Part shown: positions 1-9,481 of the stretch, piece after piece
How the letters are laid out: each line of letters starts with the position of its first letter
How positions within the stretch are numbered: the first letter of the stretch is position 1
The notes under the pieces: generated by a model
The model's input: the letters and a program-made list of their open reading frames with translations, nothing else
Databases searched by the model: none
Told to the model about the DNA's origin: nothing
Translations under genes and position numbers: made by a program
Source of the DNA: a virus
Taxonomy: Duplodnaviria > Heunggongvirae > Uroviricota > Caudoviricetes
IMG/VR virus record: IMGVR_UViG_2711768076_000006
Location: 1-9,481 of that record
Length of the DNA stretch: 9,481 nucleotides
Direction: 5' to 3' (one strand)

Positions 1-676
1 GCAGCGGCGCAAGATTTTTTGTGCGCTGCTTCAGTATGCTGGTGGCGGTCTGCTCTCCCGGTACGATGTCGCTTTCGCGGTACACCGAGCGGATTTTTTC
101 CGCACGCAATCCCAGAGAACGACGTAATACTGCCTCCGGCAATACGTCCGCTACCTGATTGCAGACCGCCCACCAGGATAATTCAGCCAGCGATAACTCC
201 CGCTCCTGTGTACCGTTTATTGCGTGGCGGATGACGTCAATCATCCAGGATGTCAGGTTTTGTTGAGCAAGTTGCCCGAGTGATTCTGAAGTCTGGTCGC
301 GTAACTGATTATCACAGTGCCAGCACAATACCATCGCGCCGGTACCGTAACGATGTATGACGGTTTCACTGTGGTGGTAGTCACCATGAGGCCACTGGCA
401 GGATTTAACATGGCGTAACAGCCAGTCAGACAATGCGCCAGCGCCGCCAGCAGCACGAATCACCCGCTCATCGCTGAAAAATGGCAGTAATGATTTATCT
501 TCCGCGAGCGGCTGGCGCACGGCAGGAACAGCTCCTGACGGCAGACCGCGCATGCTTTTCGGTTCCGGCTCCACCAGCACCCGGGGATTATGAAATACCT
601 GCATGGATTCACGGCCCGGCTTAAGGACCACCAGCCCGAGTTCCGGTACCAGAACAGGTCGAAGTAATACCCGCAC
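1..676 (-). CDS. DUF968/YdfU-like prophage protein, N-terminal part only (C-terminus lies beyond the window start)
   Basis: Hand translation of the - strand gives one frame with no stop from 679 down to position 1 (about 226 codons); the ORF track omits it because it has no stop inside the window. Possible starts are GTG at 676 (GGAGG 4 nt upstream) or ATG at 604. Contains a CWHCDNQ and His-rich stretch. Sits next to hok and rem-like as in Qin (hokD-rem-ydfU). Confidence 0.55.
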   Translation of the reverse strand, partial: MRVLLRPVLVPELGLVVLKPGRESMQVFHNPRVLVEPEPKSMRGLPSGAVPAVRQPLAEDKSLLPFFSDERVIRAAGGAGALSDWLLRHVKSCQWPHGDYHHSETVIHRYGTGAMVLCWHCDNQLRDQTSESLGQLAQQNLTSWMIDVIRHAINGTQERELSLAELSWWAVCNQVADVLPEAVLRRSLGLRAEKIRSVYRESDIVPGEQTATSILKQRTKNLAPL

Positions 677-677
677 G

Positions 678-956
678 TTACCTCCAGATACGCTGCTGGA
701 ATGTGCGAGACGGACGCGGTGGGCGTTCAGAGTAAGGAAGCCTGACGGAGATTATCCAGTGACGATAATCGAGGCTGAGGGCTTTCTTAATCTCGTATCC
801 GTGTCTGCGGTAGCACTGAATTAGCCACTCGGCCTGTTCTTCAGTGCATGGGTCATGCTGGAACCAGTCAGATTTGAAAGTGCGGGAACGCCGCCCGTGC
901 CTGCTGGCAAAGACGGCAGAATCATCAGAATTGTGTAATTTGGTATCGTGCGCCAT
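678..956 (-). CDS. Rem-like small prophage protein (92 aa, function unknown)
   Basis: Trimmed from track ORF 678-1085. The 5' extension of that ORF covers the hok terminator hairpin at 1027-1055, so the ATG at 956 (MAHDTKL...) is the likely start. Its TAA stop is 1 nt from the GTG of the next gene (TAAcGTG). Position matches rem in Qin. Confidence 0.5.
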   Translation of the reverse strand: MAHDTKLHNSDDSAVFASRHGRRSRTFKSDWFQHDPCTEEQAEWLIQCYRRHGYEIKKALSLDYRHWIISVRLPYSERPPRPSRTFQQRIWR

Positions 957-1026
957 CGGTTGTCTCTGCTGGCGCAGCAGGTGCCAGTTGTTCAGGCTGG
1001 CGTGCGAATTGTAAACCAGAATGCCA

Positions 1027-1055
1027 GGAAAAAACAAAACCCGCCGAAGCGGGTT
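1027..1055 (-). terminator. Rho-independent terminator downstream of hok
   Basis: On the - strand, hairpin AACCCGC-TTCG-GCGGGTT followed by TTGTTTTTTCC, about 70 nt after the hok stop. Confidence 0.6.
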
Positions 1056-1123
1056 AAGTGCGGGTGCGTTGAGGATGCCTGACACATCAGAGGTGGCGAG
1101 GGATTTCTCCCCCGCCTGGTCTC

Positions 1124-1279
1124 TTACTCCTCAGGTTCGTAAGCTGTGAAGACAGCGACCTCCGTCTGGCCGGTTCGGATTCGTACCTCGCAGAGGTCTT
1201 TCCTCGTTACCAGTGCCGTCACTATGACGGTTAAACAGATGACGATCAGGGCGATTAACATCGCCTTTTGCTGCTTCAT
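1124..1279 (-). CDS. hokD: Hok/Gef-family type I toxin, 51 aa membrane peptide
   Basis: MKQQKAMLIALIVICLTVIVTALVTRKDLCEVRIRTGQTEVAVFTAYEPEE is a canonical Hok sequence and matches HokD/RelF as I recall it. AAGGAG lies 9 nt upstream of the ATG at 1279. Confidence 0.85.
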   Translation of the reverse strand: MKQQKAMLIALIVICLTVIVTALVTRKDLCEVRIRTGQTEVAVFTAYEPEE

Positions 1280-1336
1280 AGCCTGCTTCTCCTTGACCTT
1301 TCGGTCCGTAAGAGGCAATCTATATGTGACGAGCAT
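1124..1336 (-). CDS. mok: Mok reading frame (in-frame N-terminal extension of hok that couples hok translation)
   Basis: ATG at 1336 in frame with hok adds MLVTYRLPLTDRKVKEKQA, which resembles the N-terminus of chromosomal Mok peptides (mokC MLNTCRVPLTDRKVKEKRA from memory). Confidence 0.55.
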   Translation of the reverse strand: MLVTYRLPLTDRKVKEKQAMKQQKAMLIALIVICLTVIVTALVTRKDLCEVRIRTGQTEVAVFTAYEPEE

Positions 1337-1378
1337 ATAGGGGCCTCACTTCGATTTATAGTCGGGTGGGGCTTTTAT
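1315..1378 (+). ncRNA. sok: Putative Sok-type antisense RNA opposite the mok translation start
   Basis: Inference from hok/sok architecture. + strand TTGACC at 1293-1298 is a possible -35, but no good -10 hexamer follows at 16-19 bp spacing. Imperfect hairpin GCCTCAC (1343-1349) / GTGGGGC (1365-1371) is followed by TTTTAT. Boundaries are approximate. Confidence 0.3.
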
Positions 1379-1471
1379 CTATCTGCCGTTGGTGTTCATG
1401 CCCGAGGCAGATAGCCTCAAGCACCCGCAGCAATTCTACTTAACTCTGCCGTTACAGCAAACCGTTTTCGC

Positions 1472-1495
1472 CCGATATGGGAATTCCCATATCGG
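1472..1495. repeat. 24-bp perfect palindrome CCGATATGGGAATTCCCATATCGG, function unknown
   Basis: The sequence equals its own reverse complement. It lies between the solute-binding-protein gene 3' end and the hok leader, with no U-run on either strand, so it is not a canonical terminator. Confidence 0.9.
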
Positions 1496-1560
1496 AATGA
1501 ATTCAGTTCACCTGGCGAGGCTTAGCGTACAATTTTTTCCGTTTTGTGAGCTGCCCCTAC

Positions 1561-1612
1561 ATGCCGCTGGCGCGGCATCCGGAAAAAGAATCCACGTCCT
1601 GAAGGACGTGGA
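1561..1612 (-). terminator. Rho-independent terminator region for the solute-binding-protein gene
   Basis: On the - strand, hairpin TCCACGTCC-TTCA-GGACGTGGA (1591-1612) followed by TTCTTTTTCC, then a second hairpin ATGCCGC-GCCA-GCGGCAT (1561-1578); starts 6 nt after the stop at 1618. Confidence 0.55.
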
Positions 1613-1617
1613 GGATG

Positions 1618-2376
1618 TCAAGTGCCTTTCCTGGTCCAGCCATATTTTTTGAATGCAGGCGCCGCTTCATCGGTTTGTAGCCATTCTGCAAATCGACGGG
1701 TTTCATCATTTGCATCCTGACGTACTGTAATGTTCATATCACGCCATATCACGTAGTCTGGCGCTATTTCCACGACATCACCAATTTCTGGATTACTGGC
1801 TGCCCAGTCAGCCCAGGTTATCCAGACATCTGCTCCAGGCTGATTCTCAAGAGCCTTACGTGCAGTTCCGCTATTGGGCGCATATAAAATAATATTTTTT
1901 CGGATTGCGGCGACAGTTTCTATATTCCCTTTACGTCCGGCAATATCTTCCCAGACGCCAGTGCCTGATGTATTACTGGTACCACCACCATCATTAACAA
2001 TTACGCCAATCCCGGGTCTGGTCAGGTCGTCAATACTCCGGATATTTTTAGGATTACCTTTCTTTACCAGTAAAATACTTTTTCGCAGATAAAGAGGCTG
2101 AATATCTTTTTCACTGAAGCTGTCTTTATGGTCCCGAATGATAGCCAGAGCAGATTGTTCTGATGCGCCAAACAAGATATCTGCATTTTTTTTGGCATCT
2201 TCATTCCATTTGTTCTGTGGACCGTAATGAACGTTCACTATAACACCTGTTTTTTCGGCATAAAGTTTGGCTGCTTCAAGCAAGGCTGTATGCGGGCCAC
2301 CAGGACCATACAGATTGATATCAGCATAAGCAGCAGAAGACAGGAATATTAAAAAACCTGCCATTATGTTCCTCAT
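1618..2376 (-). CDS. Secreted periplasmic solute-binding protein, ModA/WtpA-like, with no cognate transporter genes in the window
   Basis: 252 aa. N-terminal signal peptide MRNIMAGFLIFLSSAAYA with an AYA-D cleavage site. Mature N-terminus INLYGPGG...AEKTGVIVNV and C-terminus ...FKKYGWTRKG follow the ModA-type binding-protein pattern as I recall it. AAGGAG 7 nt upstream of the ATG. A 260-bp AT-rich region lies upstream. Confidence 0.85.
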   Translation of the reverse strand: MRNIMAGFLIFLSSAAYADINLYGPGGPHTALLEAAKLYAEKTGVIVNVHYGPQNKWNEDAKKNADILFGASEQSALAIIRDHKDSFSEKDIQPLYLRKSILLVKKGNPKNIRSIDDLTRPGIGVIVNDGGGTSNTSGTGVWEDIAGRKGNIETVAAIRKNIILYAPNSGTARKALENQPGADVWITWADWAASNPEIGDVVEIAPDYVIWRDMNITVRQDANDETRRFAEWLQTDEAAPAFKKYGWTRKGT

Positions 2377-2540
2377 AAAAAACTCCTTTTATTGGTTATC
2401 ATGAAATAAAATTATAAACACCACAAATAATATATATTATATCCAGATAAACTTATCCGACTTTACCTCGTGCATAGCTTGTTATTTAAAGTTAACAAAA
2501 TAAGGAAAATTATACGCATATTGAAGAGTATAAACCTTAC

Positions 2541-2568
2541 ATGTTGATTACATTTTTGTAATCAACAT
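2541..2568. promoter_or_regulatory. 12-bp perfect inverted repeat (ATGTTGATTACA-TTTT-TGTAATCAACAT), candidate operator upstream of the solute-binding-protein gene
   Basis: Seen directly in the sequence, about 170 bp upstream of the ATG at 2376 in the AT-rich region. A TATAAT hexamer lies between the repeat and the gene on the - strand (near 2505-2510). Confidence 0.4.
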
Positions 2569-2794
2569 CCTGTTTGGAATAGCCAGCCTTTAATGGATAA
2601 CTATTTCTGACAATGCAATGAGTATAATCAAGTCCATCTTCCACTGAGAATTAGAGGCGGCATGCTTTTTCCGGCTCTTGCCGGATATCCGTAATTGTCC
2701 ATAATCTGCAGATTTATACCTTCTGCATGACCTGTCAGCGAAAATTTGTCCGGTGTTTCTACGGGAATGACATCAAAAGTTACACGCACTCGCG

Positions 2795-3106
2795 TTACCG
2801 TGTAGACCTACTTTCCTGCACTTGCAAGATCACAGTGGTGTAACCGTAACAGGAATTTATTCTCTGGACCGGCAGTAAATCCCTGAGTGGCGTGGTTCCC
2901 ATATCAATTTCCCGCCAGGCAGCCTCCATTGCCAGCGTACAGGCTGGAGCCATGACCTGCCCTTTAAATCTGGCCCGACCATCCCACCGGACGTGTTCTT
3001 CTCCCCTGAACTTAGGTACAGTCATCTCCAGTGGCACAAAAGTGTCAGCGCCATGATTTTTGACCGTTATCGCGCTACGGATATTTTGTTGACTGGTGAA
3101 AATCAC
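2795..3106 (-). CDS. Hypothetical protein (103 aa), weak call, possibly a gene remnant
   Basis: Track ORF that starts with GTG and has no clear RBS; no family recognised. It is in the same frame as the DUF1627-like gene but separated from it by at least three stop codons. Confidence 0.2.
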   Translation of the reverse strand: MIFTSQQNIRSAITVKNHGADTFVPLEMTVPKFRGEEHVRWDGRARFKGQVMAPACTLAMEAAWREIDMGTTPLRDLLPVQRINSCYGYTTVILQVQESRSTR

Positions 3107-3235
3107 CCCGCAGAATCAGGCTTATTCCCTTAACCCGGGATTTCATCCTGACCGCCGCCTCACTACGACCAATCAGACTGCCGATGCATTTTACCTTCAT
3201 TGTTAGTATCATGATTTCAGGCCTGCACCATCCGC

Positions 3236-4033
3236 TCATTGCCCGGACTTCCGACAAATCCCGGCAACCATATCCCGGTGCTTGTTCAACTCCCGCAGCG
3301 CGGCGCAGACTCGCTCCCACTTCTGGACATGATTCTTCGCCCTACGCAGTTCGCGATTTGCCATATGCAGCGATGGCAAAATCAAATCATCTTCTCGCGT
3401 TGCAGTAAACGATGGCAGCGACTGCACAATGTCCGCCACAGTTTCTGTTTTAATATCTTCCTGTGTTGCATCTTTCTGTACCGGTAACGCAACACCGGCT
3501 GGCTGAGGAAAGGCTTTACCATCGGTTTCCGTTACCGATACGGCTTTCGGCTTTGCTGGTAAATTATCGTCCGGCATGCAGTAACGGAATTTACCGTTCT
3601 GATTTACGCGAATCAGACGCCCTTTGCTGATTGCCATTGCCAGCGTTGAAGCTACTTTGCGTGATGTGGTACCGAACAACGTAGCCAGTTCATCCGCCGT
3701 TTGTGGTCCGCGTTGTTCAATCGTCGCGGTTAAATCGCACTCTGAGATTTTCGCTACTGTTGCTGTGGTGGTTTCTTCCGGCAGCTCTGCCTGCGCTGGC
3801 TGTTCCTGCTGAACGTTGTTATCAGCCACACGCCAGGTGTACGCGCTTTTATCAACAAAACCAGCCTTTTTCAGTTCCCATAGTTCGTTAAGCACTTCTT
3901 CACGACTGACATCAAGTCGCGCCGCAAGTTCTATGGATGTGGCTTTTCCCATTGCTTTCAGTGCGTCAAAAACAGTCTCCATTAAATTTTTTTCCTGGTA
4001 AAAATTACTTTGTGATTCCTGGCTGGACGACAT
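3236..4033 (-). CDS. DUF1627-like prophage protein with an N-terminal winged-helix-like domain and an acidic linker
   Basis: 265 aa ORF directly downstream of the DnaC-like gene, the usual position in Rac-type prophages (ydaW position). The ATG at 4033 overlaps the DnaC-like 3' end by 29 nt; the alternative ATG at 3982 ([13 protein letters not shown]...) is also possible. Confidence 0.75.
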
Positions 4034-4751
4034 TCGGGCGCCAGCTTTCCCAGTTAAAACTCACCCAGCGTCCGCCGTTCATGGTCATGCGATCCATAAT
4101 CCGCTCACCGAGCAATGTTTTCATGGCCTCATAGTTCAGGTTTGTCAGCATTCCCACGCTACGCATCGACGCTGTCCGTCGATCAATAATCTGGTGCAGT
4201 ACTACCTGCTCGTTTTTCGTCTCGCGCTGAATGCCAATTTCATCAAGAACCAGCAGATCCACTTCGCACAGTTCCCGCAATAATTTTTCGCCTGACTGCC
4301 CGTCGTCATAGCTGGCATGCAGGGCACTCATAACATCAGCCACGGTAACCACAATCACTGCCTGACCGTCTTTCAGCAGGCGATTTCCGATAGCTGCCGC
4401 TAAATGGTTCTTCCCGGTACCAGGTTTTCCGCTGAACGCAAAATTTGTACACCCGGTCATCAGTTCATCGGCGATGGATTTCGCCTGGCTTAACGCGTAT
4501 CGCTGGCCGTCGTTCTGCACCTGGTAATTTGCAAACGAGCATTTACGATGCAACGGCTGGATGCCTGAGCGATTCAGAATTTTTTCCACCCGCAACTGAC
4601 GATTCAGGCGGTTGATCTCCTCGCTACGTTTTCGCCCTTCTGCAAGCTGCCACTCTCGCCACTCGTCCACTGTCCGGCACGGCGCGGTTACATGCTGCGG
4701 AGTCAGCTTACGGATACGTTCAAGAACACCGCCTGTCGCAATATTTTTCAC
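4005..4751 (-). CDS. DnaC-like replicative helicase loader (AAA+ ATPase), YdaV-like
   Basis: 248 aa with Walker [16 protein letters not shown] and Walker [12 protein letters not shown] start with GGGGG 9 nt upstream; begins 7 nt after the O-like stop. Confidence 0.9.
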
Positions 4752-4757
4752 AGTTCG

Positions 4758-5723
4758 TTACCCCCTAAACCCCGGCGGAATTTCGGTGTCTGGTTCAGAA
4801 ATATGATTCACACAACGCTGTACAGGTGAACGCCCCAGGCGGATGACCAGTTCGTCCCATTTTTCGCGGAGCTTTGACGGGCTCATGATGTTTTTTACCC
4901 AGAATGGATCCCGCTGTACCCGCCCAAACATTTCGCAAATTTGTCTGTGAGTTCTGCCATCCAGCATCCGCATTGTGCGCACATCATTGGCCCATGCGGT
5001 CCAGTTTGGTTCTTTCGGTCGCGAGATCTCGCCATCATCGCTGGCAGCCTGCTCGTAAAGACTCACAATTCGTCCCCAGATCCACTGTGCGCACGCCAAA
5101 TCTTCCTGACTTCCCCACTGGCGTTTTTTCGCACTGAACACAACCGCGTCAGGGTGTCGGGTTAAAAAATCCTGTTCAGCCGTCTGCGGGTCCGGTTGCG
5201 AAGCTTCCGGACGAGAAGTGTTTTTATTCTCTGTAGTAATCTCTGTTGTATTCTCTGTAAGATCATCAGGCCATTTTGACCCGATGACATTGGGTCGTTT
5301 TGAACCAATGGAGCGTGCCATTTTGACCTCTTCCATCGTGTCATTTTGACCTGATGGAGCGGTGCATTTTGACCTGATGGATTCGCTCACTTTGCCACCA
5401 TCTAAAAGCTCACTCTCGTAATTAATCGTGTAAAAATTAGTCATATCACGCTTTGATTTGTTGAGCTTTTCACAACGCAAAAGCCCCAGCGTTTTCAGAC
5501 TTGCAAATGCGCGTTTTAACGTTGACTCTGACCAGAACGGGAACTGTTCCAGCCATTGTTCTGTTGTGTTATAAATCCAGCGAACACCATCACATTCCAT
5601 GCCGGAACCGGTATCTCTCAACCAGTAATGCAGCTGCTGCAACACGATGGCTTCGTTCAGACCAATTTTCATCGCCAGCTGCGTGTTTATAACCAGCGGG
5701 CGTTCAGCAAAAAGGAGCTTCAT
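4758..5723 (-). CDS. Phage replication initiator (replisome organizer, lambda O-like / YdaU-like)
   Basis: 321 aa. Lies immediately upstream of the DnaC-like gene, and the origin iterons are inside its coding sequence, as with lambda O. Confidence 0.88.
   Translation of the reverse strand: MKLLFAERPLVINTQLAMKIGLNEAIVLQQLHYWLRDTGSGMECDGVRWIYNTTEQWLEQFPFWSESTLKRAFASLKTLGLLRCEKLNKSKRDMTNFYTINYESELLDGGKVSESIRSKCTAPSGQNDTMEEVKMARSIGSKRPNVIGSKWPDDLTENTTEITTENKNTSRPEASQPDPQTAEQDFLTRHPDAVVFSAKKRQWGSQEDLACAQWIWGRIVSLYEQAASDDGEISRPKEPNWTAWANDVRTMRMLDGRTHRQICEMFGRVQRDPFWVKNIMSPSKLREKWDELVIRLGRSPVQRCVNHISEPDTEIPPGFRG
5227..5396. repeat. Probable prophage replication origin: six iterons at 23-bp periodicity plus an adjacent AT-rich block with three 12-bp repeats
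   Basis: CATTTTGACC-type repeats start at 5272, 5296, 5319, 5342, 5365 and 5388 (the second and last are degenerate). TCTCTGT repeats at 5228, 5240 and 5252. All lie inside the O-like gene. Confidence 0.7.
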
Positions 5724-5744
5724 CCCCTCCCCCAGAACACGTTA

Positions 5745-6170
5745 TCAATGCGCCACCACGGCATTTCCCGCCGGACCACCACGATTCATCTGATTGAAAC
5801 CAGCAATTACCACCGCGACAAGTTCATCAGCGTCTCTCACCAGTCGTTCATGCGTATCCACCAGTTCCCGAAAATAATCGGAACTGTGGCTGCGCATCCA
5901 GGCCACCAGCGGAGGTGGCATTGCCTTTTCGATCGCTGGTAACAAAGCCTGAATTTTTTTAACCGCATCAGGGGTGTCTTTCTCCACCCAGCGGAAAATT
6001 TTCTGAGTATTGCGAGCCAGGGCTTCCGGATGGCTGTCGTCATACAGTTCCGGGAATGTCATACCCAGCTCAAAATAAGCCCGGGTTATTTCAGCTGCCG
6101 GAACTTTTTCACCGTCCGGACGCGCCCAGGCATTCATCGCCATGCGGATGTGTTCATGCTTGATTTTCAT
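5745..6170 (-). CDS. ydaT: YdaT-like protein (toxic partner of the RacR-controlled ydaS-ydaT operon)
   Basis: 141 aa. AAGAGG 10 nt upstream of the ATG; overlaps the ydaS-like 3' end by 17 nt. Position and size match Rac ydaT (about 140 aa). Confidence 0.8.
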   Translation of the reverse strand: MKIKHEHIRMAMNAWARPDGEKVPAAEITRAYFELGMTFPELYDDSHPEALARNTQKIFRWVEKDTPDAVKKIQALLPAIEKAMPPPLVAWMRSHSSDYFRELVDTHERLVRDADELVAVVIAGFNQMNRGGPAGNAVVAH

Positions 6171-6477
6171 GAATCATTTGCCTCTTGATGCTTCGGGTAT
6201 GATCGTTTTTGTCATTTGGTTGCTTCATCGACATATTCTGCGAATAACATGACGAACGTCGTAAGTATGACCAGTCAACATCAGGACGAAGTTCTTCACA
6301 CAGGACTCCACCTTTTGTTGCTCGTTCAATCGCTGGACATCTCTCGGCAGGCAACCGACGTACACCTTTGATCCATTGATTTACGCTTGGAGGCGATACC
6401 CCTAAAAGTCTGGCCATTGCTGATTGCCCACCAACAACAGCACAAGCTCGTTTGAATGAATAGTTCTCTTTTTTCAT
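6154..6477 (-). CDS. ydaS: YdaS-like Cro/HTH-type DNA-binding protein
   Basis: Start taken at ATG 6477 (MKKENYSFKRACAVVGGQSAMARLLGVSPPSVNQWIKG...), with GGAG 9 nt upstream. Divergent from the repressor, with operators in the shared intergenic region. Confidence 0.8.
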   Translation of the reverse strand: MKKENYSFKRACAVVGGQSAMARLLGVSPPSVNQWIKGVRRLPAERCPAIERATKGGVLCEELRPDVDWSYLRRSSCYSQNMSMKQPNDKNDHTRSIKRQMIHENQA

Positions 6478-6499
6478 CGAATGAACTCCAAAAAACACA

Positions 6500-6572
6500 C
6501 AATGATATTAGGCGGCGCCTAATATCATTGTCAATAGGCTATGCCTAACAACCAAGAGGTAGGGATTGCCTA
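6500..6572. promoter_or_regulatory. Right-operator-like region: three TAGGC-N3-GCCTA palindromes in the racR/ydaS divergent promoter region
   Basis: Cores at 6509-6521 (inside a 14+3+14 bp perfect palindrome, 6500-6530), 6535-6547, and 6560-6572 (TAGGG variant). Centre-to-centre spacing is 26 and 25 bp. Confidence 0.6.
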
Positions 6573-6601
6573 ATGCAATGCACATAGGAGACTATTAAGC
6601 A

Positions 6602-7078
6602 ATGCTTAGTGGTAAAGACTTAGGCCGAGCGATAGAGCAGGCCATTAATAAAAAAATTGCATCAGGAGCCGTCAAATCAAAGGCGGAGATCGCACGCCAT
6701 TTCAAAGTCCAACCACCATCAATCCATGACTGGATTAAGAAAGGTTCGATAAGTAAAGATAAACTTCCAGAACTATGGCGTTTCTTTTCTGATGTGGTTG
6801 GTCCAGAGCATTGGGGGCTTAACGAATACCCCATACCAACCCCTTCCTGCTCAGATTCAAAAAGAGAACTTTTAGACATAAACAGCCTTTATCAAGCCGC
6901 TTCTGATGAAAAAAGAGCAATTGTAGCCTTCCTCTTATCTGGAAATGCTGCGGAGCCTGGTTGGGTTGATTATGACGTTCGCGCCTACATTACTGCAATG
7001 GAAATGAAGGTAAGTAACTATCTGAAAAATCAAGAATCAGAACGGAAAAGCCAGAACATCACCAAAACGGGAACTTAA
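6602..7078 (+). CDS. racR: Prophage repressor, RacR-like
   Basis: 158 aa (MLSGKDLGRAIEQAINKK...), the same length as Rac RacR. AGGAG upstream. Flanked on both sides by the same operator palindrome family. Confidence 0.82.
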   Translation: MLSGKDLGRAIEQAINKKIASGAVKSKAEIARHFKVQPPSIHDWIKKGSISKDKLPELWRFFSDVVGPEHWGLNEYPIPTPSCSDSKRELLDINSLYQAASDEKRAIVAFLLSGNAAEPGWVDYDVRAYITAMEMKVSNYLKNQESERKSQNITKTGT

Positions 7079-7175
7079 ACTTATATGGTCCGACGGGAAG
7101 CACCTAGATCCCGTTATTTAGCTCCCATTACCTCTTCCACATACCATCGCCTATTAGGTTGTGCGCAAAAGGCAT

Positions 7176-7213
7176 TAGGCATAGCCTATTGACAAGCAAT
7201 TAGGCATTACCTA
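7176..7213. promoter_or_regulatory. Left-operator-like region: two TAGGC-N3-(G/A)CCTA sites downstream of racR, upstream of the + strand early operon
   Basis: Cores at 7176-7188 and 7201-7213, 25 bp apart. The 21-mer at 7175-7195 is the exact reverse complement of 6528-6548. Confidence 0.5.
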
Positions 7214-7398
7214 TAGTTTTCTCATACCAACCCACCCCGCCCCACAGAATGCAGGGCAATACTTTGAGTTACCAGGCAGTGGTCAGGGGGTAAGTAGCCA
7301 GCCCGAGGCGTAAGAACATGACGGCAGGGTTCAACTTTAATAACTATGCAGCAGGTTTTTGTTCCGCTACCCCGGCGTTAAGGGGAAATGAGGTCAGC

Positions 7399-7554
7399 AT
7401 GGATACTATCGATCTTGGCAACAACGAATCTCTGGTGTACGGCGTGTTTCCCAACCAGGACGGTACGTTCACCGCGATGACGTATACCAAAAGCAAAACG
7501 TTTAAAACCGAAAATGGTGCCCGTCGCTGGCTGGAAAGATACTCAGGTGAGTGA
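7399..7554 (+). CDS. YdfA/YdaF-family small prophage protein (51 aa)
   Basis: ATG at 7399 with GAGG 5 nt upstream (MDTIDLGNNESLVYGVFPNQDG...). The alternative ATG at 7318 would give 78 aa. Confidence 0.6.
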   Translation: MDTIDLGNNESLVYGVFPNQDGTFTAMTYTKSKTFKTENGARRWLERYSGE

Positions 7555-7555
7555 T

Positions 7556-8131
7556 ATGGATTTCAACACGATCATGGGAAAGGCTTACGAAGAATACTTC
7601 GAAGGCCTTGCCGAAGGCGAAGAAGCTCTCAGCTTCAGTGAGTTTAAACAGGCACTCAGAATAAGAATGTGCTCTCACAATGACGCGGAGCACAAATATG
7701 AGAAGCAAAATCAGACCGCAGAAAATTTTGTTCTGGAACCCGGAGAAACGCTTTTCAAAATTCCCGTTACGTGCCCCATTTGCGGTTTTACATCAGAAGA
7801 ACTTGACGACTCCTGTAACAATCAGGAAACAACCAAGTATGTCGAAGATGATACCGAGTGCGCACGAAGAACGATTATATCCACGAGTCCAAACTCCAGG
7901 ACCAATAAATCTCACTTTGAGAGGGTGATTAATCCACTCCCCCAAACCAATAAAAAAGATGCCGGAGGACAAAAAACCCAATGGAACAACGGGATATCTG
8001 TCAAAAAAAGACGTTCCATTAAAGACAAACAACGCAGCGCCAACAACTGTAAGCACTTTATACCAGTAATCAATTTTCATGTTCTTAAGCGGATTTATTG
8101 GTGGTTGCGACATTGCTTAATGAATCCTTAA
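7556..8131 (+). CDS. Small early-operon protein whose frame runs on for 191 codons; only the N-terminal ~90 aa look protein-like
   Basis: ATG at 7556 is 1 nt after the upstream TGA, with GGTGAG upstream. Beyond about 7800 the frame is rich in AGA, AGG, ATA and CGA codons and lies antisense to a membrane-protein ORF. Confidence 0.3.
   Translation: MDFNTIMGKAYEEYFEGLAEGEEALSFSEFKQALRIRMCSHNDAEHKYEKQNQTAENFVLEPGETLFKIPVTCPICGFTSEELDDSCNNQETTKYVEDDTECARRTIISTSPNSRTNKSHFERVINPLPQTNKKDAGGQKTQWNNGISVKKRRSIKDKQRSANNCKHFIPVINFHVLKRIYWWLRHCLMNP
7793..8113 (-). CDS. Putative small inner-membrane protein in the sieB position (superinfection-exclusion-like)
   Basis: 106 aa with three hydrophobic segments (YKVLTVVGAALFVF, VVPLGFLSSGIFFIGLG, ALGIIFDILGCFLIVTGVV). 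ATG at 8113 with AAGGA 11 nt upstream; alternative ATG at 8080. Convergent with the early operon, as sieB is in lambda and Rac. Confidence 0.4.
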   Translation of the reverse strand: MSQPPINPLKNMKIDYWYKVLTVVGAALFVFNGTSFFDRYPVVPLGFLSSGIFFIGLGEWINHPLKVRFIGPGVWTRGYNRSSCALGIIFDILGCFLIVTGVVKFF

Positions 8132-8390
8132 AACTGTGGTGATTTTAAGGATACCACCTCGCCTGACGTTGTTAAAAGCAGGCACACAACACGAAAGCGC
8201 ACGGCGAAGTTCGTCTCACTGTACGGTGTCGTTAAATTTAATTCGACCGTGCGCTTCCGGTTGTGGCAACCCGCGAAATGGCGCGGCGGTAAGTATGGCG
8301 GGGTTATTCCTTCCCCGTTGAGGACACCGGGTTGTCAGGTTGACCATACGCTTAAGTGACAACTCCGCTGCAACGCCCTCTGTTATCAAT

Positions 8391-8448
8391 TTTCTGGTGA
8401 CTTTTGGCGGTATCAGTTCTACTCCGTGACTGCTCTGCCGCCCTTTTT
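8391..8448 (+). ncRNA. dicF: DicF small RNA (antisense inhibitor of ftsZ translation) with its 3' terminator
   Basis: TTTCTGGTGACTTTTGGCGGTATCAGTTCTACTCCGTGACTGCTCTGCCGCCC plus a T-run closely matches the K-12 DicF sequence as I recall it. It sits immediately upstream of dicB as in Qin. Confidence 0.7.
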
Positions 8449-8617
8449 AAAGTGAATTTTGTGATGTGGTGAATGCGGCTAAGCGCACGCGGAACAGTTA
8501 AAACCAAAAACAGTGTTATGGGTGGATTCTCTGTATCCGGCGTTAATTGTTAACTGGTTAACGTCACCTGGAGGCACCAGGCACCGCATCACAAAATTCA
8601 TTGTTGAGGACGCGATA

Positions 8618-8806
8618 ATGGAAACGTTATTACCAAACGTTAATACGTCTGAAGGTTGTTTTGAAATTGGTGTCACTATCAGTAACCCTGTATTTACTGA
8701 AGATGCCATTAACAAGAGAAAACACGAACGGGAGTTATTAAATAAAATATGCATTCTTTCAATGCTGGCCCGTTTACGTCCGACACAAAAAGGATGCTGG
8801 CAATGA
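8618..8806 (+). CDS. dicB: Cell division inhibitor DicB (62 aa)
   Basis: METLLPNVNTSEGCFEIGVTISNPVFTEDAINKRK... matches DicB from memory. GAGGA upstream of the ATG at 8618. Confidence 0.85.
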   Translation: METLLPNVNTSEGCFEIGVTISNPVFTEDAINKRKHERELLNKICILSMLARLRPTQKGCWQ

Positions 8807-8994
8807 ATACAGCATTTGCACTTGTTCTGACAGTTTTTCTTGTTTCCGGAGAACCAGTTGATATTGCAGTCAGTGTTCACAGGACAATGCAGGAGTGTGT
8901 GACTGCAGCAACCGAACAGAAAATTCCCGGTAACTGTTACCCGGTCGATAAAGTTATTCACCTGGATAATAACGAAATCCCGGCAGGTCTTTAA
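8803..8994 (+). CDS. ydfD: YdfD-like small protein with N-terminal hydrophobic segment (63 aa)
   Basis: ATG at 8803 overlaps the dicB stop (ATGA). MNTAFALVLTVFLVSGEPVDIAVSVHRT... AAAGGA about 10 nt upstream. Confidence 0.8.
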   Translation: MNTAFALVLTVFLVSGEPVDIAVSVHRTMQECVTAATEQKIPGNCYPVDKVIHLDNNEIPAGL

Positions 8995-9086
8995 AACAGT
9001 TCCGTAATAAACATCCGATTTCATTCTTATATGCCAGCAATGGCAGGGATTTGTTCACCCTTAAATCTGTAATGAGGTAAAACAAA

Positions 9087-9481
9087 ATGAGTAAAGTCTT
9101 TATTTGCGCCGCCATTCCGGACGAACAGGCAATAAAGGAAGAAGGTGCAGTCGCTGTAGCTACTGCCATTGAAGCCGGTGATGAACGTCGCGCCCGCGCA
9201 AAATTTCACTGGCAATTCCTGGAACATTATCCGGCTGCTCAGGACTGCGCTTATAAATTTCTTGTCTGCGAGGATAAACCCGGTATACCCCGCCCTGCCC
9301 TCGATTCCTGGGATGCTGAATATATGCAGGAAAACCGCTGGGATGAGGCGTCTGCTTCCTTTGTCCCGGTTGAGACTGAATCAGATCCGATGAACGTCAC
9401 TTTTGACAAGCTGGCCCCTGAAGTACAGAACGCTGTCATGGTTAAGTTCGACACATGTGAAAACATCACCGTTGATATGGT
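9087..9481 (+). CDS. ydfE: YdfE-like protein, N-terminal part only (continues past the window end)
   Basis: Hand-translated open frame from ATG 9087 (MSKVFICAAIPDEQAIKEEGAVAVATAIEAGDERR...) with no stop before the window end; TGAGGT 8 nt upstream. Absent from the ORF track because it has no stop in the window. Confidence 0.7.
   Translation, partial: MSKVFICAAIPDEQAIKEEGAVAVATAIEAGDERRARAKFHWQFLEHYPAAQDCAYKFLVCEDKPGIPRPALDSWDAEYMQENRWDEASASFVPVETESDPMNVTFDKLAPEVQNAVMVKFDTCENITVDM

Follow-up and report, generated by a model that had tools for sequence, protein, structure and literature searches.

Coding frames at the locus

The minus strand of the window, by which we mean the whole 9,481-nucleotide stretch of viral DNA analysed here, carries a hok open reading frame of 51 amino acids plus stop (1124..1279) that encodes a Hok/Gef membrane toxin. 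The frame runs from an ATG at 1279 to a stop codon at 1124, with the translation MKQQKAMLIALIVICLTVIVTALVTRKDLCEVRIRTGQTEVAVFTAYEPEE. Besides its place in the list of open reading frames, the 51-aa Hok matches Pfam family PF01848 (HOK_GEF) with 82.9 bits against a cut-off of 22, a protein comparison found it identical to K-12 HokD (51/51 residues, 100%), and RefSeq annotates hokD at this position. The mok frame (70 aa; 1124..1336, minus strand) forms an in-frame, N-terminal extension of Hok. Its ATG occupies 1336-1334, and a Shine-Dalgarno sequence, GAGG, is located at 1347-1344, 7 nt upstream of the ATG. The assignment of mok draws on the open reading frame list, on 83% identity between the 70-aa Mok and the MokW/HokW product of phage VT2-Sakai, and on the layout, the in-frame arrangement being common to mokC/hokC and mokW. 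An initial annotation of this DNA had considered Hok and the in-frame Mok evident from the translation. The frame from 1279 to 1124, the start at 1336, the Pfam score and the HokD identity all agree with that view; judged from these sequences, Hok and Mok in the window are real and far beyond chance.

As in other members of the family, hok would be translated via mok through translational coupling, and the window Hok would be expected to be toxic. In a published Hok catalogue, the toxic control is HokD, which is identical to the window Hok (bioRxiv 10.1101/2025.08.07.668861). At the Tyr47 codon in hok, UAC precedes a G, giving the TadA editing motif UACG (1141-1138, minus strand), and A-to-I editing there would change Tyr to Cys. 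Such recoding is reported for hokB and mentioned for hokC, hokD and hokE in the same preprint (bioRxiv 10.1101/2025.08.07.668861).

The hok mRNA and its leader

The full-length hok mRNA is predicted to extend over about 394 nt on the minus strand, from a +1 at G1426 to approximately 1033, based on the start of an Rfam match, a terminator scan and a minimum free energy (MFE) fold. The terminator scan placed an intrinsic terminator, followed by a U-run, at 1055-1038 (minus strand). The putative hok promoter (1433..1461, minus strand), read from the sequence and from the corresponding column of the homologues, combines a -10 hexamer TAGAAT at 1438-1433, 6 nt ahead of the +1, with a weak -35 hexamer TTTGCT at 1461-1456; in the alignment, a TAnnnT hexamer is kept at the hok -10 column of the homologues. 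The initial annotation had assigned the locus to 1124-1400. A locus is indeed present there, but its extent is larger, with an mRNA from 1426 to about 1033 and a promoter that reaches to about 1461.

For the transcript 1426-1033, an MFE of -167.3 kcal/mol was predicted (z -8.1). Its first 12-13 nt, the tac element GGGUGCUUGAGG (1426-1415, minus strand), pair with the fbi element CCUCAACGCACCC (1074-1062, minus strand) in both the MFE and the centroid fold. Hence, the tac-fbi closure that is typical of the hok family is also predicted for the hok mRNA of the window. In full-length hok mRNAs, such 5'-3' closure holds the molecule inert (PMC9841398). Two further Rfam matches fell into the hok 3' UTR. 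The match to isrK (1034-1115, minus strand; 27.2 bits versus a gathering score of 50) is sub-threshold, consists largely of the terminator hairpin and is probably due to chance, and the match to rsmX (20 bits), likewise sub-threshold and mainly terminator hairpin, was discarded.

The Rfam model named "sok" (RF01794) matched the window over its entire length at 1426-1277 on the minus strand (103.9 bits, E 2.5e-23; gathering score 59). This match spans the region from GGGUGCUUGAGG at the mRNA +1 to the hok AUG and is located on the hok-mRNA strand. The model behaved in the same way at the reference loci: K-12 sokC, K-12 sokB, Sp5 hokW and an R1-type plasmid locus scored 87-118 bits, on the hok strand in 4/4 cases, which in K-12 is the strand opposite to the annotated sokC and sokB. 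Matches in the reference loci included L003 602-754 (minus), L004 667-818 (minus) and L068 182-353 (plus). RF01794 therefore describes the hok leader, which includes the Sok-complementary segment, rather than Sok itself, and the strand of the match is no argument against Sok. Strand calls made with this model can mislead Sok annotation, as a match on the apparently wrong strand is to be expected and gives no position for Sok. A plus-strand match of RF01794 at 1368-1479 (16.7 bits, E 0.23) was considered as Sok and discarded as noise.

The Sok antisense RNA

The candidate Sok gene encodes an antisense RNA of about 55 nt on the plus strand (1328..1382), identified through a covariance model, homology to sokC, its predicted fold and covariation. 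From G1328, which aligns with the 5' end of sokC (annotated at 16952-17010 in K-12), the RNA would begin with a single-stranded 5' tail, GACGAGCAUAUAG, that is complementary to the mok start region. A predicted hairpin follows at 1343-1372 (plus strand), and after it comes the tail UUUUAUCUAU. As the initial annotation had noticed, the hairpin is imperfect, with one bulged U and several G-U pairs. The predicted fold has a free energy of -22.1 kcal/mol (z -4.24), much as for SokC and SokB. Owing to the bulged U, the Sok hairpin escaped the terminator scan, which did find the hok and paa terminators.

We built a Sok-specific covariance model from 33 distinct Sok homologues, with the window left out. 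Its full length aligned to plus-strand positions 1328-1382 of the window (54.1 bits, E 2.2e-14), with nothing above 7.7 bits in the rest of the window and no match on the opposite strand at 1328-1382. Thus, the covariance-model scan proposed in the initial annotation found the hok leader on one strand with RF01794 and Sok on the other with the specific model. The earlier placement of Sok on the plus strand across the mok start is upheld by this match and by alignment of the promoter to those of sokC, sokW and R1; its position, given as about 1315-1378, is better set at about 1328-1382, the 5' end having been put 13 nt too far upstream because the -10 box was included.

Strand preference and covariation are consistent with this assignment. 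Among 55 distinct homologous loci, all 55 gave the Sok segment a more stable predicted fold on the Sok strand (mean -27.7 kcal/mol) than on the hok strand (mean -19.1 kcal/mol). Covariation was assessed in an alignment of 18 sequences of the short-hairpin Sok forms, using a 12-pair helix and 500 shuffles. On the Sok strand, 95.3% of the helix is paired, compared with 75% of cells on the hok strand. Three of its pairs change on both sides (e.g., AU in 9 sequences versus GC in 9), one U-G pair is invariant in 18/18 sequences, and the observed covariation score was reached by 0/500 shuffles. When the partners were slid along the alignment, pairing dropped to 35-53%. The helix contains 43 G-U cells against 0 A-C cells, i.e., a strand bias.

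The Sok promoter and its weak -10 hexamer

Upstream of Sok, alignment to sokC, sokW and R1-type loci points to a promoter at 1293..1321 (plus strand) with a -35 hexamer TTGACC at 1293-1298, a 17-nt spacer and a -10 hexamer CAATCT at 1316-1321, which is followed by ATATGT and the +1 G1328. The TTGACC hexamer had already been named in the initial annotation, together with the remark that no good -10 hexamer follows at the expected spacing, and both points hold. The -35 matches the consensus at 5/6 positions. CAATCT, at 17 nt, matches at 2/6 and keeps A-11 and T-7 only. A consensus sigma-70 scan of 1000-1700 returned 0 promoters; as it demands at least 4/6 matches in each hexamer, it is blind to the Sok and the hok promoter alike, and we identified both promoters through homology instead. 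Two other candidates for the -10 were ruled out, namely TATATG (1321-1326), which would require a 22-nt spacer, and AATCTA (18-nt spacer), which lacks the T at -7.

The window Sok promoter is nearly identical to that of K-12 sokC, TTGACC-17-CACTCT-ACATGT-G; the differences are three single bases, located in the spacer, in the -10 and immediately 3' of the -10. Among homologous Sok -10 hexamers, 44/55 have the T at -12 (TAnnnT) that is absent from the window. These TAnnnT forms are TTGCCT-17-TAATCT or -TAACCT, the latter being that of sokW, and TTGACC-18-TAATCT, whereas the window and nine loci of the hokC clade have TTGACC-17-CA[A/C]TCT. The R1-type promoter, which was aligned separately, reads TTGCGC-17-TATCCT. 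Comparison of the window with L005-L065 thus yields three length-linked forms, TTGCCT-17-TAnnnT, TTGACC-18-TAnnnT and TTGACC-17-CAnTCT. Relative to sokW, the window/hokC type has gained one base, which betters the -35, and has lost another, so that the T at -12 is gone. In the alignment these changes look like paired indels, and since together they preserve the length, they also preserve the overlapping mok frame. On a crude position-weight score, the commonest type exceeds the window type by about 1 bit, and the TTGACC-18 type exceeds it by 3 bits.

How much Sok such a promoter would make bears directly on the control of the toxin. A T-12C change silences the hok promoter of R1 (PMC9841398), which suggests that the window Sok promoter may be weaker than that of sokW or R1. 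If the loss of T-12 had crippled it, little Sok would be made and the locus would represent a hok gene under unusual, non-Sok control, with Hok restrained mainly by tac-fbi fold-back, by the low strength of the hok promoter and perhaps by dependence on TadA editing at the Tyr47 codon. The poor consensus match, the empty promoter scan, the TAnnnT kept in most homologues and the R1 precedent would fit such a scenario, as would the UACG motif at the Tyr47 codon, editing of hokD being reported in the Hok catalogue (bioRxiv 10.1101/2025.08.07.668861). However, C at -12 occurs together with the same -35 and spacing in the hokC clade, and SokC is nonetheless transcribed and needed. 5'-end sequencing in vivo recovered its annotated start exactly (PMC2912661), mokC/sokC double-stranded RNA has been captured as one of the top dsRNA clusters for RNase III (PMC7373196), and knock-down of sokC by CRISPRi is strongly deleterious (bioRxiv 10.1101/2020.03.04.975888). 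Moreover, the sub-clade combines its better -35 with a spacer of optimal length (17 nt), the Sok hairpin and tail of the window are intact, and the allele is common, occurring in about 600 genomes. We consequently regard a crippled Sok as improbable. In the hokW-sokW system, HokW became toxic once the corresponding -10 of sokW had been mutated, and growth was partly restored by sokW provided in trans (PMC8621323).

We conclude that the Sok promoter of the window is a normal sub-clade variant, and that the weak -10 is a trait of the sub-clade rather than decay of this copy. The results give no support to the concern, raised in the initial annotation, of a missing or defective Sok: the covariance match is strong, the promoter is nearly that of sokC, and sokC is transcribed and deleterious to knock down.

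Genomic setting and distribution

The 451-base region surrounding the locus recurs at 100% identity in many E. coli chromosomes, where the coding sequence is annotated as hokD; RefSeq annotates neither mok nor Sok there. In one such chromosome, the neighbours are the racR repressor gene, a cro-like HTH gene, ydaT-like and replication genes, the paa adhesin gene, hok, DUF968, RusA and Q, with everything from the cro-like gene through Q on the hok strand. Such neighbours are typical of an E. coli lambdoid prophage of the Rac/Qin-like kind, with the locus in its early-right region. We searched 5,426 complete E. coli genomes for the 106-nt Sok segment from promoter to terminator (at least 80% coverage) and found it at at least 99% identity in about 600 of them, many being O157:H7.

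Elsewhere in the window, the DicF sRNA (RF00039, 71.5 bits, full length) is located at 8392-8443 (plus strand) with dicB next to it at about 8618-8806; this stretch is a Qin/Rac-type immunity region. Between the replication genes and hok, a gene for a 252-aa AcfC-family adhesin (paa in RefSeq; 1618-2376, minus strand) forms cargo with its own terminator at 1612-1591 (minus strand), and a frameshifted fimbrial pseudogene lies just upstream of it at about 2537-3070.

Several further observations concern hok loci in other sequence records. E. coli-like hok loci (80-96% protein identity) were present on non-E. coli contigs (L010, L029, L033, L058 and L064), several of them very short, labelled as a Veillonella parvula MAG, Xanthomonas pisi, Acinetobacter idrijaensis, Candidatus Scatousia and a Haemophilus MAG; these are probably cases of contamination or mis-binning. 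Tandem complete hok/sok pairs about 500-630 nt apart occur in L034 (639, 1159), L038 (700, 1329) and L051 (259, 798). Such pairs were seen in Pseudocitrobacter and Photorhabdus, and there are Photorhabdus species with many copies.

The setting also bears on the role of the module, which in a prophage could be element maintenance or help with lysis at induction. Enrichment of hok in prophages has been described (bioRxiv 10.1101/2025.08.07.668861), and hokW-sokW of Sp5 aids lysis upon prophage induction (PMC8621323). With the parts as described above, the window locus might likewise serve mainly host lysis at prophage induction rather than element maintenance, if early-right read-through in the hok sense overrode or occluded the Sok promoter so that Hok was made. 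Early-right transcription in the hok sense direction, consistent with the common strand of the genes from the cro-like gene to Q, makes such a role plausible. On the other hand, the Sp5 locus lies elsewhere in its phage genome, 57.5 kb into a 60.9-kb record, and a terminator follows paa in the window just upstream of the hok promoter. Overall, we consider lysis help as the main role to be a tentative option with the odds somewhat against it. A related and still less likely idea is that the loss of T-12, common to the hokC clade and coupled to the insertion that improves the -35, represents a deliberately weaker or differently tuned antitoxin promoter, through which, in a prophage whose early-right operon reads hok in the sense direction, the release of Hok could be coupled to induction, as a lysis aid like hokW-sokW, and not to element loss.

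A model for the control of Hok

Together, these results are best explained by a type I toxin-antitoxin module of the hokD type, complete with hok, mok and the Sok gene and carried by a lambdoid prophage of E. coli, a reading to which we assign a probability of about 0.9. What was observed for the window allele itself comprises its sequence parts, the homology of these parts and predicted structures that show covariation. Transcription, processing kinetics, RNase III cleavage and toxicity of this allele would follow by analogy with R1, hokW and hokC; for R1, sokW and sokC, Sok is made and unstable, the duplex is cleaved by RNase III and the hok mRNA is processed at its 3' end (PMC9841398, PMC7373196, PMC8621323, PMC2912661).

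Accordingly modelled on these systems, the weak promoter with the -10 TAGAAT would give rise to a stable hok mRNA of about 394 nt (1426 to 1033, minus strand), in which pairing of the 5' tac with the 3' fbi would render mok and hok untranslatable. Slow 3' trimming, as in plasmid R1, may then allow the mRNA to refold and expose the mok ribosome-binding site, with translation of the in-frame hok depending on that of mok. Meanwhile, the promoter inside mok (TTGACC, 17 nt, CAATCT; plus strand) would produce the approximately 55-nt Sok (1328-1382), whose 5' tail could form a duplex with the mok start region, leading to a block of mok and hok translation and to cleavage by RNase III. Hok would thus be made, and the inner membrane damaged, only once the short-lived Sok is no longer replenished. 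Such a shortfall could follow loss of the element or, as for hokW-sokW, prophage induction. Two points weigh against the proposal of a complete, Sok-controlled module: CAATCT has only 2/6 consensus positions and lacks the T at -12 that 44/55 homologues have, and, as cited in a preprint, earlier tests of chromosomal hok loci gave no post-segregational killing (bioRxiv 10.1101/2025.08.07.668861).

Comparison with known hok/sok systems

The hok/mok/sok family, the name hokD and a close prophage relative have all been published, and the locus is already known. With hokD annotated at this position in thousands of E. coli genomes and with hokC/sokC and hokW/sokW studied experimentally, it has little discovery value in itself. 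Its practical use lies in the strand behaviour of RF01794, in the absence of mok and Sok from the RefSeq annotation and in the intact form that it provides of the truncated K-12 hokD.

The hok/sok (parB) locus of plasmid R1 has the same set of elements as the window, with its Sok promoter at the same place, and RF01794 matches both. R1 hok/sok differs in being plasmid-borne and in its better -10 (TATCCT), and its leader is too diverged from that of the window for the two to be linked by nucleotide BLAST; a distant-mode nucleotide search of plasmids with the window locus returned no R1-type locus, and the R1-type reference was obtained by tblastn. An IncF/IncHI1B plasmid (L066) has, at 701-771, a 70-nt stretch that is 82% identical to the hok 5' tac/leader, and no Hok ORF lies in its vicinity. 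This stretch may be what is left of a hok leader, and the plasmid was dropped as an R1 reference, as only the tac-like 70 nt are present.

The chromosomal hokC/mokC/sokC (gef) locus of K-12 has the same layout as the window, including the in-frame mok. As described above, its sokC promoter shares the -35 TTGACC, the 17-nt spacer and a C at -12, with a -10 of CACTCT versus CAATCT, and the Sok architecture of 5' tail, bulged hairpin and U-rich tail is the same. The alignments to R1 and hokC/mokC suggested in the initial annotation thus found the Sok promoter at the same place and a sokC-like hairpin with its U-rich tail in the window. The two loci share about 82-85% nucleotide identity, several Hok residues differ, and the hairpin sequence of the window Sok differs from that of sokC through compensatory changes. 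In K-12, IS186 adjoins hokC.

Like the window locus, hokW/sokW of Sakai prophage 5 (VT2-Sakai; PMC8621323) is prophage-borne, and the two are 85.9% identical in DNA over the locus, with a nearly identical tac, leader and hok promoter. In contrast to the window, the sokW promoter (TTGCCT-17-TAACCT) has the T at -12, and the sokW hairpin is longer by an inserted arm of about 21 nt. The position within the phage genome differs too, as noted above.

A further relative is K-12 hokD (relF) in the Qin prophage, with the same Hok protein, 3' UTR with fbi and terminator as the window and the same position in the prophage, flanked by the replication genes and DUF968/Q. Identity to the window (K-12 1644000-1648000, L002) runs from the terminator to about 1292, 13 nt upstream of the hok ATG, beyond which the K-12 sequence is the end of relE (relBE adjoins). 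K-12 hokD accordingly has no mok, Sok gene, tac or hok promoter. It is this copy, together with the disruption of other K-12 hok loci, that could lead one to view the window locus as a remnant, decayed or hok-like by chance, in which no part works. Such a reading is very improbable and already contradicted by the window sequence, in which promoters, tac, fbi, mok, hok, Sok and terminators are all intact and which, upstream of about 1292 where the K-12 homology is lost, keeps matching intact loci. On the aligned sequences, the window holds the intact form of the locus and K-12 hokD (relF) a truncated copy of it.

Follow-up and report, generated by a model that had tools for sequence, protein, structure and literature searches.

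A solute-binding protein encoded on a prophage with no transporter genes beside it raises three questions: which protein it is, how its gene is placed in the phage genome, and what it may do there. We addressed them for a stretch of 9,481 nt, here called the window, whose relevant features are collected in Table 1. A preliminary description, made from the sequence before any database search, had seen an orphan ModA/WtpA-type periplasmic binding protein carried as a prophage moron. The gene turned out to be paa, also called adfO, known from descriptions dating back to 1999-2003 and routinely used as a PCR marker for high-risk STEC and porcine E. coli. Being long described, named in RefSeq and used as a marker, it has little weight as a discovery. 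The oddity is nevertheless real, since a binding protein without a transporter is called an adhesin; how it promotes adherence is a question recognized in the literature on its relatives AcfC and PEB3.

Table 1. Features at and around paa, with positions and strands given for the window
Feature	Position	Strand	Description
paa/adfO coding sequence	1618..2376	minus	252 aa + stop, "AcfC family adhesin Paa"
Sec-type signal peptide	2323..2376	minus	residues 1-18, predicted cleavage between AYA and D
Shine-Dalgarno AAGGAG	2383..2388	minus	6-nt spacer to the paa ATG; sequence read directly
AT-rich paa upstream region, presumed promoter/regulatory	2377..2580	minus	204 nt, 25.5% GC
Intrinsic terminator of paa	1581..1612	minus	G+C-rich stem, loop TTCA, T-tract
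Portable paa module (gene, terminator and upstream region)	1555..2580	minus	86% identity with ETEC IncFII plasmid (blastn)
Entire variable cargo between the DUF1627 gene and hok	1447..3265		1.8 kb
Truncated, frameshifted fimbrial-subunit pseudogene fragment	2578..3042	minus	phrog_29700 match
DUF1627 gene; the cargo follows this last conserved gene of the early region	3236..4033	minus	PF07789, E=3.7e-93
hok/sok locus (type I toxin-antitoxin) next to the cargo	1124..1426	minus	HOK_GEF, E=2.9e-23; hokD annotation

Identity and expression signals of the gene

The open reading frame is complete and lies exactly where it was first placed. At the nucleotide level it was 99.5-100% identical to genes annotated in RefSeq as "paa: AcfC family adhesin Paa", and the protein was 99% identical to the RefSeq cluster of that name. 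BLAST detected the ORF in 611 of 5,426 complete E. coli genomes (at least 99% identity in 563 records), with 582 chromosomal and 36 plasmid placements. In the phage collection, full-length matches were present only in PPompW prophages of STEC O145:H28. E. coli AMSHJX01 (giant panda) carries an identical ORF, and the whole window is 99.98% identical there; the allele differs by ~0.5% from the common O157 allele. The published adfO primers (PMC4366395) matched without a mismatch at 2285-2302 (minus strand) and 1801-1820 (plus strand), and the span of 502 bp between their outer ends (1801-2302) compares with a published product of 501 bp. By sequence, the identification as paa (= adfO) is secure.

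In O157:H7 strain EDL933, adfO is z2053 in O-island 57 and always co-occurs with ckf (z2054), which is described as a phage-associated cell-killing factor (PMC8565820). Paa/AdfO, the porcine attaching-effacing associated protein, as found in OI-57 (prophage CP-933O) and in the PPompW prophages, is encoded by the same gene as that of the window. In OI-57, too, the gene is flanked by a DUF1627 gene and, on its other side, by a hok-like gene, and beyond the allele there is no difference of substance. Judging by its position and by the published description of ckf, the hok gene of the window is probably the ckf equivalent. Earlier publications cover the gene itself, its place on a prophage, the hok-like gene paired with it and the homology to AcfC and PEB3; RefSeq names the gene.

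Paa is predicted to be exported. Its N-terminus, MRNIMAGFLIFLSSAAYA followed across the predicted cleavage site by DINLYGPGG, combines a basic n-region with a hydrophobic core, in which Kyte-Doolittle values rise to 2.8, and with a cleavage motif of the A-x-A type. When Paa was aligned with PDB sequences, the mature crystallized PEB3 chains were found to start at the residue aligned with Paa residue 19. In an AlphaFold model, the N-terminal helix had low pLDDT and was detached from the fold. The sequence contains no Cys, and Paa is therefore not a lipoprotein. The sequence features and the PEB3 chain start together point to a Sec-exported soluble protein.

The expression signals were then compared with those of the paa copy on an ETEC plasmid. 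The AAGGAG sequence is kept in the plasmid copy, and the upstream region is conserved at ~86%, the conservation reaching about position 2570-2580. This region (2377-2580) contrasts in composition with the window outside the cargo, which has 49% GC, and positions 2541-2568 in it form a perfect inverted repeat (12+4+12). In a promoter scan, the ~200 nt of conserved sequence upstream of paa yielded no sigma-70 consensus match; the sole minus-strand match (2650-2621) lies outside the paa module, and the scan was not enriched relative to shuffled sequences. A promoter of paa's own is therefore only inferred. Downstream, the terminator begins 6 nt past the stop codon and consists of a 9-bp stem (1591-1612) followed by TTCTTTTT. 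Its RNA fold has an energy of -20.5 kcal/mol (z=-3.6 relative to shuffles). The signal peptide, ribosome-binding site, AT-rich upstream region and terminator of the preliminary description were thus all borne out.

Variable cargo between the DUF1627 gene and hok/sok

The window represents the early region of a Rac/lambda-like prophage. Its order is racR-like repressor, ydaS/cro-like gene, ydaT, a 321-aa replication-region ORF, a DnaC/IstB-like ATPase gene (ydaV), the DUF1627 gene, the cargo and hok/sok; DicF RNA and dicB lie on the opposite side of the racR-like repressor. Within the hok/sok locus, Rfam sok was matched at 1277-1426 with 103.9 bits. The gene had been said to sit alone. This is not quite so: hok/sok follows immediately downstream, and the fimbrial pseudogene and a small ORF separate paa from the DUF1627 gene. 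RefSeq labels the fimbrial fragment "fimbrial protein; frameshifted; internal stop", and its sequence corresponds, at 85-86% identity, to an internal stretch of the subunit gene in intact chaperone-usher operons. Beside one intact copy of the fimbrial operon (L004) lies the gene for PgtC, a periplasmic regulator of phosphoglycerate transport; a link of PgtC to Paa was rejected (best BLASTP E=0.33).

As the preliminary description had proposed, the junction between the DUF1627 gene and hok was compared across related prophages. Prophage L003 has the backbone ydaS, ydaT, ydaU, ydaV, DUF1627 and hokD, and between its DUF1627 gene and hokD, QueH and a DUF977 gene take the place of paa. Homology between the window and L003 ends at 1446 and restarts at 3266, which delimits the variable cargo to 1447-3265. 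The arrangement DUF1627, fimbrial remnant, paa and hokD was found in 573 genomes, including O157:H7. At a coverage of at least 80%, the cargo edge pieces 1447-1554 and 3043-3265 were present in 576 and 573 genomes, respectively, and the whole block in 573. Since these counts are nearly the same, the 1.8-kb block travels as one unit.

Within the cargo, only 1555-2580 is common to the paa variant of the ETEC IncFII plasmid, where a Tn3 remnant and IS elements form the edges of the module. We detected no terminal repeats, inverted or direct, of the kind expected if the paa module were a transposable unit; the repeats present were short ones at chance level and two local palindromes. The gene's own terminator and ribosome-binding site, its deviant composition and the replacement polymorphism at a fixed junction support the view that paa is a phage moron, with a promoter that is presumed. 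We are highly confident of the overall picture, in which the ORF is paa/adfO, encoding an AcfC/PEB3-family colonization factor of E. coli that are attaching-effacing, Shiga-toxigenic or enterotoxigenic. The gene is a self-contained moron on a Rac/lambda-like prophage, placed with the DUF1627 gene and hok/sok on its two sides, with its own ribosome-binding site and terminator and with no transporter. In calling it a moron, the preliminary description was correct, but it had missed that this virulence gene is well known.

The same description had offered superinfection exclusion, sequestration of a periplasmic ligand and interference with a host ABC importer as hypotheses. The protein would then serve the phage, for example if the importer is a phage receptor or entry route. 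A role of this kind would suit a prophage-borne gene near accessory genes expressed in the lysogen (hok/sok, and dicB/DicF on their side of the immunity region), and orphan periplasmic proteins could in principle hinder DNA entry. However, PADLOC returned no defense family at E values up to 1. The paa module is found on non-phage plasmids, homologs occupy ordinary chromosomal sites in many genera, and PPompW-type carrier prophages are mostly defective (PMC8112680). For these reasons, we regard an exclusion function, and service to the phage in general, as very unlikely. Carriage is, moreover, strongly tied to eae-positive pathotypes, and the reported phenotypes concern host colonization (PMC4366395, PMC8565820); the published role is that of an adherence and colonization factor (PMC8565820, PMC2749873, PMC11420993).

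Family, ligand loop and missing transporter

In a profile search of the window ORFs, Paa residues 20-247 matched Pfam SBP_bac_11 (E=1.5e-34); the ORF also matched phrog_11834 (E=3e-175). By sequence, Paa came closest, among solved structures, to AcfC of V. cholerae (4JB7, E=1.5e-81) and to PEB3 of C. jejuni (E about 3e-81). Sulfate-binding proteins appeared in this PDB sequence search only at E about 1e-4, and ModA was absent from it. The AlphaFold model, built with 35 homologs, had a pLDDT of 91.3 and superposed on PEB3 and AcfC structures (3fj7, 4jb7 and 2hxw) with TM scores of 0.95-0.97 and an rmsd of 1.1-1.7 Å. The next-nearest fold was that of ModA, with Foldseek TM scores of about 0.77 (target-normalized) and about 0.71 (query-normalized) at 13-17% identity. 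As modeled, Paa is one closed two-lobed solute-binding fold of the PEB3/AcfC type.

ModA, WtpA and the sulfate-binding proteins share with Paa the Pfam family SBP_bac_11 and a small-anion pocket made from Ser/Thr loops between two lobes. In contrast to these similarities, identity to Paa is only 13-20%, and no modBC or cysTWA genes lie beside paa. Membership was assessed with the curated NCBIfam cut-offs (TIGR01256, 62.5 bits; PRK10677, 253; PRK10752, 288; TIGR00971, 155.5). Paa scored far below them as a ModA (20.3 bits with TIGR01256 and 11.7 with PRK10677) and as a sulfate/thiosulfate-binding protein of the Sbp/CysP type (22.6 bits with PRK10752 and 21.5 with TIGR00971). Across the models for ModA and sulfate-binding proteins, scores of 12-23 bits faced cut-offs of 62-470. 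Membership among tungstate-binding proteins was rejected as well, since all NCBIfam scores were far too low and the likeness exists at the fold level only. The modB permease and modC ATPase genes of a ModA operon were absent from the window and its 18-kb context. "ModA-like" is therefore apt solely in the sense that no other fold comes nearer after that of AcfC/PEB3, while the sequence family is AcfC/PEB3/Paa; the first classification was right about the fold and wrong about the family.

A common feature of the family is the loop SNTSGTG, in which S134, T136, S137, G138, T139 and G140 are invariant in 35 aligned members. Paa T136/S137 align with PEB3 T138/S139, the numbering having been checked via the K135E entry 3FIR. 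T138/S139 are the assigned ligand-site residues of PEB3, and we take T136/S137 to be the putative anion-binding pair of Paa. Mutation of T138/S139 reportedly abolishes ligand binding by PEB3 (Min et al., 2009). The titles of PDB entries name anionic ligands in the family, namely L-phospholactate in PEB3 and D-aspartate in AcfC.

AcfC, the accessory colonization factor C of Vibrio cholerae, is 52% identical to Paa, with a TM score of 0.97 (4JB7). Both proteins have a signal peptide, no transporter and the SNTSGTG loop, and AcfC is encoded in a horizontally acquired colonization island. They differ in their surroundings: acfC belongs to the Vibrio pathogenicity island, where it follows the chemoreceptor-like acfB, whereas paa is prophage- or plasmid-borne and has no chemoreceptor gene nearby. 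PEB3 of Campylobacter jejuni (2HXW, 3FIR, 3FJ7 and 3FJG) is 52-53% identical to Paa, with TM scores of 0.95-0.96. It shares the Thr-Ser of the ligand site and, like Paa, is called an adhesin yet is a periplasmic binding protein. Unlike paa, its gene is a chromosomal core gene, and PEB3 is N-glycosylated at a DFNVS sequon, where the aligned Paa sequence is DSFSE and contains no sequon.

The preliminary description had stressed that no permease or ATPase gene accompanies the binding protein. This was confirmed by the ORF list, a profile search and the annotation, both in the window and in the 18.8-kb context of a near-identical genome. We extended the comparison to 80 species-representative family loci with up to 5 kb of flank, using phmmer with an ABC ATPase seed. 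Any ABC ATPase was found in ~12 of them, and an adjacent, co-oriented one at a single locus (L068). Cognate permease or ATPase genes were also absent from ten diverse homolog contexts (Edwardsiella, Enterobacter, Raoultella, Francisella, Helicobacter, Aeromonas, V. cholerae, Salmonella plasmids, E. albertii and a second E. coli type). Non-prophage copies are common (on plasmids, in the aga locus of E. albertii, and in Edwardsiella and Enterobacter) and likewise occur without such genes, so the contrary observation named by the preliminary description, a non-prophage copy next to its own permease and ATPase genes, was not made. Lack of a transporter is typical of the AcfC/PEB3 family and not special to paa. 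In Enterobacter bugandensis, a complete ABC operon is found 690 nt upstream of the family gene; it was not counted as a cognate transporter because it comes with a binding protein of its own and another contig lacks the linkage.

Rather than ABC importers, the neighbors of family genes are sensors, regulators and adhesin genes. Adhesin and colonization genes recur in host-associated bacteria. In Vibrio they include type IV pilus genes, a ToxT-like regulator and the TagA mucinase; in Aeromonas, a FaeA regulator and an usher; and in E. coli, FimB/E-like recombinases, an autotransporter and an invasin-like protein. Type II secretion remnants were found in Raoultella. Beside distant members, we detected histidine kinases, an ECF sigma factor with a secreted repeat protein, and a LysR regulator with a SLAC1/TehA-type anion channel. 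The family reaches free-living marine and environmental bacteria, and the anion loop is invariant there too. This family-wide view, with the orphan state as the typical one and the loop invariant in free-living bacteria, may help to frame experiments.

Possible roles of Paa

Published phenotypes link paa to colonization. [quoted passage not shown] The EDL933 homolog is up-regulated in bovine rectal content (PMC8524897). A mechanism consistent with the data would begin with transcription of paa from its own promoter, which would be independent of the phage lytic program and is probably silenced by H-NS. The exported protein would bind a small anionic ligand or group in the cleft between its lobes, candidates being a phosphorylated or carboxylated metabolite, sulfate and a sulfated glycan. 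Binding of this ligand would promote intestinal colonization and adherence, and it would be the lysogen living in the gut that gains from it, rather than the replication of the phage.

How ligand binding might lead to adherence can be read in more than one way. We lean toward Paa being a periplasmic ligand sensor or accessory protein, which would either provide an input to chemotaxis or signaling, as for AcfC, or, as has been proposed for PEB3, hand over a nutrient to a carrier encoded elsewhere; the adherence defects of the mutants would then be indirect. This periplasmic-receptor reading is preferred because there is no surface anchor, the protein is predicted to be a single closed binding fold, and the pocket is invariant in free-living bacteria. 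The histidine kinases, ECF sigma factor, LysR regulator, SLAC1-type channel and DcuC-type carrier found beside homologs count in its favor. AcfC is periplasmic and is needed for mucin chemotaxis and a normal intestinal distribution, but not for cell adhesion (PMC5976639). A point against a periplasmic sensor is that the classical literature names Paa and PEB3 adhesins.

The main rival takes that name literally. After its export by Sec, Paa would reach the cell surface or the medium, possibly by type II secretion, and itself bind sulfated host glycans or mucin, making the first contact before intimin-dependent attachment. We consider this possible but rather doubtful. Paa, AdfO and PEB3 have been described as adhesins and mutants adhere less (PMC8565820, PMC2749873, PMC11420993), and recombinant AcfC binds the sulfated glycosaminoglycans heparin and chondroitin sulfate as well as mucin in ELISA (PMC5976639). 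The homologs that recur beside adhesin or pilus genes (the fimbrial remnant of the window, Aeromonas, Vibrio and E. coli) or beside secretion remnants (Raoultella) would also fit a surface function. However, sequence and profile searches of Paa detected no anchoring feature (lipobox, Cys, beta-barrel or repeat domain), and the solute-binding fold of the model takes up the entire protein. AcfC, located in the periplasm, had no effect on cell adhesion in the study cited above, and the adhesin status of the PEB proteins has been questioned (PMC3417527). Moreover, the pocket loop is invariant in marine free-living bacteria, which have no host to adhere to.

Uptake of a nutrient is a further explanation, which we judge unlikely. 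Paa would capture 3-phosphoglycerate, PEP or a similar anion and deliver it to a host transporter encoded elsewhere on the chromosome, giving the lysogen a metabolic gain in the gut. PEB3 is reported to bind 3-phosphoglycerate and PEP and is described as a transporter component for such metabolites (PMC3417527, PMC12469816). The L-phospholactate and D-aspartate of the PEB3 and AcfC entries agree with capture of this kind, as does the embedding of the E. albertii copy in a locus for aga/GalNAc utilization. In five Campylobacter species of the C. lari group, a DcuC-type carrier is encoded ~0.8 kb downstream of the homolog. These loci are closely related and are therefore not independent evidence, and DcuC-type carriers are not known to work with binding proteins. 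Against uptake also stand the 79 of 80 family loci with no linked permease or ATPase and the lack of a known transporter partner in E. coli. Nutrient uptake overlaps with the sensor variant of the periplasmic-receptor reading.

The periplasmic-receptor reading of Paa can be widened to its relatives. It is possible, though less likely than not, that the whole AcfC/PEB3 family, including Paa, consists of transporter-less periplasmic anion receptors and not of adhesins; they may inform chemoreceptors, kinases or sigma-factor systems, or pass their ligand to non-ABC carriers. If this is true, the adherence phenotypes of paa/adfO mutants would be indirect, and the genes would have spread with adhesin, pilus and prophage islands since sensing of mucus anions positions the bacterium for attachment.

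Possible origin of the paa cassette and alternative cargo at the hokD junction

The paa (adfO) gene encodes an AcfC/PEB3-family binding protein and occupies a cargo block between the DUF1627 gene and hokD. The features discussed here are listed in the table. A fimbrial-subunit gene fragment abuts the paa module and shows 85-86% identity to the subunit gene of intact chaperone-usher operons, which occur both chromosomally in E. coli (L004) and on an IncF plasmid (L005). This suggests a fimbrial locus as either the source of the paa cassette or a waypoint on its route into the prophage.

In related prophages, paa is replaced at the same junction by queH (epoxyqueuosine reductase) and a DUF977 gene. 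The DUF1627-hokD junction is thus a hot spot for cargo, occupied by at least two morons that replace one another. The carriage of a tRNA-modification enzyme by a prophage is perhaps interesting in its own right.

Coordinates of the features in the prophage window and in the compared loci
Feature	Location	Strand	Remarks
Fimbrial-subunit gene fragment	window 2578-3042	-	truncated and frameshifted; at upstream edge of paa module
queH and DUF977 cargo	L003 (related prophage, NZ_OZ040192.1) 2871-4244		junction equivalent to window 1447-3265
Perfect 24-nt palindrome CCGATATGGGAATTCCCATATCGG	window 1472-1495		just inside left edge of cargo
Perfect 12+4+12 inverted repeat ATGTTGATTACA-AAAA-TGTAATCAACAT	window 2541-2568		minus-strand reading; upstream edge of paa module
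sok antitoxin RNA of hok locus	window 1277-1426	-	103.9 bits
DicF RNA	window 8392-8443	+	71.5 bits; upstream of dicB
E. albertii paa homologue	L020 7001-7762		87% identity; non-prophage site
Raoultella planticola homologue	L010 6970-9236		82% identity

Palindromes, terminator and small RNAs

The two palindromic sequences in the cargo block are candidates for an operator, a terminator or a recombination site. The inverted repeat is only partly kept in the paa copy of an ETEC plasmid (L002). This variant gene is approximately 91% identical to paa of the window and is labeled in RefSeq only as "substrate-binding domain-containing protein." In addition, the terminator hairpin found at window 1591-1612 has lost its 5' arm in L002 through a 9-nt deletion (around 7939-8000), and transcription termination of the plasmid variant may therefore differ. 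The DicF and sok RNAs detected in the window are standard in Rac/Qin-type prophages.

Homologues in other bacteria

The AcfC/PEB3/Paa family reaches free-living and marine bacteria, including Roseobacter, Sulfitobacter, Paracoccus, Endozoicomonas, cyanobacteria and Flavobacteriia. Among the 80 species-representative loci analyzed (L023-L102), ABC transporter genes were almost never linked to the homologues. Conserved partners in sub-clades were an ECF sigma factor accompanied by a Lipoprotein_15 repeat protein, a LysR regulator paired with a SLAC1/TehA anion channel, and a histidine kinase encoded directly downstream; in the C. lari group of Campylobacter, the conserved partner was a DcuC-like carrier.

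The E. albertii homologue is present as an insertion within the aga/N-acetylgalactosamine PTS utilization cluster, whose substrate is a sugar derived from mucin. The R. planticola homologue adjoins what is left of a type II secretion system, namely, a PulS-like pilotin and a C-terminal fragment of GspL. These remnants are possibly relevant, because Ho et al. 2008, as cited in PMC8565820, reported the adfO phenotype in a study of type II secretion in EHEC.

Glycosylation sequons

The N-glycosylation sequon DFNVS of PEB3 aligns with DSFSE in Paa (residues 84-88), which thus lacks that sequon. Residues 211-215 of Paa (DMNIT) do form a D-x-N-x-T sequon, which is distinct from that of PEB3. Because E. 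coli lacks PglB, this sequon is irrelevant there, and it is a curiosity for glyco-engineering.

Follow-up and report, generated by a model that had tools for sequence, protein, structure and literature searches.

A gap beside paa in lambdoid Escherichia coli prophages is very probably a recombination scar of paa insertion

What occupies the 859 bp that separate the adherence gene paa from its nearest upstream neighbor in a lambdoid prophage of Escherichia coli? The DNA that we analyzed (hereafter the window, 9,481 nt of an IMG/VR virus record) is part of such a prophage, and its early-right genes lie on the minus strand. The interval in question, positions 2377-3235, is bounded on one side by a DUF1627 gene (3236-4033, minus strand; Pfam, E=3.7e-93) and on the other by paa, also called adfO (1618-2376, minus strand), which matches the Pfam family SBP_bac_11 (E=1.5e-34) and is named 'AcfC family adhesin Paa' in RefSeq. 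The locus corresponds to adfO-ckf of O-island 57 (prophage CP-933O), in which paa/adfO adjoins ckf/hokD (PMC8565820). An initial annotation of the window, which referred to paa as a moron, had left two accounts of the interval standing: the regulatory region of the moron together with a decayed gene, or a stretch that conceals a small protein or small RNA.

Clean matches to known genes run across 835 of the 859 bp (97%), leaving 24 bp, and the pieces so identified all read on the minus strand. We conclude with high confidence that the interval is the recombination scar of paa insertion, composed of a cut-off phage gene, a fragment of a pilin gene and the control region of paa. The first of the two accounts was therefore essentially right, except that there are two decayed genes, one for a phage helix-turn-helix (HTH) protein and one for a PapH-type pilin, next to the paa 5' region. 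As mosaic junctions go, the interval is ordinary, and RefSeq had annotated its main content beforehand.

The interval is also widespread. Strain AMSHJX01 carries an identical copy of the window, the PPompW phages carry the interval, and at least 80% of its length is present in 573 of 5,426 complete E. coli genomes, with all sampled copies at least 98.5% identical. Genomes with the interval include O157:H7, O26, O111, O121, O103, O145 and O55:H7 strains.

The portion closest to paa belongs to paa itself. A unit of ~1 kb that comprises the 5' region, the gene and its terminator (1555-2580 in the window) recurs in paa-like cassettes on three IncF plasmids (L006 4009-5033, L007 4010-5038 and L008 4001-5032), with 86-89% identity from 1555 to 2570-2580. 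The upstream flanks are mutually unrelated in the window and the three plasmids, and the units share a sharp 5' edge ~12 nt beyond an inverted repeat that is described below. An intrinsic terminator (1612-1591, minus strand), with a 9-bp G+C-rich stem and a T-run, is conserved in the plasmid cassettes, and the ribosome-binding site AAGGAG (2383-2388, minus strand), 6 nt before the ATG (2376-2374), is invariant in all four cassettes. The 204-bp 5' region (2377-2580, minus strand) has a G+C content of 25.5%, compared with 44-50% around it, and is ~80% conserved throughout the E. coli cassettes.

This 5' region is the sole part of the interval with a likely function, and we infer that, in a lysogen, it drives paa without depending on phage early transcription. 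A search of the literature on z2053 and on paa regulation returned expression data from rumen and rectum alone: paa (reported as acfC) was induced in strain EDL933 in bovine rumen and rectum contents, as measured by RNA-seq (PMC8524897). Such induction is fitting for a gene with a promoter of its own. Like a moron of a lambdoid phage, paa comes with a conserved, AT-rich 5' region and an intrinsic terminator of its own, and L005, a prophage similar in other respects, lacks it: there, the DUF1627 gene, an intact HTH gene, other genes and hok are found without paa. The difference from a moron is that its insertion brought along a pilin fragment and truncated a phage gene, and the 'intergenic' space is mostly wreckage.

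Several further features were seen around the paa units. All three plasmid units lie near a RepFII replicon, and in L007 an ST enterotoxin gene is ~2 kb away. On the downstream side of paa in the window, the sok antitoxin RNA of the hokD/ckf locus was recognized at 1277-1426 (minus strand; 103.9 bits), followed downstream by a weak isrK-like match at 1034-1115 (minus strand; 27.2 bits, below gathering). Between sok and the paa terminator, ~60 bp outside the cassette edge, a perfect 10-bp inverted repeat surrounds an EcoRI site (1472-1495; CCGATATGGG-AATT-CCCATATCGG); this repeat is absent from the plasmid cassettes.

The most conspicuous element of the paa 5' region is the 12-bp perfect inverted repeat that the initial annotation had singled out (ATGTTGATTACA/TGTAATCAACAT; 2541-2552/2557-2568, with a loop of 4 nt). 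It forms part of the paa cassette, at its distal edge, and is the only one of the cited signals to exceed chance: by a rough estimate, 859 bp of random sequence would hold well under 0.001 such repeats. Its 6-bp core, ATTACA/TGTAAT, is invariant in the four cassettes. The inner part of the repeat and one further TGTAA make up the motif TTACA-N4-TGTAA-N6-TGTAA (2537-2561, minus strand), a candidate regulator site that overlaps the repeat. Among 93 loci examined, the motif was found only upstream of paa-type genes and was absent from 82 others. One of its occurrences precedes a paa homologue of Providencia alcalifaciens (L018 1375-1399, plus strand) whose product has 68% protein identity and whose upstream region is otherwise unalignable; with one mismatch allowed, the chance expectation for the motif in the window is 0.01 matches. 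Downstream of the motif comes a -10-like hexamer, separated from it by 22 nt in the cassettes of E. coli and by 23 nt in Providencia. The motif had no match in the distant paa homologues of E. albertii, Citrobacter, Edwardsiella, Aeromonas and Vibrio. Among the E. coli cassettes it is not sharply distinct from its ~80% conserved surroundings, and Providencia provides one independent data point.

The hexamer itself requires a choice. TATAAT, noted by the initial annotation as a possible signal, occurs once on the plus strand (2623-2628) and three times on the minus strand (2411-2416, 2436-2441 and 2509-2514), which is at or near the frequency expected by chance for the composition. Of the three minus-strand copies, the one at 2509-2514 is the sole hexamer that is invariant in all four cassettes, and it is our candidate for the paa -10. 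A relaxed scan found no usable -35 hexamer before any of the three and no site scoring at least 9/12 at the candidate promoter; likewise, a scan for consensus promoters and terminators returned counts equal to the shuffle expectation and called no paa promoter. In the arrangement that we propose, the -10 would lie at 2514-2509, TGTAA repeats at ~-35 and ~-46 would replace the -35 element, and the inverted TTACA would be found at ~-56. The predicted promoter, which is AT-rich, would be activator-dependent and probably H-NS-prone.

Activator-dependent promoters in which repeated half-sites take the place of the -35 are typified by the boxes of PhoB/PhoP/CpxR-type response regulators. The paa region resembles these in having two direct TGTAA repeats 11 bp apart, ending 22 nt before a perfect -10, with no -35; it is unlike them in its extra inverted half-site and in matching none of their consensus boxes exactly. 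Compared with the boxes of TyrR, LacI/GalR, EvgA, CpxR, PhoP and ArcA, the motif fits none exactly in orientation or spacing. From its conservation and geometry, we predict that the motif is a probable regulator site. More tentatively, it might be the operator of an unnamed regulator of paa/AcfC-family colonization genes in E. coli and Providencia, or else the fixed 5' edge of a ~1-kb cassette mobile among prophages and IncF plasmids.

Alternatively, the inverted repeat might not be a protein site at all, and might act as an RNA hairpin that terminates upstream read-through into paa or as a recombination hotspot at the cassette edge. The repeat is indeed stable for its length (-13.8 to -17 kcal/mol; z of -3.3 to -3.8), and four unrelated upstream junctions fall within ~12 nt of it. 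However, a T-run follows on neither strand (GTAAGGTTTAT comes next on the minus strand and CCTGTTTGG on the plus strand), the terminator scan was negative at this position, and in L007 and L008 the outer arms vary without compensating changes, the 6-bp core alone being kept. The varying outer arms and the missing T-run together make an RNA-hairpin terminator unlikely. Moreover, Providencia retains TTACA-N4-TGTAA and the next TGTAA at equal spacing, without the longer stem. Since the core is kept where the longer stem is lost, sequence-specific recognition fits better than pairing, and we regard a hairpin or hotspot as improbable next to the regulator site.

A second inverted repeat was observed far from the interval. 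At 6499-6531, a perfect 15-bp repeat (ACAATGATATTAGGC-GGC-GCCTAATATCATTGT) lies in the gap between a divergent racR-like repressor gene (6602-7078, plus strand) and an HTH gene (~6154-6477, minus strand), and is probably an immunity operator.

At the opposite end of the interval, next to the DUF1627 gene, is the 5' half of a phage gene for a helix-turn-helix 'DNA-binding protein' (3068-3239, minus strand). Its reading frame is a 54-aa ORF (3075-3239, minus strand; RefSeq hypothetical protein WP_122996371.1) that was overlooked when the initial annotation named a 103-aa ORF as the only gene candidate. Prophage L005, which has no paa, carries an intact 93-aa 'DNA-binding protein' gene (2879-3160) directly after its DUF1627 gene, and window positions 3068-4010 align by blastn with this DUF1627-HTH region. 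DNA homology to the intact gene ends at 3068. Aligned with residues 9-50 of the 93-aa protein, residues 13-54 of the ORF show 71% identity; a TAG (3077-3075) occupies the position of Gln51 of the intact gene, and homology stops 7 nt further. The 93-aa protein (WP_072278261.1), whose C-terminal part is PHROG 323-like, is thus matched in its place after DUF1627 and over 42 residues, and differs in that the window copy is cut at residue 50 and has lost the HTH-bearing half. We read the 54-aa ORF as a truncated remnant of this phage gene.

The ORF could also be a real small gene, translationally coupled to DUF1627, that for example interferes with the full-length regulator of a co-resident prophage. 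Its ATG (3239-3237) overlaps the DUF1627 stop codon (3238-3236) as ATGA, it is intact in most genomes and listed as a CDS in RefSeq, its N-terminal 42 residues retain the identity to the parent protein given above, and it is matched by PHROG 30109 ('unknown function', E=4e-17). Against these points, the Pfam HTH_23 match of the parent (residues 58-84) is missing from an ORF that ends at the counterpart of the parent's residue 50, and the parent gene is annotated with a different start. In addition, of six related copies, the one in L009 has a frameshifted ORF, and the others show 3 non-synonymous versus 2 synonymous changes. A functional small gene at this position is, in our judgment, quite unlikely, and truncation remains our reading of the ORF.

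The remnant of the phage gene is followed by the 24 bp that were left over (3044-3067). This filler lies outside the L005 blastn match, which ends at 3068, and outside the match to an intact pilin gene, which ends at 3042/3043.

The largest piece of the interval is a fragment of a PapH-type chaperone-usher pilin gene (2578-3043, minus strand), corresponding to codons 24-182 of 195. Over 465 nt, it shares 86% identity with an intact 588-bp gene (L003 5963-6550) and with a plasmid copy (L004), and intact 588-bp genes with 86% identity to the relic are present in ~266 E. coli records. The intact homologue is located between the major subunit and usher genes, the position of papH, with usher and chaperone genes nearby; its pap-like operon begins with a PapB/FocB regulator and is found on chromosomes and plasmids. 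Its product matches PapH (PDB 2J2Z chain B; E=3.5e-80, residues 24-195) as well as the Pfam family Fimbrial (PF00419), and sfpH matches at 72.8%. By tblastn, the relic was recovered as three pieces in two reading frames, with 75-85% protein identity to the intact homologue. Pfam searches with the raw ORF translations and with a hand-spliced 204-aa pilin gave no match, because the damage to the fragment is too great, and the intact DNA homologue was required to identify it.

The lesions are extensive. Codons 1-23 are missing, and with them the start codon and signal peptide; deletions of 10 bp (2876|2875) and 5 bp (2642|2641) interrupt the frame; Gln105 has become an internal stop by a CAG to TAG change (2810-2808); and the relic ends at codon 182, with the last 13 codons, which encode the C-terminal strand, replaced by paa-cassette sequence. 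RefSeq annotates 2537-3070 (minus strand) as a pseudogene, 'fimbrial protein; frameshifted; internal stop'. The dN/dS ratio between the relic and intact genes is 0.32-0.40, and that between two intact copies is 0.10. The relic in L002 has suffered an additional 1-bp deletion. The fragment therefore resembles PapH and SfpH, the minor pilin that acts as terminator-anchor subunit of P-type pili, in its DNA identity to a gene in the papH position, and is unlike them in having neither signal peptide nor C-terminal strand, in its two frameshifting deletions and stop codon, and in its surroundings, since its neighbors are paa and the phage gene stump, with neither usher nor chaperone nearby. We conclude that the pilin fragment is a dead pseudogene. 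From none of the three remnants (the 54-aa stump, the filler and the pilin relic) can the original product be made, and constraint across them is relaxed or absent.

These identifications account for two features that the initial annotation had pointed to. The GTG-initiated 103-aa ORF is present on the minus strand (2795-3106), as described, and is a 'hypothetical protein' in phage records; it seeds PHROG 29700 ('unknown function', E=5e-55). It had been assigned to no recognizable family, but it contains part of the PapH-type pilin fragment and overlaps the RefSeq fimbrial pseudogene. The ORF is an artefact, which runs from the filler through pilin codons 24-79 in frame and, past the 10-bp deletion, continues out of frame. 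The second feature, a CCGGC-N4-GCCGG hairpin (2671-2684), is likewise present, and lies within pilin codons for P-A-R-A-G. These codons read CCG GCA AGA GCC GGA in the relic and CCG GCG AGA GCA GGA in the intact gene, which has no hairpin; the hairpin arose through a synonymous GCA to GCC change. Its fold has an energy of -11 kcal/mol (z of -2.5 to -2.7), and at any one loop length roughly one 5-bp stem would turn up in 859 bp by chance alone. As a signal, then, this hairpin is at chance level, a by-product of pilin codons.

How the pilin fragment came to adjoin paa was approached from both sides of their junction. Pilin homology ends at 2578-2582 and homology to the plasmid cassettes ends at 2570-2580, with a short microhomology at the junction itself (2576-2582). 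Beyond paa on the other side, no match was found to the remainder of papH or to papC; therefore, paa was not simply inserted into a pap operon that survives here. A search for a plasmid donor of the pilin sequence returned two records, at 99.6% and 95-99%, and otherwise a best match of ~86%. The 99.6% record (H107/H83) carries the same paa block.

Comparison among prophages indicates how the junction spread. A block from ~1030 to at least ~3275 is ~99% identical among prophages, whereas the adjacent DUF1627 genes differ by 7-9%; therefore, the block had a single origin and moves among prophages by homologous recombination. In six other prophages (L002 and L009-L013), segments of 1288-3239 differ from the window by 0-2% each. 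The switch to higher divergence occurs beyond ~3420, inside the DUF1627 gene, in five of the six, and from ~3275 in L010. With its near-identical 3' end and diverged remainder, the DUF1627 gene is a mosaic with a recombination breakpoint inside it. The compared prophages carry different replication modules, and the pilin lesions are common to all copies. The uniformity of the block reflects recent spread and is not evidence for functional relics. The relics differ so little from genome to genome, with so few substitutions, that weak selection could be masked.

Rfam covariance-model scans of 2377-3235 produced no match that reached gathering score or E<=1; the strongest local one was to a eukaryotic snoRNA model (E=2.5). 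Reviews of OI-57 list no sRNA. The suggestion of a hidden small protein or sRNA thus found no backing, the 54-aa ORF being a truncated remnant. By the same type of scan, DicF sRNA was seen elsewhere in the window at 8392-8443 (plus strand; 71.5 bits, above gathering), together with an STnc100-like match at 8441-8650 (plus strand; 37.7 bits, below the gathering score of 47).

Transcription of the pilin relic might still give rise to a regulatory RNA, whether an sRNA or a long leader that controls paa; the high conservation of the block among prophages and the weak promoter-like and terminator-like matches inside the relic (2650-2621 and 2795-2782, both minus strand) would be in keeping with this. 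However, no Rfam model matches, promoter-like and terminator-like sites are as numerous as in shuffled sequence, and conservation of the relic is not above that of the flanking genes of the same block. Furthermore, plasmid paa cassettes are entirely without relic sequence, and L002 tolerates its 1-bp deletion. A regulatory role for the relic as RNA is accordingly very unlikely. The relics may be transcribed in phage early read-through, and nothing points to a discrete product.

Weaker still is the notion of an insertion sequence or MITE remnant with the inverted repeat as its terminal repeat, which we reject as barely credible: the repeat does lie at a sharp homology boundary, but the opposite end of the cassette bears no further copy and has nothing similar at 1555, RefSeq annotates neither transposase nor mobile element at the locus, and 97% of the interval belongs to non-transposon genes.

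Returning to a scar of paa insertion, we propose that its pieces were assembled in two steps. The ~1-kb paa unit (1555-2580) would first have been joined to the PapH-type pilin fragment by illegitimate recombination. The paa-pilin composite would then have replaced the distal half of the HTH gene and the genes that usually follow it, downstream of DUF1627.

For O-island 57, these results mean that a conserved gap in a medically important region, beside the adherence gene paa/adfO, hides no new gene or known RNA. PHROG 29700 and PHROG 30109 appear to be built on pseudogene fragments, which is a matter of annotation hygiene. Only the conserved repeat motif upstream of paa holds some interest. 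A map of the paa control region, with its candidate -10 (2514-2509) and its repeat motif (2537-2561), could aid work on the expression of paa in the gut.

Follow-up and report, generated by a model that had tools for sequence, protein, structure and literature searches.

Short tandem repeats inside a 321-aa gene of a lambdoid Escherichia coli prophage are very probably the replication origin of that prophage, situated within its own initiator gene where a linker is encoded. This would be a gene-embedded origin of the lambda type, with a non-lambda DNA-binding domain, a regular 12-mer block and a DnaC-like partner, and as such a feature of an expected kind. Counting in favour of this reading are repeats that exceed chance expectation and are unique in the prophage; their location in the linker, the constraint on them at the DNA level, their lambda-like order and position and the homologous C-terminal domain (C-domain) of the protein; and, among relatives, the constant order of the elements, protein-DNA co-variation, inheritance as one module, copies in isolated phages and a parallel in 80alpha. 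The window (the whole stretch of 9,481 nucleotides that was analysed) matches the chromosome of E. coli strain ESBL 15 (NZ_CP041678.1) at 100% identity. Its relevant features, in window positions, are as follows:

4005-4751, minus strand: gene for a DnaC-like helicase loader (ydaV-like), immediately downstream of the initiator gene (NF009043 over its full length, 503 bits)
4758-5723, minus strand: initiator gene, 321 aa (phrog_391 profile, lambda O C-domain alignment, structure model)
5169-5225, minus strand: about 55 nt past the 12-mers (codons 167-185) with conserved synonymous sites and the palindrome inside (third-position identity)
5190-5212, strandless: palindrome GTCCGG-N11-CCGGAC, directly after the 12-mers (relatives, hairpin folding, lambda and 80alpha counterparts)
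5225-5260, minus strand: three 12-bp repeats (12-mers), AT-rich and purine-skewed, coding strand ACAGAGAATACA / ACAGAGATTACT / ACAGAGAATAAA
5264-5379, minus strand: five 23-24-bp iterons (repeats, chance expectation, three-frame reading, third-position identity, co-variation)
5380-5402, minus strand: degenerate sixth unit, in register at the left border of the array, coding strand GATGGTGGCAAAGTGAGCGAATC; absent at <=2 mismatches
6505-6534, minus strand: pR-like sigma-70 promoter TTGACA-18-TAATAT, overlapping a 33-nt palindrome (promoter search and gene order)

The initiator gene and its repeats

The initiator gene is annotated by PGAP as encoding a 'hypothetical protein'. Its product has no Pfam match but is assigned by PHROGs to phrog_391 ('replication initiation O-like'; E-value: 1.1e-96, aa 18-321 against profile positions 13-298 of 298). 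The protein has a winged-helix-like N-terminal domain (N-domain; aa ~6-105), a linker (aa 108-174), a lambda-O-type C-domain (aa ~181-295) and a DnaT-like C-terminal tail (aa 302-321). With residues 135-270 of lambda O, residues 146-293 share 34% identity (BLASTP; E-value: 2e-27). In contrast, no similarity of the N-domain to the Phage_rep_O type of lambda O was found with Pfam, BLASTP or hhalign (probability 0.15%), and no PDB chain matches it by sequence. Homology of the N-domain to lambda O, to 80alpha ORF20 or to any solved structure was rejected, as none is found by sequence. The alignments place the initiator among O-like proteins in its C-terminal half only, while its DNA-binding half and the iterons belong to another family. 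The first-pass annotation, which had described an O-like initiator gene, is thus correct for the C-domain and not for the N-terminal DNA-binding domain.

The AlphaFold model of the initiator, built on 10 homologues, is of moderate quality (mean pLDDT 57). In this model, aa 108-174 have a pLDDT of 26-28 and lie between two folded domains, so the repeats encode a predicted disordered linker. In Foldseek, the modelled N-domain comes closest to the N-terminal domains of RepA proteins from staphylococcal plasmids; these matches are weak (E-values: 0.01-0.04, with a moderate model) and give a weak indication that the domain is winged-helix and RepA-like.

On the plus strand, CATTTTGACC is present in four exact copies (at 5272, 5319, 5342 and 5365), of which simple arithmetic predicts ~0.02 by chance, and CGTTTTGAAC at 5296 is a copy of it with two mismatches. 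No further copy with 0-1 mismatch occurs in the 9.5-kb window. TRF and a repeat search define a unit of 23 nt with starts at 5264, 5288, 5311, 5334 and 5357 (spacing 24, 23, 23 and 23), corresponding to plus-strand coordinates 5264-5286, 5288-5310, 5311-5333, 5334-5356 and 5357-5379. An additional in-register copy, CACTTTGCCA at 5388, is degenerate (3/10 mismatches; 7/10 core positions match CATTTTGACC). Six direct repeats every 23 bp had been reported at first: the periodicity holds on recounting by TRF, at 23-24 bp, but the number is five clear units and one degenerate unit. The reported repeat motif is real as well, although it is better described on the coding (minus) strand. There the unit is CATCAGGTCAAAATGACCTGATG, which has internal dyad symmetry and forms a palindrome around an A-tract, with a GGTCAAAATGACC core; the dyad-symmetric iteron core can be written GGTCAAAATG(A/G/C)C. 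The five iterons are predicted to be binding sites for dimers of the initiator N-domain. The array occupies gene nt 322-460, and the whole repeat set extends over gene nt 322-502 (aa 108-167). Within the 39-kb prophage context, the iteron and 12-mer motifs cluster at this single site. An internal promoter, terminator or known RNA was considered and dropped, since searches of the repeat region for promoters, terminators and Rfam families gave no match.

After the iterons in the coding direction, TCTCTGT occurs exactly at 5228, 5240 and 5252 (plus strand). The window contains 4 copies of this heptamer, a number reached by only 1/200 shuffles. The 12-mer units on the plus strand are TATTCTCTGTAG / TAATCTCTGTTG / TATTCTCTGTAA (5225-5260), and block 5221-5261 has a GC content of 30%, in agreement with the AT-rich block with three TCTCTGT repeats at 12-bp spacing that had been noted. 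This block is the least stable 41-bp duplex of the gene (nearest-neighbour dG -45.6 kcal/mol; window mean -56.0, sd 4.2), and neither of its strands folds into secondary structure alone. The three 12-mers are predicted to be the DNA unwinding element. A second AT-rich patch at 5400-5460 (25-27% GC) was rejected as part of the origin because the N-domain's conserved end (DMTNFYTINYE) is encoded there and because the synonymous sites of the patch drift in PhiR42_1.

The palindrome past the 12-mers has arms of only 6 bp, and its inner arms are non-complementary in the window. As single-stranded DNA, positions 5190-5212 form a hairpin of -8.9 kcal/mol (z = -2.5). Gammaproteobacterial relatives have the form TTGTC(A/C)GG-TTGC-nnn-GCAA-CC(C/A)GAC, with longer arms in related loci; one inner pair is fully compensatory across relatives (GC 15, UA 4, CG 3), and the outer arms, which were set by the extraction pattern, are given no weight. 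The stretch 5169-5225, which includes this palindrome, travels with the lambda-O-type C-domain and is also found in locus L003, whose iterons differ. The third positions of its codons 167-185 are conserved at 14/14 to 19/19 in loci L004-L008 and L012. Counted against the origin reading are the degenerate sixth unit, the moderate structure model with its weak Foldseek matches, the non-complementary inner arms of the palindrome, the non-independence of the sequences behind the co-variation and synonymous-site statistics, and the loss of four iterons in a close variant (P0020, below).

The prophage and its replication module

The host prophage is lambdoid, appears complete and adjoins rspB. Its genes include integrase, excisionase, exonuclease, dicB, racR, cro-like ydaS, cII-like ydaT and the initiator gene, followed by DnaC-like ydaV, DUF1627, paa, hokD, DUF968, RusA and Q and then by tRNAs and lysis, terminase, portal, capsid and tail genes; DicF is also present in the neighbourhood. 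The product of the gene directly downstream of the initiator gene is a full-length IstB/DnaC-like AAA+ protein that is 93% identical to YdaV of K-12 Rac. Transcription from the pR-like promoter would cross the cro-like, cII-like and initiator genes and the origin.

It is very unlikely that this origin layout is an inactive relic in the present prophage. Many E. coli prophages of the Rac-/Qin-like neighbourhood (racR, ydaS, ydaT, ydaV, dicB, DicF) are cryptic, and a close variant of the initiator (P0020, 290 aa) lacks exactly 93 bp, equivalent to four units (2-5), such that the degenerate unit is joined straight to the last iteron. Unequal recombination between iterons would be expected to give just such a product. 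With four iterons lost in this variant, such arrays can decay in prophages. The prophage studied here, however, retains the integrase, excisionase, Q, lysis, terminase, portal, capsid and tail genes. The ORFs for its initiator and DnaC-like protein have their full length, and homologues can be aligned with the initiator from one end to the other. The isolated phages mEp460_ev081, HannyBb and PhiR42_1 have initiator genes of the same length that are ~92% identical, and the PhiR42_1 gene has the same five iterons and three 12-mers. No loader gene (P or DnaC) adjoins the initiator gene in mEp460_ev081, mEp460_4F5, HannyBb or PhiR42_1. Given the full-length ORFs and the 92%-identical copies with the same repeats in isolated phages, an intact replication module is plausible, as had been proposed. 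One well-defined origin together with intact initiator and loader genes suggests that the prophage can still replicate after induction.

Conservation in the N-domain family

The family was scanned using one genome per species. A total of 80 N-domain loci were retrieved by the peptide patterns NEAI[VA]LQQ and EQWLEQFP, whose conservation among these loci is therefore by construction. The loci are from Enterobacterales, Pantoea, Pseudomonas, Photobacterium, Acinetobacter, Bacillus and relatives, Staphylococcus, lactobacilli, Clostridia and Chloroflexi. In most of them, TRF identifies tandem repeats of 22-24 bp right after the N-domain. The palindromic iteron cores vary by lineage (e.g. GGTCAAAATGACC, GGACAATCTGTCC, GGGCAAATTGCAC and GATCAAAATGATC). 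The iterons are followed by two to five copies of ACAGAGAnTAC at 11-12-bp spacing, a motif that is constant from Enterobacteria to Firmicutes and Chloroflexi; the density of CAGAGA is 8.9 per kb in this post-iteron zone versus 0.22 per kb per strand in the flanks. By strict criteria, 36 of 76 usable loci have both elements, 21 have only 12-mers, 8 have only iterons and 11 have neither. Where both are present, the order along the coding direction is iterons first and 12-mers second in 36/36 loci.

The N-domain family is large, with 10,185 cluster representatives at 50% identity in an exhaustive HMMER search (E-value <= 1e-3). In phages and prophages it is represented by PHROG 391/9773/428, with examples in mEp460, HannyBb, PhiR42_1, Erwinia PEp14, Pseudomonas AF, Staphylococcus P954/96/42E and Lactobacillus mv4. 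The literature searched includes no family member with a mapped origin; searches for ACAGAGAATAC, GGTCAAAATGACC and PPGFRG returned only unrelated primers and sequences, and an earlier description of the 12-mer or of the family's origin in Weigel & Seitz 2006 is possible.

Two mosaics separate the parts of the gene. The gene of a Klebsiella phage has the N-domain, iterons and 12-mers in common with the window gene, after which it switches to another C-domain. In phage vB_EcoM-720R4, only the C-domain is shared; the N-domain is of the HTH_36 type, the iterons measure 15 bp (CCGTCAAAATCTGAC) and 12-mers are absent. The 12-mers thus go together with the N-domain rather than with the C-domain or the loader, and the comparison indicates that N-domain, iterons and 12-mers form a single inherited module, apart from the C-domain.

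Iterons and protein also co-vary. Residue 67 is positioned just before the invariant Thr of FPFWSxxT(L/I/V)KR, at the predicted start of the recognition helix, and its identity goes with that of the base 5' to CAA within the iteron half-site. Asp is paired with G (19/20 loci), Lys with A (9/9 loci) and Ser with T (17/18 loci); each class includes distant lineages, but the loci are related and non-independent.

The iterons could instead be true initiator sites that serve only in autoregulation, copy control or exclusion (by titration or handcuffing), with replication starting elsewhere in the prophage. Plasmid iterons also mediate autorepression and handcuffing, and the co-variation speaks to binding specificity rather than to initiation. 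This reading is nevertheless highly improbable: the 39-kb prophage has no second cluster of either motif, the least-stable 12-mer block and the palindrome complete the full ori-lambda layout at the same position in the gene, and conservation across phyla extends to the block as a unit.

Several observations bear on whether the constraint in this region acts on the DNA or on the protein. Because 23 is not a multiple of 3, the iteron core is translated in all three frames (SIRSKC, SGQND, EEVKMA, SIGSKR and IGSKWP). The SIGSK(R/W)P peptide repeats pointed out in the first-pass annotation do exist (SIRSKC, SIGSKRP and IGSKWP), but they comprise only three units in one frame, the other two being SGQND and EEVKMA. 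Third-position identity, calculated over 18 relatives (related, non-independent sequences) for codons with an unchanged amino acid only, is 0.56 in the N-domain, 0.90 in the iterons, 0.99 in the 12-mers, 0.85 in the next 19 codons and 0.63 in the C-domain. Finally, codon choice is nearly fixed in tandem TExx units, which were defined from the peptide alone in 44 loci: Glu is encoded by GAG in 123/125 cases (388/880 elsewhere in the same genes) and Thr by ACA in 104/105 (148/717 elsewhere). As some 11/12-mers are spaced by 11 bp, the motif is read in more than one frame (two or three) in 11 loci. The use of several frames, the codon choice and the synonymous sites together indicate that the constraint acts on the DNA and not on the protein.

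A low-complexity protein linker (SIGSK / TENT peptides) with no DNA function can be invoked for the repeated peptides SIRSKC, SIGSKRP, IGSKWP and TENT-TEIT-TENK within the disordered linker and for the wide occurrence of tandem TExx peptides (81/131 of the full-length representatives among the top HMMER matches), yet it is extremely unlikely and appears already largely refuted, given that the 23-bp unit encodes unrelated peptides in three frames, that synonymous sites are 90-99% conserved while those of the flanking domains are saturated, that the TExx codons are fixed and that the 11/12-mer changes frame. For the origin reading, the DNA-level constraint and the co-variation between iterons and recognition helix argue that the iterons are initiator binding sites.

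Proposed mechanism and comparison with known origins

The proposed model for initiator binding, unwinding and helicase loading is as follows. Transcription from the pR-like promoter would lead to expression of the initiator. Dimers of its winged-helix-like N-domain would bind the five palindromic 23-bp iterons, in which the half-site is GG-T-CA. With a spacing of about two helical turns, the bound dimers would form a wrapped nucleoprotein complex resembling the lambda O-some. The resulting stress would open the adjacent least stable block, the three 12-mers. The lambda-O-type C-domain and the DnaT-like tail would then bring in DnaB via the phage DnaC-like protein or host DnaC.

Several wider readings are possible. 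The ACAGAGAnTAC 11/12-mers may be more than AT-rich DNA, namely a specific element that co-travels with a large initiator N-domain family outside Pfam. As the iterons co-vary with one residue while the 12-mers are constant whatever the C-domain or loader, the N-domain may have two targets, lineage-specific double-stranded iterons and a universal 12-mer. The latter is possibly bound as a single strand, by analogy with plasmid Rep proteins that bind the 13-mers of a DUE. The tail motif ...SxPDxxIPPGFRG is common to the initiator, Rac YdaU and host DnaT, each of which is encoded just upstream of a dnaC-type gene, and may be the peptide that recruits DnaC/DnaB. The combination of all three proposals (12-mers as a specific, phylum-spanning unwinding element of one N-domain family, an N-domain with two DNA targets and a tail that recruits DnaC/DnaB) is tentative and somewhat doubtful.

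In terms of annotation, a 'hypothetical protein' gene and the proposed origin within it define the replication module of a widespread group of prophages (in E. coli, Citrobacter and Salmonella) and of isolated phages, mEp460 among them. Mechanistically, the family provides a natural series of specificities, with one residue per iteron half-site base, and a predicted unwinding element that is unusually regular and deeply conserved. The DnaT-like tail, if it is a docking peptide, would bear on the handover from DnaT to DnaB/DnaC. Three features go slightly beyond the routine, namely the 12-mers with their deep conservation, the one-residue/one-base co-variation and the occurrence of a DnaT-like tail on unrelated initiators upstream of dnaC-type genes.

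The layout of iterons and an AT-rich region inside the initiator gene had been called lambdoid, and it corresponds to ori-lambda feature by feature. The lambda origin and the one proposed here are both situated within an initiator gene, where the regions for the N- and C-domains meet, and the iterons begin ~320-350 nt into the gene. The four annotated lambda iterons (gene O nt 349-433) are spaced by 20, 24 and 23 bp; the iterons of both systems have dyad symmetry with an A-rich centre (TCCCTCAAAACGAGGGA in lambda, GGTCAAAATGACC in the window) and 20-24-bp spacing. An AT-rich, purine-skewed block and then a GTC...GAC palindrome (GTCAGAG...CTCTGAC in lambda) follow in the same order relative to transcription, and the C-domains are homologous, as described above. 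The window differs in its N-terminal DNA-binding domain, which lacks detectable similarity to that of lambda O, in having five (plus one) iterons rather than four, and in an AT-rich block that consists of three regular ACAGAGAnTAC 12-mers. Its partner is a DnaC-like AAA+ protein rather than lambda P, and its initiator has a DnaT-like tail.

The genomic relatives examined within the N-domain family share with the window the N-domain and 22-24-bp palindromic iterons followed by ACAGAGAnTAC 11/12-mers, but differ in their C-domains, helicase-loader partners and iteron cores. The Rac region of K-12 (ydaU-ydaV, oriJ) has the same arrangement of racR, ydaS, ydaT, initiator gene and ydaV, and the last 19 residues of YdaU (DUF1376) are shared with the window initiator. 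YdaU is otherwise unrelated, and no 23-bp iteron array was found inside ydaU. Homology of the initiator to YdaU was ruled out, as only the 19-residue tail aligns.

In structure, the modelled N-domain is best matched by RepA proteins of the RepA_N type from pSK41 and pTZ2162 (4pql, 5kbj and 4pt7). RepA_N iterons are located inside the rep gene, between the N-terminal winged-helix domain and the C-terminal domain. These are plasmid proteins, however, and the match is weak (E-value: ~0.01, TM ~0.5 on the target) and is not accompanied by a sequence or Pfam match.

Like the window, 80alpha has a gene-embedded origin, annotated in ORF20, with iterons, an AT-rich block of short repeats and a palindrome (GTCGGG-CAA-CCCGAC) in the corresponding position, and a DnaC-like loader (ORF21) is encoded after ORF20. 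It differs in that its N-domain is not detectably homologous (hhalign probability 2.4%), its iteron and AT-rich repeat sequences are others and its C-domain is of the Phg_2220_C type. ORF20 and ORF21 of 80alpha are reported to be sufficient for autonomous replication, and an ORF20 deletion is not complementable in trans (PMC5499656). Phage 80alpha is the nearest experimentally supported analogue of the origin proposed here.

The initiator tail and the helicase loader

The C-terminus of the initiator is encoded as follows.
4761-4820, minus strand: C-terminal tail QRCVNHISEPDTEIPPGFRG, encoded by the final 20 codons of the gene

Sequence comparison matches this tail to the final 20 residues of E. 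coli DnaT. A related end, RQVNTVSLPDSAIPPGFRG, is found at the C-terminus of Rac YdaU, a protein otherwise unrelated to the window initiator. Because the window initiator gene, dnaT and ydaU are all located directly upstream of a dnaC or DnaC-like gene, the shared tail may serve the helicase loader as a docking peptide. A literature search found no paper containing the tail string.

The initiator gene in the isolated phages PhiR42_1, mEp460_ev081 and HannyBb (L005, L087 and L088, respectively) is 92% identical to that of the window and retains the DnaT-like tail. No P-type or DnaC-type gene follows the initiator gene in these three phages; LygF/Ren-like and methyltransferase genes are found downstream of it. 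Presumably, these phages use the host loader and the window prophage supplies its own.

Variant and hybrid origins

P0020 (290 aa; L089:1380-2252) is a natural variant of the initiator that lacks exactly 93 bp, the length of four iterons. In it, the degenerate first unit runs directly into the last iteron, with no shift of reading frame. The origin of this variant is probably disabled. The Edwardsiella piscicida locus L011 (approximately gene nt 550-600) has a hybrid origin: it carries the N-domain and iterons of the window initiator's family and five ACAGAGAATAC repeats. After these repeats is a palindrome with a loop, AATTCTGGCGAATC, identical to that of lambda. This hybrid makeup suggests that origin types recombine within the AT-rich/palindrome zone.

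A further AT-rich segment was considered as a part of the window origin.
5400-5460: second AT-rich patch (25-27% GC), on the opposite side of the iterons

This patch codes for DMTNFYTINYE, the conserved N-domain end, and PhiR42_1 shows no conservation of the patch's synonymous sites. The composition of the patch is probably a by-product of the amino acid sequence rather than an origin element.

Distant and doubtfully labelled relatives

Among the distant N-domain family representatives (proteins P0124-P0269), many are 450-880 aa in length, with two stretches that match the domain; these proteins may carry tandem N-domain copies. Gene versions with high identity to Staphylococcus phage-like or E. 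coli-like forms are found in assemblies labelled Nocardioides and Micromonospora (L057 and L060) and in MAGs labelled Bacillota, Veillonella and Collinsella (L007, L012 and L079). These probably reflect contamination or mis-binning, and so the taxonomic labels of all five loci should not be relied on for host-range claims.

pR-like promoter and other prophage features

Elsewhere in the window, the following features were identified.
6499-6534: pR-like promoter (TTGACA-18-TAATAT, minus strand) with an overlapping palindrome, in the interval from racR to the cro-like gene
1618-3106: the AcfC-family adhesin gene paa plus a fimbrial pseudogene with a frameshift, located between hokD and the replication module
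1124-1426: hokD toxin gene and sok antisense RNA (Rfam RF01794, 104 bits)
8392-8443: DicF RNA, upstream of dicB (RF00039, 71.5 bits)

The promoter is overlapped by a 33-nt near-perfect palindrome, ACAATGATATTAGGCGCCGCCTAATATCATTGT, which is probably the operator of the RacR-type repressor. The segment with paa and the fimbrial pseudogene looks like an inserted moron. The DNA flanking these two genes (2362-2628) is the most AT-rich and least stable of the window. HokD/sok and DicF are typical cargo of Qin/Rac-type prophages.

Follow-up and report, generated by a model that had tools for sequence, protein, structure and literature searches.

A Rac-type immunity region with a CP-933P-type YdaT in an Escherichia coli prophage: ydaS and ydaT as likely Cro and CII equivalents

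Results and Discussion

We analyzed a 9,481-bp stretch of DNA (hereafter, the window) and found that its ydaS-ydaT gene pair very probably represents the cro and cII equivalents of a Rac-like lambdoid immunity region, serving a lysis/lysogeny switch. The racR repressor gene is divergent from ydaS, which encodes a Cro-like single-domain HTH protein and is the first gene of the rightward operon. The second gene, ydaT, belongs to the YdaT (CII-like) family and has a YdaT-box at the ydaS/ydaT junction. Genes for an O-like protein with iterons and for a P/DnaC-like protein lie directly downstream in the same operon. This gene order (repressor / cro-like, cII-like, O with iterons, P-like) is the early-right layout of lambda in both function and orientation. 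The original prediction, made from the sequence alone, had described a minus-strand pair of ydaS-like and ydaT-like genes with a 17-nt overlap (6154-6170), standing first in the operon divergent from the repressor, and both observations are borne out. The coordinates of all features are collected in Table 1.

The pair consists of well-studied Cro-like and CII-like regulators that are already known and annotated, and is thus a real but ordinary finding: publications already cover the module and both protein families together with the structures, the operators and the source of toxicity, and the sequence is annotated in RefSeq genomes. What is mildly new is confined to the hybrid make-up of the locus, in which RacR, YdaS and operators of the Rac type are combined with a YdaT of the CP-933P type, ydaS reads through across the YdaT-box, and the -35 element of the PRE-like promoter is altered.

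Table 1. Features of the window (positions in the 9,481-bp stretch)
Feature	Position	Strand	Description
hokD-type gene	1124..1279	-	type I toxin gene, 51 aa
sok antitoxin RNA	1277..1426		Rfam match, 103.9 bits
paa	1618..2376	-	AcfC-family adhesin; SBP_bac_11 fold, 1.5e-34
fimbrial pseudogene	2537..3070	-	frameshifted; adjacent to paa
ydaV	4005..4751	-	DnaC/IstB-like helicase-loader ATPase (P equivalent); PF01695 3.8e-20 and DnaA ATPase domain; named ydaV by PGAP
O-like replication initiator	4758..5723	-	PHROG 391 'replication initiation O-like', 1.1e-96
iterons	5264..5379		five tandem 23-bp repeats within the O-like gene; core CATTTTGACC
ydaT	5745..6170	-	CII-like tetrameric POU-type HTH activator, 141 aa, CP-933P/3C4R clade; PF06254, PHROG 163
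ydaS	6154..6477	-	Cro-like HTH regulator, 107 aa; PF15943, P22_Cro, HTH_3, PHROG 35
YdaT-box	6160..6177	-	ATGATTCATGAAAATCAA; ydaT start codon (6170) in the 6-nt spacer
PracR4 counterpart (PRE equivalent)	6355..6387	+	putative; inside ydaS; -35 CCGACG (6355-6360), conserved -10 TACGCT (6382-6387)
PydaST promoter (PR equivalent)	6534..6505	-	TTGACA-18-TAATAT, 10/12 match to sigma-70; in the 124-bp intergenic region
OR-like operator cluster	6508..6573	.	TTAGGC-n3-GCCTAA inverted repeats 6508-6522 (perfect), 6534-6548, 6559-6573; spacing 26 and 25 bp
inverted repeat TTAAGC-AAT-GCTTAG	6591..6613	.	racR ATG (6602) in the spacer; identical to K-12 across the stretch
racR	6602..7078	+	prophage maintenance repressor, functional analogue of lambda CI; 158 aa; named racR by PGAP
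OL/PL-like element	7175..7217	+	operator-like repeats 7175-7189, 7200-7214; promoter match TTGACA-17-TATAGT (7189-7217)
DicF sRNA	8392..8443	+	Rfam, 71.5 bits
dicB	8618..8806	+	cell-division inhibitor

Host prophage and replication genes

The chromosomes of E. coli ESBL 15 and AMSHJX01 match the window with 100% identity over its full length. The PGAP calls in a 100%-identical genome correspond to the same ORFs as in the window and follow the order DUF968, hokD, paa adhesin, fimbrial pseudogene, DUF1627, ydaV, hypothetical (O-like) protein, 'toxin YdaT family protein', HTH protein, racR, DUF1391, dicB, exonuclease, xis and int, with rspB adjoining. Outside the window, the same element contains Q, RusA, tRNAs, the holin, lysozyme and Rz-type lysis genes, the terminase, portal, capsid and tail genes, and T3SS effector cargo, with a truncated ydfJ marking its end. 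The host element thus possesses int/xis and Q as well as genes for lysis, terminase, head and tail, and is apparently a structurally complete lambdoid prophage of E. coli. By its gene content, the window forms the immunity/replication region of this Rac-like element. In NZ_CP041678.1 (2364000-2405000), the prophage occupies the rspB/ydfJ (Qin) site and not ttcA, where the defective Rac prophage of K-12 resides; four tRNA genes and T3SS effector genes (nleC, a HECT-type E3 ligase and an nleG fragment) are located at its far end.

The 321-aa O-like protein has no Pfam match, and in K-12 Rac the DUF1376 protein YdaU is found instead; ydaV lies downstream in both prophages. The iterons within the O-like gene form the direct-repeat family D1 with a 23-24 bp spacing, and, by comparison with the lambda ori located within O, they probably constitute the prophage origin of replication. 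The presence of an O-like gene with iterons and a DnaC-like gene downstream of the pair fits its assignment as Cro and CII equivalents.

The switch could also be a decaying, non-functional remnant in a cryptic prophage, without a present role. Rac of K-12 is defective, as is CP-933P, and a fimbrial pseudogene is found nearby in the window. However, none of the three regulator ORFs is disrupted, the known cis elements are all conserved (the YdaT-box to the base), and the host prophage looks complete. Moreover, at least 80% of the 1.6-kb racR-ydaS-ydaT block is present in ∼529 of 5,426 complete E. coli genomes, and a part of it in ∼3,500. We regard a decaying remnant as very improbable.

RacR and its operators

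The RacR protein is 89% identical to RacR of K-12. In the profile search it matched no Pfam domain, S24 peptidase included, and it thus differs from lambda CI both in the lack of detectable similarity and in the lack of a match to the S24 autopeptidase domain. The whole window was searched with the pattern TTAGGC-n3-GCCTAA, chance being estimated with 200 shuffles. This search identified five RacR-operator-like sites against 0.25 expected by chance, and none of the 200 shuffles reached five; a search with a 4-nt spacer (TAGGC-N4-GCCTA) found no sites in the window, the real spacer being 3 nt. The sites agree with the consensus T/ATAGGC-n3-GCCTAT/A, footprinted or assigned as RacR operators in K-12 (PMC9638921), and K-12 Rac possesses the same five sites, three at OR and two at OL. 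Three of the window sites are located in the 124-bp racR-ydaS intergenic region, together with the repeat overlapping the racR start codon, whose counterpart in K-12 is known as RacR 'operator 3' or a C-protein off-target site (PMC9638921).

The intergenic region also contains PydaST, which is overlapped by the first operator (O1), while the second (O2) reaches into it at the first base of the -35 hexamer. The DNA alignment demonstrates that the hexamers and spacing of this promoter are the same as in K-12, where PydaST is very strong, produces a bicistronic ydaS-ydaT mRNA and is silenced by RacR and YdaS (PMC11879457). Direct repressor control of ydaS-ydaT, as originally proposed, is therefore almost certain, since both the promoter hexamers and the operators match elements validated in K-12 with footprints and reporter assays (PMC9638921, PMC11879457).

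The remaining two sites are interleaved with a near-consensus plus-strand promoter downstream of racR, facing the DUF1391-DicF-dicB-exo-xis-int genes. An equivalent pair of sites is found downstream of racR in K-12 (positions 4630-4669 of the Rac segment). By analogy with lambda, which likewise has tripartite operators over PR/PRM-type promoters and a further set of operators at a PL-like promoter, this element looks like the OL/PL equivalent driving these genes. We found no discussion of this operator pair in the consulted portions of the Rac switch literature.

Operator O1 is embedded in a 33-nt perfect palindrome (6499-6531; ACAATGATATTAGGCG-C-CGCCTAATATCATTGT), of which the core makes up only 15 bp, whereas O1 of K-12 is not palindromic beyond the core. 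The terminator scan flagged this palindrome because a T-run follows it on the minus strand. The resulting terminator-like match at 6531..6499 was rejected as a ydaST terminator, as it is the O1 palindrome itself and is located at or upstream of the expected PydaST start.

YdaS and YdaT regulators

The ydaS gene lies in an ORF at 6154-6498 (-) with an internal ATG at 6477, preceded by GGAG 9 nt upstream. Its product is 86% identical to K-12 YdaS and matches the Pfam families YdaS_toxin (PF15943, E = 9.8e-30), P22_Cro (PF14549, 1.5e-8) and HTH_3, as well as phrog_35 ('transcriptional repressor'); its PDB matches are Cro proteins (3BD1, 9e-11; 5W8Y, 1e-8). YdaT matches YdaT_toxin (PF06254, E = 2.4e-9) and PHROG 163 ('CII-like transcriptional activator', 1.5e-43). 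Its closest relatives of known structure are 3C4R (1.3e-82, 89% identity) and YdaT of CP-933P, 8BT1 (1.9e-74, 79% identity), while it is only 31% identical to YdaT of K-12. The N-terminal DNA-binding half is almost unchanged relative to the crystallized 8BT1, with the RNTQKIFRW stretch unaltered; this stretch aligns with the DNA-contact residues H56/R57 of K-12 YdaT (PMC9986795).

The Pfam names 'Bacterial toxin YdaS/YdaT', the PGAP name 'toxin YdaT family protein' and the arrangement of two small overlapping genes with the HTH protein first suggest a classical toxin-antitoxin system of type II, in which YdaS would be the antitoxin and YdaT the toxin. However, these names stem from a computational toxin-antitoxin prediction (RASTA) that was not confirmed by experiment (cited in PMC5917428, PMC9986795, PMC8630535). 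YdaT forms a tetramer of POU-like HTH fold that binds DNA at a defined operator (PMC9986795), co-expression of YdaS leaves the toxicity of K-12 YdaT unchanged (PMC11014345), and repression is exerted by a third protein, RacR, and not by an antitoxin-toxin complex (PMC5700373). A type II pair is thus barely credible and was rejected on the published evidence (PMC8630535, PMC11014345, PMC5917428), the architecture of two small genes being the part of it that is seen in the sequence. The database names of YdaS and YdaT as toxins are legacy mis-annotations of phage regulators of the Cro/CII type, and the RefSeq label of K-12 YdaT already reads 'DNA binding transcriptional activator'.

In K-12, ydaS and ydaT are separated by a 22-nt gap. 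They overlap by 17 nt in the window because the TGA stop codon of K-12 ydaS is replaced by CGA, next to a 12-nt in-frame deletion. As a result, ydaS extends 13 codons further into ydaT, and its product is 9 aa longer than YdaS of K-12.

YdaT-box and the PRE-like promoter

The best match in the window to the high-affinity OM site of CP-933P, TTGATT-N6-AATCAA, which is likewise located at the ydaS/ydaT junction of that prophage (PMC9986795), is the YdaT-box at the ydaT start, with one mismatch. All 18 of its bases are identical to the DNase-footprinted YdaT-box of K-12, which also contains the ydaT ATG in its spacer (PMC11879457). Due to the loss of the ydaS stop codon, the 3' end of ydaS and the start of ydaT both fall inside the box; under the rather unlikely module-swap proposal considered below, bound YdaT could thereby roadblock its own expression or couple it translationally.

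In K-12, box-bound YdaT activates PracR4, a reverse promoter within ydaS, up to 29-fold (PMC11879457). The window has a counterpart of this promoter with a conserved -10 element and two substitutions in the -35 element (CCGACG versus TTGACG in K-12; hexamers per PMC11879457), which might make it weaker. In addition, its distance to the box is 12 bp shorter than in K-12. Given both differences, the YdaT-dependent activation of the repressor could be weaker or proceed from another start site.

A YdaT half-site, TTGATT (6376-6381), abuts the -10 TACGCT of the PracR4 counterpart in the window and in K-12 alike. It could serve as a secondary contact for the YdaT tetramer, although a single hexamer carries no statistical weight. 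Another candidate for the PRE, a plus-strand promoter match (9/12) that occupies 6209-6237 at ∼32 bp from the YdaT-box, was retained as a possibility only, such matches being no more frequent than by chance (3 matches versus 2.1 expected).

Mosaic structure of the locus

In the DNA alignment with K-12 Rac (b1356-b1358), near-identity extends from racR through ydaS and the YdaT-box into the first ∼10 codons of ydaT (MKIKHEHI) and then collapses. Conversely, deposited E. coli phages, induced or isolated, carry ∼90%-identical ydaT genes annotated as 'activator protein cII' beside various cro/repressor types, e.g. DicC, and their homology with the window stops at ∼6176, i.e. at the YdaT-box. Because homology ends at the box and the first ydaT codons, these appear to act as a joint between exchangeable modules. 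At the sequence level, the locus is a mosaic of Rac-type RacR and YdaS (89% and 86% identity) and a CP-933P-type YdaT (31% identical to K-12 but 79-89% to the crystallized type). It differs from the CP-933P (Sp12) paaR2/ydaS-ydaT locus of E. coli O157:H7 in three respects: the repressor there is PaaR2 and not RacR, no paaA2-parE2 toxin-antitoxin genes follow the repressor in the window, and the window YdaS is of the Rac type, to which YdaS of CP-933P is reported to be only 26% identical (PMC8630535).

We tentatively considered, as a rather unlikely proposal, a natural module swap, in which a CP-933P-clade YdaT was joined to Rac-type RacR, YdaS and operators exactly at the shared YdaT-box and the first ∼10 codons. 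If the properties of the clade hold, such a swap would keep the CII-like feedback on the repressor and dispense with both the rcsA off-target lethality and the binding of YdaT at the racR-ydaS intergenic region, and the YdaT-box would be a conserved recombination joint as well as an autoregulatory node. We found no test of such a combination of Rac-type RacR/YdaS with a CP-933P-type YdaT in the consulted papers on Rac and CP-933P.

Model of the RacR/YdaS/YdaT switch

The Cro/CII-equivalent reading was proposed by Casjens and Jobling (PMC5917428). PaaR2, YdaS and YdaT of CP-933P were later shown to act as analogues of CI, Cro and CII, with bistability (PMC8630535), roles of the same type were demonstrated for K-12 Rac (PMC9638921, PMC11014345, PMC11879457), and the structure of YdaT was determined as a POU-like HTH tetramer with the OM/OL/OR operator (PMC9986795). 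For the locus studied here, gene identities, architecture and the presence and conservation of cis elements were seen in the sequence, whereas DNA binding, activation and bistability come from the literature on close homologues; we infer by analogy that the hybrid set of alleles behaves like them.

In the lysogen, RacR as the CI analogue would occupy the TTAGGC-n3-GCCTAA operators that cover and flank the strong PydaST promoter, as well as the second operator pair at the PL-like promoter, and would keep both the rightward operon (ydaS-ydaT-O-ydaV and further genes) and the leftward early operon silent. When RacR drops, PydaST is expected to fire. YdaS would then compete for the same intergenic operators and favor excision and lytic development, while the YdaT tetramer, bound to the YdaT-box at its own start codon, would switch on the reverse PRE-like promoter and thereby supply more repressor. 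The two actions together would constitute a bistable switch. Any toxicity would be a side effect of phage transcription factors being expressed ectopically or out of balance, and not the purpose of the module.

The analogy with lambda, whose CII activator acts on a reverse promoter as YdaT is proposed to do, is imperfect. YdaT is a POU-like tetramer that recognizes an inverted repeat, in contrast to the TTGC-N6-TTGC direct repeat in lambda, and YdaS of K-12 reportedly does not repress racR, unlike Cro acting on cI (PMC9638921). Furthermore, YdaT of Rac binds the repressor-cro intergenic region, whereas YdaT of CP-933P does not (PMC11879457), and by analogy this branch of YdaT action may be absent in the window locus.

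Toxicity of the module

The main competing explanation is a repressor-gated toxic module, in which YdaS and/or YdaT mainly kill or arrest the host upon the loss of RacR and thus make the repressor and the prophage addictive. The original prediction relied on the essentiality of racR in Rac, and K-12 essentiality was indeed attributed to the toxicity of YdaS/T (PMC5700373, PMC5700377): depletion of RacR leads to elevated ydaS-ydaT expression, filamentation and death (PMC5700373, PMC5700377, bioRxiv 10.64898/2026.09.06.749655). The high identity of RacR and YdaS to their K-12 orthologs and the conserved control region speak for such a module, and the fact that two groups still call K-12 YdaS/T toxins (PMC5700377; bioRxiv 10.64898/2026.09.06.749655) counts against a reading of the pair as a switch only.

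However, later work found that it is YdaT and not YdaS that lowers the viability of K-12 (PMC11014345), through the off-target activation of the host rcsA promoter, which disturbs the Rcs regulon and cell division (PMC11879457). By its 31% identity and its place in the CP-933P clade, the window YdaT does not qualify as an ortholog of this toxic rcsA-activating protein. No toxicity was detected for YdaT of CP-933P (PMC8630535), which activates the YdaT-box promoter but not rcsA (PMC11879457), and the extrapolation of K-12 toxicity to the window ydaT is therefore weak. For YdaS, the literature is in conflict, the K-12 protein being described as non-toxic (PMC11014345) and as toxic (PMC5700373). 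Besides, the pair resides in a complete phage early region, and lambda CII is also toxic if overproduced, yet is no toxin (PMC5917428). A dedicated toxic module is thus improbable.

The interpretation originally offered stands in part. The RacR/YdaS/YdaT arrangement and the direct control by RacR are upheld. The step from the same arrangement to a repressor-gated toxic module is weakly supported for this allele and gives way to the Cro/CII equivalence (PMC5917428, PMC8630535, PMC9986795, PMC11879457), with YdaT being of the CP-933P/3C4R type. The description of the mechanism as poorly defined is outdated, as a crystal structure, a footprinted operator, an activated PRE-like promoter and the host target rcsA have been published. 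Since the prophage looks complete, the loss of its repressor would be harmful through ordinary prophage induction, whatever YdaS and YdaT do. The natural hybrid could conveniently separate the essentiality of RacR due to the YdaT allele from that due to plain prophage induction in E. coli.

Other elements of the window

A genuine toxin-antitoxin locus within the prophage of ydaST is hokD/sok at 1124-1426 (-), composed of the hokD-type gene and the sok RNA. The paa gene and the adjacent fimbrial pseudogene represent inserted cargo, flanked by the replication genes on one side and the nin/Q region on the other. In the leftward early operon, DicF is followed by dicB; these are additional repressor-controlled and potentially growth-inhibiting functions besides ydaST.

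Follow-up and report, generated by a model that had tools for sequence, protein, structure and literature searches.

Downstream of the repressor gene racR, positions 7176-7217 of the DNA analysed here very probably form a RacR-controlled early-left promoter-operator, in an arrangement of the lambda OR/OL type with the repressor gene between two operator arrays. The sequence, hereafter the window, is a 9,481-bp stretch of viral DNA. About 1 kb of it around the two arrays matches E. coli chromosomes at 99.9% identity, in whose annotation this stretch carries a helix-turn-helix protein, racR and a DUF1391 protein, and the region is ~90% identical to the Rac prophage of E. coli K-12. By its sequence, the window represents a Rac-like prophage of E. 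coli. Recombineering with recET, the toxicity of KilR and the fact that racR is essential in K-12 all trace back to Rac. The following genes surround the arrays.

5745-6170, minus strand: YdaT gene, identified with Pfam.
6154-6477, minus strand: ydaS-like gene of cro type, 107 aa (Pfam YdaS_toxin, 9.8e-30; P22_Cro, 1.5e-8).
6602-7078, plus strand: repressor gene, 158 aa, annotated racR in the 99.9%-identical record.
7399-7554, plus strand: ydaF-like DUF1391 gene (Pfam DUF1391, 4.6e-28).

At the best match, read in the orientation of the window, the leftward genes are ydaV, a ydaU-like gene, ydaT and ydaS, and the rightward genes are racR, DUF1391, a hypothetical gene, dicB, DUF1482, an exonuclease, an excisionase and an integrase. 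The ydaS-like gene, whose product is called a helix-turn-helix protein in the 99.9%-identical record, is the first gene of the lytic operon ydaS-ydaT-ydaU-ydaV, the equivalent of a rightward operon, and the ydaV product is an IstB/DnaC-like ATPase (Pfam). The repressor is ~90% identical over 158 aa to clusters named RacR and to K-12 RacR, of which it is the orthologue. A Pfam scan matched it to no family, hence it lacks the S24 self-cleavage domain of LexA/CI-type repressors. On the other side, the DUF1391 gene is followed by a 191-aa ORF, DicF, dicB, DUF1482, an exonuclease, xis and int (from the annotation of the record, with DicF from Rfam). An Rfam scan of the whole window returned only sok and DicF, and no RNA family in or adjoining the operator arrays. 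The sok antitoxin RNA (1277-1426, minus strand) adjoins hokD. The DicF sRNA (8392-8443, plus strand, 71.5 bits) has dicB next to it, and this Qin-type dicBF cell-division module would here fall under the control of RacR and of the promoter described below.

We searched the window for the palindrome TAGGCNNNGCCTA (TAGGC-N3-GCCTA) with at most one mismatch, and took 200 dinucleotide shuffles as the null. There are five sites where 0.15 are expected; none of the 200 shuffles reached five, the highest count being two. All five fall in two clusters that flank racR. Allowing two mismatches adds a site over the start codon of racR, plus two isolated, background-like matches elsewhere in the window. 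A promoter scan of 6400-7450 returned exactly two sigma-70-like sites, one inside each array. The two arrays are composed as follows.

6505-6534, minus strand: promoter PydaST, the equivalent of PR; -35 TTGACA at 6534-6529, 18-nt spacer, -10 TAATAT at 6510-6505; 10 of 12 matches.
6509-6521: promoter-proximal right operator, which we label OR1, TAGGCGGCGCCTA, no mismatch.
6535-6547: promoter-distal right operator OR2, TAGGCTATGCCTA, no mismatch, abutting the -35 of PydaST.
6560-6572: third right operator OR3, TAGGGATTGCCTA, one mismatch (TAGGG).
6596-6608: fourth right operator, TAAGCAATGCTTA, over the racR ATG, two symmetric mismatches.
7176-7188: promoter-distal left operator OL2, TAGGCATAGCCTA, no mismatch, abutting the PL-like -35.
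7189-7217, plus strand: PL-like promoter; -35 TTGACA at 7189-7194, 17-nt spacer, -10 TATAGT at 7212-7217; 11 of 12 matches.
7201-7213: promoter-proximal left operator OL1, TAGGCATTACCTA, one mismatch (ACCTA).

A first-pass annotation of this DNA had described three palindromes spaced by 25-26 bp in the divergent region between racR and ydaS, two more downstream of racR ahead of the plus-strand early operon, and a 21-nt segment (6528-6548) recurring as its exact reverse complement at 7175-7195. All of this is correct: the matches at 6509, 6535 and 6560 start 26 and 25 bp apart, those at 7176 and 7201 start 25 bp apart and lie 98-135 bp beyond the racR stop codon, and comparison of the repeats returns the 21-nt identity. 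It had overlooked the fourth right site and the promoter inside each array. The search for a third left operator returned only a pair of everted half-sites, GCCTA-T-TAGGT at 7149-7159, 17 bp upstream of OL2 and also present in K-12. Their geometry is unlike that of a normal operator; the 13-mer that starts at 7155 has three mismatches (by eye) and has no counterpart beyond Escherichia and Mixta, and we do not count it as an operator.

Operators and promoters are interleaved in the same way on both sides. OR1 occupies the spacer of PydaST and provides the first two bases of its -10; OL1 sits in the spacer of the PL-like promoter and overlaps its -10. Read in the direction of transcription, both promoters show the same cassette: a distal operator, the -35, a proximal operator in the spacer and the -10, with the final TA of the proximal operator forming the first two bases of the -10. 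The PL-like promoter, near consensus and carrying its operator pair, looks real and conserved. Its predicted start is near 7224 and it reads away from racR into the operon of DUF1391, DicF, dicB, exonuclease, xis and int, in which the DUF1391 gene is the first annotated gene that it meets. The remaining two right sites, OR3 and the site over the ATG, lie over the region of the racR promoters. The right half of OR3 contains TTGCCT, 16 nt upstream of GAGACT, and the -10 of the leaderless promoter PracR3 of K-12 is GAGAAT (PMC9638921). Given this spacing and the K-12 promoter, TTGCCT/GAGACT is a candidate for a leaderless racR promoter in the window.

We folded the PL leader (7224-7400, 177 nt) in search of a put- or nut-like structure and found it less structured than shuffled sequences (z = +1.6). 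Just past the predicted start, positions 7228-7247 are a C-rich, G-poor tract, CCAACCCACCCCGCCCCACA, which could be a Rho loading site. Rho silences the expression of kil in Rac. A terminator of racR was sought at 7060-7135, where a 7-bp hairpin with a 10-nt loop precedes UAUUU; it is not significant (z = -0.45).

The right array is known ground. In K-12, Krishnamurthi et al. (2017) noted that the GCCTAA/TTAGGC repeat occurs three times between racR and ydaS, and RacR formed three complexes with this DNA in EMSA (PMC5700373). Wisniewska et al. (2022) obtained a DNase I footprint of RacR, from which they read ATTAGGC as the site of a monomer and (T/A)TAGGC-n3-GCCTA(T/A) as the operator sequence. 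One of their operators covers the racR ATG, and they also located three racR promoters (PMC9638921). The sites of the window fit this footprint-derived consensus. PydaS of K-12, TTGACA/TAATAT, was mapped by primer extension and mutagenesis, and the ydaST promoter region was protected at the lowest concentration of RacR (PMC9638921). Later papers of the same group count four inverted repeats (PMC11014345; PMC11879457). Hence, published EMSA, footprint and reporter data establish for K-12 that RacR binds the right array and represses there, and the right-hand half of the arrangement is already known, because EMSA and footprint in K-12 defined the same consensus. The operator model that the first-pass annotation had offered for this RacR-like repressor is thus backed by K-12 binding data at the right sites, and for the divergent region it is not new.

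The left array, as far as we can determine, looks undescribed for Rac, although as an element it is of an ordinary kind. The RacR literature that could be searched, including the 2019 transcriptome and the 2026 CRISPRi preprint, with the 1996 work on Rac kil outside this scope, contains no description of the left pair or of the PL-like promoter. Nor does the K-12 RefSeq record annotate a regulatory feature at the left array. Of the matches in a phage collection, one is full-length and annotated only as 'Rac prophage repressor', one is partial, to the repressor gene of a Klebsiella phage, and two are short and fall on no annotated feature; the matching records carry no operator annotation.

Published expression data fit a RacR-repressed promoter upstream of ydaG and ydaF. 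When RacR is titrated by the C protein, ydaC, kilR and ralA rise >70-fold and ydaF, ydaG, ydaE and racC ~40-fold (PMC6765115). Upon depletion of RacR, ydaG, ydaF, kilR, racC, recET, xis and int are derepressed 40-100x (PMC6765115; bioRxiv 10.64898/2026.09.06.749655). Zygotic induction of the rac recombination genes, known since 1973 (cited in PMC5917428), fits as well. The derepression of the early-left genes could be indirect, through YdaS and YdaT, through prophage excision or through read-through.

Read-through is also part of a different account of the left array, in which the downstream cassette would be an inert copy of PydaST, left behind by recombination, and read-through and Rho-dependent termination would be the only controls on the early-left genes. 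The exact 21-nt inverted identity with the right array speaks for such a relic. So does the Rho-dependent terminator inside racR, trac, which controls kil and is the published reason for its silence (PMC4150792). Such a terminator would deal with transcripts that run on from the racR promoters, and a separate, repressed PL could exist beside it. As for the 21-nt identity, it results from a common operator, a common -35 hexamer and preferences in the flanking bases. The K-12 copies disagree at a single base, in the centre of the operator, so the exact identity is lineage-specific; in K-12 the 21-mer is not exact and the functional bases are still kept. The exactness of the repeat therefore has no significance beyond the common functional elements. 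The half-sites of K-12 are identical to those of the window, and the operators and hexamers of the left array are identical in K-12 Rac, where OL2 lies at 1419655-1419667.

Variation within Escherichia points the same way. Across 53 distinct Escherichia sequences of the region, variable positions number 4 of 60 in the half-sites, 9 of 18 in the operator centres, 3 of 24 in the promoter hexamers and 104 of 234 in the rest of the non-coding DNA (half-sites versus other non-coding positions, p = 8e-9, Fisher test). Purifying selection acts on the half-sites within Escherichia, which is not expected of a relic. Conserved half-sites around a variable centre are the pattern expected of protein-binding sites whose centre is not contacted, and argue against both a relic and a function as hairpins.

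The latter would make the palindromes RNA or DNA structures, such as terminators of racR or of antisense transcripts, rather than binding sites of a protein. A minus-strand stem-loop with a T-rich tail is indeed flagged by a terminator scan at 7188-7176 and at 6531-6499. Yet, stems are 5 bp and loops 3 nt, except in a lineage-specific 33-bp palindrome, and the copies of the right array are demonstrably bound by a protein in K-12 (PMC9638921). In relatives, moreover, the half-site sequence itself is constant, always TAGGC/GCCTA, and compensatory changes are absent. We regard hairpins as the least probable of the alternatives, to be given hardly any credit. The 33-bp palindrome (6499-6531) is perfect, has 16-nt arms and is centred on OR1; GTGTTTTTTG follows on the minus strand, which makes it terminator-like in the scan. 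Its extended arms are missing in K-12, so it is lineage-specific.

The downstream pair also finds support in the comparison with relatives. The first-pass annotation had proposed a motif search of related prophages, and operator pairs do occur on both sides of the repressor gene in relatives. A scan of species-representative genomes for RacR homologues gave 23 loci, from Escherichia, Mixta, Morganella, Proteus, Klebsiella, Erwinia, Achromobacter, Pigmentiphaga, Burkholderia, Herbaspirillum, Nitrosomonas and several metagenome bins. Two bins contain unexpected sequences: an E. coli-type racR locus with 89% identity in a Candidatus Nanosynbacter bin (L085) and a relative of proteobacterial type in an Alistipes senegalensis bin (L098), both probably mis-binned or contaminant contigs. 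The N-terminal 73 residues of the homologues are almost invariant and their C-terminal parts are variable.

Upstream of the repressor, most of the 23 loci have sites at about -66, -41 and -6 from the ATG. The site at -6 is found with at most one mismatch in 20 of the 23 loci fetched from genome contigs, the Escherichia-type loci having the form with two mismatches, and the TAGG(A/G)ATTGCCTA site homologous to 6560-6572 is nearly invariant. Escherichia-type loci have four right-hand sites (-93, -67, -42 and -6) instead of three. Compared with other genera (L087-L105), Escherichia appears to have gained one operator unit of 25 bp, inserted between the -35 of PydaST and the TAGG(A/G)ATTGCCTA site (6535-6559 of the window).

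Downstream of the repressor, 15 of the 23 loci have an operator pair with sites 25-26 bp apart. It lies 62-135 bp past the stop codon in ten short-gap loci, nine of them of Enterobacterales type, whereas the remaining five have it at a distance of 0.8-2.5 kb; in 7 of the 23 loci fetched from genome contigs no downstream pair occurs within the 3-kb flank. Set side by side, the downstream pairs read ...TAGGC-N3-GCCTA TTGACA N6-7 TAGGC-N3-GCCTA (A/T)TA(T/G)T... and their flanks have no obvious similarity. We then counted the whole cassette in 22 sequences, the window and 21 loci (L084 and L085 were omitted, their site pattern being the same as that of L083). Fourteen of the 22 have one copy upstream of the repressor gene on the minus strand and one downstream of it on the plus strand; they come from Escherichia, Mixta, Morganella, Proteus, Erwinia, Achromobacter, Pigmentiphaga, Burkholderia and Herbaspirillum, i.e. 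from two proteobacterial classes. TTGACA in this position, with at most one mismatch, and a -10-like TA-rich hexamer after the second operator recur in all 13 further sequences with a downstream operator pair. The left cassette lies 62 bp to ~2.1 kb past the repressor stop, and one more locus has an operator pair ~2.5 kb downstream. The arrays are separated by 654 bp in the window and by 0.6-2.8 kb in relatives. The consensus of 86 sites is a 17-bp sequence, ATTAGGC-N3-GCCTAAT, whose core columns are biased by the selection of the sites and whose flanking positions are unbiased. The coding direction past PL in relatives, taken from raw ORFs, was uninformative in GC-rich genomes.

This is difficult to reconcile with an inert copy of PydaST. 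Half-sites, -35 and -10-like hexamer are kept in 14 sequences of two bacterial classes, and the cassette stays while the surrounding DNA and the distance to the repressor change completely. We thus consider a recombination relic very unlikely. In four loci with distant left cassettes (L093, 4101-5537; L099, 3477-5398; L105, 1951-4036; L103, 3687-6146) unrelated cargo ORFs lie in between, among them an ankyrin-repeat protein, an LprI-domain protein, a DUF4124 protein and several without a family. This cargo interval parallels rexAB in lambda and paaA2-parE2 in CP-933P.

The repressors that share these operators differ in another respect. Five relatives (L093, L097, L100, L103 and L105), described as betaproteobacterial, combine the N-terminal DNA-binding domain of RacR with a C-terminal Peptidase_S24 domain. 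The identity of the N-terminal domain is 63-78% in four of the five tested, and 60% in L103, an unclassified Pseudomonadota bin. Enterobacterial RacR ends in a different domain that is not S24. A swap of the C-terminal domain seems to have taken place, which should change prophage induction.

Which protein binds the left pair is another matter. Instead of RacR, the Cro-like YdaS might be its main or only user, damping transcription of the early-left genes in the lytic phase. Competition between YdaS and RacR for the operators has been reported (PMC11014345), and in CP-933P the PL is repressed by both PaaR2 and YdaS (PMC8630535). A YdaS-family gene is the divergent neighbour of the operators in 18 of the 20 operator-carrying loci checked, an ORF search having returned none in the other two; the comparison across loci therefore does not separate RacR from YdaS as the binder of the left sites. 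Yet, the left half-sites are the same as those of the right array that RacR protects in the footprint, and early-left genes are derepressed when RacR is depleted, both of which are at odds with a use by YdaS only. Since lambda-type repressors and Cro share operators, use by YdaS would add to control by RacR and not replace it. YdaS probably shares the sites. A left pair serving mainly or only YdaS seems unlikely to us, if somewhat less so than a relic.

A RacR-controlled left array would give Rac the layout of a lambdoid immunity region, and the likeness to OR and OL that the first-pass annotation had noticed gains support from the gene order, from the overlap of both arrays with promoters and from the conservation of the cassette. 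The divergent repressor and cro-like genes are separated by a region with four operators (6509-6608); OR1 and OR2 are interleaved with the cro-facing promoter (TTGACA-18-TAATAT, minus strand); and past the repressor a second array, OL2 and OL1, sits on an outward predicted promoter (TTGACA-17-TATAGT, plus strand). The order cro, OR, cI, OL and PL operon of lambda corresponds to ydaS, operators, racR, operators and early operon. Both systems have palindromic operators of ~17 bp spaced by ~24-26 bp, a second array over an outward promoter that lies beyond the repressor gene and is co-directional with it, a leaderless repressor mRNA and an octamer-forming repressor. The differences are also clear. 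Lambda has three sites on each side, whereas Rac has four and two in E. coli, and three and two in other genera, with two sites instead of three in the left array. The arrays of the window are ~650 bp apart instead of ~2.3 kb, one Rac operator lies on the start codon of the repressor itself, YdaS is reported not to repress racR (PMC9638921), and RacR, as noted above, has no S24 domain.

The closest precedent for the left promoter is the PL downstream of the repressor operon of the cryptic sister prophage CP-933P, studied by Jurenas et al. (2021). That prophage has a Rac-like backbone with YdaS and YdaT, a repressor, PaaR2, that is octameric in solution, a PL whose -35 and -10 are identical to those of its PR, operators at both promoters and cargo between repressor and PL (PMC8630535). 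It differs in its repressor and operators (18-bp palindromes with the consensus GTTTAGTAA), in having three OL sites and in the toxin-antitoxin pair paaA2-parE2 after the repressor; repression of PL was shown experimentally in CP-933P (PMC8630535), whereas it is predicted for the window. The closest relative, K-12 Rac, shares with the window the repressor, the operator consensus, the hexamers TTGACA/TAATAT of PydaST and the layout of four sites including the one at the racR ATG. The K-12 papers differ in that they treat just the intergenic region and the start of racR, and the RacR octamer, detected by size-exclusion chromatography, was interpreted as four dimers on the four intergenic sites (PMC11014345).

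These observations suggest the following model. RacR dimers would recognise ~17-bp sites of the form ATTAGGC-N3-GCCTAAT. The left-facing cassette, from 6547 to 6505, would drive ydaS, ydaT and the replication genes from PydaST, and its right-facing mirror image at 7176-7217 would drive the early-left operon of DUF1391, DicF and dicB, exonuclease, xis and int. With paired sites 25-26 bp apart, as in lambda, RacR would occlude RNA polymerase at both promoters and the prophage would stay silent. OR3 and the site at 6596-6608, which cover the promoter and the start codon of racR, may serve autoregulation. We infer that RacR binds the left array, that it represses the PL-like promoter and that an octamer bridges the two arrays, which are ~650 bp apart. 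Looping is plausible because a RacR octamer is reported, each cassette has paired sites 25-26 bp apart and the separation is 654 bp, and we hold it to be possible but not quite an even bet.

Current papers explain RacR through the racR-ydaS intergenic region alone, and kil silencing through Rho-dependent termination. If our proposal is true, a RacR-controlled PL directly explains the activation of ydaG, kilR, recET, xis and int and the excision of the prophage upon depletion of RacR, and the interpretation of the RacR octamer would change. The exact sites to mutate in K-12 lie at 1419630-1419667. This involves no new regulatory principle, and its value is practical, for work on RacR, KilR, recET and the excision of Rac. 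One might speculate further, and here we are tentative, that the left pair is the direct link from RacR to the kil, recET and xis-int arm, that the octamer corresponds to two dimers on each cassette joined by a loop of ~650 bp and not to a row of four on the intergenic sites, and that the design with two cassettes is common to repressors of Gamma- and Betaproteobacteria in which one DNA-binding domain is retained and the C-terminal domain has been swapped, between the RacR type, which is not SOS-cleavable, and the S24 peptidase type.

Follow-up and report, generated by a model that had tools for sequence, protein, structure and literature searches.

SieB causes lytic growth to abort when a related phage superinfects but spares its own phage (PMC10883804). 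In lambda, sieB is the only plus-strand gene inside the leftward pL operon, and it ends at position 35036 where the opposing N gene ends at 35037. Ranade and Poteete reportedly found in 1993 that P22 sieB is controlled by an antisense RNA together with a self-protecting product. Whether bacteria have antisense overlapping genes is contested, because most candidates cannot be distinguished from shadow ORFs; in EHEC, overlapping-gene candidates are said to occur in the codon-aligned antisense frame. A DicA-type repressor represses the ydfA-ydfB-ydfC-dicF-dicB operon of the Qin prophage in E. coli K-12, processing of the operon yields DicF, and its promoter, dicBp, has been described (bioRxiv 10.1101/2023.04.14.536235). 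Our literature search returned studies of the dicBF operon and of sieB and nothing on the cassette analyzed here.

The window, by which we mean the whole stretch of 9,481 nucleotides analyzed (positions 1 to 9,481 of virus record IMGVR_UViG_2711768076_000006), has in common with the K-12 Qin operon the promoter region, ydfA, codons 1–34 of ydfB, DicF, dicB, and ydfD, and its prophage occupies the same chromosomal neighbourhood, rspB/ynfA. The two differ in that Qin keeps the 3′ end of ydfB and ydfC where the window has a cassette. An early-left (dicB-type) promoter-like site, recognized by consensus match (TTGACA, 17 nt, TATAGT; 7189–7217, plus strand; 11 of 12 positions), lies between a racR-like repressor gene (6602–7078) and ydfA, which is the place of dicBp in Qin. 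The first gene of the operon is ydfA (DUF1391; 7399–7554, plus strand), assigned by Pfam PF07151 (E 1.5e-27) and by the RefSeq annotation of an identical record. The DicF sRNA (8392–8443, plus strand; Rfam RF00039, 71.5 bits, E 1.3e-14; also annotated by RefSeq) and then dicB (8618–8806) follow in the same operon. A hok/sok module also lies within the window.

Between ydfA and DicF, two convergent ORFs overlap, as an earlier note on this DNA had stated. The plus-strand ORF (7556–8131) stays open for 191 codons from its ATG to a TAA at 8129–8131, and the minus-strand ORF (7793–8113; ATG start, 106 codons, TGA stop) lies wholly within it. The note had credited the plus-strand gene with a good ribosome-binding site and a protein-like N-terminus, and both remarks proved correct: AGGTGA stands 8–11 nt ahead of the ATG at 7556, the start is coupled to the stop of ydfA (TGA, 7552–7554), which precedes it by one base, and residues 1–34 correspond to YdfB (phrog_2061, E 9e-20). 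The accompanying remark that the distal two-thirds use rare codons was only partly borne out, the counts being 1 of 34 in the YdfB part, 7 of 45 in the middle, 13 of 112 in the tail, and 9 of 106 in the minus-strand ORF. The frames run codon-aligned (each position 2 faces a position 2), so that a stop in the plus frame is possible only opposite a minus-strand TTA, CTA, or TCA codon. The minus-strand ORF contains 10 Leu and 6 Ser codons, none of which is TTA, CTA, or TCA. The plus-strand ORF is a mosaic of three parts: codons 1–34 of YdfB, a conserved convergent micro-ORF, and a 112-codon antisense tail.

The ydfB-derived part (codons 1–34; 7556–7657, plus strand, with the AGGTGA Shine-Dalgarno sequence upstream) is identified by phrog_2061 and by its identity to K-12 Qin, which matches the window at 97% DNA identity up to 7656. 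Among 96 alleles, this part holds 7 synonymous and 3 non-synonymous variants. Alignment to Qin, proposed in the earlier note as a route to the ancestral stop, located that stop: after the shared KQAL, K-12 YdfB finishes with SSSAKSNG and terminates, whereas the window continues with RIRMCSH. The K-12 C-terminus (...KQALSSSAKSNG, then the stop) is absent from the window, which does not retain native full-length YdfB (42 amino acids in Qin) with its own C-terminus and stop; the ORF runs on for its 191 codons instead. PGAP labels the ydfB copy in related genomes “missing C-terminus”.

In blastn comparisons, homology to the Qin prophages of K-12 and O157 breaks off at 7656 and restarts at 8174. 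This break, together with the divergence after KQAL, indicates that a 516-bp cassette (7658–8173; breakpoints set by blastn with prophages that included those of K-12 and O157) has taken the place of the final 8 codons and the stop of ydfB, the whole of ydfC, and the spacer that follows in K-12 Qin. The cassette comprises the micro-ORF, the membrane gene, and the promoter of the membrane gene, and it is present or absent as a unit; K-12, O157, and strain 163 carry alternative cassettes at the same site. The opposite strand of K-12 has nothing at the corresponding site. Among the 5,426 complete E. coli genomes searched, 806 have the same structure, 784 with an identity of ≥99%; it also recurs in over 100 viral contigs, and phage HannyBb carries the cassette as well.

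The homologues of the minus-strand ORF (7793–8113), its polymorphism, and its AlphaFold model indicate that it is a genuine, unannotated gene for a 106-amino-acid inner-membrane protein of an uncharacterised family. We found 40 homologues of the protein with identity down to 38%, the family was located at 27 genome loci spread over several phyla, and an exhaustive search yielded 463 clusters. Motifs DYWYK and GLGEWINHP are conserved in the family, as is R81. The gene is under purifying selection; 21 of its 38 variants fall on third codon positions, with 18 synonymous and 18 non-synonymous changes. The earlier note had seen three hydrophobic helices, and these were recovered as segments centred near residues 26, 49, and 94 and as helices 17–32, 42–62, and 85–105 of the AlphaFold model (pLDDT 80). 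The predicted topology is N-in, with the GLGEWINHP..R loop toward the cytoplasm. Scans of Pfam, NCBIfam, PHROGs, and PADLOC returned no matches for the protein, a scan of defence models (PADLOC-DB 2.0, E of 1 or below) assigned no family to either product of the locus, and fold searches returned generic helical bundles only. The plus-strand product likewise had no match in Pfam or NCBIfam, and in PHROGs it matched YdfB and a singleton-like family of its own. Four candidate lineages (P0035, P0036, P0039, and P0041) were rejected as new, their shorter “homologues” being frameshifted E. coli-type copies from noisy assemblies. In some cryptic copies, a nonsense mutation or an IS insertion disrupts the gene. 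It shares its slot and orientation with lambda sieB, in agreement with the position given in the note. The label “sieB-like” used there applies to position and orientation and fails for homology: an alignment of the family against lambda SieB gave an hhalign probability of 0.1%, no match to Pfam PF14163 was found at E ≤ 0.1, and we rejected the protein as a SieB homologue.

Upstream of the membrane gene, a consensus scan and a conserved block point to a promoter-like region with a ribosome-binding site (8125–8175, minus strand). The putative promoter consists of a −35 element TTAACA (8175–8170) and a TG-extended −10 element TATCCT (8153–8148) surrounded by CCAC/GTGG repeats; the ribosome-binding site AAGGA occupies 8129–8125 on the minus strand. 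The block TTTAAC/TTATCC..GGTGGTATCCT is kept upstream of the gene in all lineages, including Edwardsiella, and the nucleotide similarity of the window to lineages L006 and L009 reaches about 8190–8197. A search for intrinsic terminators of both genes revealed none that was convincing, with a weak hairpin only at 7616–7597 (minus strand). Without exception, the membrane gene is located in the immunity region of a lambdoid prophage, where it runs antisense to the early operon beside a CI-like repressor; in Rac-like relatives, it lies between the racR-like repressor gene and kilR. Its neighbours include AbiH, AbiJ, and DUF2971 genes, and Abi-type neighbours occur in other hosts.

The micro-ORF module (7667–7792, plus strand), recognized by its motif across lineages and its codon-position pattern, has its own ATG at 7667 and is read in the window in frame behind ydfB. 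Its conserved core spans 7721–7792, with an IPxxCPICGF motif at 7760–7789 and the consensus ..PGE..F.IP..CPxCGF. The E. coli, L129/L044, L045, P0014, Yersinia, and Edwardsiella lineages all have the micro-ORF directly 3′ of the membrane gene; in every enterobacterial lineage it is convergent and overlaps the 3′ end of that gene, and a variant is present in Roseateles. At the 8 invariant residue columns, first and second codon positions vary in 0 of 16 cases and third positions in 6 of 8. Because the motif is invariant while third positions vary synonymously, this codon pattern indicates that the micro-ORF is real and under clear purifying selection. The micro-ORF starts at the ydfA ribosome-binding site in L045 and L129. 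In L044, a TGA falls within the motif, and in Edwardsiella the plus-strand ORF ends with CPICGFTSE and the membrane gene has 8 antisense stops. A profile search with the micro-ORF alignment detected no independent family, returning one noisy copy and one frameshifted YdfB fusion, and viral contigs scanned for the motif as a DNA pattern yielded further E. coli-type alleles and no new lineage. We rejected a canonical zinc ribbon with two CxxC knuckles, as only a single CPxC is invariant and the other cysteines are lineage-specific.

The run-on tail (7793–8131, plus strand; 112 codons and a stop) is the codon-aligned antisense of the membrane gene and ends 18 nt past the start codon of that gene. 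Across lineages, the plus-strand stop always falls 18–39 nt beyond the minus-strand start codon. The tail is very hydrophilic (GRAVY −1.10), and its amino-acid sequence shows no sign of constraint in the comparisons made. Read in the plus frame, its polymorphism amounts to 8 synonymous, 28 non-synonymous, and 2 stop-gain variants; of the latter, 7861C>A was seen at 4 and 7955A>T at 1 of the 96 loci, about as often as expected under neutrality. Between lineages, antisense identity is always lower than sense identity, and tails share 0.29–0.41 identity where the membrane proteins are 50–67% identical. Synonymous sites of the membrane gene show no excess conservation relative to an Edwardsiella control, which has no tail. 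Within the overlap, the plus strand is rich in A and has slightly more C than G, a composition that is not decisive for a Rho substrate.

Openness of the frame behaves differently from the sequence of the tail. Six of the seven enterobacterial lineages, with membrane proteins that are 50–87% identical, have no stop in the read-through frame. Choices among CTN and TCN codons end in A in 0 of 35 cases, whereas other codon families do so in 40 of 209 (p = 0.002), and 0 of 12 TTR codons are TTA (p = 0.0005). The joint probability of this openness is 7e-6 to 2e-8 with each alignment column counted once, in lineages that are not fully independent and share about 45–50% of codons at conserved residues. 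The 66 neighbouring prophage genes carry 4.1 TTA/CTA/TCA codons per 106 codons, and 3 of their 94 windows of 106 codons have none; lambda sieB has 9 such codons in 184. Among 17 family members with GC ≤0.50 and no CPxCG motif in the flank scan, the frame is open in 1 and closed in 16. A general avoidance of A-ending codons was rejected as the cause of the open frame, since A ends 19% of the codons in other families and 62% of K/E/Q codons. Since TTA, CTA, and TCA are missing in six of seven lineages and yet the tail is unconstrained, we infer that openness is kept above chance through selection for translation across the antisense stretch, not for the sequence of the tail.

The same tail could be an ordinary shadow ORF, in which case the membrane gene and micro-ORF would be real, openness would not be selected, and T-rich hydrophobic codons combined with inherited codon choices would leave few antisense stops. 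The codon-aligned frame is known to yield long antisense ORFs, the 28 non-synonymous against 8 synonymous tail variants and the lower antisense identity betray no amino-acid constraint, truncation is tolerated (stop-gain alleles, Edwardsiella, and L044), and the lineages share ancestry. We nevertheless judge this account rather unlikely. It must accommodate six lineages devoid of stop-complement codons down to 50% protein identity, the low column-wise probabilities, the normal use of A-ending codons in other codon families of the same genes, the normal TTA/CTA/TCA rate of neighbouring genes and lambda sieB, and closed frames in 16 of 17 low-GC relatives with no CPxCG motif in the flank scan. 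Alternatively, the 191-amino-acid product could itself be functional, with the antisense of the membrane gene encoding its basic, hydrophilic C-terminal domain. In favour of this, the frame stays open, gene callers predict the ORF (RefSeq WP_053897472.1; phrog_35040; a 221-amino-acid call in L045), and conserved stretches of the membrane protein automatically conserve stretches of the tail such as FIPVINFH. Such dual coding appears improbable given the neutral polymorphism in the plus frame, the low tail identity between lineages, the ordinary synonymous sites of the membrane gene, and the existence of truncated alleles; moreover, the N-terminal context varies from a YdfB fusion here to a ydfA start in L045 and L129, and L129 reads through into ydfC.

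A further reading makes the membrane protein the toxin of a TA-like or Abi module and the plus-strand transcript or micro-protein its antidote, the overlap serving antisense control instead of translation. The genes are convergent with overlapping 3′ ends and each has its own putative promoter; several cryptic copies of the membrane gene carry nonsense mutations or IS elements, as expected for a costly gene; Abi genes are nearby; and the hok/sok module shows that such logic operates in this prophage. Against it, a 106-amino-acid protein with three helices exceeds classical type I toxins, PADLOC and Pfam scans gave no toxin match, and antisense control does not itself explain the need for an open plus frame. 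We consider this reading unlikely as a replacement for the cassette model set out below, although it is compatible with that model and not exclusive of it. Finally, a strain-specific stop-loss or sequencing artefact in ydfB, or a spurious minus-strand ORF, is already refuted and merits virtually no credence. K-12 and O157 do carry a short, intact ydfB of 42 amino acids, and RefSeq does not annotate the minus-strand ORF; however, the structure recurs in the genomes and viral contigs counted above and homologues of the minus-strand ORF extend across phyla. The earlier note had anticipated that an intact short plus-strand gene and no conserved minus-strand ORF in homologous prophages, or the reverse, would reduce the locus to a point-mutation artefact, but the difference from K-12 is the 516-bp replacement. 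None of the three alternatives in that note is right alone. The plus-strand gene has lost the stop of ydfB, through cassette replacement and not through point mutation; spuriousness is contradicted for the minus-strand ORF by its conserved family, and for plus-strand codons 1–78, and is arguable for the tail; and a genuine antisense pair has limited support, from the conserved micro-ORF overlap and from a frame open beyond chance, not from the amino-acid sequence of the tail.

As the best explanation of the whole, we modestly favour a two-gene cassette in an early operon, with paired products and a translated antisense bridge. The cassette would have entered a Qin/Rac-like lambdoid prophage within its early-left (dicB-type) operon. 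From a putative, conserved extended −10 promoter of its own, the membrane gene could be expressed in the lysogen while the surrounding operon is repressed, and its slot, orientation, and neighbours suggest a prophage-expressed effector of the exclusion or abortive-infection type. The micro-ORF, which is fused in frame behind ydfB codons 1–34 because the cassette replaced the end of ydfB, would be made only when the early operon fires, and the micro-protein may act as a partner or antagonist of the membrane protein. Convergent transcription and antisense pairing may also silence the membrane gene when the operon is read through.

Since the micro-ORF lacks a stop of its own, ribosomes would run on through the membrane gene and halt in its 5′ leader. 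In the most economical reading, ribosome transit would be what matters. Such transit would keep transcription and translation coupled across the antisense insert, and this coupling would shield the early RNA both from Rho-dependent polarity and from annealing to the membrane-gene mRNA, which would allow dicF, dicB, and later genes still to be expressed. Two observations run counter to parts of this scheme: about 260 nt of RNA between the plus-strand stop and DicF are untranslated anyway, which weakens the anti-polarity argument, and the stop-gain alleles, Edwardsiella, and L044 truncate the plus frame, which speaks against selected openness. Our most specific proposal is that the plus frame is genuinely translated and selected for ribosome transit, that a translational bridge travels with the antisense-oriented cassette and allows an early operon without lambda-style antitermination to be expressed across it, and that the CPxCGF micro-protein pairs with the membrane protein. 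We advance it tentatively and put its chance somewhat short of even.

In six RefSeq E. coli records and one phage record, the locus is annotated either as a 191-amino-acid “hypothetical protein” or as a “ydfB pseudogene”; RefSeq thus annotates the wrong strand. No Pfam model covers the membrane family, which numbers several hundred clusters. In Qin/Rac-type prophages, the sieB slot is occupied by a different and widespread pair of membrane protein and micro-protein, and its occurrence beside Abi genes in other hosts makes the pair a concrete candidate for a novel module of exclusion or abortive infection. The locus separates two signals, in that openness is conserved and the sequence of the tail is not. 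If the translated-bridge proposal is true, a selected sense/antisense double-use locus resides in about 15% of complete E. coli genomes.

The locus is a variation on the theme of prophage morons and antisense overlap, with its function inferred. Like the membrane gene described here, lambda sieB is a membrane-protein gene in a leftward early operon, located on the opposite strand and convergent with the upstream early gene. SieB differs in its length (184 amino acids versus 106) and shares no sequence or profile similarity with the 106-amino-acid protein; its 9 antisense stops mean that lambda sieB is not read through, unlike the membrane gene here. The sieB genes of lambda and P22 have Esc and sas as self-immunity devices, whereas the candidate self-immunity factor of this locus is a separate convergent ORF and not an internal in-frame start. 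The control of P22 sieB by antisense RNA and a self-protecting product would, by analogy, parallel the convergent micro-ORF proposed here. Bacterial shadow ORFs and antisense genes display the same frame relation, and in many such candidates the antisense product likewise lacks an amino-acid constraint of its own. Unlike shadow ORFs, however, the open frame continues a micro-ORF that is under purifying selection, and its openness recurs down to 50% protein identity, beyond the expectation from local codon usage. Prophage morons and defence cassettes, such as lambda rexAB and Abi genes, resemble the cassette in their variable presence, opposite orientation, and Abi-type neighbours, and the putative extended −10 site, in a block conserved across lineages, would be the moron-like promoter of the membrane gene. 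The cassette departs from morons and defence cassettes in having no PADLOC match and in carrying a conserved convergent partner ORF.

The earlier note described a run-on early gene opposite a sieB-like membrane ORF, and the overlapping pair is present as claimed: the minus-strand ORF (7793–8113; 106 codons) lies wholly within the 191-codon plus-strand ORF (7556–8131). The minus-strand product contains the three hydrophobic segments described, and a good Shine-Dalgarno sequence precedes the plus-strand start codon, which is coupled to the ydfA stop. Rare codons are enriched in the distal plus-strand ORF, though just moderately. The frames of the two ORFs are codon-aligned, so a plus-strand stop is possible only opposite TTA, CTA, or TCA in the minus-strand gene; none occurs among its 10 Leu and 6 Ser codons. 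The alternatives originally raised (a lost stop, a spurious ORF, or a genuine antisense pair) each captured part of the answer.

E. coli AMSHJX01 carries a lambdoid prophage, integrated at the Qin site beside rspB/ynfA, that matches the window at 100% identity. A ydaS/ydaT-type module is followed by a racR-like repressor gene (6602–7078, +), a strong promoter-like site from the consensus scan (TTGACA-17-TATAGT; 7189–7217), ydfA (7399–7554, +; PF07151), the plus-strand ORF, and DicF (8392–8443, +; Rfam 71.5 bits), and then by dicB, a ydfD-like gene, exonuclease, xis, and int. This is the arrangement reported for the dicB-type early-left operon of Qin (bioRxiv 10.1101/2023.04.14.536235). The mechanical ORF of ydfA has 78 codons (7318–7554, +; ATG 7318); the annotated and conserved start is ATG 7399 (51 aa), and the DNA upstream of it (..AAGFCSATPALRGNEV) is conserved in relatives, where it forms a micro-ORF leader. 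The prophage also carries a hokD/sok type I toxin-antitoxin module (1124–1426, −; sok RNA 1277–1426, RF01794, 103.9 bits; hokD CDS 1124–1279) and the virulence-associated cargo gene paa, encoding an AcfC-family adhesin (1618–2376, −), adjoined by a frameshifted fimbrial-protein pseudogene (~2537–3070, −).

Three parts make up the mosaic plus-strand ORF: YdfB (codons 1–34), a micro-ORF (7667–7792), and a tail. Homology to Qin of K-12 and O157 stops at 7656 and restarts at 8174, and the C-terminus of K-12 YdfB lies eight codons past the breakpoint; thus, the ancestral stop and ydfC were replaced by a 516-bp cassette (7658–8173). The ancestral stop is therefore gone, as one of the original alternatives had it, through a replacement that rules out point mutation as the cause. 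The cassette is found in 806 of 5,426 complete E. coli genomes and in phage HannyBb. At this site, other prophages contain cassettes of other kinds, some with minus-strand genes as well, and the ydfB–dicF interval is a cassette hotspot (compared loci L003, L046, and L047) that contains ydfC in K-12, a 129-aa plus-strand and a 61-aa minus-strand gene in O157 AR-0427, and a minus-strand ECs_2282-family zinc-binding gene plus ydfC in strain 163.

Directly 3' of the membrane-gene stop, the plus frame encodes ..PGE.lF.IP..CP(I/V)CGF in all enterobacterial lineages; Roseateles has a variant of the CPxCGF-type motif. At the eight invariant residue columns, first and second codon positions show no variation and third positions vary in six. 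The micro-ORF is thus conserved and convergent, spans ~35–41 codons up to the Phe, and conserves only one CxxC. Its own ATG in the window is at 7667; in the relatives' loci L045 and L129, its start is at the ribosome-binding site of ydfA. In viral contigs L129, L131, and L132, the frame runs from that site through the membrane gene and into ydfC (~270 codons, stop to stop).

The minus-strand ORF is a real gene. It lacks annotation in six RefSeq records and HannyBb, in which the plus-strand ORF appears as a "hypothetical protein" (191 or 205 aa) or a "ydfB pseudogene, missing C-terminus." A database search identified 40 homologues down to 38% identity, nearly all 102–114 aa, from Escherichia, Edwardsiella, Yersinia, and metagenomes; a genome scan identified 27 loci in Beta-, Gamma-, and Alphaproteobacteria, Campylobacterota, Desulfobacterota, and others; and an exhaustive profile search returned 463 clusters (E <= 1e-3). 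DYWYK, GLGEWINHP, R81, and several glycines are invariant. The 96 E. coli-type alleles contain 38 variants in 7793–8113, of which 21 affect third codon positions in the minus frame; in that frame, 18 are synonymous and 18 non-synonymous. The AlphaFold model (pLDDT 80) contains an N-terminal amphipathic helix, long helices at 17–32, 42–62, and 85–105, and a hairpin at 66–78; the distribution of charges is consistent with an N-in topology that places the conserved loop in the cytoplasm. Pfam, NCBIfam, PHROG, and PADLOC models did not match the product, and fold searches were uninformative. The gene carries two nonsense mutations in APEC O2-211 (equivalent to 7866 and 7889); among knocked-out viral copies (L188, L197, L205, L261, L171, and L177), four contigs carry one nonsense mutation each and two an apparent truncating insertion. 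The plus frame is still open in the nonsense alleles.

The 80 nt upstream of the gene are conserved across lineages. A consensus scan placed a putative promoter, comprising a −35 element and TG-extended −10, at 8175–8148 (−), and AAGGA precedes the ATG. Three CCAC/GTGG half-sites around the −10 (aaCCACgtcaggcgagGTGGtatccttaaaatcaCCAC; 8140–8180, −), likewise conserved across lineages, may represent an operator or a hairpin in the 5' leader.

Every enterobacterial locus places the membrane gene within a lambdoid immunity region, beside a CI-like, DicA-like, or RacR-like repressor and antisense to early-left genes. The proposed likeness to sieB (SieB phenotype: PMC10883804) holds exactly for the slot and orientation of the lambda gene but does not extend to homology. 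The Edwardsiella gene is flanked by AbiH and DUF2971 genes, and distant members neighbor S24 repressors, AbiJ and IS110, or DUF5677 or Fic genes. Arcobacter sp. Pygsuia-1 has three copies at three places on one chromosome (L031–L033; each 37% identical to the query), one of which (L031) adjoins an S24 CI-like repressor; this suggests that a prophage or mobile element is repeated. Since only position and association bear on function, our best guess is an exclusion or abortive-infection type of membrane effector that the lysogen expresses.

From 7793, the plus frame continues as the tail through the membrane gene to a stop 18 nt past that gene's start codon. The evidence is two-sided, speaking against a functional peptide and for selected openness, meaning an antisense frame without stops. 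Antisense identity was below sense identity in every comparison (e.g., 0.60 versus 0.83), and synonymous sites of the membrane gene were no more conserved among open lineages than against Edwardsiella. Plus-frame variants in the overlap comprised 28 non-synonymous, 8 synonymous, and 2 stop-gain changes, and natural truncations occur in Edwardsiella (CPICGFTSE-stop), in L044 (CPVC-stop), and through 7861C>A and 7955A>T. On the other side, the membrane gene of the E. coli, L129/L044, L045, P0014, Yersinia, and L142 lineages contains no TTA, CTA, or TCA codon despite a GC content of ~0.41. Neighboring prophage genes contain 4.1 such codons per 106, with none in just 3 of 94 windows, and lambda sieB contains 9 in 184 codons. 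Other codons of the same genes ended in A at a normal rate: CTN/TCN codons did so in 0 of 35 cases versus 40 of 209 elsewhere (p = 0.002), and TTA made up 0 of 12 codons, whereas 13 of 21 K/E/Q codons ended in A (p = 0.0005). Counting each alignment column once, the probability of openness was 7e-6 (E. coli genome usage) or 2e-8 (neighbor usage). Family members with GC <= 0.50 for which the flank scan showed no CPxCG motif were open in 1 of 17 cases. This member, from Martelella alba (L024; 2896–3351), also carries, 34 codons ahead of the overlap (..LSPGSVLVDEETGEIVLIGW..), an ATG preceded by a good Shine-Dalgarno sequence, which may mark a Cys-less micro-ORF counterpart. Although the gene is small, the lineages share ancestry, and Edwardsiella is a clear exception, we conclude from these codon comparisons that selection probably acts on the openness of the tail frame, not its sequence, in most lineages.

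The locus can be viewed as a new variant of the sieB-slot moron theme, in which a membrane protein of an uncharacterised family is combined with a conserved convergent micro-ORF and a putative, statistically supported antisense read-through. In the lysogen, the membrane gene would be expressed from a promoter of its own while the early promoter is under repression. Upon derepression, RNA polymerase would transcribe ydfA and the ydfB'-micro-ORF fusion before crossing the membrane gene in the antisense direction, silencing it while the CPxCGF peptide is made. Ribosomes trailing polymerase over the antisense stretch may keep the transcript coupled, shielding it from Rho and from pairing with membrane-gene mRNA to just inside its leader. 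A strong polarity effect is hard to square with the 260 nt left untranslated ahead of DicF. Edwardsiella, the exception, has a further 2.5 kb of same-strand genes, beyond the span of a ribosome bridge, which is weakly consistent with the bridge. The peptide might be a partner or antagonist of the membrane protein, a role that would parallel self-immunity to SieB in P22, which involves Esc/sas. Unlike the membrane gene in the window, lambda sieB has a closed antisense frame, and lambda has N antitermination, which is also weakly consistent with the bridge.

Follow-up and report, generated by a model that had tools for sequence, protein, structure and literature searches.

The stretch of DNA analysed here (the window, 9,481 nucleotides) belongs to a locus in which racR, a left promoter and operator region (PL/OL), ydfA, the start of a ydfB-like gene, an antisense membrane-protein gene, dicF, dicB, ydfD, a recE-like exonuclease gene, xis and int follow one another. 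The 5' end of the exonuclease gene (9087-9481, + strand; PHROG exonuclease, E 7.5e-97) lies in the window and the gene extends past it; RefSeq annotates a 2.5-kb exonuclease, the counterpart of the K-12 pseudogene ydfE, and then xis and int. A sequence-only reading of this DNA had recognised the sRNA DicF with its terminator, dicB and ydfD at 8391-8994, in the order found in Qin. Rfam and Pfam searches, together with the identity to K-12, confirmed that all of them are intact at these positions.

DicF (53 nt, 8391-8443, + strand) is followed by a terminator T-run that extends the feature to 8448. Its match to Rfam RF00039 at 8392-8443 on the + strand covered model positions 1-52 of 52 and scored 71.5 bits (E 1.3e-14), the gathering score being 48 bits. 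Alignment to K-12 dicF showed two substitutions in the 53 nt, G12T (8402) in the 5' single-stranded arm and T29C (8419) in the hairpin loop, both outside the terminator stem. The terminator hairpin was predicted to fold at -15.3 kcal/mol, compared with -15.9 kcal/mol in K-12, and TTTTT stands directly after it. The precursor region of DicF (8174-8390, + strand) belongs to a single block, 8174-9481, that is 94% identical to K-12 Qin; it takes in 218 nt before dicF and extends into the exonuclease gene. In K-12, the precursor region holds RNase III and RNase E processing sites (PMC10448788).

The loop and 3' region of DicF have been shown genetically to regulate ftsZ (PMC5069750). Full-length RNAduplex prediction did not discriminate DicF:ftsZ (-36.9 kcal/mol) from shuffled DicF (-34.8 ± 4.4 kcal/mol), and we therefore compared the alleles over defined segments instead. 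Computed with the K-12 ftsZ sequence and not with that of the host itself, the predicted duplex between DicF nt 24-53 and ftsZ -29..+1 reached -26.6 kcal/mol, compared with -27.9 kcal/mol for the K-12 allele. The pairing register was unchanged and the anti-Shine-Dalgarno pairing CUCCG:CGGAG was intact, while U29C lost one predicted pair. Of the host metabolic targets xylR and pykA (PMC5069750), xylR was examined through its predicted pairing with the 5' arm of DicF, and we found that G12U breaks the perfect 13-bp duplex of the K-12 arm with xylR +8..+20, the predicted energy changing from -20.3 to -14.5 kcal/mol. Because the duplex is interrupted in this way, the regulation of 5'-arm targets by the DicF of the window may be weaker. 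The allele is not private, since 90 records had a best match of at least 99% over an 85-nt query spanning dicF, and among the ten of those matches listed, which include EAEC 042, the DicF query was 100% identical.

The dicB gene (62 aa, 8618-8806, + strand) lies 175 nt downstream of dicF and is annotated as dicB in RefSeq. Its product matched Pfam DicB PF05358 with residues 1-62 on profile positions 1-62 (E 2.2e-37; 127 bits against a cut-off of 27 bits), and 55 of its 62 residues are identical to K-12 DicB, with four differences among the last nine. The ydfD gene (63 aa, 8803-8994, + strand) overlaps the dicB stop codon with its ATG (ATGA), as in K-12, and its product matched Pfam DUF1482 PF07358 (E 3.8e-25; 88 bits against a cut-off of 25 bits) and is identical to K-12 YdfD at 58/63 residues. 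The earlier reading would have failed if dicF had diverged too far to fold or to pair with ftsZ mRNA, or if the dicB frame had been broken; we found that the fold and the predicted ftsZ pairing are kept and that the frame is intact. The dicB leader (8449-8617, + strand) fills the space between the dicF T-run and dicB. The stretch 8438-8602 is about 80% identical to the 3' end of kilS and the kilR leader of K-12 Rac, and a weak Rfam STnc100 match at 8441-8650 scored 37.7 bits, below its gathering score of 47.

These results indicate that dicF-dicB-ydfD is an ordinary, intact copy of a well-known prophage cell-division-inhibitor cassette. It is very improbable that the cassette is a silent remnant, that is, decaying prophage cargo kept by chance. 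The best-studied copy does lie in the defective prophage Qin, and the cassette is toxic when expressed (PMC5069750), but here both reading frames are full length, the DicF structure is intact and the host prophage looks complete. Also against decay, 3,389 of 5,426 complete E. coli genomes contain dicF, and near-identical copies of dicF-dicB-ydfD were found in the isolated functional temperate phages HannyBb, Tritos and mEp460_ev081.

Upstream of the cassette, the sequence-only reading had placed a RacR-type immunity region instead of dicA/dicC, and this assignment held. The repressor gene racR (158 aa, 6602-7078, + strand) encodes a protein identical to K-12 RacR at 141/158 residues and only 18% identical to DicA, and RefSeq also names it RacR. 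Pfam and PHROGs gave no family for this protein, so we identified it by its similarity to K-12 RacR and by the operators. A ydaS-like Cro-type gene (6154-6477, - strand; Pfam YdaS_toxin, E 1e-29, and P22_Cro) is divergent from racR; its product is about 75% identical to K-12 YdaS and is annotated in RefSeq as a helix-turn-helix protein. A YdaT-family gene lies on the same side and is also divergent from racR.

The consensus of the RacR operator, derived from DNase I footprints in K-12, is (T/A)TAGGC-n3-GCCTA(T/A) (PMC9638921). Searching the window for the motif TAGGC-N3-GCCTA, we found five matches where 0.15 would be expected by chance, all of them in the right and left control regions of racR and none elsewhere in the window. 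Three of these motifs (6509-6521, 6535-6547 and 6560-6572) lie in the right operator/promoter region between ydaS and racR (6505-6572, not assigned to a strand). They overlap the predicted ydaS promoter on the - strand, which consists of TTGACA at 6534-6529, an 18-nt spacer and TAATAT ending at 6505. The K-12 PydaS promoter has been mapped with the same -35 and -10 hexamers, TTGACA and TAATAT (PMC9638921). Downstream of racR, a predicted hairpin (7092-7115, + strand; GACGGGA / UCCCGUU, then AUUUAG) showed one compensatory change from G-C to A-U in the alignment with K-12 Rac. A simple terminator scan made no call at this hairpin (7092-7115), which may terminate weakly and thereby shield the promoter downstream from racR transcription.

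The left operator/promoter region, analogous to PL, occupies 7176-7217 on the + strand. Its promoter comprises TTGACA (7189-7194), a 17-nt spacer and TATAGT (7212-7217), matching the sigma-70 consensus at 11 of 12 positions, and it was the best match in the 2.8 kb scanned (6400-9200); the transcription start is predicted near 7224. One operator motif, TAGGCATAGCCTA at 7176-7188, abuts the -35 hexamer, and another, TAGGCATTACCTA at 7201-7213, overlaps the -10 hexamer. Only these two operators are recognisable in OL, and one of them has a mismatch. A perfect 21-nt inverted repeat links the two control regions (6528-6548 and 7175-7195), which indicates that both promoters use the same module of an operator plus a -35 hexamer. 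Across four racR loci (K-12 Rac, the window and two further loci of the racR-dicBF type), only three positions of the operator/promoter block were variable and its flanks varied more, and the operator motif was found in 3+2 copies in all four. K-12 Qin and HannyBb, the two DicA-type loci examined, share the downstream cassette and showed no copy of the motif.

Sequence comparison also located the point at which the immunity region meets the cassette operon. Homology to Rac covers 6147-7386 (87%; ydaS, racR and the region 3' of racR up to ydaG) and ends at about 7386-7390. Homology to K-12 Qin starts at 7361, 38 bp before the ydfA start codon, and homology to phage HannyBb starts at the same base. 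The short linker upstream of ydfA (7361-7398, + strand) contains about 30 nt (GTTCCGCTACCCCGGCGTTAAGGGG...) common to Rac, Qin and HannyBb. These alignments place the junction between the Rac-like and the Qin-like module in this linker, 10-38 bp before ydfA (about 7361-7390). The locus lacks the intergenic region of K-12 in which dicBp and the DicA operators lie.

The first gene of the operon is ydfA (7399-7554, + strand), whose product matched Pfam DUF1391 (E 4.6e-28) and is identical to K-12 YdfA at 50/51 residues. It is followed by the ydfB-like start (7556-7657, + strand), where 32/34 residues are identical to K-12 YdfB; the frame stays open to 8131 and resembles YdfB in its first 34 codons only. 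Nucleotide homology to Qin (94-97%) starts 38 bp before ydfA, breaks off at 7656 and resumes at 8174. Within the intervening segment, tblastn matched the - frame at 7793-8113 to phage mEp390 with 77.8 bits (40% identity over 104 aa), compared with 20.8 bits for the annotated + frame of this DNA. The two differences from HannyBb over 7793-8113 are non-synonymous in both frames, and because these substitutions are uninformative, the coding strand was taken from tblastn to distant phages. A probable strand mis-annotation thus lies inside the operon, and we consider 7793-8113 to be a putative antisense gene on the - strand for a 106-aa membrane protein, at the position held by sieB in Rac. A promoter-like site on the - strand (8175-8148) is located near it.

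The sequence-only reading had further proposed that control of the cassette has been moved to a different repressor. The loss of dicBp and the presence of a Rac-type promoter with RacR operator motifs support this proposal, from which we infer repression itself, and very probably the cassette is under RacR control. With a probability of about 80%, we interpret the region as the early-left (PL-type) operon of a lambdoid prophage at the Qin site, in which the dicF-dicB-ydfD cassette would be under RacR. Silencing of racR in K-12 derepresses the left arm of Rac, including ydaG, kilR and recET (bioRxiv 10.64898/2026.09.06.749655); this derepression could be partly indirect, for example via YdaS/YdaT or prophage excision. 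Literature searches on RacR with DicF and on RacR with ydaS or operators returned no description of RacR operators upstream of dicBF.

An alternative is that the cassette is expressed independently of RacR, either from an unrecognised internal promoter or through read-through from racR (PRM-type), so that the repressor swap would have no practical effect. racR points in the same direction as the cassette, and the terminator scan did not call the hairpin at 7092-7115, whose U-tract is weak. At best this hairpin would terminate weakly, so that some transcription from the racR promoters could run through it and escape control by the repressor. K-12 accumulates DicF in uninduced stationary-phase cells although DicA is present, and its dicBp can also be activated without Rem (PMC10448788). 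On the other side, our scan showed no other promoter-like site on the + strand, and no terminator-like site, between 7218 and 8390. In the homologous K-12 region, no internal promoter was found experimentally; dicBp is the sole promoter found for K-12 dicBF, and DicF is processed from the dicBp transcript (PMC10448788). Moreover, the strongest promoter match is bracketed by a pair of RacR operator motifs, with which it is conserved as a block. We therefore regard RacR-independent expression as unlikely.

Under RacR control, the following course of events is proposed for the locus. In the lysogen, RacR would bind both left operators at the 7189-7217 promoter as well as the three racR-ydaS operators, and both early promoters would thereby be held off. 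Inactivation of RacR, which probably occurs via an antirepressor or a bistable flip to YdaS because RacR is a non-SOS, Gifsy-type repressor, would start transcription from about 7224 through ydfA into the dicF region. Counting somewhat against this course, the transcript would have to cross about 320 nt of the convergent antisense gene (7793-8113) on the way to dicF. By homology to K-12, RNase III and RNase E would release the 53-nt DicF, ending at its own terminator, and transcripts that read through this terminator would express DicB and YdfD. If the roles of the K-12 orthologues apply, DicF would block ftsZ translation by pairing with the ribosome-binding site, and DicB would inhibit division through MinC and also block the ManYZ and FhuA-type entry routes of phages. 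YdfD would be a small lysis protein.

The chromosomes of the E. coli strains AMSHJX01 (from a giant panda) and ESBL 15 match positions 6500-9481 with 100% identity. The AMSHJX01 copy is part of a lambdoid prophage some 45 kb long, which is flanked by a truncated ydfJ and by rspB and occupies the site of Qin in K-12. This prophage has full head, tail, lysis, Q, replication, exonuclease, xis and int genes and, judged by its gene content, is apparently complete, unlike Qin. We considered whether the locus is a Rac prophage that has gained dicBF, and rejected this since the attachment site, the left arm and the junction are all of the Qin type. Cross-repression by a second resident racR was also rejected, as the genome has one racR only. 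Genes for type III effectors (NleC, NleG and a HECT-type E3 ligase) and for the Paa adhesin are also present in the AMSHJX01 prophage; the possibly retargeted DicF allele (G12U, U29C) thus shares its prophage with type III effectors.

Compared with Qin of K-12, where ydfABC-dicF-dicB-ydfDE is under DicA/DicC and the Rem antirepressor, the order of ydfA, dicF, dicB, ydfD and the exonuclease gene is the same. The window differs in its RacR repressor, its promoter and operators, and the lack of a DicA-type dicBp. In addition, a 0.5-kb segment with the antisense membrane-protein gene stands in place of ydfC and the greater part of ydfB, and the prophage has intact exonuclease, xis and int genes. 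The sole real difference from K-12 Qin is that DicA/DicC immunity and dicBp have been swapped for RacR/YdaS immunity together with the left promoter that belongs to it. Phage HannyBb matches 7361-9481 at 96.7% identity, including the variable part 7657-8173, and has the same exo-xis-int tail, but its repressor is DicA-like (57% identical to DicA), unlike the RacR of the window.

In the early-left operon of K-12 Rac, the corresponding promoter (PL) follows racR and drives ydaG, ydaF, kilS, kilR and recET, with sieB among them on the opposite strand. The window has homologues of the Rac genes racR and ydaS, of both operator clusters and of the left promoter, a DUF1391 gene likewise stands 3' of the promoter, and an opposite-strand membrane-protein gene occupies the sieB slot. 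Both operons continue with an sRNA and its terminator, a homologous leader and then an FtsZ-directed division inhibitor. The leader homology to kilS-kilR indicates that this slot of sRNA, terminator, leader and FtsZ-directed inhibitor is conserved and that the payload alone differs, being DicF, DicB and YdfD here and KilS and KilR in Rac. The two prophages also differ in YdaT, which is only about 29% identical, and in the attachment site, which is rspB here and ttcA for Rac.

In the cryptic prophage CP-933P of O157:H7, a left promoter with PR-like hexamers and repeated operators, PL933P, lies 3' of the repressor gene and was shown experimentally to be repressed by the CI-like PaaR2, which supports RacR control here by analogy (PMC8630535). 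The authors also point out that in lambdoid prophages the repressor gene is followed by division-inhibitor genes, kil and/or dicB (PMC8630535). The PaaR2/YdaS/YdaT system of CP-933P differs from the locus described here in having a GTTTAGTAA-type repeat consensus instead of TAGGC-N3-GCCTA and a toxin-antitoxin pair in the repressor operon.

The cassette may chiefly serve the phage, delaying host division during lytic growth like lambda kil, with DicB excluding rival phages by inhibiting ManYZ-type receptors. We consider this quite possible, though it falls somewhat short of even odds. It is consistent with the early-left slot between the immunity region and exo/xis/int, as for kil in lambda and kilR in Rac, and with the carriage of the cassette by functional temperate phages. 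Phage exclusion by DicB has been published (PMC6832061), which would also count for a benefit to the phage. Against this, the regulation of xylR and pykA by DicF and its accumulation in uninduced stationary-phase cells point to some role at the lysogen stage (PMC5069750, PMC10448788). A benefit to the phage is compatible with RacR control and differs from the view that the cassette tunes host physiology only in the beneficiary.

The cassette has been joined to a Rac-type repressor and promoter through normal phage mosaicism, by standard module exchange. The locus is a routine mosaic of two well-characterised modules, and its sequence is already in RefSeq. The occurrence of dicBF in multiple prophage contexts was already known (PMC5069750), and the same toxic payload now stands behind at least three repressor specificities, namely K-12 DicA, the 57%-identical DicA relative of HannyBb and RacR. 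Because the payload is seen behind differing repressors and the operators co-vary with them, the locus provides a clean example of lambdoid module exchange at the sequence level.

The frequency of the join was determined with a chimeric query (racR, PL and the dicF-dicB-ydfD block) that had to be covered to at least 80% in one place. The results showed that racR-PL is joined to dicF-dicB-ydfD in 235 of 5,426 complete E. coli genomes (about 4%); the K-12-type dicA join was found in 797 genomes and RacR-type immunity regions in 1,086. The arrangement of RacR with dicBF is thus not unusual. Induction results obtained with K-12 dicBF (DicA, Rem) would not be transferable to these roughly 4% of strains, which include EHEC of O103:H2, O145 and O45; control there would lie with RacR and its inducers, and the phenotypes of racR knock-down in such strains may include DicF/DicB-dependent filamentation. 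A more far-reaching proposal is that in these strains DicF, DicB and YdfD behind RacR join YdaS/YdaT in making racR essential and answer RacR-specific antirepressors instead of Rem, combined with a retargeted DicF allele; we offer this tentatively and consider it somewhat unlikely as a whole. Carriers of the racR-dicBF join include the O103:H2 strain 12009 and O145 and O45:H2 strains, and RefSeq annotates racR, dicB and the DUF1482 gene in racR-dicBF loci.

The DicF allele carried by the prophage contains the natural change G12U at position 12 of the sRNA (window 8402). Through prediction of RNA pairing, we found that this change interrupts the 13 bp of pairing that the 5' arm of DicF forms with xylR (+8 to +20), with the predicted energy going from -20.3 to -14.5 kcal/mol, and that the predicted pairing of the allele with pykA and ftsZ is nearly unaltered. 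Searches with an 85-nt query spanning dicF returned 90 records in which the best match was at least 99% identical over the query, and the ten of these that were listed were 100% identical. The leader located 3' of the dicF terminator (8438-8650) is about 80% identical to the segment of K-12 Rac that reaches from the 3' end of kilS into the leader of kilR (7250-7416 of our K-12 Rac locus, L003). The kilS gene of Rac and dicF of the window occupy equivalent positions, each upstream of a different FtsZ inhibitor. In the post-dicF leader, the Rfam STnc100 model scored 37.7 bits, below its gathering score of 47.

Between ydfA and dicF, a plus-strand ORF is annotated by PGAP at 7556-8131, and we found that the opposite strand (7793-8113, minus strand) encodes a 106-aa protein that has three hydrophobic segments and contains the motif GEWINHPLK. 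In protein-level comparison, phage mEp390 was seen to encode a homologue of the minus-strand product (40% identity across 104 aa; 77.8 bits), whereas the annotated plus-strand ORF scored only 20.8 bits across the same DNA. Burkholderia phage Bcep176 also encodes a protein-level homologue, and its gp33, compared by position, overlies the same match. Judging from these sequence comparisons, the annotated plus-strand ORFs, HannyBb CDS0038 and mEp390_039 among them, are probably shadow ORFs, so the real gene would be the antisense membrane protein. A promoter-like site is located on the minus strand at 8175-8148, and the matching slot in K-12 Rac is held by sieB.

Just 5' of ydfA, a stretch of about 30-38 nt (7361-7398) is common to K-12 Rac, K-12 Qin, the temperate phage HannyBb and the window, and the homology breakpoints with Qin and with HannyBb coincide at base 7361. 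From the alignments, this stretch looks like a recombination linker joining the immunity and left-arm modules. Directly 3' of racR, a hairpin (7092-7115, arms GACGGGA and UCCCGUU) is found that recurs in K-12 Rac with one compensatory change from G-C to A-U; this hairpin may serve as a weak terminator, similar to timm, preceding the left promoter. Mosaicism also extends within the immunity and replication region (4758-6170, minus strand). Identity to the K-12 proteins is 89% for RacR, about 75% for YdaS and only about 29% for the YdaT-family protein. The replication initiator gene (4758-5723) matches HannyBb's O-like gene, at 92% nucleotide identity, and not K-12 ydaU, and ydaV (4005-4751) falls within a block that shares 93% identity with K-12 Rac.

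At its far end (NZ_CP030939.1, 2708000-2713100), this prophage carries nleC, a gene of the NleG family and a gene for a HECT-type E3 ligase effector; these type III effector genes mark the DicF-bearing prophage as an effector-exchange prophage from a strain of the attaching-effacing type. In the early-right region we found virulence-type cargo, inserted in the interval that separates the replication genes from hok: paa, encoding the AcfC-family adhesin Paa (1618-2376, minus strand), and a frameshifted fimbrial pseudogene (approximately 2537-3070, minus strand). Adjoining the hok locus, a weak IsrK-like Rfam match (1034-1115, minus strand) scored 27.2 bits (E 0.011), where the gathering score is 50, and is likely marginal or due to chance. 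The hok/sok type I toxin-antitoxin locus itself (1124-1426, minus strand) comprises hokD, annotated by RefSeq at 1124-1279, and a match to the Rfam sok model at 1277-1426 (103.9 bits), and is 99% identical to the hokD region of K-12 Qin.
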